A DNA stretch of 64,000 nucleotides from Glycera tridactyla (taxonomy: Eukaryota): assembly GCA_965644265.1 (NCBI GenBank), contig OZ286463.1:96472001-96536000 (forward strand), read 5' to 3'. A program made the position numbers and the translations under genes. The notes under the pieces are model-generated. The model searched no databases. It had not been told where the DNA came from and was given only the letters and a program-made list of their open reading frames with translations. Below, piece after piece: positions 1-64,000 of this stretch. Position 1 is the first letter of the stretch, and every line of letters begins with the position of its first letter.

Positions 1-1900
1 CCAAAAAAATCGGGGAGATCTGCTGAGCCAAAAAATGATTATCACTGCTTTCACGAGTGGGGTCATCAGCTGTTGTGTATGTTACTTTTTTATAAGAATC
101 TCTCAAAAACACTCATAAATTGCTCAGAATTAACATTTATCATTATAAATCAATAAACTTTGTTCCAGGATGTCATTCCACACTACTTATTTCCTTCTCA
201 ATATCAGTCATTCAAAAGGATTTGAGCCAGAAATACAATGTCCGTCCTCAATCCTCAGGCGCTGTCTTTAATTTTTTTTCCTCTAAGCAATTACAATAAG
301 CATAAGTACCAAACTCATTATTCCATTTGAATACATATTGATGAGATGATGGGAACAGGGTTTTCTCATTCTCTGGAAAATTTGGGGAGTAATGAACATC
401 ATCTTATGTGTATGTTATTTTATGTGACGTATGTTACTGCTGACGCCAATTTTTTACACCCAAGTTATCTCATGTAAATTTCATTCAGTAATTGCCACCA
501 AAAGTAGCTAGTAGCTACATTTATCTTCACAGTAATCCAAATTTACATAATATCATTGAATAGGCTTGAAAACATTTGGACTTTCCAAGTTATCTGATTT
601 TATATGACCACTCTCAAGAAAAAAAGTCAAGGATAACATACATATTGGGTTGCAGCTCATGCAGATTATGTCAAAATAACATACATATGCTCACATTATC
701 CATATTCCTATACCACAGTCATCATTTGTGACCATCAGTGGATGAAAAAGCATGGATCATCCAAATGTTGAGCAACCGTCCAACAAGTTCAACTTTATCC
801 TGAGATCCCTTGGCTTTGTATCACCTAGTATATATGTATGTTATGCGAAGTTTGCATGTTACTATAATTTTGGATTGACATCCATGCACTTTTTCATCAA
901 CTATAAACCAGGTTATGAACGAAACCGGAAAAATATGTAGTGTCATGAATGCCTGGGGATCACATTTATAGGAGTGATCAATCCAAGATGGCACCTGTTG
1001 CTTGTAAACATGTTAGAACTCTGACCATAGGTATGTTATCCATTGACGGAAATGTCACCCTTTAAGTGCCAAATCATTTTTAGAGGTTGTTTATCACCTT
1101 GTTGAATCTTTTGAGCACTGGGTTGGTCATTGTAACAATATTTTCAAATGATCTGATGGTGATACACGAGTTGATTCATAGCAGAAATCAGTGGGATTGA
1201 ATGGTGAATTTGCACTCAAAAATTGACGGAATGGTAGAAACATACTGTGACGCAGTTCAGAGATGTCAGGGAGCTATTTATCTCTAATATTTGACGTGTC
1301 CCAAGGTTGTAAAATGAAGCCCTGCTATCGATTGTCAAGACTGAGTATGTTTGAGATCTTGGGATTATCTCGATCTGATATAGCACATCACCAAAGTAGG
1401 GTGGGATGTGGTGTTATGTTCTGTGCGGTCAAAAATGGCCAATTTTGGCCATTAAATTGCCTCTAACTTCACCAAAATTAGAGATATTCCTATCAAAATT
1501 GGACCACCAATTGTTTGAATCACATTACATCAGTCACCATGTTCAAATTCTGGGTGAAAGCTGCTGAATTTACATAAGATACATTTTTCGGTAGCTGGCC
1601 CCAATTTCGGAGAATTGGCCATATACCATATACAGTGGGATGTGTGACCAGAGGCTTCCAACATGAGACACCTCTGATGAGTGGAAGTCTCCCTATTTCT
1701 CATAGTTGGACAAAGTCAAACCTGCTTGAGACCATCTCTGTTCAAAGGTCATCTAAAAAGACCACCCAAAGATATCATGGCAATGTTTCCCATATCGAGA
1801 ATTGTCTAGAGACCATCATTCTTCCAAAGTCACTCATCGCATCCATGTGCTAGTCCAACTTTGACCTATTCAAGCAGTTCATCACATTCATCAATACTGT

Positions 1901-2077
1901 TAGTGAAACCTGCAACGAGAGACTGCCCCAACTGTTACCTAAAAGCGGTCTCTGAAAAGAGGTGGTCTCTCATCGGAGGTATATTCGACTATGTCAAATA
2001 AAAAAGCTGCTCTGAAATGCAGTCTCCCGTCAGAGGTGGTCTCTCATCAGGGAGGTCTCTTGTAACAGGTTTCACTC
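1901..2077. mobile_element. TA-type Tc1/mariner-pogo-like MITE (GAGACC family), degenerate ends
   Basis: AGTGAAACCTG ... CAGGTTTCACT inverted ends with repeated GAGGTGGTCTC motifs, shared with the other copies. Confidence 0.6.
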
Positions 2078-2141
2078 CAATAAGCTTCCTATTGCAGATA
2101 CTGTCATGTAAACTCACTCATCATTGTCTGATCTCTTGCAG

Positions 2142-2438
2142 GCTGTGTTTCACATAATCGGCCATAAAGCAGATCAGGATGCAAAGCGAGCAGTGACGAC
2201 TCGTGAAGGTCAACAATTTGCCGACTTCCACGGGCTACATTTTATGGAGACATCAGCAGTAACGGGACAAAATGTAGAAGAAGCATTCACTGCCATCACT
2301 AAAGATATCTACTCCATGCTTGAACAAGGTCAACTAAGAGTGGAAGAAGGCTGGGAAGGGATTAAAAATGGATACGCCCGTCCAAGAGAGACGTTCACAT
2401 TAATGGAAGGAGAAGTAGAAGGAGGAGGCTGCTGTTAA
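2142..2438 (+). CDS. RAB39: Terminal coding exon of a Rab39-like small GTPase (upstream exons not found in window)
   Basis: Acceptor ctcttgcAG at 2140-2141. The exon encodes GHKAD (Rab39-type G4 GHKxD), ETSA (G5), GWEGIKNGY (Rab39 GWEGVKSG-like motif) and a C-terminal GGCC prenylation motif, with TAA at 2436-2438. AATAAA at 2459-2464. Confidence 0.85.
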   Translation, partial: AVFHIIGHKADQDAKRAVTTREGQQFADFHGLHFMETSAVTGQNVEEAFTAITKDIYSMLEQGQLRVEEGWEGIKNGYARPRETFTLMEGEVEGGGCC

Positions 2439-4300
2439 GCAGGTTGCCTAGCAACCCCAATAAATGTTTGTTTCCGGGCAAATACTTGGCCGATGCTAGC
2501 AGGTATCAGGTCTTTACTGGCCGATTAACAAATATTGGTTGGGAACAAAATGCTCGAGACACCAAACCCTCTTCTGACTGGAAGTTCCTTCCACCTGATA
2601 TGTCACTGTCATTGTTCTGTTAGATCAAATCGAGGGCATAATATTTCCATTTTATATCTACCATTTTATCCAATAATTATGTACCTGTCATATTTGAATG
2701 TGATTGTTTAAATATGTTGACTGTACCCGGTCCCTATCTCAACAGAAATGAATTCATCCAAAACTTCCAGTTTATCCCACTTGAATGTCTCTAGCAATAG
2801 TTGACTTTTTTAGGTTGTTCATTGAGTCTCGCTCACCACATTATGGAGGCCTCACCACAGCAGGTCCTGCCGGTGTAGAACAGAGAGTAAATAACAAATA
2901 CAACAAACAACCACATTTAATGTGCTGGTCTGTACAGATCTCATGGATTTTGGCATTGTGATCTCCATGATATACTCTATATCTTATTGTGAAAATTTAC
3001 AATATTGGCTCATATAGCCATCATATTTGTTCAGTCATAGTCTAATTTGACAGTTGCTAACTGCTCGAAAGAGATACGATCTATATAATGCAGGAAGAGT
3101 TGTATTGCCTGTTGAAAAATACACTGGTTATTGTTATATTTTGTATGTATAACAGCAGATGTTCATGCTGGTACTCATTCAGATAACATTTGAGTGTAGA
3201 CCAGAGTTCAAGCCAAATGCTATTGATCTCTATTGATGATATCACAGCATGTATTTTCTGGGTCATTTCAGCTATCAATCTGAGTAGCACACTACGAGCA
3301 GTAGTTGGCCATTCTATGCCTGTACTCTTGGCAAGTATACCAGTCTTGACTTCCTCAGGTCACAATTCTGTTACGAAATAAAAATTATATCATTCCAAGG
3401 ATTCCAAGGTCCGTACAGTCGAACCTGCCGTAGCCATGCACTGTACTAAGGTAGAACCTTTCTGATGAAACCAGGCTGTAATCACCTCACCAGAGTATTT
3501 TCACTTAAATTCACCTGTACTAAGCATGCACCTGTTTTGAGCATGCACTTTTGTGTCTTCCTTTCGCTGCATTTGTTGGACATGTTTCACTACCCAAATC
3601 CTCAACATGACGGTGTCCCAGAATCTGGATGATAGTGTTTCTATTTGCTATAGTTTTCTCGGATCTTTATTGCTGCCAAACTTTCTTGCAAATTCAGTGC
3701 TAAAGATCTGAGAATGAAAGAGTTGGATATACTTTGTTCAGTCAAACCATCCATGATGTACATGCATGAATAGTCTGTGAAGATGAAAACATGTACATTC
3801 AAGCCAACAATGATGTATATGAATGGATGGTCTGTGAAGATGAAAACATTTGAACTCATGGAGGTTTCACACCAGTTTATTTACAGCTGACCGTGGAAGT
3901 CCTTGCTCAGTGTTGCATGTCATGGCATATGCATGCTTGGGTGTGCAGAGCTTTTAGAGAGCACCTCACAGACTGTTGTAGAGTGCACACCATCAGCTGA
4001 TATTGATTCTGAAATCACAGCATGGCAGTCAGTTGTTGAAAGTTACAGCAGAGTGGTTTTATCACTATAGCAACACTTTCTTTTGTAATACTCCTCCTCT
4101 TTTATCTGATCAGGTCACTAGCATAATCTGAATCACATTTATATATTGAAAGCATTTAAATTTATTCCAATGGGCTGTTTGCTTCAGCCAGCCTTTTGGC
4201 AGTAAAAGACATCTCCATTCTTTGGGAATTAATTGCTTTGGACTGATAGTTGCATAGTCAGTTAAACCATCTAAAGGTTTGTTTATATTATTGCATGTAT

Positions 4301-4594
4301 GGAGGGGTGTGTCTAAACAGACAGCTACTTCCTATTGACAACCTGTCTGGTTCCCTATCATCTAATGTTCAGGGTTTGTGGTCATGATGCCTGGAGGGGA
4401 CAGAATATCCAGCTTTCATAGATCAGAAAGATACATAATCCTTTGGGTTGACACATGCTGTTTAATTCCAACCTGTCAGTCTTCCATTCTTCAGCAACCT
4501 CTCTAGTTCCCTGTCATCTTGTGTTCAGGGTTTGTGAGGATGATACCTGGTGTACAAAATCCTTCGGGTTGATACATGCCGTTGAACTCTAACC
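4301..4594 (+). mobile_element. SINE-like family B, one full copy (4301-4473) plus a tandem partial copy (4505-4594)
   Basis: Family consensus GAGGTGTGTCTGAACTGTCAGCTACTTCC...CATCATCTTGTGTTCAGGGTTTGTGAG...CATAATCCTCTGGGTTGATACATGCCGTTAAAC plus an A/C-rich tail. Other copies at about 9581-9772, 10717-10814, 11455-11553, 32027-32130, 41322-41430, 50091-50280, 53971-54176 and 63061-63090. Confidence 0.7.
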
Positions 4595-5409
4595 TATCAT
4601 CCATTTTTCAGCAACCACTTTCACACTGGGTTTGTCAGCCACTGTGACTAGTTTGTCATCATCAAGTTTACCATGCAGAAAGTGGACACAATGAGACCCT
4701 ATTTGTTGCAGAATCGTTAATGACAGTCGTGGCATCTACTCCAGACAGAAGGAGCTTGATGGCTCGGACTATACTCAATTCCATCACACATACTAGTGTC
4801 ATGTCATGGCATCAGTGTACTTAGATCATGTATCATTAAACAGCCCAGAAAAAATAAAGAAGACACAAATTCCATTGTTGCATCTCCATACTGCTCTACA
4901 CAAGGAGTATGGGATTCAACAGAAAACTTGTAAAAACCCTATTTCTGAATGGTCTGCTTAGATATTTATGTTTTGTTAATGAAGCCTGCAACAGAAAGCC
5001 AAATATGGTGGACTTGTAATCCAGTATCGTAAAGCTTGTGGTCACTTACTGAACAGGATTTTATCATATCATATCGGATTTTTTTTGTTGAAAAGTGGTC
5101 TGTTATTGGATTCATTGTCATGAGTCTGGCTGGATTTGAAAAAAAAATCTGCTTATTTGTAAACATATATATTTTATGCAATCTTTTCTTCGAGAAGGCT
5201 GAATGCTCTTATGGTTGAATCATGTATCTGGCAGAACCTCAATAGATTTGAATGTCTGATGATCCAGAAATGTGATTCATGAAAACATTCATTTTTCAGC
5301 TCATTTAAAATGAAATTCTGTTAGTCTTCTCCTTCTCTAACAGCTCTCCAAATGATTCAGCTGAGATTTGTTTTGAGAGAATGTGAACCCAAAAAAATGT
5401 TTTCGTATA

Positions 5410-5544
5410 CAGTGGAACTTGTGATGAGCACACTTCCTGAATTCCTTAATCTACTTGCAATGGAATGATAGAAGTGTTCTGGAGATGTGCTTGCTCATCA
5501 CAGGTGTTTCCTTGTCAAATTTATGCCCATTGCAAGTTCAACTG
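5410..5544. mobile_element. TA-flanked Tc1/mariner-pogo-like MITE
   Basis: TA|CAGTGGAACTTG ... CAAGTTCAACTG|TA. Confidence 0.65.
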
Positions 5545-8220
5545 TATACAGTCATGATAACGATGAATGATCATGGAAGGTGGAGCTTATAACAGTTTGA
5601 GTATTTATTCTAGGGTGAACTGTATTTGTGATACTTGAGTATGTGATACAGGCCATGCTATCTCCTATGATGGAATCATCGTCAGAACAAGCTCTTGGAT
5701 CCTGTGTTAGCTATGAACCATTTCTCTCTTGACGATATCCTATCGGAGAGGCTGAGCAGAGTTTTTTCCAACATCGTTTCAAATTAAATGTGTCTTACTT
5801 ATCAACTAGCTTTGTTTGCTGAACAATGTAGTATTACTGTAGCACCAATGACAGCTGAAGTTATATCTTGTTTTGAAAATGAAATGTCAACAAAATGTGA
5901 GTAAGTAAGTAAGTGAGTATGCTCTTATTTATACTCGGGGGAAGACCAGCACCCTGATTTCAAAAACCATAAATAGTTGAAAAGCAGTGTGTTAGTGGTC
6001 ATGGCCATTTTTGATTGAGGCTATGAACAGGTAGTTTCCATCGCCATTCTTCATATGTGAAGAAATTTCAATCTGTATATTAGTAACCTCAGCAATCATA
6101 TGATTGAGAATTTCTAGAACTATAAATTTCTAAACAGATCCAAGTTTTCGTTAGGTTTTATCCTTCCATGTCATCAAAACACAAGGTACACAATTTGATA
6201 TGGTCAGAGTGAGATATGATTTGCTCTGATGAAATATGACTGTGACTCATAGTAGGGCAGATCCCGGGCATTCGAGCATTTGGTGCTGTACCAGCACTGG
6301 GCCACTGCTGCCAAATATAACAGCAATACTGGCCTTATTTTGGTAATACATTCATCAAAATATACAGGTAATTCAAAAATGGTGGCAACTTTACTAAAAT
6401 TATCAAATGTCCATAATCCATGTCTGTTTTCATCTCTCTCTATCTCTGCCTGCCTCCCTTTTCATAACTCTGGGCTGTTTGATTGATGGTCAGGCAGGTT
6501 GTTAAGCTAACATCTGTCTCATGTATTTTGTCATATAACTCACATTCTTGTATTTATCATGTCTGCGCTTTATTTATTCCAATGTGGGATGAGATTGTCT
6601 TGTTGAAGTATGATTTGTTTGCACATGCTGATGATATTTCTCAGTACAGTATTACCTGCGACTCTGGCAGTTGTTGCTCTGTGTTGATTCTTTGTTGCTT
6701 CTGGGTGGGAGGACATTCTCGCAAGATAGATTCTTGAACAATCACTAGGTCTAGTCATGTGTATATTTGAATGAGAGAGAAAAGGTCTAATGTACTTGGT
6801 TACAAAGCTAGGCATCCAATTCTCTGAGATACTGTATATTGCTAAATATATGCGCAGTGCACAAAGGCATATACAATATAGTCAAGTGCCCTGCACATCT
6901 ATTTGGCACGGAATCTGAGGATAAATCAATTGCGCCTAATGGCACCCTAATTGCTATTGAAGATGCCAGCCTTCTGTTTTTATCGTGCATATACGATTAT
7001 TCAGCTTTTTCAGTGTTTGAAACCACCTCATCATAGATTGAATACAGGGTGAGTGTCTAACTAGGTATTGACGTCTATATGACGATATACGGTAAATAGG
7101 GAGATGCTATCTACTGTATGATCATGCTGATATAAACATGCCCCAGCTATGTATATTGCCAGATTTTCACCATGCACAAAACAAGACTATAATTCACTGA
7201 CTTACCACGGAAATATCAAATTACATATCCAGAAACCAACATTACTGGTGCAGTTATACAGTGATGGATCATAAAAAGTACAGTCACTGGCATTGTTCAG
7301 TTAAAGGAAATATATGCGACTACTTGTACAAAAAGGTCCTTAATAAGCAAGTCGAAAGGAATTCACCAGCGCTAGACATTTGGAATACATGTACTGGGCA
7401 GTGTATGACACACATTGTATTTCTAGCGTTCTCAGTACATCTCAGCTGCAGCCTTCATCCAGTCTTGCAGTTCCGTGTTGTGATTTGTGTTGACCAGTCG
7501 CATACATGTGGCGTTATTTTTGTTATGGCGTCTTAACGACATCGCTAGGATGTTGTTGTGTTAACATATCATGTCATATTACAGTTGCACCTGTACAGCA
7601 GCATTCCAAATTAGAAATTTTGCCATCAAGAGCTGCACCAGCACTTGAATCATGAATTGGGACAGGGGTGGGAATTGCTATCATTTTCACTACTGATGGT
7701 TTGGTGAGTTTACCTATAGGCGGTAGTTTCAAATCACTTGCATTATACACAGATATACCAGCAGGTAACCTGATGGTGGTCTCATGTATGATGGGTCGGT
7801 TTGAGAAATCCACACACATACACTACATGTACTCCTATCTGAAATATTGGCAAGTTTCACGCAAGAGCTGGCATTTCATGTTTGTGAGCTATGATTCAAG
7901 ATTGCAGAGATGCCAACTAATATGATATCAGAGTGAAGCGTATGTTTTTCAATCCAAAATTCCCCCATTCACTCTTAGAAAATTATAATCATTTTCCTTG
8001 ATTATTGCAAATACTGGCAACATTACTAATTTGTGTCATTGAAGGTTGGCACTCCAGATTGGTCTCGCTTGACTTCCATCTGTTTTTATATGTCAGTAAA
8101 GGGAGAGATTAGAGGTGGATATCTGAAATCAATAAAAGCTTAATAGATTTGATCCTGCAATGAACAAGCATGTTGGAGACCTTAAAAGTTGGTCCCACTA
8201 GACAGATGCTTGCTGGTCGC

Positions 8221-8221
<1 letters not shown>

Positions 8222-8251
<30 letters not shown>
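8222..8251. repeat. (AT)n microsatellite
   Basis: Direct reading. Confidence 0.95.
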
Positions 8252-8255
<4 letters not shown>

Positions 8256-9580
8256 ATGGAATTTGCTAGAAAAAACGCTTGTTCATCACATGTCGTTTCT
8301 TATCACAGGCTTGCTTGTTGCAGATTCCGCTTTAGAACATTTTCAAATAGTAATTGACCGACCATTTGTGTATGATATTTAGATAACAAACCATGCAGCA
8401 TATCAATCCTATCCTATAGCATATGAGAAGTTGGGGAGGGGAACAAGGTTATATGGTAGGCCAACTTACTACAGAATATATCTATCATGATTCATTACCA
8501 TTTGAGTTCCCTCAGAACTTTATTGTTGACACCTCATGTAAGCATGTATAGATACATACACATACCTTCATTATGCAAACCCATGCTTTTTAATCAGTGA
8601 GAGTTACATTGATTGGCAGTTCCAGTATGAACCCTCTAGATCGCAAAACTTAGCCAGAGGATCCAAGTTAAGCAGCTGTGGAACAAAGCTAATATAAAAA
8701 TGGATGTATGTCCATAGAACGGCAAACTAAAATTTCTGCTAGATACAGGAGAACATATGAGAAATTATCTATATGAAAAATCAATTAGTTTAGCCACAAA
8801 AGTCTAAAAATGAACTTTATACATATATTATGATCTTCAGATGACAGCAAGTAGAACAAATGTTCCTGAAACGTCTGAATGATAGGTGCTTATTTGAAGA
8901 ATCCTAAGTATGAGATGTACGTGCAAAGTTGCTGTATTGTTGGGAATACATAGCAGGTGTCTGGATTTAAAGTTCATGTGGTCAGTTCCAGTAAGAGTAA
9001 GCCCACTATATTACTGATTTAATATCACTCTGGTGAAACAGTCCACTGAAAATTCGAGTATTCATGATATCTGTATCAATATAACAAAGTCATATTGTTG
9101 TTCATTTGGCTTCATAAATTGCAAGCTGTGATGGCAGACTACCCTGAATGTCACAAAAATGTGGTCCTACAAAACAGGTGGACTCTCATCAGAAGGTGCC
9201 CCATCAAAGTTTCCACTAAACCATATGTACCCCTACCATGTATCAAAAGTTTGAAGAATGCGGAGCTGTGGCATATGCAGCGGTGATACATGAAGATGTA
9301 TGTATACTCTGGTTTGTGATAATAACATTTACACATACTCATCTCTGTACTCAATACATAGTGGATTTTCTGAGTGATTCCTATCTGACTTAACATTTTT
9401 GATTATGCTTTATTGCACTTCTTAGGATTGATATGGATGTAAGGGAACTGTAAGATACATTTGTGATTTTCTGATATTTCAAAAAATAAATGTACATCGA
9501 CAGAGTTGATCCTTGCAAAATGTGCTTGGTGGATATGGCCCAGCTAGTTACTTAGTCTTGGTTCATTTGTATCATTATGT

Positions 9581-9772
9581 GTAGGTGAAGGTGTGTCTGA
9601 ACTGTCAGCTACCTCCACTCAAGAATCTTTTTGGCTCCTCATCATCTTGTGTTTAGGGTTTATAAGAGTTATGCCTGCATGTGACAGAGCATCCAGCTTT
9701 CATGGATCCAGGACTCATGGTGAACATAATCCTCTGGGTTGATACTTACTGTTAAACACCAACCAATCAATC
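9581..9772 (+). mobile_element. SINE-like family B copy
   Basis: Collinear with the 50091-50280 copy over its whole length; ends GTTAAACACCAACCAATCAATC. Confidence 0.7.
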
Positions 9773-9897
9773 CATCCCCATTATCCATTGCTATACCTGA
9801 CAAGATATCTGGTTCTTGGTCGACCATCCTTTACGTAGGCTGCATATTCTCACACTGCTTATACCCAGGTTCAATGAATATTGTTTTCATGGTCAGG

Positions 9898-9980
9898 GTG
9901 TGAGTGTGTGTGATGTAAGTGTGTGAGTGTGATTGTGTGTGTGTGGGGGGGGGGGGGGGGGAGGAGGGGGGGGGGGGGGT
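9898..9980 (+). repeat. (GT)n running into poly-G tracts
   Basis: Direct reading. Confidence 0.9.
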
Positions 9981-12900
9981 GCAAGAAGATTATCTCTGGT
10001 AGTCAATATTTTCTGAACCATAGACCATTGAACCTGCTTGTCACCATTTCATCATTAAGCGAAAGAACAACAACGGCAAAAGCATTTCACTATTCCTTTT
10101 CAGAAGTTTCTTGCAGAAATGATTGTCATTGTCAAGTTATTTCAAATGACGATATTTTGTTGATTTTATTATACTGGGGTTTGTTTCTTGAACAAGATCT
10201 CAGACCTGGATGTGATGCAAAACCCTGGTCCATATAGCATCTTGTTCTTTGTGCGATGATTTCAAATTATGTCTCATTTGTTGTTGCAGTTGTAGAAATA
10301 TATTTTCTATATTTTATAAGTACAGTATGTGTTTTCTGTTTGTGAATGCTGATTCCTGAACAGCTGAAATGACTAATGTCTATGATGTACATTTCATTAA
10401 TGACTTACCACAATGCACATGATGGTCACGCTTGTTTTCTGTTAGTATGTTTTGTATTTTTGCTGTGTCTTCCATATTTTGAGGGACATTACTGTGCACA
10501 TGTGGATGCTAATATTTATTTGTGTGTAATAGTCACTGTTCGATTCACCTGATCATGGACATGATGAATATCTGTAATAGTTCCATTGTGTTTTCAAAAC
10601 AAAAAATTCTGATCCTATCTAAAATCATCCATCAGTTCGATTTTTAAGAAGACTTTCTTGCAAATGCATGACACCCGACTGCCTGATAATATTGCTAGAC
10701 ATGTGGTTTCTAAGATTGATGCCTGCGGAGGACAGTGCATGCAGCTTTCAATGATCTGGAACACATGGCTTTCATGATCCATTGGGTTGGTGCACGCCAT
10801 TAAACCAGTCAATCATGTCAAAGCACCGAGCTTGAAAGTAGAAGGGTAGGTTGCTCGTAGTTAACCCACAAACCAACAAACTGACCAACCAACAAACCAA
10901 CCAAACTGGGGAATTGCTCCGAATGAATATGGGCAACAAAAACTGGGAAGTGATGTCAAATTCATTGCATGAAAATTTGTATAAACATAGAATTGGATGA
11001 GTCACCTACTGCTGATATTGATTTGCTCGAAGAAAAGCCTCACCTTTGGCTTGCCCTATGTCATAGTGTACATGTGTATTTTCCTTGGCAGATGTTTGGA
11101 TCTGCGTGGTCAGCAAAATTTGGCCAAAATGGGCTGTGCAGTGTTTTCTGTTGTGGACCAATCATGTACCTGAGATCACAATGAGTATACCCACCATGTG
11201 AAATCCTCAAGTGATCCAGCATGAACTGATGTTCTGCGCTTTGATGACATTATGTGGTATCAATCACCCCTGATGTCTGGCAGGCACTAGCAAAATAACT
11301 GGTTGATCCTTTACAAGATTGGGATTTGGATTGTTGCTTTCATCAGTGTAGTTATCTTCTCTGTGTGCCTGTATAAGTTGTCAAAATCTTTAGACTTGAA
11401 TATCAGCCTCCAACTAGTCTCATAGTTAGTTCTGCCGTTCAAAGGTTAATCTGGGTAGGTAGAGGTGTGTCTGAACTGACCGCTACTTCCTCTCAACAGC
11501 CTCCCTGGTTCGCCATCATCTGGTGTTCAGGGTTTGTCAGGGATGCTTGCAGGTCAGCACTTATCCATTCTGTTGGACTGTAAGCTGTCAATCATGAATA
11601 AGTGTTGGGGGGGGGGGGGGGTGCTTGTGATTATTGTGCATTACTTGCCAATTAGTTCCAGGGGCTCTTGGGGTATCGTTCACTGGAATCTTGAGTACTT
11701 TCAAATTTTCAGTACAAACTTTCATTTGCTATGGTTTCTCATACAACACTATAGCAATTGGGAGAATCTACTGAGTTACTGAGTGCACCTATGATGTATA
11801 GACTGGGGCCCGGCCTCATTGTTACATTGCAGATCCATTTTAGTGGGTTTACTTTTGTGGGTTTAGTTTTTGTGAATGGAGATCACATCTCACCTACTCT
11901 GTGATTAGAATGTGTGTTATAGTTTCTCTGGCTGTTTTGTATTCAGCTATTCTTGATAAAATCCACCTGGATGACTGACAGATGTTCTTTTCCAATTTCT
12001 CAACAAATTTGGTATGACCGACTACTGGTATGCCTATACATGAAATTTTTGTAAAGTTTAGTGCTAAATTTCAGTCTTCCTACCAGTCGGATAATTGTCT
12101 TTGCTAAGCTCAGTAAATTAGCCGCGAAAAATCAGAAGTACCGGTAAGAGAGAAGACAGGCTACACAAGAGTCGATCATGTCCCTCTCTGCAAACTGTGA
12201 GAACCTTGTTTCAGGGCCCAGCACCCAGGCTTGATGTCCTTTTGGATATTGCCTCAGGCATTCTCAATATACAGTTGAACTGCCATGAGTTGCAGCATGG
12301 GAGTGAATTAGCACAAGAAATCTTGTCTTCGGTATGTTGTATTGCATTTAAGCGTTATGCATGTCCCAATCTGGATGCATGTCATTCCATGCAGATAAAA
12401 GGTTTGACTGGGAGATCATTCGAAATTATGGAAGTAAACAAAATCATCAAACATCTCCACTATCAATATGCAGAAATCATAGAGAAGCAATGATGTGTGC
12501 GAATCCCTTGTGGCAAATTCCAAGTTTCTGAACTGCATAAACTGGCAGGTTAACAATGTGGCCTCAAGAATGATGCACTCAAATATCAGAAAACCAGCAG
12601 ATAATTCCACATTTTGGAATGACTATGAATATCTATATTCGCACAGAGATCACATAGACAATGCTTCCACTAGACAAAATGTGGTCAGATTCGTGTTGAG
12701 GTCTGTGCTACTTTGAGGATGCTGCTACATACTCAGATCCAGGTCCATCTTGTCGCTTTCTTTAGAAACCATGGTCTCCATATAAGATGCGAATCACGGT
12801 TTTCTCAATAGCACCTGCGGGATACCATCATTGATATTCCTGCTGACTGTGATTCTTAAAATGTGATTCACTTGAAAGACAAGCAACTCAATCTAAACAA

Positions 12901-13589
12901 ATATGAGGTACAGCTGTGGAGTACCACAGGGTGAAATATGTCTTACATGTGCACAGGACTGAAGGACATCGTGAAATAATGAATTAGATTGTGCTGTGGA
13001 CCAAAGATGTGCCATATTGAGCAGAATATAAGGGTATGGGATACATCTTGTATATTCCACAGAAAGGGGTGATAGCACATATGATAATCATGTAAACCCT
13101 GATGCATTCAGTGCTCTGGAGATCCAGAACTAAATACCCAGAGCTATTATACCCATCATTCACTGATATATCACTTGCACTATTCCTTGCTATGGGACAT
13201 CTCAACATCCTTGCAGTTTCCTTCAGAGGGGAGAATCGATGGCAAAGATTTGTTATCTTGCCCAGTGTGTGTATAAATTTTCAATTGCTATGGCATCTGT
13301 TGAGTATGCTATCAATTTGAGATCTCAGGTCATCGATCTTCACTGAAAATATCCTTAGAAGCAAGTTTTGAAACTGTGATGGCATAAACTCCACATGTAA
13401 CACATTATTGGTAATAATCATCTCTGCCATGAATTAGCCTGGTTCAGTGCAATATCCATGTTCTATATTAGTGTGTATATCTGTGTCAGTGTCTGTGTCT
13501 GGTGTAACCTTAATGGGGTGAAATCCTTGTCTGGGATATTGTGCTTTTCTACATTCTCATGACCTCAATAATGCCTTGTGCAATATCAG

Positions 13590-13742
13590 NNNNNNNNNNN
13601 NNNNNNNNNNNNNNNNNNNNNNNNNNNNNNNNNNNNNNNNNNNNNNNNNNNNNNNNNNNNNNNNNNNNNNNNNNNNNNNNNNNNNNNNNNNNNNNNNNNN
13701 NNNNNNNNNNNNNNNNNNNNNNNNNNNNNNNNNNNNNNNNNN
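13590..13742. other. Assembly gap (N run)
   Basis: 153 N. Confidence 1.
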
Positions 13743-16700
13743 ACTCGTCGAAGCAAGTGTGTTTAAACATTGTGGCAGATGGCCAGGACATGTGATGTCA
13801 GGAGGGTGATGGTTAATAGATGCAGATGTTTGAGAAATGACTAATACCAAATGCTATAGGGAAAATGAAATGTGGGCTGTAATCTGAATACAGTCAAACT
13901 TGTCCACAGTTGTGCAAGAGTGGTGACAAGTCAGTTTGGTCCTATCAACCACACGGCCATTTCAAGCAAAATTCAGGTGTGGTGTTCATCAATAGTGTAC
14001 ATCTAATACAAAATAGTGTTGTCCTGATACATCATCAACTCTCTTTTCATATATTTTGGTTGTTCATTGATATTCAGGCTTGAAAAACTAGAAACGAGTG
14101 TACATGATTTAATACCATTACATTCACATGCGCTGGCTTCAATATTTTGCGGACCCGTACTTTAGTAAATTAAGCATAATTTGAGAGATTCTCAGTTCTG
14201 ATTTGTTACAATCAGCCATCTCACATCATCTGAAAATTGAATTTTCCTGACAGTTATTCTCAGTATCCTCAACATTTATATTCATAATGGTTCCCAGCAA
14301 TATTTTGCTATAAGCAAAAATTGCCTCCTTCAATCTCTAGTGCATTTATGAATCCTGATGTTTCAGTATAAAATATTGGAAAATTGAATATGCTTGCTCA
14401 GAAGACTCAGACAATAATTTGGTATGCAAGAAGGAAAATATAAATGTGAAATCATGTGAAAACATCCACTTGTTCTCTGTCTTGAGAGTACACTCAGACT
14501 CTAACAATGTGCAATTTCTTTGCTGAAGCTGCTTCGTGGGATTTTGTTTCTGATATGCCGTGATATGTTCTAGGTGTAATATATTCATTTGGTCTCAAAG
14601 AGATTGCACTGTGGCTGGGGGCTGTGTCTTACCTAGAGGTGGGCGTTGTGAAGATGGGAGTGTGCTTCTGGTTTCCAGGCATTTCTGGGAAAACAGCAAT
14701 GGTGAGCACTCACTTCAGTTCTTGAGTTCACTCAAACATTGGTGATAACGGCCCATGATGAATATGTACCAAATCTGTCATCATAACTGTGCCTGTATCA
14801 AAGAGCCACCAGGTATCCATTAACAGACTAGGATTTTCAGAAAGAGAGATCACCAACTCAATTCGAATGTGGGCTGGTTGTGCCCACCTGTATTCGCTAC
14901 TGGTATCAGAGAGTCATAACAAGGCCAACAAAAAATATTCATTGTTTCAGGCAGAATTGAATGAGAGTAACATCTAGTCATGCTGGTCCTGTGAGATCAA
15001 GATTCAAAGAGTTGGAGCTGATTCGGAAATTTTCATGAATCTTTCATTCATTTCTTATTCTTAGTCATCATATTGATGTACCTTCATACAGCTCTAGTAT
15101 ACAGGTGGTACTTTGATACAGATGCTGCTCTGGTTGACATCCATGCATCATTATCATTGTTATGAAGGCTATACTTCTCAACCAGTATTTGGAATCATAC
15201 TTATAAATGTATCTATATTGTTTGGTGTATTATAGTGGTGATTGCATTGACCTTGGTCATAATGTAATTGTTTGCTTATGTATTGTACAGAGGTGCTACC
15301 CAGACCGGAATAAAATGCACATAAATGCTCAAGTACTTAGTTGTGTTTTGTGTTGTGTGTGTATTTCAATGTAGATTCAAAAGTTGTAGGAGGACGAGTG
15401 CTGTGCTCAGAATAGCAACAGCAAAAACAGTAGCAGCAGCAGGAAGATCAGCAAAGAGGTAGCCATAACTGAAGTGGTCATATAAGGAGTGATACATGTA
15501 GTGACAATATGACATATTTGTATGTATTGAACATTTCTAGAAATATCCTAAGAAGGGTGGTCAGAAGTGGTGATCGTGGCAGTAGTAGTTGTTGTTATAG
15601 CAGCAGCGGGATGAGCAGCAAGGAGACCGTAATTATGTGCAGGCAATGATACAGAAGCAGCAGTAGCAGAAATAGCAGGCCTGGCTGTGAGGGTTCAATT
15701 TCTGTCTTCACGACGCACCAGTATGCTACTGTAGTGCGACTAGTCCAGCTTTCCCCATTCCTATTAAGCATGGATGAATAGGGCATGGTGTATCATATGG
15801 CCCATGTGACACAGCATCTCTGAAAAGCTGAGGGTCTGCTACACAAGGGTGGATCCGGGAATGGTAGTTCTGTGTACACATTACATAGATATTGGCATCC
15901 TGCTTTTTGCTGTCCGTTGCCATTGGCATTCTCCCCAAACTATCCTCAAGTTCTAATTGTAGGGAGACTCTCTTGGTGCCCAATATATCTGGTACATCTA
16001 CGCTCCGAATCTATGGAATGTGAATTATTTTCCCTTTACATTCATCGCTGTTAGACCCAGAACCTAGATGGCAGAATACAATAGTAGACATCAGGTGGAT
16101 TCAACTATAGGATCAGAGAAAGCCCTTACTATTCGTATCATTCCTGGTGCCGGACACTACCCAATATGATCTGGTTAGTTTTATAACTGGCTAGGGATCG
16201 ACACTCAAGTCTGATAACACTGTTTATAATGCAAACCATAGTCTCCAAACATTGAAGTGCTCTTGTGTTAGCAAAGAAGTTTGAAGGTGAATAGTATATA
16301 AGATGTTTGATTGTTTGAGTTTAACGTCACTTAAACCCGCTTGGGTTATATCTGACTGAAAAACTGAAAATGCTGAAGAAAAGAGTCACTGCCTGCCGGG
16401 GGCCGTCCCTACTCTTTGCGAAAGACAGCAGTGGATCTTTAACGTGCATAAAGGAAAAGGCTCCTAAGACCATAAACTGTAAGTGAAATGTTTGTAGAAG
16501 ATACCTAGACTCAGATGAGAAAGAATTTTGAAGCTTCGTTTCCAATGCGCCCATCAAACAAAATTGGCAGTGATGCAAAACTGCAACTTCGATGTACGAA
16601 AATCTTCACAGTAGTATGAGTACGGATAACTGTACTTCTCAGTGATAAATAAATCACCAAGATGAAAGCTATCGAGACTTCGGATAAATTGAGGGGATTT

Positions 16701-16873
16701 TCCACTGAGAAACGAGCCAGTCAGTATGGCAGTGAAATGAGAATGAATAATGCTCAGCACTCATACAGCTAGCTTCCACCGTCACATGGATGACGTCACA
16801 ATACTTCACCGGGTAGATCATTCTTTGTGGGGGTCTCAGATACTGATACAGGGCGTCTGTCATGACACCTTAA

Positions 16874-17423
16874 GTGTCTATAAATTTCATAAATTTTGCC
16901 TTCTGTTGAGGACCCAGAATGAGGAGTCTTGAATTATCCCACCCATGCCCATCGCATGGGCGTCACGATATAGCACAAATAGAGCTGATGCGACATTAAA
17001 CCGGAACAAACCAAACCAAAGCAATCAGCTAGCCTGAGCATGTAATCACTTCTCAAGCTTTAGCATGTAGTCCACGTGGGTGGGTGGGCAATAAATTTAC
17101 ATCCTGTTTTTTAATCCGTATGCACCTAAGTAGGTGAATTGCTTTCTCCATATTAATTATGTCCCAAAATGAAAGTAACGCGACCCACAACCATGATAAA
17201 TTGAATTTGCTCGGCCTTGGGGTATATCTAAGTAGGTGAAAAGCTGGCTCCATATTATTAATCACTTCCAGTGTCTGTGAATTTCATAAATTTTCGCCTC
17301 CTGTTGGGGATCCAGAAGGAGGAGTCTTGAATGATCCCACCCATGCCCGTTGTATGGGCGTCACAATATAACCCAGATGGAGCTGACGTGACGTTAAACC
17401 CCCAACAAAACAAACAAACAAAA
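16874..17423 (+). mobile_element. SINE/LINE 3'-end family A, two copies (16874-17020 and 17271-17423)
   Basis: Consensus CTGTTGGGGATCCAGAAGGAGGAGTCTTGAATGATCCCACCCATGCCC..GCATGGGCGTCACAATATA...GACGTTAAAC plus an (AAAC)n-like tail. Other copies at about 49768-49911, 50830-50947, 51545-51670 and 58270-58410. Confidence 0.7.
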
Positions 17424-17484
17424 ATTCCCAAAACAGAGGATACACCACCCAAAACCATCATAAATTCAGTTTATTTTGATGGTG

Positions 17485-17662
17485 TATTTTTCAGCAACTG
17501 CCCATACTGGTGGCAGCGCTTGTTACAAACCAGTGAGTTACTCTGTCTGAAAGATCGCCACATCTTCCAGAGGTTGGTAATCTGGTGACGACTTTGCGGA
17601 CAGAGTAACTCACTGATTTGTAACAAGTGATGCCATCAGTATGGGCAGTTGCTTGAAAAATA
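17485..17662. repeat. Long inverted repeat / foldback MITE
   Basis: Arms TATTTTTCAGCAACTGCCCATACTG...GTTACAAACCAGTGAGTTACTCTGTC and its reverse complement. Confidence 0.8.
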
Positions 17663-18560
17663 ATGAGTTTTGTTACATCTGAACGATCCTTACAGACCCT
17701 TGAGCGCATGACACGACACCAGTACCTCTATTACACTTAGCATTCATTCGTTGTGACGAAATCTGTGCAACCTGTGTTCAGTCAAGTTGTTACCTGGCCA
17801 AATAATTAAATATAGGGGAGCAAGGTGGAGTCCTGAACATTCTTGTCTTCGGTCCTGGGACCCCTGGAAACAGTCCAGGGTTGATTAATGGTCCCATGGA
17901 TGGCACAATGGCTTGTCCATGAATTTAACACCAAACTATTAATCAAATCTGAGGTGATCATCCATTCAGGTTGATGGACATCTCAGAACGTAGGGCTGTG
18001 AGCGAGTCTGGTTCCGAATTGATATTTCCCAAGACGTAGATTCAATGATTCCAATTCATCTGAGATTACTTAACTCCACGACGTGTGAAGATCTTGCGTA
18101 GAGAATAACTTACTGATTTGTGAAAGGTGTTGTCAATCAGTATGCCATATGAAAGAAACATAGGGGGCAGTTGATGGATGAATAATAAGTTTCATGACAT
18201 GCAAACTACATTGACCGTCGGCAAGAAGCCGCAACCTCCGTGACACTCTTTTCTTGATCGACACCCATCCTGTCAAATGGCATACAGCTGCTGGTTGATT
18301 TGATCGATTAATTTATTAATTCATTGACTAATCGATCCATCTATCGATCGATTGATGGACTGGTTGACTGATTGATTGATTAATTGATTGATTGGTTAAT
18401 CAATAAATTCATTGATTCATTGATTCATCTCTACATCTCAGGGGTCATATATGCAAATTGACCTATACTCCGCGTCGACCGAATTAAGTACACATGTGAA
18501 AGAAAATTCGACACCGGGCTGCTGTGAAATGGAACAGTTTCTTGAGAGTTGTCACCAATA

Positions 18561-18641
<81 letters not shown>

Positions 18642-18705
18642 ACTACATCTATCTATAGTCCCACTCTTTATTATTATTACTATTATTATTATTTTTTATT
18701 ATTAT
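18561..18705 (+). repeat. (ATG)n followed by (TAT)n microsatellites
   Basis: Direct reading. Confidence 0.95.
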
Positions 18706-18764
18706 ATCTATCTATAGTCCCACTCTTTTCTCTGTTATTAATGGGTATATGGATATAAGATAGT

Positions 18765-20100
18765 GTGTATCTAAAAAGGAATGAGATCCGGGTGTGTAAA
18801 AGTTACACTTCACTGCATTTTAGACCTAGAACCGAGATTACCATTCACAGCTCATCATTTCTCATTCATCATGTCATTTCATCTTCATTTATCATCTTCT
18901 TCATATATGTAAATCCATCTTTTTCATATAGTTTAATGTTGTACATATTTTATCGTCAACCTGAAGATGAACATTGTATATGTGTTGAAATGTATTTGAC
19001 GATTTCAAATAAAAGTTACAGGTCGAAAATACAAATCAAGTCACCCGATATGAGTTTTGCATTATCTCAGGTGGATTAAAACATTTGGCCAGATTTCCAC
19101 CATGAAATTTATTTCCAGTGACCCGTCATCTTGTATTACCGATTGTAGTGTATCACCCAAATATTCGGGTTTACAATATGGAGGTTATTTCTTTCTGAAT
19201 GTGATAATATGAATGATATTTTTTCCGTATATAAGGACTCATTGTTATGTTGCCAGATGCCAAACCGATGTCTCTTGAAATGCCAACCATATAGACACTT
19301 TTGCCGAGTTCATTTCTCTTCTCGTTCTTCACTTTGAATTCATTCTCTTACAAACTTTCCGGTAAGAGAACATCGGATATAAATTTAGTTTTTGATATGA
19401 TAATGTAAATCCCATGCTTGTACATATTGTGGGCTCGCAGGATTCTCACATTTGAAAACTGTGTCTTGTCAAAAGACAGTTCTGCCGAGTCCTTTTCTTC
19501 CATGATTTTGTACGTTCATCCATTGTGCCATGTATTCTCTGAATGTAGTGAAATGAATTCAATACTTCTATATGAACGCATCATCGAGTTTTCATATATT
19601 AAAATGTTGGGTATTGGAACGACAACTAGATAGACCGTCCTGTCGAATCTATAGTCCAATTTGAGCACATTTTATCACAGATTTTCTCGTAACAATGGAA
19701 AAGTCGGGTATACCCTGTGAAGGTTCATTTCCTTTTGGTTATCGTGATATAAAGTTTACGCCTTCACATGCATGGGGTATCTGATGGGATGATACCCGTA
19801 GTGCTTATTCCACCGGGATCGTTTCTTCCTGATTTTTCACGTAGAGCCCATTTCATCAATCCATTTCTCATATCGATAAAAAAATTTTTTTAAAGCGTAT
19901 GAAAATAGTGTTCTTATCAATATGATGATATACATCTCTAAATTGTCTCCTGAAATCAAATTCTCGCCGAGTGCGCCACTCCCTGAAGAATGAAATCAGT
20001 GATAATGCATGGTCATAACCTCACCACATATAATATAAGTAGCCTCACAGTTTTGAGGGAATTCAAGTTCATTTTACGTCGGATTTGAGTTCAAACACCC
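18765..20100 (-). mobile_element. Highly degenerate Penelope-like retroelement remnant (RT on minus strand, LTR-like piece on plus strand)
   Basis: Minus-strand fragments in RT order: SQGIP...KCAQIG, KLDDAFI, FSNV...HGIYI, PEYLGDTL. Plus-strand CCTGAAGATG...GTTGAAA...AATAAA at 18960-19015. Many stops; the identification rests on weak motif recall. Confidence 0.4.
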
Positions 20101-20321
20101 ACCAACCTCAGTTTCCTTTAGAGGATAATGCTTTTGGTGTGCCCCCTTCTCAAAAAGTCACTATGGGGTGCCCATAAATTATTGTCAGAACATACACTGT
20201 CATATCTTAGTAATCCTTTCTTGACGTCATTCAACTGAGTAATTGGCAGACCACCTCTCGGCATGACCAACGCTGGTCTTTGACAAAGGCTTTGTGAGCA
20301 GATAGTTCCATGTACACTCAC

Positions 20322-20369
20322 GTGCACGCGCGCGTACTTCAAGCACAAAGTGGAATCTTGTGGCGCCAT
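20322..20369 (-). CDS. Candidate first coding exon of an unidentified minus-strand gene (MAPQDSTLCLKYARVH)
   Basis: ACCATGG Kozak context, 16 codons, then a consensus GTGAGT donor, in a CpG-rich segment. Downstream exons could not be linked. Confidence 0.35.
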
Positions 20370-20559
20370 GGTGAACTAGCAAAAGTTGCCATCTCGCGGT
20401 AAATTGAGATTGTGGTCAATTATAGTTTTTGATCGTTTTTTTCATCAGATGTATTAAAATATGATAGTTTGTCTGCGAATTTGATATGAAGAATTATATT
20501 AGATCAGGATTCATCCACAAGTATTGCAATATTAGTGCTTCTTCGCGAATTATGATTTT

Positions 20560-20940
20560 GGATTAGAGGCTAAGGTCAGAGGTCATGCTCCAAAATCATT
20601 CCGCCATCTTGGCTTTCAAGCTTTGCAGAATGGCGTTTCGGCAAGAAGAGCTTCGATAAATTGGATTATACCCTCGCCATTCAACATTTTGTTGGTTCGT
20701 CTTTGTTTTGCCAGTGCTTTCGACGAATTCGTTATTGTGTGGCGATCAACCGGCAGGATTGTTTTCATTAATGTGAGTTTGCGCCGCTAAGACATTCGAT
20801 GCTCAGCTTTCATTGCCCGGTTATGAGAATGGAGTGCCAGAATTGACAACTGGAGCAAACAACAGATTGCACCCAAACTCGCCAATCAATCGGTGTAGAT
20901 TTTACTGTGGCACAATGGACGATTTCTAAGAGTGAGGTCC
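20560..20940 (+). promoter_or_regulatory. CpG-rich candidate promoter/first exon of CNOT2, possibly bidirectional
   Basis: Local CpG enrichment; YY1-type CCGCCATCTTG at 20601-20611; donor-like GTGAGT/GTGAGG near 20772 and 20930. A divergent ATG exon lies at 20369. Confidence 0.4.
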
Positions 20941-21369
20941 CGTAGTATTTTGTTGCTGTGCGTGTGTGTAGATTGCATACTATATGTAATCCAGAAATGT
21001 GTGAAGATGCTGTGCATCATTGAAGACAGTCATAACTGGTCATGTTTATTTTGTTGTATTCTTAGTTTTGCATGATTTTATCATCATGGTTGATTTTGTC
21101 ATCAAACTATAATTAAATTATGACACCGATCAAATCCATAGTGACTGTTGATTGTCAGTTTGAGATATGTTGATAGGTGAATTGAACTGTTGAATGTGTC
21201 AGAAAGGAAATCAGTTGGAATCTGGGACATTCAAAACAAAGTTTTGTGAATCCGTAGGTGATGGGTATGTTTTAAATGCTGAAGTTGCAATTTCTCAATA
21301 TATCATAGTTTTCTCTAGTTTTCATGGACCAACTGAATAGCATTGGACTACAGCCATATGAGTGATAAT

Positions 21370-21967
21370 GTTACGCGCCATCGACCAATCTGCGCGATCG
21401 GCCGATAACGCTGCGCCAACGGTCGTTGGCGCCACAATCGATCGATTGCACAACAATCGATCGATGTCAGACAAAATGATAGATTTCACCAAGCAGGTCA
21501 CGGATATGATAATAACAGGGCCAGGTCCATCAACTGGCAGAATTTGGTTAATTTCTTTGCATTCGTTCTTGTGATATTGTTGTCAAAAGTCAGCGATATC
21601 GGAGGTGAACAATCGCCGCCATCTTGTTTTTTCACTCGCTGATCTGCCACTTTGATGCTGGATATTTCAGCAACCGCTCAATATATAACAAAAGCGAGTA
21701 CAGGGTTCTATTGGCATTAGTTGTAAGATTATAGGATCTTAGTTTCATAGTTTTTCAATGTGGATATCCCCTCCAAATACGAGTGCAAAGTTACGTTTGT
21801 ACGGCAAACTTTCGTCACCGTAAAGTAAGCGAACTCACCAGTGACAGCTAGCGGGGGTGAAAGCCAGTGATGGCGCAGCGCCATCGACCAATTCCTGCGC
21901 TAACGAGCGATCGGTCGTTGGCGCAGCGCCATCGGGCGATCGCGCAGATCGCTCGTTGGCGCGTAAC
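21370..21967. mobile_element. MULE/Mutator-like MITE with long GC-rich imperfect TIRs
   Basis: About 50-bp imperfect TIR starting GTTACGCGCCA; flanks AGTGATAAT / AATGATAAG (7 of 9 identical, consistent with an aged 9-bp TSD); G...C termini. Confidence 0.55.
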
Positions 21968-21987
21968 AATGATAAGGATGATGCCAC

Positions 21988-22257
21988 CAGGGTTTTCCCT
22001 GATTGTCTGAGAGGCTTAGGTGGTACTGGGTCATTTTGATGATTTCCAAGGCTTGTTTCCGAAATCCTAGATTTGAAGCCACATAAATATGCTGATTGTA
22101 GTGGAGAATGGCCCATAATGACTAAATAAAATGGGAAAACATATCAATTTTAGGGGAATGAGGCTTAGGTGGTAAAATATTAGGGAAATAGGCTTAAGTG
22201 GTGAAGAAAAAGGCTTAGGTGGGCCGCCTAAGACTTTACATAGCAGGAAAAACCCTG
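21988..22257. mobile_element. Non-autonomous hAT-like MITE with 5-bp TSD (hAT5-like)
   Basis: TIR CAGGGTTTT(T)CC; GCCAC duplicated at 21983-21987 and 22258-22262; internal GGCTTAGGTGG motifs. Confidence 0.7.
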
Positions 22258-22336
22258 GCCACACCAAAGCAGTTTTTCATGTGACAAAGGTAGGGAGGAC
22301 AACGCACGCACTCAACTCGGCTGACATATCTGTCAC

Positions 22337-23038
22337 CAGTGAAGTTTATTTGCAGCGCCATCGCGCCATTGGCGTCTTACATAATGATATGGGCGCACTA
22401 ACAAATAGCTCCATGGGCCCTCCTGGGCGCACCAGTAATTTTGTCAATAAACTAACAGTGACTATACTCAAAGAAAACGCTAGTTGGGAGGGGCATTCTA
22501 CAGGGTCAAAGAAAGTAATCCCTATTAATGACCCCCTACCGGCTGATGACTGGGATAACACCACAACATCAACAGACAGTTCCTGTTCACCCTTGCCTGA
22601 TGAGGGGGGTAATCCTGGGATGAGCAAATGGGGTCCATGTGTGTGCTTGAGATGGCCTCCCAACTGGCCCTTGCAGGTAGATTTCCAAGGTTGACAGAAT
22701 TATTTTGAAACCTACCTGCTCAGTGGACAGGTGGATAATGATAAATTTAATGAACACATAATGGAGGCATCCTGAATTTTGAAGAGGCAGGTAGATCTGA
22801 AAATGTAACTGCTAACCAGACAGGTGGATAATTTTGATGCCATTCCTTTGTGTGCATGTGTATGTGTGCATGGTGGTTGGTAGTGGGTGTGTCATATTGT
22901 GAAAAACAGTTGTTTTTACGAACCTGGAAATGGCTCACAGAATTCTAAAAATGGCCCATTGAATCCTGAAAATGGCCCACTGTTTTTCTGCTGAGCGGGC
23001 CATTGGCCCGCTCAATTTTTGGGCCAGAAACATCGCTG
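22337..23038. mobile_element. Non-autonomous hAT-like MITE with 6-bp TSD (hAT6-like)
   Basis: Ends CAGTGAAGTTT / AAACATCGCTG; TGTCAC duplicated at 22331-22336 and 23039-23044; subterminal TGGCCC/GGGCCA motifs. Confidence 0.65.
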
Positions 23039-24571
23039 TGTCACCATAGTAAAAACATCAACTTTCGATGCTCGGCGCTCACTTAATTTGGCATGTATTT
23101 CGTATTTGAGGATACCAATAGAACGTGCAACTCCTTATCTGTCTGGATATGTTCGCAATTCTGAGATCTGATAAGTATTTATAACATAGCAAGTGTAGGA
23201 AGTGGAGGTTTCAGGTCATTTCTGACAAGAACAGTGCGGCCATTTTGTGTCATCATGTGAACATGACTCCACCATTTTCCGCACCATGGCGCTGTTCCTC
23301 CATGCATACTAACGAAATCTTGTGGGCTTATGGAAAACTAAATATCGCATGAATACGTTTGTATTTCGTCAAAATTTTCCATGTCTGAAAGTAGCCAAAC
23401 TTTGAGAAGCTGTATCTTGGCTTTGGGTAGACATAGCAATGATTTGCGAGGATGGTCTGAAGCAGAAAACGCTTGACTATTAGCGGAATTATTGAAGTTA
23501 TAAGATTGGGACTTGGAGGGGGATGTCATAAAACTGCCAAACTTGTTACCCCTAGCGCAAAGTAGCGCAAGCAATAGTTTTGAAGCATGTTTTGGTGAGT
23601 AAATAGCAAATGATCAAATAATGCAAATATTACCAATTATGAATTAAAGTAGATGATTTTATTGTGTAAAAACAAGAAACCCACCCTGGGTCAGAACAAT
23701 GTTATCACACCATGGTGTGTGCGAGAGGAAGATACCCCAGACCTCTACAGTTCCACACAATCTCCCTTGTGTGTGATATCATTATTCAGACCACCCAGGT
23801 TGGGGATTCTTGCTGTAAGGTTGGCAATATGACTATGAAACATCCACCAATGACACACTCATATTGTCCACATTCTTGTTAACAAAACAGATATTGTAAT
23901 GTCAAAAAAGTTTCTGAGAAATGTGTGTGGGCCATGGTAGTTGTTGCTTAAAAAGAAACCACATCTTGCATGATTATTTTTAGAGTTTTTAACCCTTTAA
24001 TGTTTGGAGAGGATATTTCAAACAATGAATAGATGTACTTATTGATCAGGTTGGAGTTGATGGGTCACAAGAATTTCAATAGGAAAACTAGGTACAGTTT
24101 CACACATAAAGCAACCTCAGAAATATTAATGAATTCATTCTTGTCCAGTACCTGCTCCTTGATCAAGATATGTGGTGAAGTCACAGATCCTTGCATGATC
24201 AAGTAATGAGTACATGTTCTACTACTAATTACTCCAAATGGTCGGGTTGGCATGTATTTTGCTTGCTGAAGAGGCTAAAGAAATGTAGTGAAGCAAATGA
24301 AGACAGTGACAGTGTTGTCTCACCTGGTCATGAGAAATCTGTGTTTTTAATTATTTACGGACTGGTATTTCCTAGACAGGCTCACCTGGTCATGAGAAAT
24401 CTGTGTTTTTAATTATTTACGGACTGATATTTCCGAGACAGGCTCATAGGCTGTTGATATTAGATCCTACTGAGAATGTTCTGACCATCTGTAAAAGTTG
24501 ATTCAGCACAATTCTTTGAGATTTAATGAAGATGCTACTACATGTGTACAGAAATAATCTCCTATGCATTA

Positions 24572-24891
24572 CATTGAAACCTGTTTTGGGAGACCACCCT
24601 CTAATGGGAGACCGCTCTTTATTGGCTCTTCTCTATTTGACAAAGCAAGGTGAGAAGAGATAGCCGCCCACCTGCCCAGGGCAGGTAGATTTTACAGGTG
24701 GGCAGGTGGAAAATAATCATAAATGACATGCTCGTATAAGCAGGGTAGGTAGATTTTTCAGGGGGGCAGGTGGATTTTCCTGATGTCTTCTTGCCCTGCA
24801 AAGTCAAATATACCTCCAACGAGAGACCACTTTTCTTGAAAGACCACTTTTTGTTGGCGTTTGGGGCGGTCTCCCAAGACAGGTTTTACTT
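24572..24891. mobile_element. TA-flanked MITE (GAGACC family) interrupted by a hAT-like insertion
   Basis: CATTGAAACCTG ... CAGGTTTTACT ends; collinear with the 25567-25741 copy once 24646-24803 is removed. Confidence 0.7.
24646..24798. mobile_element. Small hAT-like MITE with 5-bp TSD, nested inside a TA-flanked MITE
   Basis: Ends CAAGGTGAGAAGA / TCTTCTTGCCCTG; CAAAG at 24641-24645 and 24799-24803; GCAGGTAG/GCAGGTGG subterminal motifs. Confidence 0.75.
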
Positions 24892-25566
24892 TATTTTGTC
24901 ACATATTGCTCATTTCCACCTTTCATTTCTGAGAGGATTTGCAGATATAAACGATCAATATAAGCGTCTGGTTCTCTCTTTCTTGGATTGTCTCTTTTTT
25001 GAAAAGTTGGTGGTGCATATGTATCCCTTTAGGTGTCAGAGTGATCACTGATGAAGATTAAGGTGATGATCCAAAAAGATTCCCAGGAAATGTCATTTTG
25101 CCAATCTGGCAGCAAATGAGTGAACTTATTTGACAGACTGATGAGAGCTTTGGTTCATGGCTAATGGTCCAGGGCTCGACATTAACGGTTGCCCGGCTGC
25201 CCGGGGCAAGTAGCCACAGGTGTCGGACAACAAAAATGTTCGATGAGGGTGCCCTACGGGCAAGTCATCAGGAACCCAGCTGTCCGACACTTCTTGATGT
25301 TGATTCAAGTAACCTCCCCCTCTGTCAAGAGTCCACTGCCCTCCTACCATCAGTGCGTAATCTTATAGCCTGCTTCCATTTACCACTGACCCTCTTACTC
25401 TCATCCCCAGATTGTAAATTGTTTCAATCAACACCTTTCTTTGAAAGTACCCCAGCCATGAAGTTTCTAATGTGTGTGCTCAATATTAACTCTAGCTTCA
25501 ATCGAAGTTTGTCGTAAGAATTGGGCATATTCAATGACCTGTTCTGCATAAATAATGAGGTTGGTA

Positions 25567-25741
25567 CAGTGAACCTGCGACGAGAGACCCCTCGACGAGA
25601 GACCGCCTCCGACGGGAGACTGCTTTTCCAGGACAGCTTTTCTACTTGTCATAGTCAAATAAACCTCTGACGAGAGACCACCTCTTTTGAGAGACCGCTT
25701 TTTGGTGCGTTTAGGGCGGTCTCTTGTGGCAGGTTTCACTA
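25567..25741. mobile_element. TA-type MITE (GAGACC family)
   Basis: TA|CAGTGAACCTG ... CAGGTTTCACT; repeated GAGAGACC motifs. Confidence 0.7.
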
Positions 25742-25838
25742 TTAACTAAATATTACAGGAATTGAGAGACCTATACTGTTCTCTCGTGAAAATGATCGAA
25801 TGGCCATGCCTACCATTATGATTTTGGCATAATGATTA

Positions 25839-25976
25839 CAGTGAAATCTGTGACGAGTGACCACCCTGAATGTCACCAAAAATACAACCTCTCACAAGAG
25901 GTGGTCTCTCGTCAGAGGTATATTTGTGGAAAAGTGGTCTCCCGTCAGAGGTGGTCTCTTGTCACAGGTTTCACTG
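25839..25976. mobile_element. TA-type MITE (GAGACC family)
   Basis: TA|CAGTGAAATCTG ... CAGGTTTCACTG. Confidence 0.7.
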
Positions 25977-26336
25977 CACTCTTTTTTATAGAATATTTTG
26001 GCATTTTATGGCATGATCTTCTTATTTGATCATTGCAAATAATACCATCATTACTCCTTAGGATTGGCATCATTAATAAATTTGGTCGTAAAACGTTGGC
26101 ATTCCTACAATTAAATCTATACCTTTTGACCTAATTTTCGGGCAAGTAGAAAATTTTTCGGGCAAGCAAGAGTGTTTCAGCACTTGCCCGACGGGCAAGT
26201 GGTTAGCAAACCTTAGCGTCGAGGCCTGTGGTCAGCACTAACTCAGACATGGTTTATGTACTTGTGCCACGTATTGAATCCCAGGTTTTGATGCTGCATA
26301 TCTGTGTTCCCCATAGGTTTTTCTTTTCACTTTCAG

Positions 26337-26440
26337 ATAGGCTGAGATAGCAAACATTTTGAAGGGGTGTTCACAAAAGCATCACGACGGACGTGAACGC
26401 CTTAAGCAACCTTTTCCCGTTTAGGCCTGACAGCAAAGAG
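26337..26440 (+). other. Probable upstream (5'UTR or partly coding) exon of CNOT2
   Basis: Strong polypyrimidine tract and cAG at 26335-26336; donor GAG|GTGAGC at 26441 in phase 0, matching the exon at 28982. The in-frame reading ends ...LSNLFPFRPDSKE, but there is no ATG and there are in-frame stops. Confidence 0.6.
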
Positions 26441-26939
26441 GTGAGCATGCATGTATTTCTGCATGCCTTTATGTACATGTGATATTTGACTACCAGGCTA
26501 TCTCTTCTGCCCATGTGTGTATGAAGTTATGAACATAACCAAGTGTGTTTAGTAACAGTCAACCAGGACGTCATGCTATGGTGATCTGCAGCACGGCATT
26601 CCTGAAGGAGGGACATTCAGTAGCCATCATTATGTTTCTCACCAGTGAGCACAATTACTCATGGTGGTCATCCCCACTTTGACCCTCCACCTCCCCTTGC
26701 CATTATATCCACCCAAGCCACCATATCCATTCCAACTCGCCATGCCCACCTCATGACATGCATACCTACACACTACACTCACCTCACACATACACCTCTG
26801 CCCAATACCTGTATATACTCACCACACCATTTTCTGCCCATGATCCACACCTATCCATCCTACCTCCCTCTCACTACATGTGCCTTTTGCATGTGCGATC
26901 GTATACAGTGTATACAACTCATGGTGTCAACATGATGTT

Positions 26940-28075
26940 CAGTGTTCACGAAAAGTCGTCGGACCGCCGGACATCACGGACGACATTTTTGAATGTCCGA
27001 CGAGAGGCTATGTTGTCTTCGGTCACGATGTCCATGGAGGTGACGTTTATACGCAATAAAGACACGTTTGCATCTCAAATCGCAAGGAAAACGAAAGATC
27101 AGTAGCCCATCTTGACTGTATGAAGCCAACTCGAGGTAATTCGTCTGATTATGCGAGAAAATCGCGAGAGATTGATTACAGGTCAAGGCTAGTTTCATAT
27201 CGGGCGCCATCTTGGTTATTTTTCATAAGAGACAAATAGCGGCCGGAAATGGCGCTTTTATACGCAATAAAGACACGTTTGCATCTCATTTTGCGTGTAA
27301 AACGAAGGATTAGTAGCCCATCTTGACTGTATAATGCTCAAGTGATGTAATTCTCAGTATATTGAGAGGAAATCGTAAAAGATCGACTGCAGAGCAAGGC
27401 TATTTATCAACTGATCCCTTTTGGGATCTTCTTCGCCCCTAGCGGCGGCGCAGAGAACCAGCGAACTTTCTTGAGCAGACAGCAACAGCTGGACAGGTCA
27501 TAGGAAAAACGTGGGTGGGGTGAGGTGCTGTGTGGGTGGGTGTGGGTGTTGTGCTGTGTGTGGGTGGGTGTGGTGCTGGGTGGGTGGGTGTGGTGCTGGG
27601 TGGGTGGGGTGAGGTGCTGGGTGGGTGGGTGTGGTGCTGGGTGGGTGGGGGTTAGGTGCTGGGTGGGTGGGTGTGGTGCTGGGTGGGTGGGGGTGAGGTG
27701 CTGGGTGGGTGGGTGTGGTGCTGGGTGGGTGGGGGTTAGGTGCTGGGTGGGTGGGTGTGGTGCTGGGTGGGTGGGGGTGAGGTGCTGGGTGGGTGGGTGT
27801 GGTGCTGTGTGTGGGTGGAGGTGAGGTGCTGGGTGGGTGGGTGGGTGTGGTGCTGTGTGTGGGTGGGTGTGGTGTGTGGGTGGGTGTGGAGCTGTGTGTG
27901 GGTGGAGGTGAGCAATTATCCTAAGCAATTGTCAGACGAGAAATGAAATTGTCAGACGAGAGCCTTGCTTCTCGTCTGACAAGATTGTCAGACGAGAAAT
28001 GAAATTGTCAGACGAGAACCTTGGTTCTCGTCTGACAAAAAGTCAGACGATGGCCAAAACTTTTCGTGAACACTG
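26940..28075. mobile_element. hAT-like non-autonomous element with 6-bp TSD
   Basis: Perfect 16-bp TIR CAGTGTTCACGAAAAG; GATGTT at 26934-26939 and 28076-28081; GTCAGACGAG subterminal repeats at 27929-28050. Confidence 0.85.
27511..27910 (+). repeat. G-rich minisatellite, 42-bp unit made of two ~21-bp subunits
   Basis: Unit GAGGTGCTGGGTGGGTGGGTGTGGTGCTGGGTGGGTGGGGGT, degenerate at the edges. Confidence 0.9.
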
Positions 28076-28201
28076 GATGTTACCTCAAACCAAAGGTGCT
28101 TATGGTGTTTCGGCTCATTATCTGTTTCATGATGTGTGTTTCTAGATATGTTTGTTTTGTGATTGGAATATCACTTCTGCCCCTAACCATCAATATATTT
28201 A

Positions 28202-28377
28202 CACTAAAACCTGCTTGAGTGTAAACCTGTGCTAGGCGAAATCCTGTCTTAAGCACGTACCCAACGGTCTGCTCGGATGTTTTTCCTCACTATAATTGTC
28301 CTGCACTAAGCAAAATCCTGTCTTAAGTGGAAGAAAAATTTGGTCCCATGACTTATCACTTAAGACAGGTTTTACTG
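28202..28377. mobile_element. TA-flanked MITE
   Basis: TA|CACTAAAACCTG ... CAGGTTTTACTG|TA. Confidence 0.7.
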
Positions 28378-28981
28378 TATATAGAATGTTATCCAAGAAA
28401 TAGATAGAATAATCTATTATCTACAAGTTCGTGTTTAGTTTGTGAAAATCGGACCACCAGTTGATGAGTTTCATAAATTTTTCTAGAGGCATCTTTCCTA
28501 ACATTTGCCATGACGCTATACAAATCGAAACCGTGGTGCTGCTAAAATTCGCCGAAAACACTCTACAATTTCTCCATGTATTCCCAATCCATCTTTGTCA
28601 TATCACTCATCTGGATAGAACTCTATATTACCTTCAAGTTCATCTTTTGTTTGTGAAAATCCGAGCCCTGGTTGAGGAGTTCCATCAATTTTTCTAGAGG
28701 CATCTTTCCTAACATTTGCCGTGACTCTGCACAAATCGAACGTGCGACACGGCCAGTTTACCGTTGACCTTGATTGTTCTCTCGCAAATGTTTGTTATCT
28801 GACCAATCAGCGTTGGCGCTTTTGCCTCACGTGACCTGCCCGCTTAATATTTGATTCTACAGGCACATGTGACTATCTGTACGCGGGTTACGTGCAAGCA
28901 ACAGATGCGCACGGTAGACGACGTTTACCAACATGCTAGATTCGACATCGGATGATAAATGTTCTGACATGACTTTTGCAG

Positions 28982-31900
28982 ATGATGTCCTCGGCATCTC
29001 CATCTCAGTTGTCGGCCTTCGGGACCAACCTTTATGCTCAGGCACCGCCTTCGAGTAAGTAAATCATATCAGATCATATGTGAAGTACAAGAAGCCCATT
29101 CATGGTAAATCGCAGGGTTGATTGGTCATTTTGATAGCCTCTGTTGGTGAATTAGATCTGATACTGGCACTGAACACATTGAATTTTCCTCAGACATGAT
29201 GCATTTCCTTGTTTCAAGCTTTGCTTCACTTGGGATTGAAAGCGAGGCTATCAGGCTTGAGTGTTAGCCTACACCTAACTTTATTAGGATGTGTCATCTC
29301 TAGGTTCATGAGACAAACCGTGCCAAATCAGCAAATGGCTCCCGCTCAATCATCTCCGATCTGCTTCTATTTTTTTTTCCCCTGATAGCTCCTATGGTCA
29401 AATTGAAAAGTGCAAAATCTCTTGTCTGTCCCCCCAATAGTTTCTGAGATACAGGCTCTCAAAAAAAGGGGGTGTGGCACCTTTTCACCAAAGAAACATT
29501 GTTGAATGTGTTTTTTTGGTGCCTTTTAATGGCTATATCTCCCTCAATTCTTGGATATTTTTGACAAAGACATTTTAGTCAGCATTTGTTTGGGTTTCTT
29601 GGTTCACAAAATCTTTTGCCTCTGGTCAGGGTTTCAGGGTCTTTGGTTGTGTGCCAATCACATCCCTGATACAACTGTAGTTACAATATTTTGGGGCATG
29701 CGCAAAATTGTTTTCATCTGCACATATTACGCGAACAAGTTCAAATTATAGTGATTTAACCTGTTTCAGGTATGAATAACATCAACATCCCGCAAAGAGG
29801 GATGTCAAATGCCCAGTTTGCACGAAACAGTGCTGGTCATGTGACGCCAACGAGTATGGCACCAACTTTTCCAATGGGCTTACAGCAGCAGCAACAGTCA
29901 CCGAACAGGTAAATCAATTCTTTTTTTCATCAACCTATCAAGGAGGTTTTCTTAATTTTGCATCATAAATGAAAACAATCATCCAGTCATGGAAAGTTTC
30001 TAACTTGTGCCTAATGTATAGCTTTTATCGTTGCAAATTATGTATTTCAAAAACTTCTAGTTGGAAATGCGACTGTTCAGATAGACACTCTACAAAGTAT
30101 ACAGGCATAGCATGATAGGATGTAATATTCAATTCATGAATCCAATTCTCACACTGAGATGATCTCTTTGTCAACAGACAATATTGATGAAAAATGAAAT
30201 CCGGATTGTCAGAACCCTTCTGTGATTGAAGCAATTATAATTTGGTGATGAGATTGTATTTTCATGAATGTTTCAGTCGGCAAAACTTGTTCCAAATGGA
30301 CCAGCGGAGTATTCTAAGTCGGATGCAACAGTCAAATCCAGGTCTGGGGACCCAATTAAAACGGGCGAATCCCATCACCTCTGGTATTTTGAGGTAAGTC
30401 GGGACTGATAGCAGATTTCTGGTAGATATTTGTCAATGTTGTTTTCATGGCAATTCAGATAGCTTATAATGCAATTTGTACATTCTAGCGGTGAGAGATT
30501 GTATTTGTATGTCTCAGATACGTTCGGCACTGCTATAATATTCACCCCAGCACAAGCTTTGTTGTAATTTAAATGAAATTGCATTAGATTAACTCTTCAT
30601 TTGAGATCACTCCTAATTCATCACTATTGTCTCCCTAACTCGAAGGCTGGCATTTACATATAAGTTATAGTAGAAAGGCCTCATATCCTTACCTGGTCAT
30701 GTATAGAATTCACCCATGGACTTCAATAATTTCACATTCATGTTTTCTTACAGTTCTCAAGCCAACACATCAACTTCAGGTATCTTCAGTCGATCTCAGA
30801 GTAAGTATGGCTTTGTATTACATTACCTAAAAATAAATAAATTATGAAGTTCTACATGACGGTCATGCTGGAATATAATTGCAGATAATGACACCCAAAT
30901 TTTGGGAGGTGAGTGTCCTGACAAATGTAGTTTTTGTGAACTTGGCAAAAACTTTCAAAATGATAATGAAAACAACCAGGAAAGATGGCACTACAACTCA
31001 TTTCAATCATTTATATGCTGGGGAAGGGGGTCGAAGGGGGAAGTACATGTCCAATATATTTTATCGTATACATGTGGTAGTCTATCGATCAATCACTGAA
31101 CATGGACCCTTCTCAATGCCATAAGAAATCAGAATGCAAGTGATCCCATACTTCAGAAAGTGGTTGATTAAGGCAGGAAGCTGGATTCCGGTACACCAAC
31201 AGTGGAAAGTACTGTTCTACAAAATCAGAAAGTGAATGCTGAAGATAGGAGATTGCTGAATACAATGGTTGCACAGTTCAGTGAAACCTATGAAGAGACT
31301 GACACGGATGGGAGACCCAATTTTTTAGGGCAGCTTTTCAATCTGAAATATACCTCCGAGAGACCACTTTCAGTTGACCTTTAGGGTGGTCTCTCATCAC
31401 AAGTTTATAGGTTTCTCTGTATAAGGATGACCAGGTTTGGTAAGGAATTCATCCCGGTAAAAGTTCACTTTGCTCATTAGATGTACACATTGGCAGTGAT
31501 GCCAATTTCCTGAAGTCAAATAAAATGGATGAACAATTGAGAAACTGTGATCTGGCAGCATGTCTCAGAACATACACTTACGGTAGTGTGGATGACTTTT
31601 GTTCAGAAAATTCAATCCTATTCGCAAGTGGATTTCAATAGTGTTGGCTATCATCGGACTCATCTTTCTTTACAGAATCCTAATTCTTTTTTCCTTCTGT
31701 TCATAGTGGTAACATTATTTGCTGATGACAGCAGCCAACCAAGTTTAGATCTGAGTGAGTTCCCTACGTTAGGGAACCGATCGGCGCCCCCAAATCCTGT
31801 GCCAGCACCTCGCAACTATGGTAAGTGTGAGTGATTATGATTTTTATTTCATCTCCCTCCCCAACTGCCCAATTTCTTAGATGAGAAGATGCTGAAGAAA

Positions 31901-34900
31901 TGATAATGGTATTTTGACAAGCTACCAAGGGATGTGATTACAGGGACGGAAAAAATGAAAAGTCCTCGATGGACTACTTCATCATTGCTGAAGTCCTTGT
32001 CAGTTCATGTACATGTTTTGTCATTTAGAGTTGTCAGAAGTGTCAGCTACTTCCACTTGACAGACTCGCTTTCCCTCATCTTGTGTCTGGGGTTTGTGAG
32101 TCATGCCTGCATGGCATCTGAGAAGACAGCTGCAATTGTTATGCAAGTCAATCCACAGTGTTCGGCACACTCTCTTACTTGAAGTAATGCCCACACAAGT
32201 TTCGATAGTAACTTTGTCAGCCATCCCATCACACTTTTTGGTCCTCGGTATTTAAGGCAGTAAGCAGGAACATGGGGAAAGAGTTTGTGGAATTTCTGGT
32301 CATTTCTGAGCATCTAAAATACATCAGCTCATAAAATTCCACATCTTCAAGTTGAAGCATATGAACATATGATGATGTGTACAGCTTGAAATTCGTCATC
32401 AGGATCTTATTGGTCCTTGCCTGAAGTCAGTTTAGTATAACTAGCATTTTCATGATGGTAATACCATCACATGTAAGGTTTGATGTGAGTCAGTTATACC
32501 CAGAAATGCTGTCTTTTTTGCCAGCTTTGTGAAGTATCAGTTGGATCCTCTCAGGAACAAGAGTGATTGTTTCATTGATTGATATCCGGCTTGGAATTTT
32601 TGTACTGCTTTTTCTGATTGCCCATACGCATACATTCTGCTCCAATTCAGATGTTTCTATCATTGTATGAACTTGTCTTTTCAGTTGGGATGGTGAGTAA
32701 ACCTGTTCAAGAACCTGCACCCGAGTTCCAAATACAACAAGAAGAATTTCCTGCCTTGCCCAGTGCGCAGAGTGAGTTGAGCATTGACTTTTCATTTTCT
32801 ATTTATCCTATTAATTGGTCATATATTTTATGGTGACTGAGGTGATTTGGACATCTATATAAAATCAACCATTCACTCTGAAGTTGGTATTCTATCCATT
32901 GGTTTTGTGTGTTGAGTTTGAGTGATTTGATATTCCTTGGTTTTCAAATGTGACTGATATTATCACATTGTGGTGTGATTGCATTTTTTTTCAATTTATG
33001 ATCTATTAGCTGTTGTTGGAAAAACACTCTATCCAGTCCTGTAGTAGTGGACAATCCTATATACGATGAAATGGTCATATCCAACATGAGTTTATTTATT
33101 GGTTTCTCATTGGGATCACTTCTGATTGGAAGGAATAGGGAAAATTGATGCAGACATGGAAATAATGATCTCCTGGAATGGGAGGAGCTCCTGTGTTGAT
33201 TCTTCAAAATTCCATGCACTAGTATGAGTATTTGTTGTGTTTTAGATCCTCCTACGTCGACTGCCAGTGACAACTCCAGAAAAACGGTGAGTATTTGAAC
33301 TAGCCGTACTGAGTGATACATCATGGATGTGGTGTGGGAGTTTCTTGATTGCTCCTTTTGTAAATTGTGGGAAGTTACGGGTGAAAGAGTTTGCTGAATA
33401 ATATTACTTTCATGTGTTTGCATCCACATTGCACTATTTCTCCCATACAGAGATGATATTCTTTCCTCAGATGGATTTTTCCATGGATTTGCTTCCTTGT
33501 AAATGATCCCAGATGTTACATTTCCCGGGTTCATCAGTGATATTAAACTGTCAGCTATCAACCATGTACAACTAAATTGACAAGCTAAATTCCTCTTGTC
33601 GGTTTTTATATAATTGCCACCATGAGTTGAGAGCTTGTTAAGAGAACACCCTTTCACATTTCCTTTCATCTTGACTCCAATGTGATTTGTCTTGATTTTC
33701 ATGATAGCAACTAGCATTCACTTGATGTTTATTTTGATGTTTCTTTTAAGTGAAAGTTTCTTATCATTTTTGTAGCCTTCAAGTTCACCGAGTGTGGGTT
33801 CCTATGAAGCAGCGTTGAGTCGTGATGGTGCTAAATTCCCAGGTGATAAATCTGGTAACAACCAGCAACGGCGAGGTATCCAAACACATCCAGATGGTCA
33901 GTAAGAAAGTGTCATTTCAGTGCACGAGTTTTCCCCAGATTAGATTCTTACTTGACCTATATTTAGAGTGTTGGGTTGCCAAATCAATCGCTAACATCTT
34001 GTTCTCCAATTCCTTAAGCATCCTGTTTAGTCATTTGATACTACAGTCGAACCTCTTCTAAAGACCACCTCTCTATAAAGACCACCTCCCTATAAAGACC
34101 ACCTTGAGCTGCGACCTTGGCAGTATTTTCAATAGTAAATGACCATATAAAGACCACTTTTTGATGCGACCAAAGGTGGTCTTTATAGAGAGGTTTGACT
34201 GTATTTCGAAAGCTATGTAAGGAAGTAAGGTAGTTGCAACTTTATGTCAAAATCTTCGAGTCATCCAAAGTGATGGCATTTTGGGAAAACTGATTATTAT
34301 ATCATACTGACAATTGCAGGTTGTACTCTCAACTTAATTTAAATCCCTATGTAGCGGAATGCCTGTAAATATTTCTTGTACAAAACCAACGGCAATGAAA
34401 GTTATACCGTATATTGCCGTATACGTGTGACGAGTGAACCACTGTGAACGCAAACATGCAATTAGAGTCAATATTCGTGCATTTGATACTATTAATTGAC
34501 ACCCGGCAGTATTTTAGGTGAATCGAGAGCAATTGGGAGTGGTGAAAACATCGCAGTCAGCATCAGTCTTCACCCGGTTAAGTGGTTACGGTCGATTCCA
34601 AATAGACCCGCATGACACTTGGCCCTGCCTTCCCGCACTGCGCGTATATTCGGCAATATATGGTACAGTAATTTTAAAATGAGCACTCTCCTGTGATGAG
34701 CAGTTCTCCTGAACATGTTTCTTTCATCCATTTGCAAATATACCAATGACCAGTGAGCACAAATAAGGGACCAAATTTTGAGGAATGCAGGATGCTCGCT
34801 CATTGCAGGTCTGACTGCATGCCAGTTGGTAGGATTTTGATGGGGAATCAAATATTATGAATATGGGAACCTGAATCCTGTACACTCTGAAGCTTGTTGA

Positions 34901-37166
34901 AATGTATTCGTTTCCCTTTCCTAGGTACCGTGTCAAGTATACCAGCGGGTATGGTGCCAGACCAGTTTGGTATGGTTGGTTTATTATCTTACATTCGAGC
35001 CTTTGAAACAGATCCCAACTTACTAGCATTGGCACCGGGTATTGATCTTACAACCTTAGGTCTCAATCTCAACTCACCAGAGTAAGTTCATGTTTCATTG
35101 CTTCATTGTGCCGCCTATTTGTTGTGTAACTTATGCTCCGTTCCCTGTTTGTTCAATTTCATAGCACAGTACATCATTACTTATTGCATTCATGCTTCCT
35201 TGACATTTTCTCTGTTAGGATTTCATACATCTAATTTGGGAAACACTATATTTATATGAGTATCTTTTTATTAACAACCATTCTTGTCACATTGCATTGC
35301 TCATTGGTTTTTTGAGTTATCCTAGATTCGTGCATACTCTCGACCAAAGCTGCATAATTTATCACTTTTGACAACCAAGTTGGCTCCTCATCTTGAACAG
35401 CTGAATTCAGTTCTGGACCAGAAAGACAATCCTACATTGCGAGTTGTTCTATATGACCATTGTATTGTAACAGGAACCAGTCTACAGTGAAACATCCCCT
35501 CGAAATCAGTTATATATGTATTTACTCATTTGCCATGAATATATTGATATGTACCTTACTTGACCATCATTTTTTTTTTCATTTCTTTCAACACAATTAC
35601 AAAATCAAACAGTCAAAGACATCTAATATTCGTCGGAGTGCTATTATCATTTTCTGTCTATCGTATGAATAACATTGTAATACTTTGCCTTTCAGAAATT
35701 TGTATTCAACGTTCCAGTCTCCTTGGGCAGATGCCCCGTGTCGACCGCAGGATATTGGTGAGAAATTTCGTCTTTAAGAGTACCTCTTCATTTTTGTATC
35801 ATATATGCAATTCTTTTGGTGAAATGTGAATAACAAGGGGTAAACCCTGCTTGTATGGTCTGTAGGGATGGAGTCGGGGATCTCGGTAGATGGCAGCCAC
35901 CTATGACACTGTGTATACATGATCTCGACAGTATCTGTGTGATTGTTCTCATTGCTTCATAATTTCATAGTATCCGCAGGAAGATGGATCTATTGCATGA
36001 TATATTGCTGTCATTCATGGAGTGGCCTTCGTGATCAGATAACCATTATTGCCTACTGGAACAATTGGTGAGGCCATTATGATGCCTTGCCCAGAGACTG
36101 CCATGTTCATCAGTCCTTCTGTGGATGTGGATGGGAGTAAGCGTGAACTCAAGATTCTGTTAATTTTTTCACAGAAACTATCTTCTTGTCAAAATGCACC
36201 AGATACTGATGATTTGGGAAGTGTTGTCATTATGTACATGTATGTTTATAGGAAATCAAAGCTGAAATTGATTCAATTTCTACTTTCTCTGTCTTATTTT
36301 TCCCTTGGCGTGCAAAGTTGTGCTGACATTAGTATTATATTTTCATTGCAGATTTTCATGTGCCACAAGAGTATTTGACAAATATATTTATTCGGGACAA
36401 ACTTGCACCAATCAAATTGAATCGTTATGGAGAGGATCTGTTATTCTTTTTATTCTACATGAATGGTGGAGATGTATTACAACTGGCGGCAGCAGCTGAA
36501 TTGTAAGTATAGTTTTAGTATGCCAAATTGATTCATCTACGTCAGACAAAATCATGCGTAGACTAGTGTATCCTTGTGATTCCATTTGAATTGAAGGGTG
36601 GTTTAATACCTCATGAGACTTGAAGTTGATTATACATGTAGTACTGATTGTATGTGCCAATGTTGTTTGGAGAGTCATGTCTAGCCCATAGCTTCTCTCA
36701 TACAGGTGTTATCAAGAAGGATAGGGTGGTGGTGGTGGTGGTCGGGGGATTCTTGAGTATTCAAAGTTATAGCATTTCTGTTTCAGACATTGAGAAGAGA
36801 TAGAGGTCAAACCACAAATGATGCAGTGTGGGTGATAGTAAATATTGTGTATGCTCATTGTCTTCACCTTTTTGACATGAAGATCCACGAACATAAGTTG
36901 AATTTGCCAGATATATTTCTGACTCTGTCCTTTTCAGGTACAACCGGGATTGGCGGTACCATAAAGAAGAACGGGTATGGATGACACGGATACCAGGGGT
37001 AGATCCACAAATGAAGACGAATACTTTCGAACGGGGTACATACTACTTCTTCGATGCACTCAACTGGCGGAAAGTACCCAAAGATTTTCGACTTGAGTAT
37101 GACAAACTAGAAGAGCGCCCACAACTTCCGACGATGCACCCAAACCCCTCATTACTTGCGCACTAA
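28982..37166 (+). CDS. CNOT2: CCR4-NOT transcription complex subunit 2 (NOT2/Regena), 12 coding exons, 445 aa
   Basis: join(28982..29054,29770..29908,30277..30393,30754..30800,31707..31820,32685..32771,33246..33286,33776..33896,34925..35081,35696..35757,36352..36502,36938..37166). All introns are GT-AG, phases are consistent and the total is 1338 nt. Motifs: GHVTPTS, LDLSEFPTL, EEFPALP, DQFGMVGLLSYIR, DLTTLGLNLNSPENL, PCRPQDIDFHVPQEYL and the NOT-box RYGEDLLFFLFY...YNRDWRYHKEERVW...RGTYYFFD...EYDKLEERP. The true start may lie further upstream (see findings). Confidence 0.96.
34044..34201. mobile_element. TA-flanked pogo/Tigger-like MITE in a CNOT2 intron
   Basis: TA|CAGTCGAACCTCT ... AGAGGTTTGACTG|TA; internal ATAAAGACCAC repeats. 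Confidence 0.8.
34407..34663. mobile_element. TA-flanked Tc1/mariner-like MITE with CCGTA ends
   Basis: TA|CCGTATATTGCCGTATAC ... GTATATTCGGCAATATATGG|TA. Confidence 0.7.
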
Positions 37167-39078
37167 TATTTATGGATCCTGTAGTACAGGAACATTCATT
37201 GTATATATGTCATACAAAGTGGGGAAATGACTCTACTTGGTCCATCCTACATCCAGAGCTGTGCTACTGCACTTTCGATTCGGTTTTATTCAAGTTCTGA
37301 TGTACTTGTGACCATTGTTTCTCAACCCAAATGGAGTAGAATGATGATCACAGTATATCTATGTATAACCTGAAAAAATATTGGGTGTTTAGTGACTGTT
37401 GAACCCAGAATGTGGGAGTATGGTTTAGGCCTGCTCCAGAGCTTCATGGAAATGCATGCACCCTGTAGAAGTGAGTAGCACAGGCCTGTGTTGGTGGTTA
37501 CAACTCCCACTTTCATTGTGATATTTGATGACTCCAGTAGCTATGTATATAGATCCACTCTTGATGATGTCTTCATCAAGAATGAGCTTTCTCAAGACTG
37601 CCATTTTTATCTCACTTGGTGGCATCCAAGCTGCGTTGATGGTGCAATTTGAAGATTGCCCGCAGATGGGTCAAACATGGGGCATTTCTGTTTTTGCTTA
37701 AGTCTAGTATTTGCCTGTGATCTCATGTGCCTAATTGTGCTATGACTGCTGGCGTACAGGTATATGGGCCTCTGCCATGTGTTCAGTGGGGGTATCCCAC
37801 AGGGTATGGTGTGACAATAGCAGTGCTGAATGATTCATCTGTCTGATATTTGCAGTCCCCTCAAAACCAGTGACAGCCTCCTCTTCTTTCTAACTTAAAA
37901 CAAGTCAGGCATGTGATTTATCAGGGGGAAAACTGAATTCACAATCAGATGCCAGACTGATCATTGAGTCCTGTTTCAATTTTTTTTCATGGTGAACCGA
38001 TCCCATCCCTGCAAGTGCATTAAACACTTTCAAGTGAATACTCATGATCATTTGTGAAATGGACCCTGTTATTTGTCCTTGTGAGAGCATGATGTCCAGT
38101 GATAATATTGCATGGCAAATTCCAATAGGAAGATATCTTTATAGTTTCATTGGAAATCTGAGGTTTGACACAGGATTTCCTACTAATAATAACTTGAAGT
38201 ACAATTCTCTTGACGCAGCATTTTCCCTGTTCACCTTGTCTAGATCCTCCCAGGGTTTGTCAGTGATGATGCCACAACATGGTGGCTCACCCTTCGCTCG
38301 AGTGCCAAACCTCAAACTTATTTCTTTCACACTTTTATGTCCATCCATATCAGCAGAACGGGCAGGAAATCATTCTATAATTCCAGCTACACATCCCAAA
38401 ACAGAAATTAATTTCGAAGAACTTTTCCTGGCCCTTCAAGACTTTGAAGATTATATAACAACCAAGATTACCATTTTTGGAAGACATTGTTTGATGTCTG
38501 CAAATTGTACTTGGGATGGGACAATACAAGGACATGTGGCTATCATGGAAAGGCTGGCCAAGCATTATCCATTGACAACATTCCGTTATTGGGGCCAAAT
38601 TCATGAAGTGGGTAACTATATTCTGAAGTCATATGCTTAGTGATGAAGGGGTCCATCCAGACTGTCAGTCATGCATGCTCTCTGTTAATTTCTGAAGTTC
38701 ATGGAAGTTAGTTCTCCTATTCTTGTATCTGAAAGCTGCTCGATTATGCAACTTCTGGCATTGAACAAAGTTTCAATGTGCCTACCTTTCATCACTGAGT
38801 GTTTCCACTGCAATGCTCTCATGGGTTGGTCACAAGAGATCTGGCTTATTATATTTTCTGAATTCACACTCTTATGAAAGATTATCTAACACGGGGTGAC
38901 ACTGGCTATCTCTGGTAATTTCATTATTTCATTGTTGATTGACATTTCAGTTTCCCAGATAGGATAACCTACAGAATTCTCAGCTGCTCATCTTGTATTG
39001 TATAGTTGATCATGATGCAGCCGGAAACAAGGGTGCTGATGTGTTATCTATAGTTCTTTATCTATTTTGAATCTAGTA

Positions 39079-39549
39079 CAGGGTTCGCACTGACTCTGGA
39101 AATGTTCTGGAAATCATTACCTATACTGGAATTGTTCTGGAAAACATGTTTTTCACTTTATTGTTCTGGAAAAATACTGGAATTTCGAGATTTGTACTCT
39201 GGAACTCATACCTATGTTCTGGAGATCAGCAAAAACCTAGTAATTTCACTCATTTTTGCTGATTGACAGTGCACACTGTAGGCATCTATAGTTCTGATAG
39301 ATCTCAAAATGACCACCAAGATGTGCACATGAAAAATCGTGATCACCTTCATAATGGAGTATTTCAGAAAACTAAGTGGTTCAGACATACTACCTCTCGT
39401 CGCTGATGCTGCACGTATAATATCACCATCAATCATGAGGCATTCATCTCGAAAACCATGAATTTATTGGTTGTGTGTGTTCTGGAAATTCTTCATGGTG
39501 TACTGGAAATGTTCTGGAAAAACTCTGGAATTTTATCGTGAGAACCCTG
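39079..39549. mobile_element. hAT-like MITE with TTCTGGAA/CTGGAA subterminal repeats
   Basis: TIR CAGGGTTCGCAC / GTGAGAACCCTG; no clear TSD. Confidence 0.6.
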
Positions 39550-42134
39550 TATGAACCATGTAGTAGGTATCTTTTACATCAATCATGAAAATGGCAATTA
39601 GGCATCACCTCCAATGATGAATTTGTTATTAAGTTTCCATGATGATTCAGTAAATTTACTCCATATTCAACCATGATTTGCACCCCAGAACTAGTATCTC
39701 CCCAAAATTAATATTTGAGGAGGTTTGATTTCAAGTAGGTAGCAAACATCCGCAACCAGGATCCATGCTTGGTGGACCTTTTTCTGAGTCTTTGCCATGT
39801 TTTGTAACATGACTCTTTCATGCTTCGGAGTTTCGCATTGTATATTGCATATTCCATCTGGGTCTTGATGTGTATGCCAAAAAGAAATGTTTGTTGAAAC
39901 CTGTGACACAAGACCACTATGAATGACAATGAAAAGTGGTCCCATATAAAAGGTGGTCTCTTGTTGTATATTGGACTATGTCAGATAGGAATGGTGCTTT
40001 CATAAGTGGTCTTAATAAATGGGTGGTCTCATCAGGGTCTCATCTCAGGTCTTACTGTGAAGTCAGCATTCAAAGAAGGTTGTTCAGAGATAATTGAAGC
40101 CACCTGAAATCCATTTTTCCCACAATATCATTATTTCAGAGAATTCATCCTTGAATGATCATTCTTTAAGAATGGAGGGTATTTTTTCATCACATTGGAT
40201 GTATTTGAAAATATTGGGTTTTGCCCTGGAAATATTCCAGATGAGAATTCATCCGGTCATTATGAGAAAGTTAGGAAGAATGAAGTGTTAGTGTTCAGTG
40301 GATTTAAGATGACAGGATTTCTCAGTAGCCAGGCCACTGATGCCTAGATTATGTTCATCATGGTTGGATGCCATGATGAATTTGGGATCAGCTGGTTCTT
40401 CAGTTTGAGGTATGTTGATTGTTCTTTTGATGCACAATAGCTATCTTTAGGTTTGCTTACAACTTTTTCTTAGATCTTACTGAAGTCTGTAGATCTTTAA
40501 GTAAAACATAGTCTTACGATGTCAGTATGGTGAACAATTGTAATTTCAGGTTTTTAACCCCAACATCACAAAGTGCATTCGGTTTGATGATTATATGCGA
40601 GCATTCAGAATGCGAGGAACCTGTTTGCATGAACTGTTCAAAAAATATCGTGAAAGAGTTTTATGACAGAAGTGTTTGGATAACTGCTGGACAAATTGTG
40701 TACATTAGCATGTATGAGAATCAGTGTTGAAGGTTTGCTAAGCTATCAATCATAACTATTTTTCATAATGTATGAATGTCGATATGAGTCCGCTCTCAGA
40801 GGGGGAGCAACACAAAGGCAGCTCATCACCTTGTATATTCCTCACATTTTTTTTCATTTTTGTTAAATATCATTTTCAAGTGCAGTACAAGTGCTATTTA
40901 TGAATCAAGTTCCATGCTAGAACCAAAAAACCTGTTGGCACCACCATGATGATACTCGTCATTTTGGGGGTATGTCTTCGCAGAGGTTACCGTTTCAACT
41001 TCTTCCTCACTACTGCAATTGTCAGAAGATCAAAGTAAAGAAATTCTAATAAAGTGACTGCGAAAAAGTTCTGATGCCCGCAAGCATCTCATTTAAAACA
41101 AACAGTCAATCTCATCTGAACGAATGTTGCTTTTCCCCAGAAATCTGTATTCATTGCCATAATATGTGTGTATTACCTATAATCTCAGATTACTTGGTCT
41201 GTGATGGCCATCCGGAGTTTTAGTTAGGAGGAAAATCATGTATAAAAGGGATGGGATGATTCCATCTGAAAATCAGTATTCATGCTTACCTGTTTCATTG
41301 TATGTTTCATCACATAGAAATGTAGAAAGAGGTTTTGCAGTTACTTCAACTTGACTGCCTTGCTGGCTTCCCATCATCTTTGTTCAGGGTTCATGAGAAT
41401 GGGACAGAGTATCCAGACTTGAACACATGGTACCAGAGATGCCAACCATTTTGGAATAATGATTACTCTTTTTCAGCCAAAATTAGGGCGTTTTATGTGT
41501 ATCATTACTTCAAATTTTGGTCATCAAAGGTTCCCTGTGGTTTACATAAGCCCATGTGATGACTGATGAACCCCAACCAGTCAACTAATCATATTCGTTA
41601 ACACTACACTTTGACAGACTTAATCATAGGTGAATCTATTCCACAACTGACCAGTCATTTTCGCCATAATTGATGGTCAAAATAGTGGAATTCTGTATAT
41701 GTTGTGGGTTTGGCTGCAAATGTGGATGTTTCCAAGTGTGAGATAGTAATGAAATTGTGGATTTGGACTATCTGGGGTGGCTCCTGAATTCTCATAAATA
41801 TATGCAATGATATGATATGACTGATTCCAGTTAAATGGTAATGATCATCTCAAAAGTTATGATAAATAATTTATAAGTTCAAATGTTATTGAGGAAGATA
41901 GGTTAAGTATCTTGCGTTGGTTTCTCAAGGAGAATTCATTCCAACTCTCCTCCATGAGGTTCATATCTTGTAACTACTCGGCATTGCTGTTTTTTCCCGG
42001 CAACTGGCATTGAAGGTAATGACGGAGGCTGTGTCCCTCAAGAGCATAACTCTATCTATTGTAATACCATGTATGCTTGATGGAGTCAAAGTAAATCATA
42101 CATAATTGAATGGTTGTACTTAAAAACTGGGTCT

Positions 42135-42305
42135 NNNNNNNNNNNNNNNNNNNNNNNNNNNNNNNNNNNNNNNNNNNNNNNNNNNNNNNNNNNNNNNNNN
42201 NNNNNNNNNNNNNNNNNNNNNNNNNNNNNNNNNNNNNNNNNNNNNNNNNNNNNNNNNNNNNNNNNNNNNNNNNNNNNNNNNNNNNNNNNNNNNNNNNNNN
42301 NNNNN
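42135..42305. other. Assembly gap (N run)
   Basis: 171 N. Confidence 1.
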
Positions 42306-44418
42306 TGAATGTACGAAAAGTTTTGTCCTCCATGCCTTTCTGAGATGATCCGTTCACCGTTCACAAGTGTTACTTAGATCTGAGAGTATGCCATTTGTAT
42401 TGTAAATCTCTTTTTCTCAGTAATGTAATGCAGGGACTGTGATGAATGCCAGGAAGCAGTGATAGGCATGACGAATGGTAAATGTGACAATCATTGTAAA
42501 GCTAAAGCATCATGCAATAAAGAGACACCAGGAAATATTGTTTGGCGCTCAATTGACAGCCAGAGAGAGCTCCGAAGTCAGTAAATGAACTTCTCCAGAG
42601 TAAGGATAACATTAGCTACTCAACTGCTGAAAATTTGGGAAGTATTGAATAGTTTATGCCAAAGTTTTGTATGTATGATCATGTTCCTTTTGTCTCAACC
42701 AATGGGATATACACAGTTTAGAATCAAAAATGTTCTTTGAATTGTTTTTATCATTTGCATTTGTTGGGATATCTTTCATTGTGGGAGTAATTCGATCCCA
42801 CTGGCCCATGAAGGGGATGAAATATGTTTGGTATTTCATGATTGTACTAGATGAGTAAAAGTTTTGTTAATGTATATCAAGGAAATTTGTTGGACCCATC
42901 TTCCTTGAGAGGTCTGATTTGAGGGATATCTTTCATTTCTGATGAATATATCTTTAGCCAGCATAGATATGTCTGGATGCATGATTCTCGGACTTGGACA
43001 ACATTGTCATGCCTCCAAGATATATTTATACTGTGTAAGATACAGAAACATTCGGGTCAGTTGTTCAATAAAAATGAAGTGCTTGTGTGGCTCTCGGATG
43101 AAAACGGTATATCTGGCTGTAATCAAGCAGTACTCCCATTTAAAGTTTGCTAGAGGTATCATTGTATAGGGCTAGCACAAACTTGACATGAAACTCCCTC
43201 CATATGTAGTACAGGGTTCTTCAAATGTATTTCACAGGCTCTTTTGTAAATGTGTTATTGACAGTAGCATTCTACTTAATCACAGGTACATGTGGACTTT
43301 CCCTAAAGTCCAGCCGTGTCTCACGACCATGAGATTGGTCCAGTACAGTGAATGATGCTATGGCCAACGATGGTGATGACTGGTCAGGTGACCCATTTTG
43401 GGCACCCAGCTAATTGGAACCTACCACTATTCTAATATGGAGCAGTTCTGGCTGCTTTGCTGTTGTCCCTAAATCATAGCATCTACGAAAGTCTGCTGCA
43501 TTTATGGATGTGTGTCTTGATCAAGCTAGATGGCGCCTGTGTCTCCAATCATATATTCAAAAAGGTTTGTCATGATTATATCATGGCACTAGATTATGTT
43601 TTAGGAGTCACTTTCTTAATGTGTTCAGTTTTGTACTTTTTTTGAGGATTGACATTGCTGGACTGCCAGTAGGCATTTGATGTTTGCTATTGCTCTGACT
43701 ATGTCTCAATTTTTCATACTTTTGGGTGATGCCAGATTTGAGATGGCGTTTTGGTCCATTGTATGAGGAAGCTGATAAAGAGTTATTTCAAGTTGTATCT
43801 ATTTCTGCCTCATTGGCTGGTTATTGTTGGCAAAGCCAATTCAGTATGTACTCAAAGATTTGTTGCAAGTATGAAATTCAAGTGGTGTGTCCTAAGTTAG
43901 TAATTCTGCCGACCAAGTCAATGTACTTATATTTCGAGTAATTTTGATTGAAAGATCATAACAGCAGCCATGAGTTGCAGAGGTTCCAAGACCCTGTTTT
44001 AGAGTGACATACTTTCATTGATGCCTCTGCAAGATGATATCCATTTGGCTGCCTGGAACTGTTTCTGGTGTATGCCTTAGGAGAAATAGAAAATAGTTTA
44101 TAGCTTATGAGAATTCTGAATCTAGCAAAGATAATAGCATGTTTATTGCTGTACAAGAATTAAGATTTTGAGACATATCAGAGCCAGTCCAGCTATCTGT
44201 ACTTGTGTTTAAATGCCCACATGTCTGGCCCACCTGGTTGGGTAATATTGCCAGAATCATGCTCATATCAAACAGTTATCATATAAATTGAAATGTGGCA
44301 GTTGTAAGAATAAAGAAATGAAAATCCAATCTGTTTTTGTGTTTATTCTTATATGTACAGCTTATTTGAAGTCGACAGCTCACAAGTTAAGATGGTTGTA
44401 AGTATCCTCCAATCCTAA

Positions 44419-47400
44419 TAGTCCGGTGTCTTAGTGTCAACTTTTGACCAAATCGTTACAGACCGGACTAAAGCAACAAACTTTGCATACTTCTAGTAAA
44501 TGTACTGGGTAATCATTCTGGAGGGGGGGTGCCTGGGCCTGACCTTCTAGATCAAGGTCAGATCAAGGTCAAAGGTCAAAGGGTGCATTTTGGGGTCTGA
44601 CTTGAGTATGTCAATCAAAAATGATTTCTTCTTCGAGAATCTTATTGAAATTGTTTGTAAACCTTCAAGATGGGTTGAATAAAGGTGAACAATATTGTCA
44701 GGGTATGATTGCTGGTGAATTATTGAATTTTGATGTGGCTGTTTATTGGCCACTTTGGTATTTAGCCATTTTGGAGTATAATAAGCAGTAATTACCAGGT
44801 ACATTTATGGTAAATATCACTGACTTGAACTCAGTAATCTTTTACCCATCAGCTTTATTTCTTTGGAATGTTTGATGTTTTGCTCAAATATAATGAAATA
44901 TACAAAGTCAGGATAAGGCAGGGCGCTTAGGGATTAGGGTAATACATCGAAGCCAAATGTCTTTGAAGCATAAAAAAGAGAAAACATGCCTCTGCAAATT
45001 ATCAATCAAATTCCATCTTTTGAATTGATATATTGATATGATATATATATTTTTCAAACATTTTGAACCAATTTTTTGAACTTTTTGAACAAATACCAGT
45101 AAAGGCTATTGGGACCTTTGATAACAAAGATCCTAATATGAGTTCTTCCTCGGCACTGGGATCTTTCCATTCCAAAGAATTGACAACCCTGAAACCTGCA
45201 GACCAACAATCACAATTCCCCTTCCATGTGATGCTTGTCCCCCACATTACCTGAACCCTTCAGTGCTACCAGAAGTAGCCTGTAACATTAATCACATGGA
45301 AGTATCTAAAGCTGATATTCCAAATATGGTCAGTCAGATTGATTTTGCAAAGGGTGAGCCGAATGATTGGTTTGATTAAAGCATCCATTTTCTTACTAAA
45401 GGAATGATCACCAAAGATGAAAACATATTTTGGCCAGCTCACGATTATATGCACCTTGACATCACAACCCAAACAACCCACTTGGTATCACTGGCCTCCT
45501 TCCAATGTTCTTCAAGAAAGCAGCTACAACTTCAATGGTTAGGCATGGGATGCATATAATGAAGCAGGCCACAGCATTTCCCAATCCAAGTCAAATCCTG
45601 GTAATTGCCTTTGATCAGCCACTTTTTGCTCTGGCTAAATATGTTTGGTTGACCTGACCAGAACTATTTAGAGAGGCCTCAATTGTGATGATGTTCAGAG
45701 GACTCCATATAGAAATGGCTCTATGGAGAATGATGGGTCACATGTTGGAGAGAAGTGATTGGACAATAGCCCTGAGTGAAGCTGGTATTGCCTTTGCTGG
45801 AACTACACTCATCTCTTTATGTGTCTCTTTTAGCCCGCACAAGAGATGCCAATCTTGTTAGTACAGAAACAAGTGGGTGACATGCTCATTTGATTCATTG
45901 CAGCAGAAGATGTGTTCCAACAGCCCTACATTCAAGTAGTACCTTAATCTCATTTTGGAATCAGAAATGTTACTCCTGATATTGGTTCATTCTCATCATG
46001 AACAGAGTTTGTCTATTTATGGATGACCTCGATTTTCCACCCTTGACCATCAGATCTATGCTTGATGGATCCCTGTACATATCAGAGACATGAAGACATT
46101 GCCTAAGGGTATCAGAAAGAAACTTGAACAGTTTTGGGTCTTCCCAAAGACACAGGAGATTCTCCATCATGCCATTTGACCAGGCAAACAAACATAATAA
46201 TGCCAGAGTGAAAGACTGGTGGAGCAACCTGATTGACTGAAAATTCTGTAGCACTGAAGAGATATATGGTTTCTGGGCCAGAGCAAGCCAAACTGCTCAC
46301 AGATTTTGAGTAACAACACATGCCCAAAGCTAAAGTTGACTTTCAGTGCCATGAACAAGGTTTTCCATGCAACATTGATTCAAAAGCCAAGTTGATAGAC
46401 AATTAACCTGATGACCATTGACTCAGATGACTTTGCTGATCAGTCAATTCTAATCACACTACAAATGCTTGAAGCTTTGAGGAATCTACAGTATTCCCCG
46501 TATGTGAAGGATCTCAGAATTCATAAAGCAATTGGGAGCCTGCTATTCATATCATGTCAATCATACTATGATGTCAACTTCTTGATGGCCCAGCCATAGT
46601 ATATTCACTAGTTTGAGATGGAGCAACCACATTCGATCAATAGAGTGGGGTGAAGCTATATACTTGACAAATCAACAACTCCCGAATTCCAAATGACAGA
46701 CATTGTGTCAGACATCTACAGGAAGTCAGTTTGAAGGAAGCAACTTGTGAGGAAAAAGGAAAAAAGCCCATTGATGGACCTAGCTCCCTATGAACTTCTC
46801 ATTCTTTCTGGCTTCACTGAACAAAACAGAATTGTTTAATTTGCTCTCAGAGGAAGTCACTGCCCATGAGTCATCCAGGTTAAGCGGTGTTATCCCCTCT
46901 GGCAATTCTGTCATATGAATGGCGACTGGTGAACCAATGGGAGAATTTGACCAAGAGGAAGCTGACTCTAGGATATGCCTCCATCTAGCAGATACTTTAA
47001 AAAGGTGCTGAAACACCTGTGTAGAGTTCAGTATATATGGGTGTTTGGGTCATACTAATTTGTGTATTCTTTGATTTTGATCTTTGAGTCATCCTGTTGT
47101 ACGTTTATGAGTATCATCGAAAAAGGAAAGCACCTCTGATTCTATCATATCAATTCTATGTGTGAGGAGTTGGTGAGGACAAGTCACCTATCTTCTTCCA
47201 TGCTGCTACTGGATCAGATACAACCTCGCAGTTCCATGGCAGAGAAAAAGTCAGCCTGGGAGGCATGGGTGACAATTTCAGCAGTTACTGAGGAATTCCT
47301 GCTTTCAGTGCAGTGCTAAGTAATTGAACTATTCAGCTGTATCATATGTGATAATGCCTCAACACATTCAAAAGTCAATGTCTTGAGACAGCACCTGTCT

Positions 47401-49135
47401 CCAGGAAAGGTGAAGTCAATGCAGTCTTCCGCCAACACAAGCAACCTTCCTTGAACATACAAATCACAGCTTATATCGACCTAGTATTAGGTTATCTAGC
47501 CCGAAAGCTGAACAAAATGCTCCATATCCAGATGGTTTTGGGTGGACACAGGTGGAGAATTCATGGAAACCCAGCCGGACAATCTGTCAGATGCTGCCAG
47601 AAGCGGTAGACAGCTTATCAAATGTGGTTTCAAGGCAACACCATTATGTATCTGAGTAAATGCATGTGCAAGAATACAGGACTTCAATGCACTGTACTCT
47701 ATCCATGTCACAGAAGTTGTTCAAAGTAGTTTGTATATTGATATGCTGGAGAATCCAAATATGAGTTTCATTAGGAGACCTTCAAAGTTCTCAGTTATTG
47801 CCAGAGCTAATAACATCTACTGAGTGTCCATAGATTGTGCTCACCAAAGCACACATTTTGGGTGATCAGCACAATCAACAGGCAAATATTATGAACATAA
47901 GCTGCAAGCAGAAACTTCGCAAATCTATGCATATATTTTTATTTGGGTAGTGCAACCGATATCTGTAGGTTGCACTTGCCAATGAACCATATTTTGTTGG
48001 ATCAAGCAGTACATTCTACATATTATCAATGTTAATCGCCTTCTACCTGGGCAATTTCACCTGTTGTCTAATAAACTTCACAATCCTCATATTTGAGTGC
48101 ATTAATTTTGTGAACATAATGAAAAGTCTTCAAAATTGATACTTTCAAACAGTCAGTTAATCAACTATTTCCAGGAGCATGACGATCATGGATAATAATA
48201 GCACTATGTTGATGTATTGAAAGAACTGAATTATGAAACCATGTCCGGTTCTCAGTGATATACTATTTGTGTGTTAGAATGTGTGTTTATATGTTAGAAC
48301 TGCACTGATGTTTTTCTCAAGTTTTCTTGTGTGGACAATCTGAACCCATCTCTTCATCACATCAATTGGAACAGACTGCCTGTTAACTGAGCTGGCAGTA
48401 TATTGGCAGAATCTGGTATATGTGATGACCATTATAATATATCTATCATATTTCCAAGTTAACCCTTTCCCCCCCCACATTAATTTTTATCCATGCAGTT
48501 ATTTCATATATTCTCAGCTCATGATAATAGACTTTAGAGTTGACAGTATAGACAAACTCTCACTCTGTACAACACATTGGGTTTCCTTCTATTCAAAGTA
48601 GCCAAATTAAACACATTATTGAAGCATGGTTTGTGAAATTCAGTCATGATGGGGTTATGATTCACTTCATATGTATATTAAATAGTCTATGAATGCAGGA
48701 TAATTCTATTGATGATCAACCATACTTCAATGTTGAAAATGTTGTGGATTATGTCAATGTCAAGCCCATAGATCTGACAATTTCTCCGTAAATTAGCCGA
48801 TTACGTTTGAAAATTGCCTATATTTCCAATTTAATGCAGCAAATTAAATTTTTTCATTTTATGAAAAGTTACCTGATATGGTTCATCATGAAGATACTCT
48901 GTCAAATTATGACTTATATGGATGTTCTCTGCAGAAATAAAATGAATATATTGCCAAAATGAGTGATATTCTCAGATTGTGGTGGCCATTTTGAAAAATC
49001 ACCCAATTCAGGATCTAGACACCTGAGCCCGGGCATCTATGTCTAGAATGTGTTTTAGGGACCTAAAGAACACATGTGCAAAATTTGGTGCTTTAGTCCG
49101 GCGAGTAACGATTTTTTCACTAAGCCACCAGACTA
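44419..49135 (+). mobile_element. Degenerate Academ (AcademX-type) DNA transposon, both ends preserved
   Basis: Imperfect TIRs TAGTCCGGTGTCTTAGTG...AAATCGTTAC..CCGGACTAAAGCA (44419 onward) and the reverse complement ending ...GACTA at 49135. 3-bp TSD TAA at 44416-44418 and 49136-49138. The interior carries broken reading frames with family motifs (next feature). Confidence 0.88.
45060..47730 (+). pseudogene. Academ transposase-XPG/PIN-like nuclease-Cys-rich domain pseudogene
   Basis: Fragments in order: FDNKDPNMSSSSALGSFH; LLPMFFKKAATTSMVRHGM; VIAFDQPLFALAKYV; GLHIEMALW; LDHQIYA*WIPVHIRDM; MVSGPEQAKLL; QEEADSRICLH; FFHAATGSDTTSQF; LPPTQ; C-terminal LIKCGFK...KCMCK...CT. Many stops and frameshifts. 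Confidence 0.85.
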
Positions 49136-49767
49136 TAATGTATTCCCTTGTTTCAATCTCCAAGTGTTGTCCATACAGTGATGCAAGTTTGAAAATGTCC
49201 AGACATCCGTAGGAGGCACAATACCTTTGATGACCTCAGGAAATCACAAGTGGTTTCACAGTTGTTGATCCCCACTGCACGTGTGAAGTTCAGTCTGTCT
49301 ATGTTGGTGGATGGCAAGGGTAGCTACTTGCAGTACTAGTAACACATTTGGTAGAACAGTAGGACATATATTCTACCACAATGGCGGATGTGTGATCTTT
49401 TCATCTGCTGCGTTGCAACACTTCGAGGATCATGATGTAACTTTATCAACTTCATGATGTAGCATTTTGAGAACGTTTTGACTTTGGCAAAATTATTGCT
49501 GATAGGCTTGAGTCACAGCTTCCAGTCAGTCGCAAAGGTATGCCATTGGTAACTTCATAAGTCATTTGTTGTGTTTGAGGTTTGCCTGAAGTTCTCGCTA
49601 CCTCCACCTTTCTGGTTGTGATGCATGCACCCCGATTTTGCAGAAATGGTGCCAATGAAACATGACTCAACCAACCAACCAACCAACCGACCAATCCTCG
49701 TGAATCTATCCAATATTCACAGGGTAACACCATGGTCAACAGGTTGATAAGAGAAATGACACCTGGG

Positions 49768-49911
49768 GTGTTTGTGAATTTAATGAATTTTCGCCTTCTG
49801 TTGGGGAACCAGAAGGAGGAGTCTTGAATGATCCCACCCATGCCCGTTTCATGGACATCACAATATAGCACAAATGTAGCTGACGTGACATTAAGCCAAA
49901 ACCAACCAACC
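49768..49911 (+). mobile_element. SINE/LINE 3'-end family A copy
   Basis: Near-identical to 17271-17423. Confidence 0.7.
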
Positions 49912-50090
49912 ATCAGAGAGGTTACAGTCAAACTGATTCGAATGACCACCTCTGCAGACCACTTGTCTACAAAGGCTACTCTGAGTGGTGACCGTTATAG
50001 TATTCCCATAATAGATAACCTCTGTTGACATTTCCAGCCAGTTAAATAGATATGCCATCGCTAGGTTCAATATGTCTTTTTTGTGTACCG

Positions 50091-50280
50091 GTAGATAGAG
50101 GTACGTGTGAACCATCAGCTACTTCCACTTGGCAAGCTATCAGGTTCCCCATCATCTTGTGTTCCGGGTTTGTGAGAGTGATGTCTGCAGGGAAGAGAAC
50201 ATCTAGCTCTCATTGATGAGGAACACACGGCATACATAATCCTCTGGGTTGATACATGCCGTTAAACCTCAAACAAACAA
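50091..50280 (+). mobile_element. SINE-like family B copy (best preserved)
   Basis: Ends GATACATGCCGTTAAACCTCAAACAAACAA, a LINE-type 3' tail. Confidence 0.75.
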
Positions 50281-51034
50281 AAATCTCCCTCGCTGTAGAT
50301 ATAGTGTAGTGCCTTTCCACCCATCATCCAATATCTTATCCACTTGGGAGCTTACATTGGTCACAATTTCACCACACTTGCATTGTTCAGGCACTGTCCA
50401 TTGCGGTCATAATGTTTGGAAATATGGTGGGAATCCACGAAGATTCAGGGCAGTGATGCCATTTTCCTGAAAGACTGTGAAATTCCGAATATGGATAAGA
50501 AATAGAAGTTGAGAGGTTGGCGCAATATGGCTGGAAGTTTTATGACATACGTTAAAGAATAATATCGGGTATCGTTTGAAAATGTCCATAATGGTTCCGA
50601 AAAGTTTGCCTCTTCTTGGTAGCATCACTGTCACAGTGCTCTGTTAAGCATGTAGAAAGACCATGAGGCAGAAGCACCTTTAAATTGATTCAGTTGCATG
50701 GCCTGACAGAATTGCAAGCTATTTTTAGGTTCCAATGTCAATCCAGGACGTATTGCACTAGTGAAGTAGTGATGATTTCCGCACGTCATTCCCAGAAATG
50801 TCATCTTGAGCGTCAGTGGATTTCATCGATATACACCTGTTGGGAACTCAGAAGGAGTCCTGAAAATCCTACCTATGCCCATTGCATGGGCGTAACAATA
50901 TAACACACACGATACTGATGTGCCGGTGAACCAGAAATAACAAACCACCAGCATGTCCACGAATTTTGCAAATAATTAATCAAATTCCCACTTCTTTCCA
51001 ATGGGGTGGATTCAGATGTATCAATATATGTATA

Positions 51035-51212
51035 CAGTCGAATCTGTCTATAAGGACCGCCTTTGGTCGCATCAAAAAGTGGTCTTTATAGGCAGATGGT
51101 CTTTATAGAGAGGTCATTTACTGTTGAAAACACTACCACGGTCGCAGCTCAGGGTGGTCTTTATAGAGAGGTGGTCTCTATAGAGAGGTGGTCTTTAGAG
51201 CAGGTCCGACTG
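51035..51212. mobile_element. TA-flanked pogo/Tigger-like MITE
   Basis: TA|CAGTCGAATCTG ... CAGGTCCGACTG|TA; GTGGTCTTTATAG repeats; same family as 34044-34201. Confidence 0.8.
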
Positions 51213-51914
51213 TACTTTGAAAAGCCTGATCTTGCTCATAAGACTAAAGTGGTAGGATATGACGTAATGTCCGATCAGTTCGCCACTTGAATAGCGCGAA
51301 GGACAAGTTCAGCCACATGGTGGACTTTCTTTCGGGGTGAGGGCCTTACTAGTCATCTGGTAATCATAGTGCATCTCGGAGTAACGAATTTTATTCGATA
51401 GTTAATGCAGGTAACTCCAAGCAATAATTCGGCCCGGGGGGGGGGGGGCGCTCAGATGACTGATCCATGCTATGTGACCATGTGAATGATATCCATGTTC
51501 ACAGGGTAACACTGTGGTCAGCCTTCCTTATACCAGAAATGAGTGTCGGTTGTGAAGTTGATACATTTTCACATTCCGTTGGGCACCCAGAACTTGAATT
51601 ATCTCAGCCATGTATATTCTATGGACTTCTCAATATAGCGCAAATCGTGCTAATACAATCAACCAATCAACTCCAAGCAAGCAGTAGGTCTAATTTATGT
51701 GTTGGGGATACCCAAGTCAAATTGCTTCGACATCCATTCCGACAACGAGAAGCGCCCACGCAGCGATGCACCTACTGCCCAACATAGATACAAATGGGAA
51801 CAACCCTTGTACCAAAGCAGTCTAGAAGCTGACTGCTTCCCAGTGTCAGGCCTTGGGCTTTCAAACTCAAGGCAGTGCCCCCCCCCCATCTCGATCCACC
51901 GATACCAGCTAATC

Positions 51915-52075
51915 ATTTTGAGCTCAAGGTTATGATTTGTGCATCGAAGAACTTAGCTATTGCCCAGGATAAATCACACATTCTGGAGAAGCTTTTTGAC
52001 AAGGAGGTGAGGTTAAGCAGATTCTATGGGCCTTTTGACCTGCCACGATTTCAACTCGTGCACATTTATTCGTAA
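51915..52075 (+). pseudogene. Fragment of DIRS/Ngaro-type (tyrosine-recombinase retrotransposon) reverse transcriptase N-terminus
   Basis: SKNLAIAQDKSHILEKLFDKEVRLSRFYGPFDLPRF resembles the recalled DIRS-like pattern SKNLxSA...KLxKEVxLGRIxGPFxxPPF. Confidence 0.5.
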
Positions 52076-52394
52076 TAGATAAGTATTTCACAGAGTTGTT
52101 GATATACATTGTTATTTTTATTGTTGGTCGGTAAAGTTGTATAACTATAGCTAGGATGTATTAGTTTTCTTACATTTATCCTATTGGTGCGACCAGGGTA
52201 AAATAGCATGTCAGAGTAGGGTTGGGCAGCTGGACAAACAATGAAATTTTGCTCGAAGGCTCAATAAAAGAACTTTGGTCGGGCTTGGGCTTGGACCAAC
52301 GCTTCCCGCGACTATGATGAATGTAGCAATAGAGTTACAAAAAACCAATAGATTTTATGAGAGCTTGCTGTTTGTCACTTAGCACAAAATAATT

Positions 52395-52745
52395 CACCTC
52401 TTTTCAGAGGCCCGACGATGAGCATAGATTTACCGATGTAGGGCCATAACTCAAGCTCTAGGCCTACATAAGTCCCGACACCTTCGTGATCACCCTGTTA
52501 TTACGCAAAGAGATGGGGAAGTTCCCCGTCAGGAATACTCTATTCTTCGGCCAAAAGTTATCTTTTCTGGAGAAAATCTGAAAAATACCTGAGAAATAGA
52601 AAAAACACACAAAAAAGTATTTTTATCCTGAATTATTTTCTTTAGTCCAATCACAAAGAACTGACCATGACTTCAGTCTCGAATAATCCTGACTGGATAT
52701 AAAAATCGTTAAACTCTACTCAACTCAATCAATCAATCAATCAAT
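52395..52745 (+). mobile_element. SINE with a Nin-domain-like core (related copy at about 60270-60470)
   Basis: AAGAG(A/T)(T/A)GGG(G/A)AAGTTCCCCG segment shared by both copies and resembling the recalled Nin-SINE core; both end in (AATC)n. Confidence 0.4.
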
Positions 52746-53606
52746 GTTATCTGTAAGAAACTCGATCAATCAATCAATCATCCATCAATTCTTTTGAAAC
52801 GCGCCCTCTCGTGGTGGTTGAGGGAACTAGCAAGCGCGACTTGTTGGAAGATCGCACAGCGTCACCTGATATGCGCGGTTCTCGCACCTGCTGGCACGCT
52901 CCAAGCAGACGACTCGTATACATCTTAGACACAGAAGGCCAACCTGGATAGGCCAAAAGAAGATCAACCGAGCGCTACATCACCTTCCAAAGAGTCCAGA
53001 AACTTCCTTGGAGGAGGGGTGCGTATATGTATTCGGCTGTCACAGCGAAGAAGAAGCGCAAAGCATGAAACAACGTGTATTCACTTTGCTTTCATTTTCA
53101 TCGCCAAGTGACGGCCTTGGCTATGTCTTCATTCATGCATTGATATATTGCGAGTATAAGAATTCACTTGTCAGTGCAGTGACGCATCCAGGTCCATGCT
53201 CCCATTTGCGGGTGTCCGAGATTTCCTCATATATCTTATTGAAACTATTTTTGTTCATTATCAGATCTGTTGTACCTTTGACGACTTCCTGTGACAGGTG
53301 TATTTTCATCCGATAACGGGTCTAGTGGGTATTTTCACGCCGTCTACCCTCCCGCCTCGCATCCGTGCTTTCATCCGATAGCGTAAATCACGTGTTGTTT
53401 ACGCTTACTCGATCAGCGAAACAATCGAGGTCAAGGGTCAACCTGGTTGTGTCGCTCGTTCGATCAGTATCGCGTCACGGCAAATGTTAGGAAAGATACC
53501 TGTATAAGAATCGCTGTATCTCAGCAACCAGTGGTCTGATTTTCACAATCTAAACACCAAATTGAAGCTGATTCATTCTTCTATCCATTTATCGGATGAT
53601 AAGTCC

Positions 53607-53755
53607 AGAATGTCCCTCGTTCCGGGTACGGGAAGGCCGTAAAGGCCTCGCAGGCATCCCCGGGAAGGCACTCGTGGCCTGCGGCCACTCGTGCCTTCCC
53701 GGGGCCGCCTACTCGGCCTTTACGGCCTTCCCGTACCCGGCACTCGGGGCATTCT
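53607..53755 (-). repeat. 149-bp gap-free inverted repeat (73-bp arms, 3-nt loop)
   Basis: 63 of 73 arm positions are complementary with no indels; centre at 53681. Confidence 0.95.
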
Positions 53756-53970
53756 TTCATAGTGTACAAATACGTCGCCAATCCCAGCGCTTCGTTGGGA
53801 CAGGTGGCAGGTATCACCAAATTGACGGAGGGGAGAAACAAAAGATCGGTTCAGTCTAGATCTATATGATAGGTCGAACACATTTCACTCATTTAGTTAA
53901 CACTAGAGCCAAGTAATCAGGCTCACGTGTCACTTTCAGCCAGATGCATACAAATAATCATTTTCTTTTT

Positions 53971-54176
53971 GTAGATAGGTAGAGGTGTGTCTGGACTGTC
54001 AGCTACTTCCAATTGACATCATTTTAGGTTCTCCATCATCTTGTGTGCAGGGTTCGTGAGAGTGATGTATACAGGGGAGAGAATATCTTGCTTTCATTGA
54101 CCAGGAACACACGGCGTGGCGGCACACATAATCCTATGGATTGATACATGCCGTGACCTCAAACAACCAGACAAAC
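53971..54176 (+). mobile_element. SINE-like family B copy
   Basis: Collinear with 50091-50280. Confidence 0.7.
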
Positions 54177-54664
54177 AGGAACCGAGTTAGCCCTAATTCT
54201 TTGAGAGATGGATGCATCTCGGTCTCCATAGAGCCTATTAATTAGAGGCGGTCGGTACCGCCGTCGACAAGGCTGCTTTGGCGCACTTTGGGTCACTTTG
54301 CATTGACACCCCTATCCTTGAAGTAGACTCATCCAAGGCTGAGAATGGGAGCAACTAGTGAGGCAATATCGGGGCGGAGTCTGGCAAGTGAGATCAGGGG
54401 TTAAGGACCCAGGGTTTTGATTCAGTTGGCATCTTGAGCTGCCAGACATCATCTTCATCTCTACCTGCACTGGTCAACGTGTAGTTTTACCATGAATGCA
54501 CTACTAGCCATTAAAGTGTAGACGTTTATATAGTTGTCGGATTATACTTTTTGGATACCCTTGGATCCCGGAGTGAGGCCACCCCGACCTCACATATCCG
54601 GACAATCCTGTGAATATGTCATAATCCTATTTCAGATTTCTTCCTTTGCATTTCATCTGTGAAA

Positions 54665-54960
54665 ATGGCTCCGTCGGAAATAATCACAAACTTGCTCACT
54701 GCTGTTGAAGGTATGTGTAATTCATGAACTTTTTATCAAACAGAAACCGATTTATAGCTAGCTGGCGCAAACCCCCAGTCCTTGGCCCCCTATTTCTGCC
54801 TTTTCGCCCAGCAAGCTCTCCTGCTATGGGCCTGTATAACATTTGAAGCACATGAATGAAAATGACACTATCATGTTTTGCATGCCTTGGCGCTCTAAAA
54901 GGAGCTGATGCGACAACTTATCCTGCAGACTTCTGACGAATGAGATGTTGGGAATGTTAT

Positions 54961-54996
<36 letters not shown>

Positions 54997-57900
54997 AATT
55001 ATTTATTCACCTCTGTCATAAAAGGGTTACCTCATACTTGAGGCTTTTCCGGGTGGACGAAATACAAAATACGATAATCACATATGTCAAATCAAATCAG
55101 AATGAATATATGAAAAAGAACACGAAGCAATATATTGGCTAGGCGAGCTGCTGATTGAAGATGAATGATTATTTTGTTATATGACATGAATATGAACGAT
55201 ATGAGATGAAAATCGACGTTGCCCAGGTTCCCATCCTACAACTATACCTACAACTTCTAAGGGTTCAGGTCTGTGGGTTTCGTGGTTATTCCTGAAGAAT
55301 GACGGTAGTTGCGATTGGCTGATTCACTCCTATAATTTTGATATACATGTGATAGTGATTTCTACAGGTCTTGCAAGTCAACTGAGCGACGGTGTAGTTA
55401 CAGCTGAAAGCTTAGATGAACTGGCAAATCAACTGTTACAACAAATCGTGAAATTACCAGCACATACTACCAGTAATGAAGCACTATTAGCCGAGGAAGA
55501 TCAGGTATGTGTCCATACTCAGCAGTCATTCATATCGCAAGGACAAATGGATACACAAGTTAAGCATTCCTCTCGTGAGAGACTGCAGGTCATGACTCAT
55601 CCCCTAAACCAATTAATTTTTTCTCATTCAGTGCAAAGAAAATTCATTTTGTCTTTTCTTGTTCTCCACTCATTTTAGATAGTAGGCCAGATACAGTCAA
55701 ACTTGTCGTAAGCAAGACTTGTACTGAGCAAGAAATTGCCCTAAGCAACGGGATTTTGTTTATCCCGCCAGAATATTTTTCACTATGATTGACCTGTTCT
55801 AACCATGAACTTGCCCTAAGCACACACTTTTTTCACTTCCCGTGGCTTCATGCTTAGGACAAGTTTGACTGTATGTAAGCTTTGGCGATTCTATATTTCT
55901 GATCTGGGGGATATAGCACACATTCCCATCACGTGCAGTGGCCGAGGAATCAATTTCTGTGTCTGATTAGGACCCTGAAAGCGAATGATAATGATAAAAT
56001 CCAATGTCAAAAGTTCATGATTTGATGACTTGTTATCTTACCTCATTAGGTGCGAATGCAGATATGCGCTGTTTCGCTATGGAATGCCACAGTTGCTAAG
56101 AAAGCCGTAGGCTTCCTGTCTACTAAGCACAATGCCATATGTAAGTAGAAGCTTGTCTGTTGTGGATATCATGAATCCAGGATTCAATGTTAGACGGAAC
56201 ATGATGCATCCACAGCACACGAATATAATGGTAGGCGATCTCAAGCAGGGGTGCAAGATTGTGAGAGGTATCTTGGCTCCCAGATACACAATTTTAGTAG
56301 TGGTACACATAGAGAATCACGGTTGGTTTCGAATATACAGTGTGCAGAGTATAGTATGGATCATATAGCATTCCGTTCCTGATGAGTGAGACATTGTCCC
56401 ATCAAACTCAGAAATGTTCCATTGATTCCAGGTCATGTGGGACACTTGTCTCATTCACTTCTCTACTCAGGGATGTCCCTGCTCATATGATTCATTGACA
56501 ACTTGTTCAATCTTTGCGGATTTGTAGAAGTGCCTGCCTTTTATTTTTGCAGTGCGCCATGTGGCGTGTACCCTGGTATTCTTCAGTCAGCCACCAGCGA
56601 ATGCTGATGAAGACACGTGCAACAAGCAGATCACGGTCGGTAAATGATAAGTATAGAAAGCCATCGATGTCATATTAGGATTTCTATACACGTGAGAATT
56701 CCTCCGTGTTAGATTGCTAACGTGTTAGCATTCTCCCGCGTTAGCATTGCTAACGTGTATAGAGTTGCAATATGACATCAATGGTTTTCCATAGATAAGT
56801 GCTCTCATGCCATGATGAAGTCATAGTTCACCACATCCTGGACACGAAGATAAACATCTGTTTTGGCTAAGATATTTAGAATTACCCAATGAATATGAAT
56901 GGTGATCTCGAATCCATTGAGCTATATTTTCTCACATATTTCATTGATGATGATCGACCACTTGCCAGTTGAAAGAATAACTTTTGCAATTTCATTCTCT
57001 TTGGAATTTGTCAATGATTTAAGGTGCCAAGTCTTCAAGAATGTCAGGTTTCCATGTATACCTGTCTGTCACAGCAAAAGCAACGATGATACGGTAGGTG
57101 CGATAGCTAAGGTAATCACTGCTCATTGTTGATTCTTACAATAAGATATTTACTCCTCATTTTACAGATGGCATTTAAAACAGCACAAGCGTGGATAGGT
57201 AAGTTGTAGGAGCACCCTCAAGCTCATTATCATACCTTTATTCTGCTTCTACGATGATGTGTGAAAAGAATTCATCCCTTAGTAACGCCTGACCTCATAT
57301 ACATTTCATATGTATCAGGATATACCCACAATCGACTTTTGCCGATACACCATAACAATTATGTAGACATTGAAACCCCTAGCTCATGTCAGCAATGACC
57401 CCTTGAGTATGTGTGTGTACGTGCAGTGTGATTTTGTTTCACAAACCATTTTGTTGAGGTATATGTTTGGTCTAATGATTCAGAATCCAACTGACTCTTT
57501 TGTCCCCTCAAATTTCAGACTGTGATAATCCGACAATGGCCGAATCAGCGTTATCGCAAGCCTCTGAGGTAAAACAATTGATCATTCATATTGCTGCCAT
57601 TTTTGCCATTGACGAAAGTAGGACACTACTGTTGAAAATCCAATATGATATGTCAGGAGATCACAAAATTGTGCTTCATACCTATCGTAATGGTGGCTTG
57701 ATGTTGACAGAGTATAATTGAGCGTTTGTTATATATTCTCCCACGCTTGTTTCGAATACTCGTCTTCGTGTAAAGACATCTTTTGTATGTAAGAGTCAAC
57801 TTTCAACCAGTTACATAATCAGATATACCACCCATCGGCTCTTTCGTATTTTGTTATGTAGGTGGTGGTATGTCTGAACTGGCAGCAAGTCTCATTCGAC

Positions 57901-58025
57901 AATCTGACTACTTCCCCATTATCTTGTGTTCAAAGTCATTCGAATTCATCCTTGAATTGGACAATACTGCATTTACCCCCAACCCTGACATGATATTTTC
58001 TGTTGGGTCGATTGATGCCATCGGA

Positions 58026-58066
<41 letters not shown>

Positions 58067-61000
58067 CGATGTGCACCCATATCAACCATGGTGCATAATT
58101 CACAATCGGTAGTGTCCCCCACATCGCTGAAATGACATGGTATTCACGATACGTGAGTGTGATAGTCCGTCATCTGTAAGATCGAAAATACCCATTCCCG
58201 AAAACCTAGATTGTCATTACCATAGATCGACGATCGGATGATTGATTGCCATAATCTCGCATCATGGTTCCTGTGATTTTCATAAACTTTCTCCTCCCGT
58301 TGGCGACCTGGAAGAAGACTTGGATTACCCTACCCATGCCCATTGCATGGGCATCTCAACATAGTCCAGATGGTTCTCACGGGACATAAAACAACCAACC
58401 GACCAATCAACATCTCACTGAAGTGGTAGGACGTTGTGTTCTTTCCCATTCTTTCAGTGTCTGGATAAACTCAATTCATCACAGAGCGTTGGATGTGCAG
58501 ATTCCCCCATTTCATCTGGCGAGCAGGACAGAAAACACAGTATACAGGTCGACCAGTTCAAGTTATTCACTTTCCAGGCACAGGCGGTAAGTCCGAATCA
58601 GTCATTCGCTTATTGGCCGCGGCACTCCGTCTTGGTTTTACTACCACTAATAAAGTAGGATATTGAAACAAAATTATTTTAAAGAATGGAGATAGTTGCA
58701 AGATTATATCGGTATGAACTGATGAAGATGGATTGATGCCCCATATGGTTCTCCTGTTCACCGGACACCAGTTTTAGCAAGCTCTTTATGTGTGTGCCCC
58801 GCGTGTAATGTTTTTGTACTCTCTCCACATACACATATGTCGCCCTGTCGAATATTTCTCTCTCCGATGCGCCCCTCTGCTGTCTGGGTCCATGCTGTAC
58901 GTTATGTGCAGAGCTAGCAACTTTGCGTGGTGAAGTGTAGAAACCTGACGAGTGACGACCTCAAATTATAACAAATTTGGCTCTAATGACAGCTGGCCTC
59001 TGATGGAAGGTGTATCTTACTGACTGAGATATATTCCGAAAGCAGATAGTCCTTTGTGTCGTCTCTATCGTAGAAAACTTGTATGTAGTGGTCGATTAAG
59101 TGCTCCATGAAGTTAGCAGACAGTAACATCGATTTGGGTACTGCTTCGTGCAATATATAGGCAGGCATCAACGCTATTTCCATGCAACATGAAGAGAAAG
59201 TTTGATAAACGAAGTAATAAATGACTCTGATACTTTGAATAATCACTTATTTCAAACTTGCATTCAGGACATTTGATCTGATTCTCCTTCATCGTGTTTC
59301 AGGCCCATAGTCAAGGTCACAACGAGAAAGCACGAGAGTCCATTGGAAGAGCTAAGGATCTATTACCATGTCTTCCCGACGAGGTGAATCCTTTATGCAC
59401 ATTTTTGGTGAGGTGAAAACACTGTGAGGAGGAATTAGGTACCACCACCAGTCATGGTCGATGGAAGATTATACATTTGTGAAGTATTGGAACGATGTGA
59501 GAGATAGAAAGGATATCTCGGTGAACTTTTATATTGTTCAAGTAAGGACTTTTAAAACCTTGTTCCATCATGAAGGGCCGAGTTTCATAACATTAAATAT
59601 CAGTGACTTTGAACGATTTTTTGCCGATTTAGTGTAATCTGCTTTAAGATTTTAGCCCACATACGTTATGTTAGAATAACATTATTATGAAAATTAAGAC
59701 AACGGAAAAATAGTCCGATAACACATAATCTAAGCATGAGATATTTCAGTTTGCTTTGCTTCTCTTTTCAGCGCTCCTATTTGGCGAAACTTTGCTATAA
59801 CTTTGGTCTGGACTGCTTTCAAAACAAGCTCATCTGTGAGAGTATTGGGTATCTGAAAGAAAGCTATGAGCTCGGTCAGGGTATGGAGGATGTTGGACCA
59901 GTAACTCAGGTCTGTACTGGATATACTGATTGAGGAAACCGTGGGTCCACTTTTGGGTCTCTGTATGAGAAGCACGTCCGATGATCACGGGAAGCCAAAT
60001 GTCACCGACTATCGATGTATTTTCTTGTACTCTTTAAGCTTGGTGTTTGCTCACATGCGTGCTTGTTCAAAGAAACTTGAACTGGAATCAAATAACATAC
60101 ACTCTACTGTTGAGGGCACACAACTTCGGGAGATCTTATCACCCCTGTCTAGTGGAGACTGTAAAGGTCAGTATTAGTCTGACGCTACTTCAAAAACAAA
60201 CCAATCTAGTCAATGCAACTATTAGTCATTATATCGCATGTAACACAGGATGTTAGCGGTATAGTACGTTCTGTCATAGAGTAGGGAAAAGTTCCCCGAC
60301 AGCCAATAGTATTTTTCACAAGAGAAAAGAAGAAAAACTGTGGTCATGCAATCCAATATATTTTTACAGTAATATCTCGACAATACGTATGAAGAATCAC
60401 TCCTATCTTAGTCTCATATAATCCTGCCATGGTTGAAGAGAGGTCATGTATTGATCAATCAATCACTCCATTTTATCTCCGAATATCTCATTTGAGCATC
60501 CATAGGTAATAATAAACACTTCTTTATTCACGCGATATAGTTATGATTTATTCGGTCAATAATAATGATATCCATTACCACTGATGCCTTCGTCATTGCT
60601 AACACCAACGGCACTACCAACATAACCCTGTTCATCTGTGTTCAGATTGATGGCTTCAATTTCAGTCTCGTACGCTGAGACTTCTGGGGACTGCTTACCT
60701 GGAATCCAGTGATGGCGAACACTTCAAGGATGCAATGGAAGCAGTCGACCTCGCACATAAAGTAAGCATATATACCTGTATTCCAGCTGATTCCACTCTC
60801 AATGCATCCTCCACAATATACATTTCTTCCTGCTAAACATGGCATAAGGGTATTCATGAACACGTTATGTATATCATATATTCCAGCGACATTGTGTAGC
60901 TTTATTGTATGCAGGACACCTGATAAATCGAACTCTATTGTCATGGAATATACGTAAAGATAAAATGGCTTCAGACATAGCTTATGTATAAATAAAGGAG

Positions 61001-63963
61001 TATAATGATAATGGTGACAATAATGGTGGTGGTGGGTGGGTGGTGGTGGTGGTGATAATTGTTATTGTCATCATTATCTCAATTTTGGATTATGACTTGA
61101 GGTCTGGGTCGAAAGTTAATCAGGTGATGGAACAGTGTGCTTGCAGCATGTACAGTACCATATACTTGTCCTTTCGTATTGACCTCTGAAAAACTGCGAG
61201 ATGTATTCTTGGAATGTCCTCCAATATGTCTAATGGCTGTAGTGACATGAAAAGATAAAGCCTATTTGTCTGCGGTACAGAATATGACTAATGAGTTGCC
61301 TATCGTTGGATACATATCTCCATCCCTACAGGTGCATCCTCACGTAGCTGGATCCTACCTACGACTGCGTATTCTTATCCAGAGTCCGGCGGATGCCGAG
61401 CTCGTCAAAACAGGTACAGAGATAAACCGGAAGGGGGGATGGGGCCCTCCGTCCCCTTTTTTCCAGTAGCTCTAGCCAAAATCACCCAATAACCACGATT
61501 AGGGCTCCACTGTATCACTTTTTTGACCCCTTCCTCTGTCTGTTGGTACATCTTTTTTCAGCAGCAGGGTTGAATTTACCCCTTCATCTTGAGCAGCTGG
61601 AGGACACACACATACACACACTTTTTTAATTGATTTCATGTCAATGACATGATGCACGTGCAACAGGTCCATGAAATGTGCCGAAAGCCGCAGCCCAATT
61701 TTTGGGTTTCATAGAGAGTTTTGAACCCACGACCTCTAGGTAAGGCATCTTCTGCTAGCAACATACTGCCAGTGCTCCTTACCGCTACTCTACAGAGACA
61801 CGGAGAGCTCAGTGAGCAGCTATGAGGCAGTGTGAAGTTTTCCTTATCAAATCTTCCATTTGATTTTGAAGAGAAATTATAGATTCACTCAGTAAATGTC
61901 CATACAATATGGAAAGATCTCGCTTCGCAAATCTGAGGACGTGATAGCCTAGTGATTTTCAGAACGACTTATCTTCATATGTTTGGATATTTCTTATTAG
62001 AATAAGTTGAAATCTGAGCTACTACCTTCTCCAAGTTTCACTCATCGATTGTTTGCAAACACATGATTGTATGTTTTACCACTTATATTGGCTGGCATCC
62101 AAATTCCCATTCCCCTTCCTGTGACCTAGGAATTGATTTGACACAAAATGATGATTTGTTAGAAAATGGTAAACTTGGTGACCGAATTCTTGCATAGCAC
62201 CTCACACTTGAATAGCCAAAGTATCTGGCTAAAATGTAAATATAAAGGAGATTAATGTTGATTGGGTGATGCATTATGCATATGATAATTGCAGGACTGG
62301 AAGATGTTCTGGCGCACGAGGATTTAACAGTGGATATTGCTCTATCTGCAATCGAATTGGTGATGAAATCAAGATGGTATTATACAATCCTTACTCAACA
62401 TCAGTGTATACTCTTACACATCTTGGCACACAAACACACACACACACATACATACGCACGCACGCACGCACACACATTTTCCTTGAATACTTAGGAACCA
62501 AGATTTGTAAGAAAGTAATTTTTGCCAACTTGCTTTGCCTTCAGTGTTAAGATATGATATCAAGTGTTTTCCAAAAGTTCACAACCAAGTACAATAGGTC
62601 CCCATTTGGATCTTATCATGAATTGTTCGTTATCTGGTTCATTGTCTGAACGTATCTACGTCAACTGTGGATAATCTTATGAAATGAAACTTGTGAAATG
62701 ATCACTGATTGGGTGGGCGCCGTACTGGGGTCATGTCCGGCTGCCCGATTTATTTTCAATCTGAATATTTGCTGATAAATATGTTGACAAATTGTTGACA
62801 AACCGCGAATAACCACCAGAGCCCGTCTTCACCTGAAGAAGACATCAACCTCATCACTCTCAGGGGTACATATCAAGATTGAGAATTTGTCAACAATTTC
62901 ACATCAACGTCTTCGGCTATTGCCCTAGCATTTTGGAGCAGCCGAACGCAGCCCTATTGTTACATACAAATCAACGATGAGAAACAATGCCTCTGACAGT
63001 TGGTTGCGGTTGCTCCTTTGAATGAGACAGTCATGTTTATTACGATGATAGAGGAATAATTGAACTGTCGGCTACTTCCAATTGATGACCTTGTAGGACG
63101 TCCTTGGCCCTGGAGCCTATGAAGCTGTTGTCAGGCCATTACCAGTCCTCACCGGATGTGGGGAAAATATGGGCTGCTCAGGTCGAAATGTTGTTATCTG
63201 CTGGTAAACACCACGAAGCACGGTCGTTCCTGGAGTCATGTGCACAAAGTAAGTGCAGTAGTCAGACATGAGCCAAAAGTCTAGTTATCCGAGAAAGCTT
63301 AATGGAAGAGGGTGCGTGAAAGTCAGAAATTTTCATTTTTGTTGTTGATTATTAGTCTGAAAAAGAGGTGATACCAATTATCTTCCAATTATGACACTAT
63401 AACATAGCCGTGTGCGCCATAGCTGCACATTCGTTTGGATCGGCTGTGAATATTCCCCAATCGTGAACATAATTTAACTCTCGTGTATGCTGTAAAAAGC
63501 TGTTTATATGCAAACTGCATATCATACATGTACATATTTTATTCTATTCATATGTTTACGAGACTAAATAAAGATCATTGAATTCAATGAAATTCAAGAA
63601 TATATTCCCCTGTTCGTTTGTTTTCGAGAAAACTCGGGAAGATGGGCAACCCCATAAGAAGTGCATTCAACAGTAATGGCGCAATTCCGGGTAGCAAATA
63701 GTTGTGGTCTGAGAATGATCTAGAATAGAGCCTTAGATGTTGGTAGAACATGCAGGACAGATCACCGCAGATTCATGTGCACTTATCTATTCATTTGGAC
63801 AGGCATCTCAATACGCATGAAAGATGTCAGCAGAAGGCTGCCCTCTTCACGATAGGCCAATTATACCTCTGTTTCAGAATGCAAGAGTGGCCAGACCATC
63901 TGTGATACAGTCAAGAGGCGTCTTCATTACCATGCATGGGAAAGAGCATCTTTGGCATATGAG
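54665..63963 (+). CDS. TEX11: Testis-expressed protein 11 / ZIP4 (meiotic ZMM TPR protein), 5' part, 14 coding exons, 3'-incomplete
   Basis: join(54665..54710,55368..55504,56050..56140,56553..56635,57168..57198,57519..57568,58458..58586,59303..59383,59772..59909,60666..60761,61332..61413,62295..62376,63097..63248,63878..63963), 1284 nt in one frame. Peptides AVSLWN, LRHVAC, DQFKLFTFQAQA, LCYNFGLD...SYELG, RTLRLLGTAYL and LHYHAWERASLAYE are collinear with vertebrate TEX11 (AVNLWN, LHYVAC, DHFRVLSYQAES, LCYNFGVE...SYDIG, KVLRLLATNYL, LHNILWRQAASSFE) and have similar exon boundaries. Confidence 0.9.
54962..54996 (+). repeat. (GATT)n microsatellite; complementary (AATC)n tracts at about 52728-52782 and 58028-58062
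   Basis: Direct reading; probably retroposon tails. Confidence 0.9.
55694..55871. mobile_element. TA-flanked MITE in a TEX11 intron
   Basis: TA|CAGTCAAACTTGTC ... GACAAGTTTGACTG|TA. Confidence 0.8.
61610..61799 (-). mobile_element. tRNA-derived SINE head / tRNA pseudogene in a TEX11 intron
   Basis: On the minus strand: GTCTCTGTAGAGTAGCGGTAAG (A-box-like, resembling the tRNA-Asn 5' end) and GGTCGTGGGTTCAAAAC (B-box-like), followed by a non-tRNA tail. A canonical cloverleaf could not be formed. Confidence 0.5.
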
Positions 63964-64000
63964 GTTCGAATCCTATTATTGCCCCTATCAGCACCATTAG

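What the first reader, a model, noticed from the sequence alone, without database searches (positions are those of the whole stretch)
53607..53755. Strand-asymmetric 149-bp hairpin built from tandem G.A motifs and a GNA triloop, upstream of TEX11
Seen: 73-bp arms, no indels, 10 non-complementary positions. Six of the ten are three regularly placed TC/TC doublets on the + strand. On the minus strand each reads 5'-CGAG-3' opposite 5'-CGAG-3' (tandem G.A/A.G), and the loop is C-GCA-G. Nine of the ten minus-strand mismatches are G.A or G.T, whereas on the + strand most are pyrimidine-pyrimidine. Established: 5'-YGAR-3' tandem sheared G.A pairs and C(GNA)G triloops are unusually stable in single-stranded DNA hairpins, and folded single strands with defined mismatches are the substrates of integron attC sites, IS200/IS605 HUH transposases and parvovirus termini. 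Inference: random decay of a palindrome would not convert GA to TC identically three times. The element looks selected to fold on one specific strand, for example as the recognition site of a ssDNA-intermediate (tyrosine-recombinase or HUH) mobile element or as a structured antisense RNA. It is a GC-rich island in AT-rich DNA, next to the presumed TEX11 promoter/5' exon.
Basis: partly seen in the sequence, partly recalled or inferred. Interest (0 to 1): 0.75.

Follow-up and report, generated by a model that had tools for sequence, protein, structure and literature searches.

The report
Asymmetric end hairpin of Crypton transposon
The 149-base hairpin is the conserved end structure of a short, non-coding copy of a Crypton-type jumping gene (moved by a tyrosine recombinase). 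The family has thousands of copies in this genome, and the hairpin's one-sided mismatches are also kept in mussel and acorn-worm relatives, hinting that these elements recombine through folded DNA, as bacterial integron cassettes do.

Summary
It has nothing to do with TEX11. It lies 6 nt from the 3' end of a 459-bp non-autonomous transposon (window 53303-53761) from a family with at least 4,300 copies in this 2.04-Gb genome.

Copies of 2.7 kb with the same ends carry one ORF, a DUF3504/Phage_integrase tyrosine recombinase of the CryptonA type. It is under strong purifying selection (dN/dS about 0.06).

Layout: a 13-nt 5' terminal sequence, its exact inverted copy 4 nt upstream of the hairpin, the 73-bp stem, then a 6-nt tail. 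No target duplication is made.

Across subfamilies 20-25% diverged, 37 of 73 stem pairs change on both sides. The three CTCG/CTCG sites (TC.TC on the ORF-sense strand, CGAG/CGAG on the other) and the T-N-C loop (G-N-A on the other strand) stay fixed.

Related elements in Ptychodera flava and two Mytilus species have the same layout and the same CTCG/CTCG sites on the sense strand.

The selection for strand asymmetry and the tyrosine-recombinase element are supported. Folding of a single strand in vivo is an inference. The layout mirrors an integron cassette with its attC site.

Two earlier notes of this scan reached the same reading on autonomous copies elsewhere in this genome.

The parts
53303..53761 (+). 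Whole non-autonomous element (459 bp), derived from a Crypton-type tyrosine-recombinase transposon
   Evidence: Homology among 30 copies starts and stops at these positions. Two paralogous empty sites show exact ends and no duplication. The first 83 nt (82%) and the last 171 nt (98%) match the 2.7-kb recombinase-encoding element.
53303..53315 (+). 5' terminal inverted repeat; here TTTTCATCCGATA, family consensus TTATCATCCGATA
   Evidence: It co-varies with the 3' copy in another subfamily.
53590..53602 (+). 3' subterminal inverted repeat TATCGGATGATAA, the exact reverse complement of the consensus 5' end
   Evidence: With the start of the hairpin it occurs 4,347 times in the genome (control 6).
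53603..53606 (+). 4-nt spacer GTCC between the inverted repeat and the stem; unpaired against the tail in the joined-ends fold
53607..53679 (+). Left arm of the hairpin, with CTCG sites at 53616-19, 53647-50 and 53671-74
53680..53682 (+). Triloop TGC (GCA on the minus strand), closed by C-G
   Evidence: Family loops are TCC, TGC, TAC and TTC, so T and C are fixed and the middle base is free.
53683..53755 (+). Right arm of the hairpin, with CTCG sites at 53688-91, 53712-15 and 53743-46
53756..53761 (+). 6-nt tail TTCATA, the 3' terminus of the element
   Evidence: Exact head-to-tail junctions TTCATA|TTATCATCC occur in tandem arrays.
28377..28958 (-). Second, older copy of the same family in the window; its palindrome has been lost (coordinates approximate at the 3' end)

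Best explanation
The hairpin is the cis-acting end structure of a non-autonomous member of a CryptonA-type DNA transposon family. The family's own protein is a tyrosine recombinase. Shown: the element's limits; its shared ends with recombinase-encoding copies; purifying selection on that recombinase; compensatory evolution of the stem and of the two 13-nt inverted repeats; and conservation of three CTCG/CTCG sites and a T-N-C loop, always on the ORF-sense strand, within this genome and in a hemichordate and two mussels. Inferred: when the two ends are joined, in a circle or a tandem copy, the 3' repeat, the hairpin, the tail and the 5' repeat form one long imperfect palindrome. The observed element boundary lies where a recombinase bound to the repeat would cut the bottom (antisense) strand. 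That strand carries tandem sheared G.A 'CGAG blocks' and a C-GNA-G triloop, so it can fold as a nearly continuous helix, while the sense strand has three pyrimidine-pyrimidine internal loops. I propose that the folded or extruded site marks which strand is exchanged, as extrahelical bases do in an integron attC site, and that one strand is exchanged with a target resembling the element's first bases. My odds: cis-acting end of a tyrosine-recombinase transposon, about 0.9. Asymmetry under selection, about 0.85. Folded-strand or attC-like mechanism, about 0.4. The overall confidence given (0.8) is for the first two claims together.
For: Copy number and ends:
- The centre motif occurs 2,046 times and the 3' repeat plus hairpin start 4,347 times; controls give 0 and 6.
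- Ends are defined by 30 aligned copies, two empty paralogous sites and 46 exact head-to-tail junctions.

The recombinase:
- Four full-length copies have the order 5' repeat, ORF of about 520-570 aa, 3' repeat, hairpin, tail.
- Pfam gives DUF3504 at 5.6e-19 and Phage_integrase at 1.1e-8.
- HxxR, H and Y align with XerA.
- dN/dS is 0.069 and 0.054, with synonymous sites saturated.
- Homologs are the KIAA1958/QRICH1-like Crypton group.

The stem and the asymmetry:
- 37 of 73 stem pairs change on both sides. The covariation score is 0.293 against 0.106 in shuffles (0 of 500 reach it) and 0.06-0.08 when the partner is slid.
- The doublets stay unpaired in 24/25, 17-24/25 and 25/25 sequences. The other W mismatches are Watson-Crick in the consensus.
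- The 5' and 3' repeats co-vary: TTATTATCTGATA goes with TATCAGATAATAA.

Other species:
- Ptychodera flava has two CTCG/CTCG sites and a TTC loop downstream of the ORF.
- M. galloprovincialis has two CTCG/CTCG sites and a 24-nt inverted repeat abutting the palindrome.
- M. edulis is similar.

Folding and chemistry:
- The joined-ends fold adds a 13-bp stem and a 4x6 internal loop.
- CGAG blocks are shown by NMR (PMC10085684). The d(GNA) triloop with a C:G closing pair is unusually stable (PMC3201870).
Against: There is no direct evidence of folding or of a single-stranded intermediate.
- Generic nearest-neighbour parameters give almost equal stability for the two strands: -73.7 against -77.6 kcal/mol here, and equal values in Ptychodera and M. 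galloprovincialis.
- The Mytilus relatives have a TAAA loop, not T-N-C.
- Co-variation of the two repeats would also arise if one protein simply bound both as duplex DNA.
- The apex-proximal doublet was part of the search pattern used for sampling, so its 25/25 is ascertained.
- The recombinase's first catalytic arginine was read from a motif, not from a structural alignment.
- The 5' exon of the gene was not modelled.
Confidence: 0.8

Rival explanations
1. It is a non-autonomous Helitron2/Helentron (HINE/DINE-1-like) element moved by a Rep/helicase HUH enzyme, and the hairpin is the rolling-circle termination signal.
For: The layout is the one that defines Helitron2/Helentron ends: a terminal repeat at the 5' end, with its inverted copy just upstream of a 3' hairpin (PMC3627910, PMC4067079). 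The genome holds at least 104 Helitron_like_N matches, many in intact frames of 2,000-2,800 aa.
Against: The only ORF found between such ends is a tyrosine recombinase. It is conserved under selection in four lineages here, and it keeps the same layout in other phyla. One complete tandem unit of Rep family A lacks these ends. So do 4.7 kb downstream of a family D ORF. A Rep copy on C1 has none listed within 20 kb. Insertion is at Y|RTAY, for example T|G, not between T and T.
Confidence: 0.05
2. The asymmetry acts on duplex DNA. The six CTCG motifs, all on one strand, are directional binding sites for the recombinase or an accessory protein, and the palindrome never needs to fold.
For: CTCG itself is what is conserved across phyla, while its flanks vary. 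Predicted strand stabilities are nearly equal. The Mytilus loops are not GNA.
Against: Duplex binding does not explain compensatory evolution of 37 stem pairs. It also does not explain a loop with fixed first and last bases and a free middle base. The motif is exactly the CGAG block known to form tandem sheared G.A pairs (PMC10085684). Five copies show two-base flips that copy one arm onto the other, as expected if the arms pair at least sometimes.
Confidence: 0.25
3. The hairpin works at the RNA level, as a terminator or stabiliser of the recombinase mRNA, or as an antisense or small-RNA precursor.
For: It lies downstream of the ORF on the sense strand in all species examined.
Against: Non-coding derivatives keep it at 98% identity while they lose the ORF and the 3' UTR. 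That is the signature of a cis requirement for mobility. The sense RNA would carry weak UC/UC loops. No RNA holder was found; the runs held only repeat contigs.
Confidence: 0.07
4. It is a host regulatory element of the neighbouring gene (the TEX11 promoter region), or a chance or decaying palindrome.
For: None beyond position.
Against: There are thousands of dispersed copies with the same ends. The asymmetry is conserved across phyla. No TEX11 match was found.
Confidence: 0.01

Closest known systems
CryptonA DNA transposons (Kojima & Jurka 2011, PMC3212892; DUF3504-encoding, PMC13465315)
   Same: The sole protein is a tyrosine recombinase of the DUF3504/KIAA1958/QRICH1-related group. There is no reverse transcriptase and no target duplication. 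Non-autonomous derivatives are abundant. Homologs occur in molluscs, hemichordates and cnidarians.
   Different: Published descriptions say animal Cryptons have no terminal repeats, direct or inverted, and neither paper mentions a hairpin or palindrome. This clade has a 13-24-nt terminal/subterminal inverted repeat and a 110-220-nt imperfect palindrome with conserved CTCG/CTCG sites.
Helitron2 / Helentron / HINE (DINE-1) ends (PMC3627910, PMC4067079)
   Same: An asymmetric terminal inverted repeat: the 5' copy at the terminus, the 3' copy immediately upstream of a 3' hairpin, then a short tail. No duplication. The 5' end begins with T.
   Different: Those elements are moved by a Rep/helicase, have stems of about 5-20 bp and insert between T and T. 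Here the enzyme is a tyrosine recombinase, the stem is 73 bp, and the target is Y|RTAY.
Integron gene cassette with attC, recombined as a folded bottom strand by the tyrosine recombinase IntI (from my own knowledge; not read here)
   Same: The order of parts matches. The integrated unit starts with the outer part of one core repeat and ends with its inverted copy, followed by an imperfect palindrome. Joining the ends rebuilds a paired repeat, an unpaired spacer, then a long stem with strand-defining imperfections. The crossover lies at the inner edge of the repeat. The enzyme class is the same.
   Different: The integron system is bacterial and has no sequence relation to this element. attC uses extrahelical bases rather than tandem G.A sites. 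Single-strand use is proven for attC and only inferred here.
CGAG blocks and C-GNA-G mini-hairpins in DNA (PMC10085684, PMC3201870, PMC13037366)
   Same: The minus strand has exactly 5'-CGAG-3' opposite 5'-CGAG-3', and a GCA loop closed by C:G.
   Different: Those are oligonucleotide and promoter studies. No link to transposon ends is reported there.

Membership tests
Crypton (CryptonA) tyrosine-recombinase transposon | Autonomous members encode a tyrosine recombinase as their only protein, with no reverse transcriptase | tested here: met
   The 2.7-kb copies have a single long frame that hits DUF3504 and Phage_integrase, and no other ORF of 150 aa or more. The window copy itself is non-coding.
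Crypton (CryptonA) tyrosine-recombinase transposon | Catalytic residues R-H-R-Y are present | tested here: inconclusive
   HxxR, H and Y align with XerA 5hxy. The first arginine was read from an LRGSHE-type motif only. No structure was predicted.
Crypton (CryptonA) tyrosine-recombinase transposon | The window element shares the cis ends of the autonomous element | tested here: met
   The first 83 nt are 82% identical and the last 171 nt 98% identical to the recombinase-encoding copy.
Crypton (CryptonA) tyrosine-recombinase transposon | No target-site duplication; at most a short similarity between an element end and the target | tested here: met
   Two empty paralogous sites show none. The 3' flank consensus D-T-R-Y-C resembles the 5' end TTATC.
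Crypton (CryptonA) tyrosine-recombinase transposon | The recombinase groups with known CryptonA or DUF3504 proteins | tested here: met
   85 homologs, named KIAA1958-like, QRICH1-like or ZMYM2-like, all carrying PF12012. No tree was built.
Helitron2 / Helentron (HINE) | Asymmetric terminal inverted repeats and a 3' hairpin | tested here: met
Helitron2 / Helentron (HINE) | An autonomous partner that encodes Rep/helicase and has the same ends | tested here: not met
   Two Rep families and one further Rep copy were checked and lack these ends (coordinates). Elements that do have these ends encode a tyrosine recombinase instead. Other Rep families were not checked.
Helitron2 / Helentron (HINE) | Insertion between T and T | tested here: not met
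   The empty site is CACT|GTAC. The base after the insertion point is G, A or T, and the base before it is mostly C.
Integron attC site | Recombined as a folded single strand by an IntI-type integrase | not testable with these tools
   Only the order of parts can be compared. This is a functional analogy, not membership.
MITE of a cut-and-paste (DDE) transposon | Terminal inverted repeats at both termini plus a target-site duplication | tested here: not met
   The 3' repeat is 159 nt inside the end, and there is no duplication.

The most novel reading that the evidence does not exclude
A widespread clade of animal Crypton transposons recombines through an attC-like folded DNA site. One strand of a long imperfect palindrome, made helix-continuous by CGAG blocks and capped by a GNA triloop, is the substrate. 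The mismatches tell the tyrosine recombinase which strand to exchange. This would be the first eukaryotic counterpart of integron or CTX-phage single-strand recombination.
Probability: 0.35. Interest if true: 0.85.

Novelty: new variant of a known kind. Interest (0 to 1): 0.66.

Why it matters
How Cryptons move is still only a model. The key papers state that animal Cryptons have no terminal repeats and that their limits are hard to find.

This family has exact ends, thousands of copies, intact recombinase genes and a conserved, strand-asymmetric end structure. That gives a concrete recombination site to test in vitro. It also gives a structural signature, an inverted repeat plus a long palindrome with CTCG/CTCG sites, for annotating such elements, which could otherwise be filed as Helitron2/HINE.

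If the folded-strand reading holds, it links eukaryotic transposition to the integron type of single-strand tyrosine recombination. It would also show natural use of CGAG blocks and GNA mini-hairpins as strand markers.

For this locus, the practical message is that the hairpin is a repeat, not a regulatory feature of the neighbouring gene.

Tried and rejected
1. Rfam scan of 52-56 kb: only a sub-threshold mir-33 hit away from the hairpin.

2. Helitron2/Helentron was my first classification, from the layout. I looked for a Rep/Hel partner. A tandem unit of family A and the region downstream of a family D ORF have no such ends. I dropped the idea once the 2.7-kb element turned out to encode a tyrosine recombinase.

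3. My first look at that element missed the ORF, because it runs off the end of locus L061.

I then sampled hairpins as 200-230-nt pieces.

5. Sequencing runs held only repeat-derived contigs from coded organisms A and B. None covered the unique flanks, so there is no evidence on expression or on presence/absence alleles.

6. Four homolog look-ups returned no usable DNA: two proteins were not on record and two samples' files were too large. The Mercenaria locus was not analysed.

7. The TEX11 (SPO22) family search found nothing anywhere, including the control genomes, so it is uninformative.

8. The GTGTA direct repeat flanking the window copy is not a family feature.

9. In scripts, the recombinase ORF of one copy was read across two overlapping fetched pieces of one contiguous stretch. 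No exon joining was done, and the probable upstream exon was left unmodelled.

Full report
**Observation.** Window 53607-53755 is an inverted repeat with 73-nt arms, a 3-nt loop and no indels.
- A script listed 11 positions that are not Watson-Crick: three TC/TC doublets, two more T.C, two A/C pairs and one T.G.
- Each doublet sits inside CTCG on the + strand in both arms. The minus strand therefore reads CGAG opposite CGAG, and its loop is C-GCA-G.
- Both strands fold far better than shuffles, with z-scores of -15.9 and -14.6.
- The description is correct apart from the count (11 with the wobble) and the word 'regular': the spacings are 31 and 24 nt.

**It is a repeat.**
- The 149 nt found 2,536 first-look candidates in the window's own genome (2.04 Gb). 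All 40 that were scored were 95-100% identical in one orientation and only 80-85% in the other, so the asymmetry is shared by the family.
- The centre motif CTCGYGGCC-NNN-GGCCRCTC occurs 2,046 times, against 0 for the reversed control.
- The 3' repeat plus the start of the hairpin occurs 4,347 times, against 6 for the control.
- About half of the copies that keep the repeat have lost the middle of the palindrome.

**Limits and layout.**
- Aligning 30 loci shows that homology runs from window 53303 to 53761.
- The element begins with TTATCATCCGATA; the window copy has one change.
- The exact reverse complement lies at 53590-53602. After it come 4 nt, the hairpin, and a 6-nt tail that ends the element.
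- Two paralogous empty sites show no duplication and no extra bases: one in the window at 25562-25574, one in L013.
- Forty-six exact head-to-tail junctions (control 0) confirm the termini. They include a four-junction array with 3,157-bp spacing.
- The 3' flank prefers D-T-R-Y-C, which resembles the element's own first bases TTATC. The base before the insertion point is mostly C.

**Which enzyme.** The layout is the one that defines Helitron2/Helentron ends (PMC3627910, PMC4067079), and the genome has at least 104 Rep matches.
- Three Rep checks found no such ends. A complete tandem unit of one Rep family lacks them. So does the 4.7 kb downstream of another family's ORF. A Rep copy on C1 has none listed within 20 kb.
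- Locus L015 shared only the repeat, hairpin and tail with the window copy. It belongs to a 2,741-bp element whose single long frame (541 codons) hits DUF3504 (5.6e-19) and Phage_integrase (1.1e-8).
- Three more full-length copies were fetched. They are 98%, 74% and 68% identical to the first in the region searched (5' non-coding part and start of the ORF). All have the same order: 5' repeat, ORF, 3' repeat, hairpin, tail.
- Between lineages dN/dS is 0.069 and 0.054, with synonymous sites saturated.
- The HxxR, H and Y residues align with XerA.
- Homologs are the KIAA1958/QRICH1/ZMYM2-like group that Kojima and Jurka derive from CryptonA (PMC3212892).
- The window element shares its first 83 nt (82%) and last 171 nt (98%) with this autonomous element.
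- The family is therefore a Crypton-type tyrosine-recombinase transposon, and the window copy is a non-autonomous derivative.

**Is the asymmetry selected?** I aligned 25 hairpins from subfamilies 75-80% identical.
- 37 of 73 stem pairs change on both sides.
- 81.6% of cells are paired, against 70.4% in shuffles. The covariation score is 0.293 against 0.106 (0 of 500 shuffles reach it), and 0.06-0.08 when the partner is slid.
- The outer and middle doublets were not part of the sampling pattern. They stay TC/CT in 24/25 and 17-24/25 sequences. Most exceptions are C-to-T changes in the CpG of CTCG (CTTG).
- The inner doublet was part of the sampling pattern.
- The loop is TCC, TGC, TAC or TTC. 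The first and last bases are fixed and the middle base is free, which reads G-N-A on the other strand.
- The two 13-nt repeats co-vary. A subfamily with TATCAGATAATAA at the 3' side has TTATTATCTGATA at its 5' end, as predicted before the sequence was fetched.

**Other phyla.** Contigs encoding homologs 36-40% identical in protein were fetched with the gene on the + strand.
- *Ptychodera flava.* A roughly 220-nt hairpin lies 390 nt after the ORF. It has two CTCG/CTCG sites and a TTC triloop closed by C-G.
- *Mytilus galloprovincialis.* A 120-nt palindrome is perfect except for two CTCG/CTCG sites. A 24-nt sequence abuts it, and the inverted copy of that sequence lies upstream of the ORF.
- *M. 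edulis.* It is similar but more decayed.
- *Metagenome scaffold.* The closest relative (50% identity) ends just inside a homologous repeat and hairpin start.
- *Strand.* In the two species tallied, mismatches on the ORF-sense strand are mostly pyrimidine-pyrimidine: 6 of 11 in Ptychodera (1 purine-purine, 4 mixed) and 5 of 6 in M. edulis. The two sites in M. galloprovincialis are TC/TC as well.
- The stems share no other sequence with ours. The feature is therefore old and functional.

**Mechanism (inferred).**
- Joining the ends rebuilds one long imperfect palindrome: a 13-bp duplex of the two repeats, a 4x6 unpaired spacer, then the 73-bp stem.
- Tyrosine recombinases cut at the spacer side of their binding repeat, with the repeat lying 5' of the cut on that strand. 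This is established knowledge of the Cre, Xer and Int families.
- The observed element boundary matches that position on the bottom (antisense) strand.
- A matching cut on the top strand would lie 159 nt away. That is incompatible with an ordinary 6-8-bp overlap, so exchange of one strand followed by replication fits better.
- The left junction is always element-type, while the right junction varies with the target. This agrees with exchange of one strand at a fixed point.
- The bottom strand carries CGAG blocks (NMR: PMC10085684) and a C-GNA-G triloop (PMC3201870).
- This order of parts is that of an integron cassette with its attC site.
- Caveats: generic energy parameters do not separate the strands. 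The Mytilus loops are TAAA. Duplex-level binding to directional CTCG motifs remains a serious rival.

**Literature and earlier notes.**
- Kojima and Jurka (2011) state that no terminal repeats were found in animal Cryptons, and never mention a hairpin or palindrome.
- A 2026 paper on CryptonA still says that Cryptons lack terminal inverted repeats and that boundaries are hard to define.
- Searches for Cryptons together with hairpin gave only general reviews. Repbase and Dfam could not be consulted.
- After reaching this reading I found two earlier notes of this scan, on autonomous copies elsewhere in the same genome. They describe a Crypton with a long, deliberately imperfect hairpin at its right end, and one calls the genome a mollusc. 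They agree with this report but are not independent evidence.

**Verdict.**
- The TEX11 context is incidental.

Noticed in passing
window ~28377-28958 (minus strand): An older copy of the same family, with its 5' end at 28958. Its palindrome has been lost: the remnant of the 3' repeat runs straight into the tail motif.
   Followed up: partly
window 53954-54181: A repeat with summed contig depth near 100,000 in runs of two related coded organisms. It lies 190 bp downstream of the element and was not classified.
   Followed up: no
L062 (G000:C29:54877000-54885000): Tandem 7,758-bp units of a Helitron-like element with an OTU-DUF6570-Rep-PIF1 frame of 2,062 aa. Its 3' non-coding part has four short hairpins with C-GNA-G triloops (GCA, GGA, GTA, GAA) on the ORF-sense strand, and nine 16-nt tandem repeats containing CACTCG.
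   Followed up: partly
G000, whole genome: At least 104 Helitron_like_N matches, falling into several families. Many lie in stop-free frames of 2,000-2,800 aa, and some copies are 97-100% identical to each other, so recent activity is likely.
   Followed up: partly
G000:C51:22790314-22799807: Four exact head-to-tail junctions (tail directly followed by the 5' repeat) spaced 3,157 bp apart: a tandem array of an element with the same tail as the window copy. There are 46 such junctions genome-wide.
   Followed up: partly
L014:~1560-1575; L003:826-1005 (minus); L106:~2670-2690; L085; L095: Five copies have one TC doublet flipped to GA, always in the left arm, which makes that site fully paired. 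A two-base flip suggests copying from the other arm.
   Followed up: no
L113 (GCA_002832895.1 contig, 141-3269): Reverse-transcriptase ORFs lie directly upstream of a DUF3504 + Phage_integrase ORF, indicating a retroelement that uses a related recombinase.
   Followed up: no
window 53298-53302 and 53762-53766: The window copy is flanked by GTGTA on both sides. Other copies and the two empty sites show no duplication, so this is probably chance or local microhomology.
   Followed up: yes
window 27929-28057: A cluster of nested palindromes built from TTGTCAGACGAGAA and its complement, next to the old copy. It was not studied.
   Followed up: no
L108:2142-2206 and 6277-6341 (Ptychodera flava): A perfect 65-nt inverted repeat, its arms 4,070 nt apart, encloses the recombinase gene and its hairpin. 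It may be the ends of an enclosing element.
   Followed up: no
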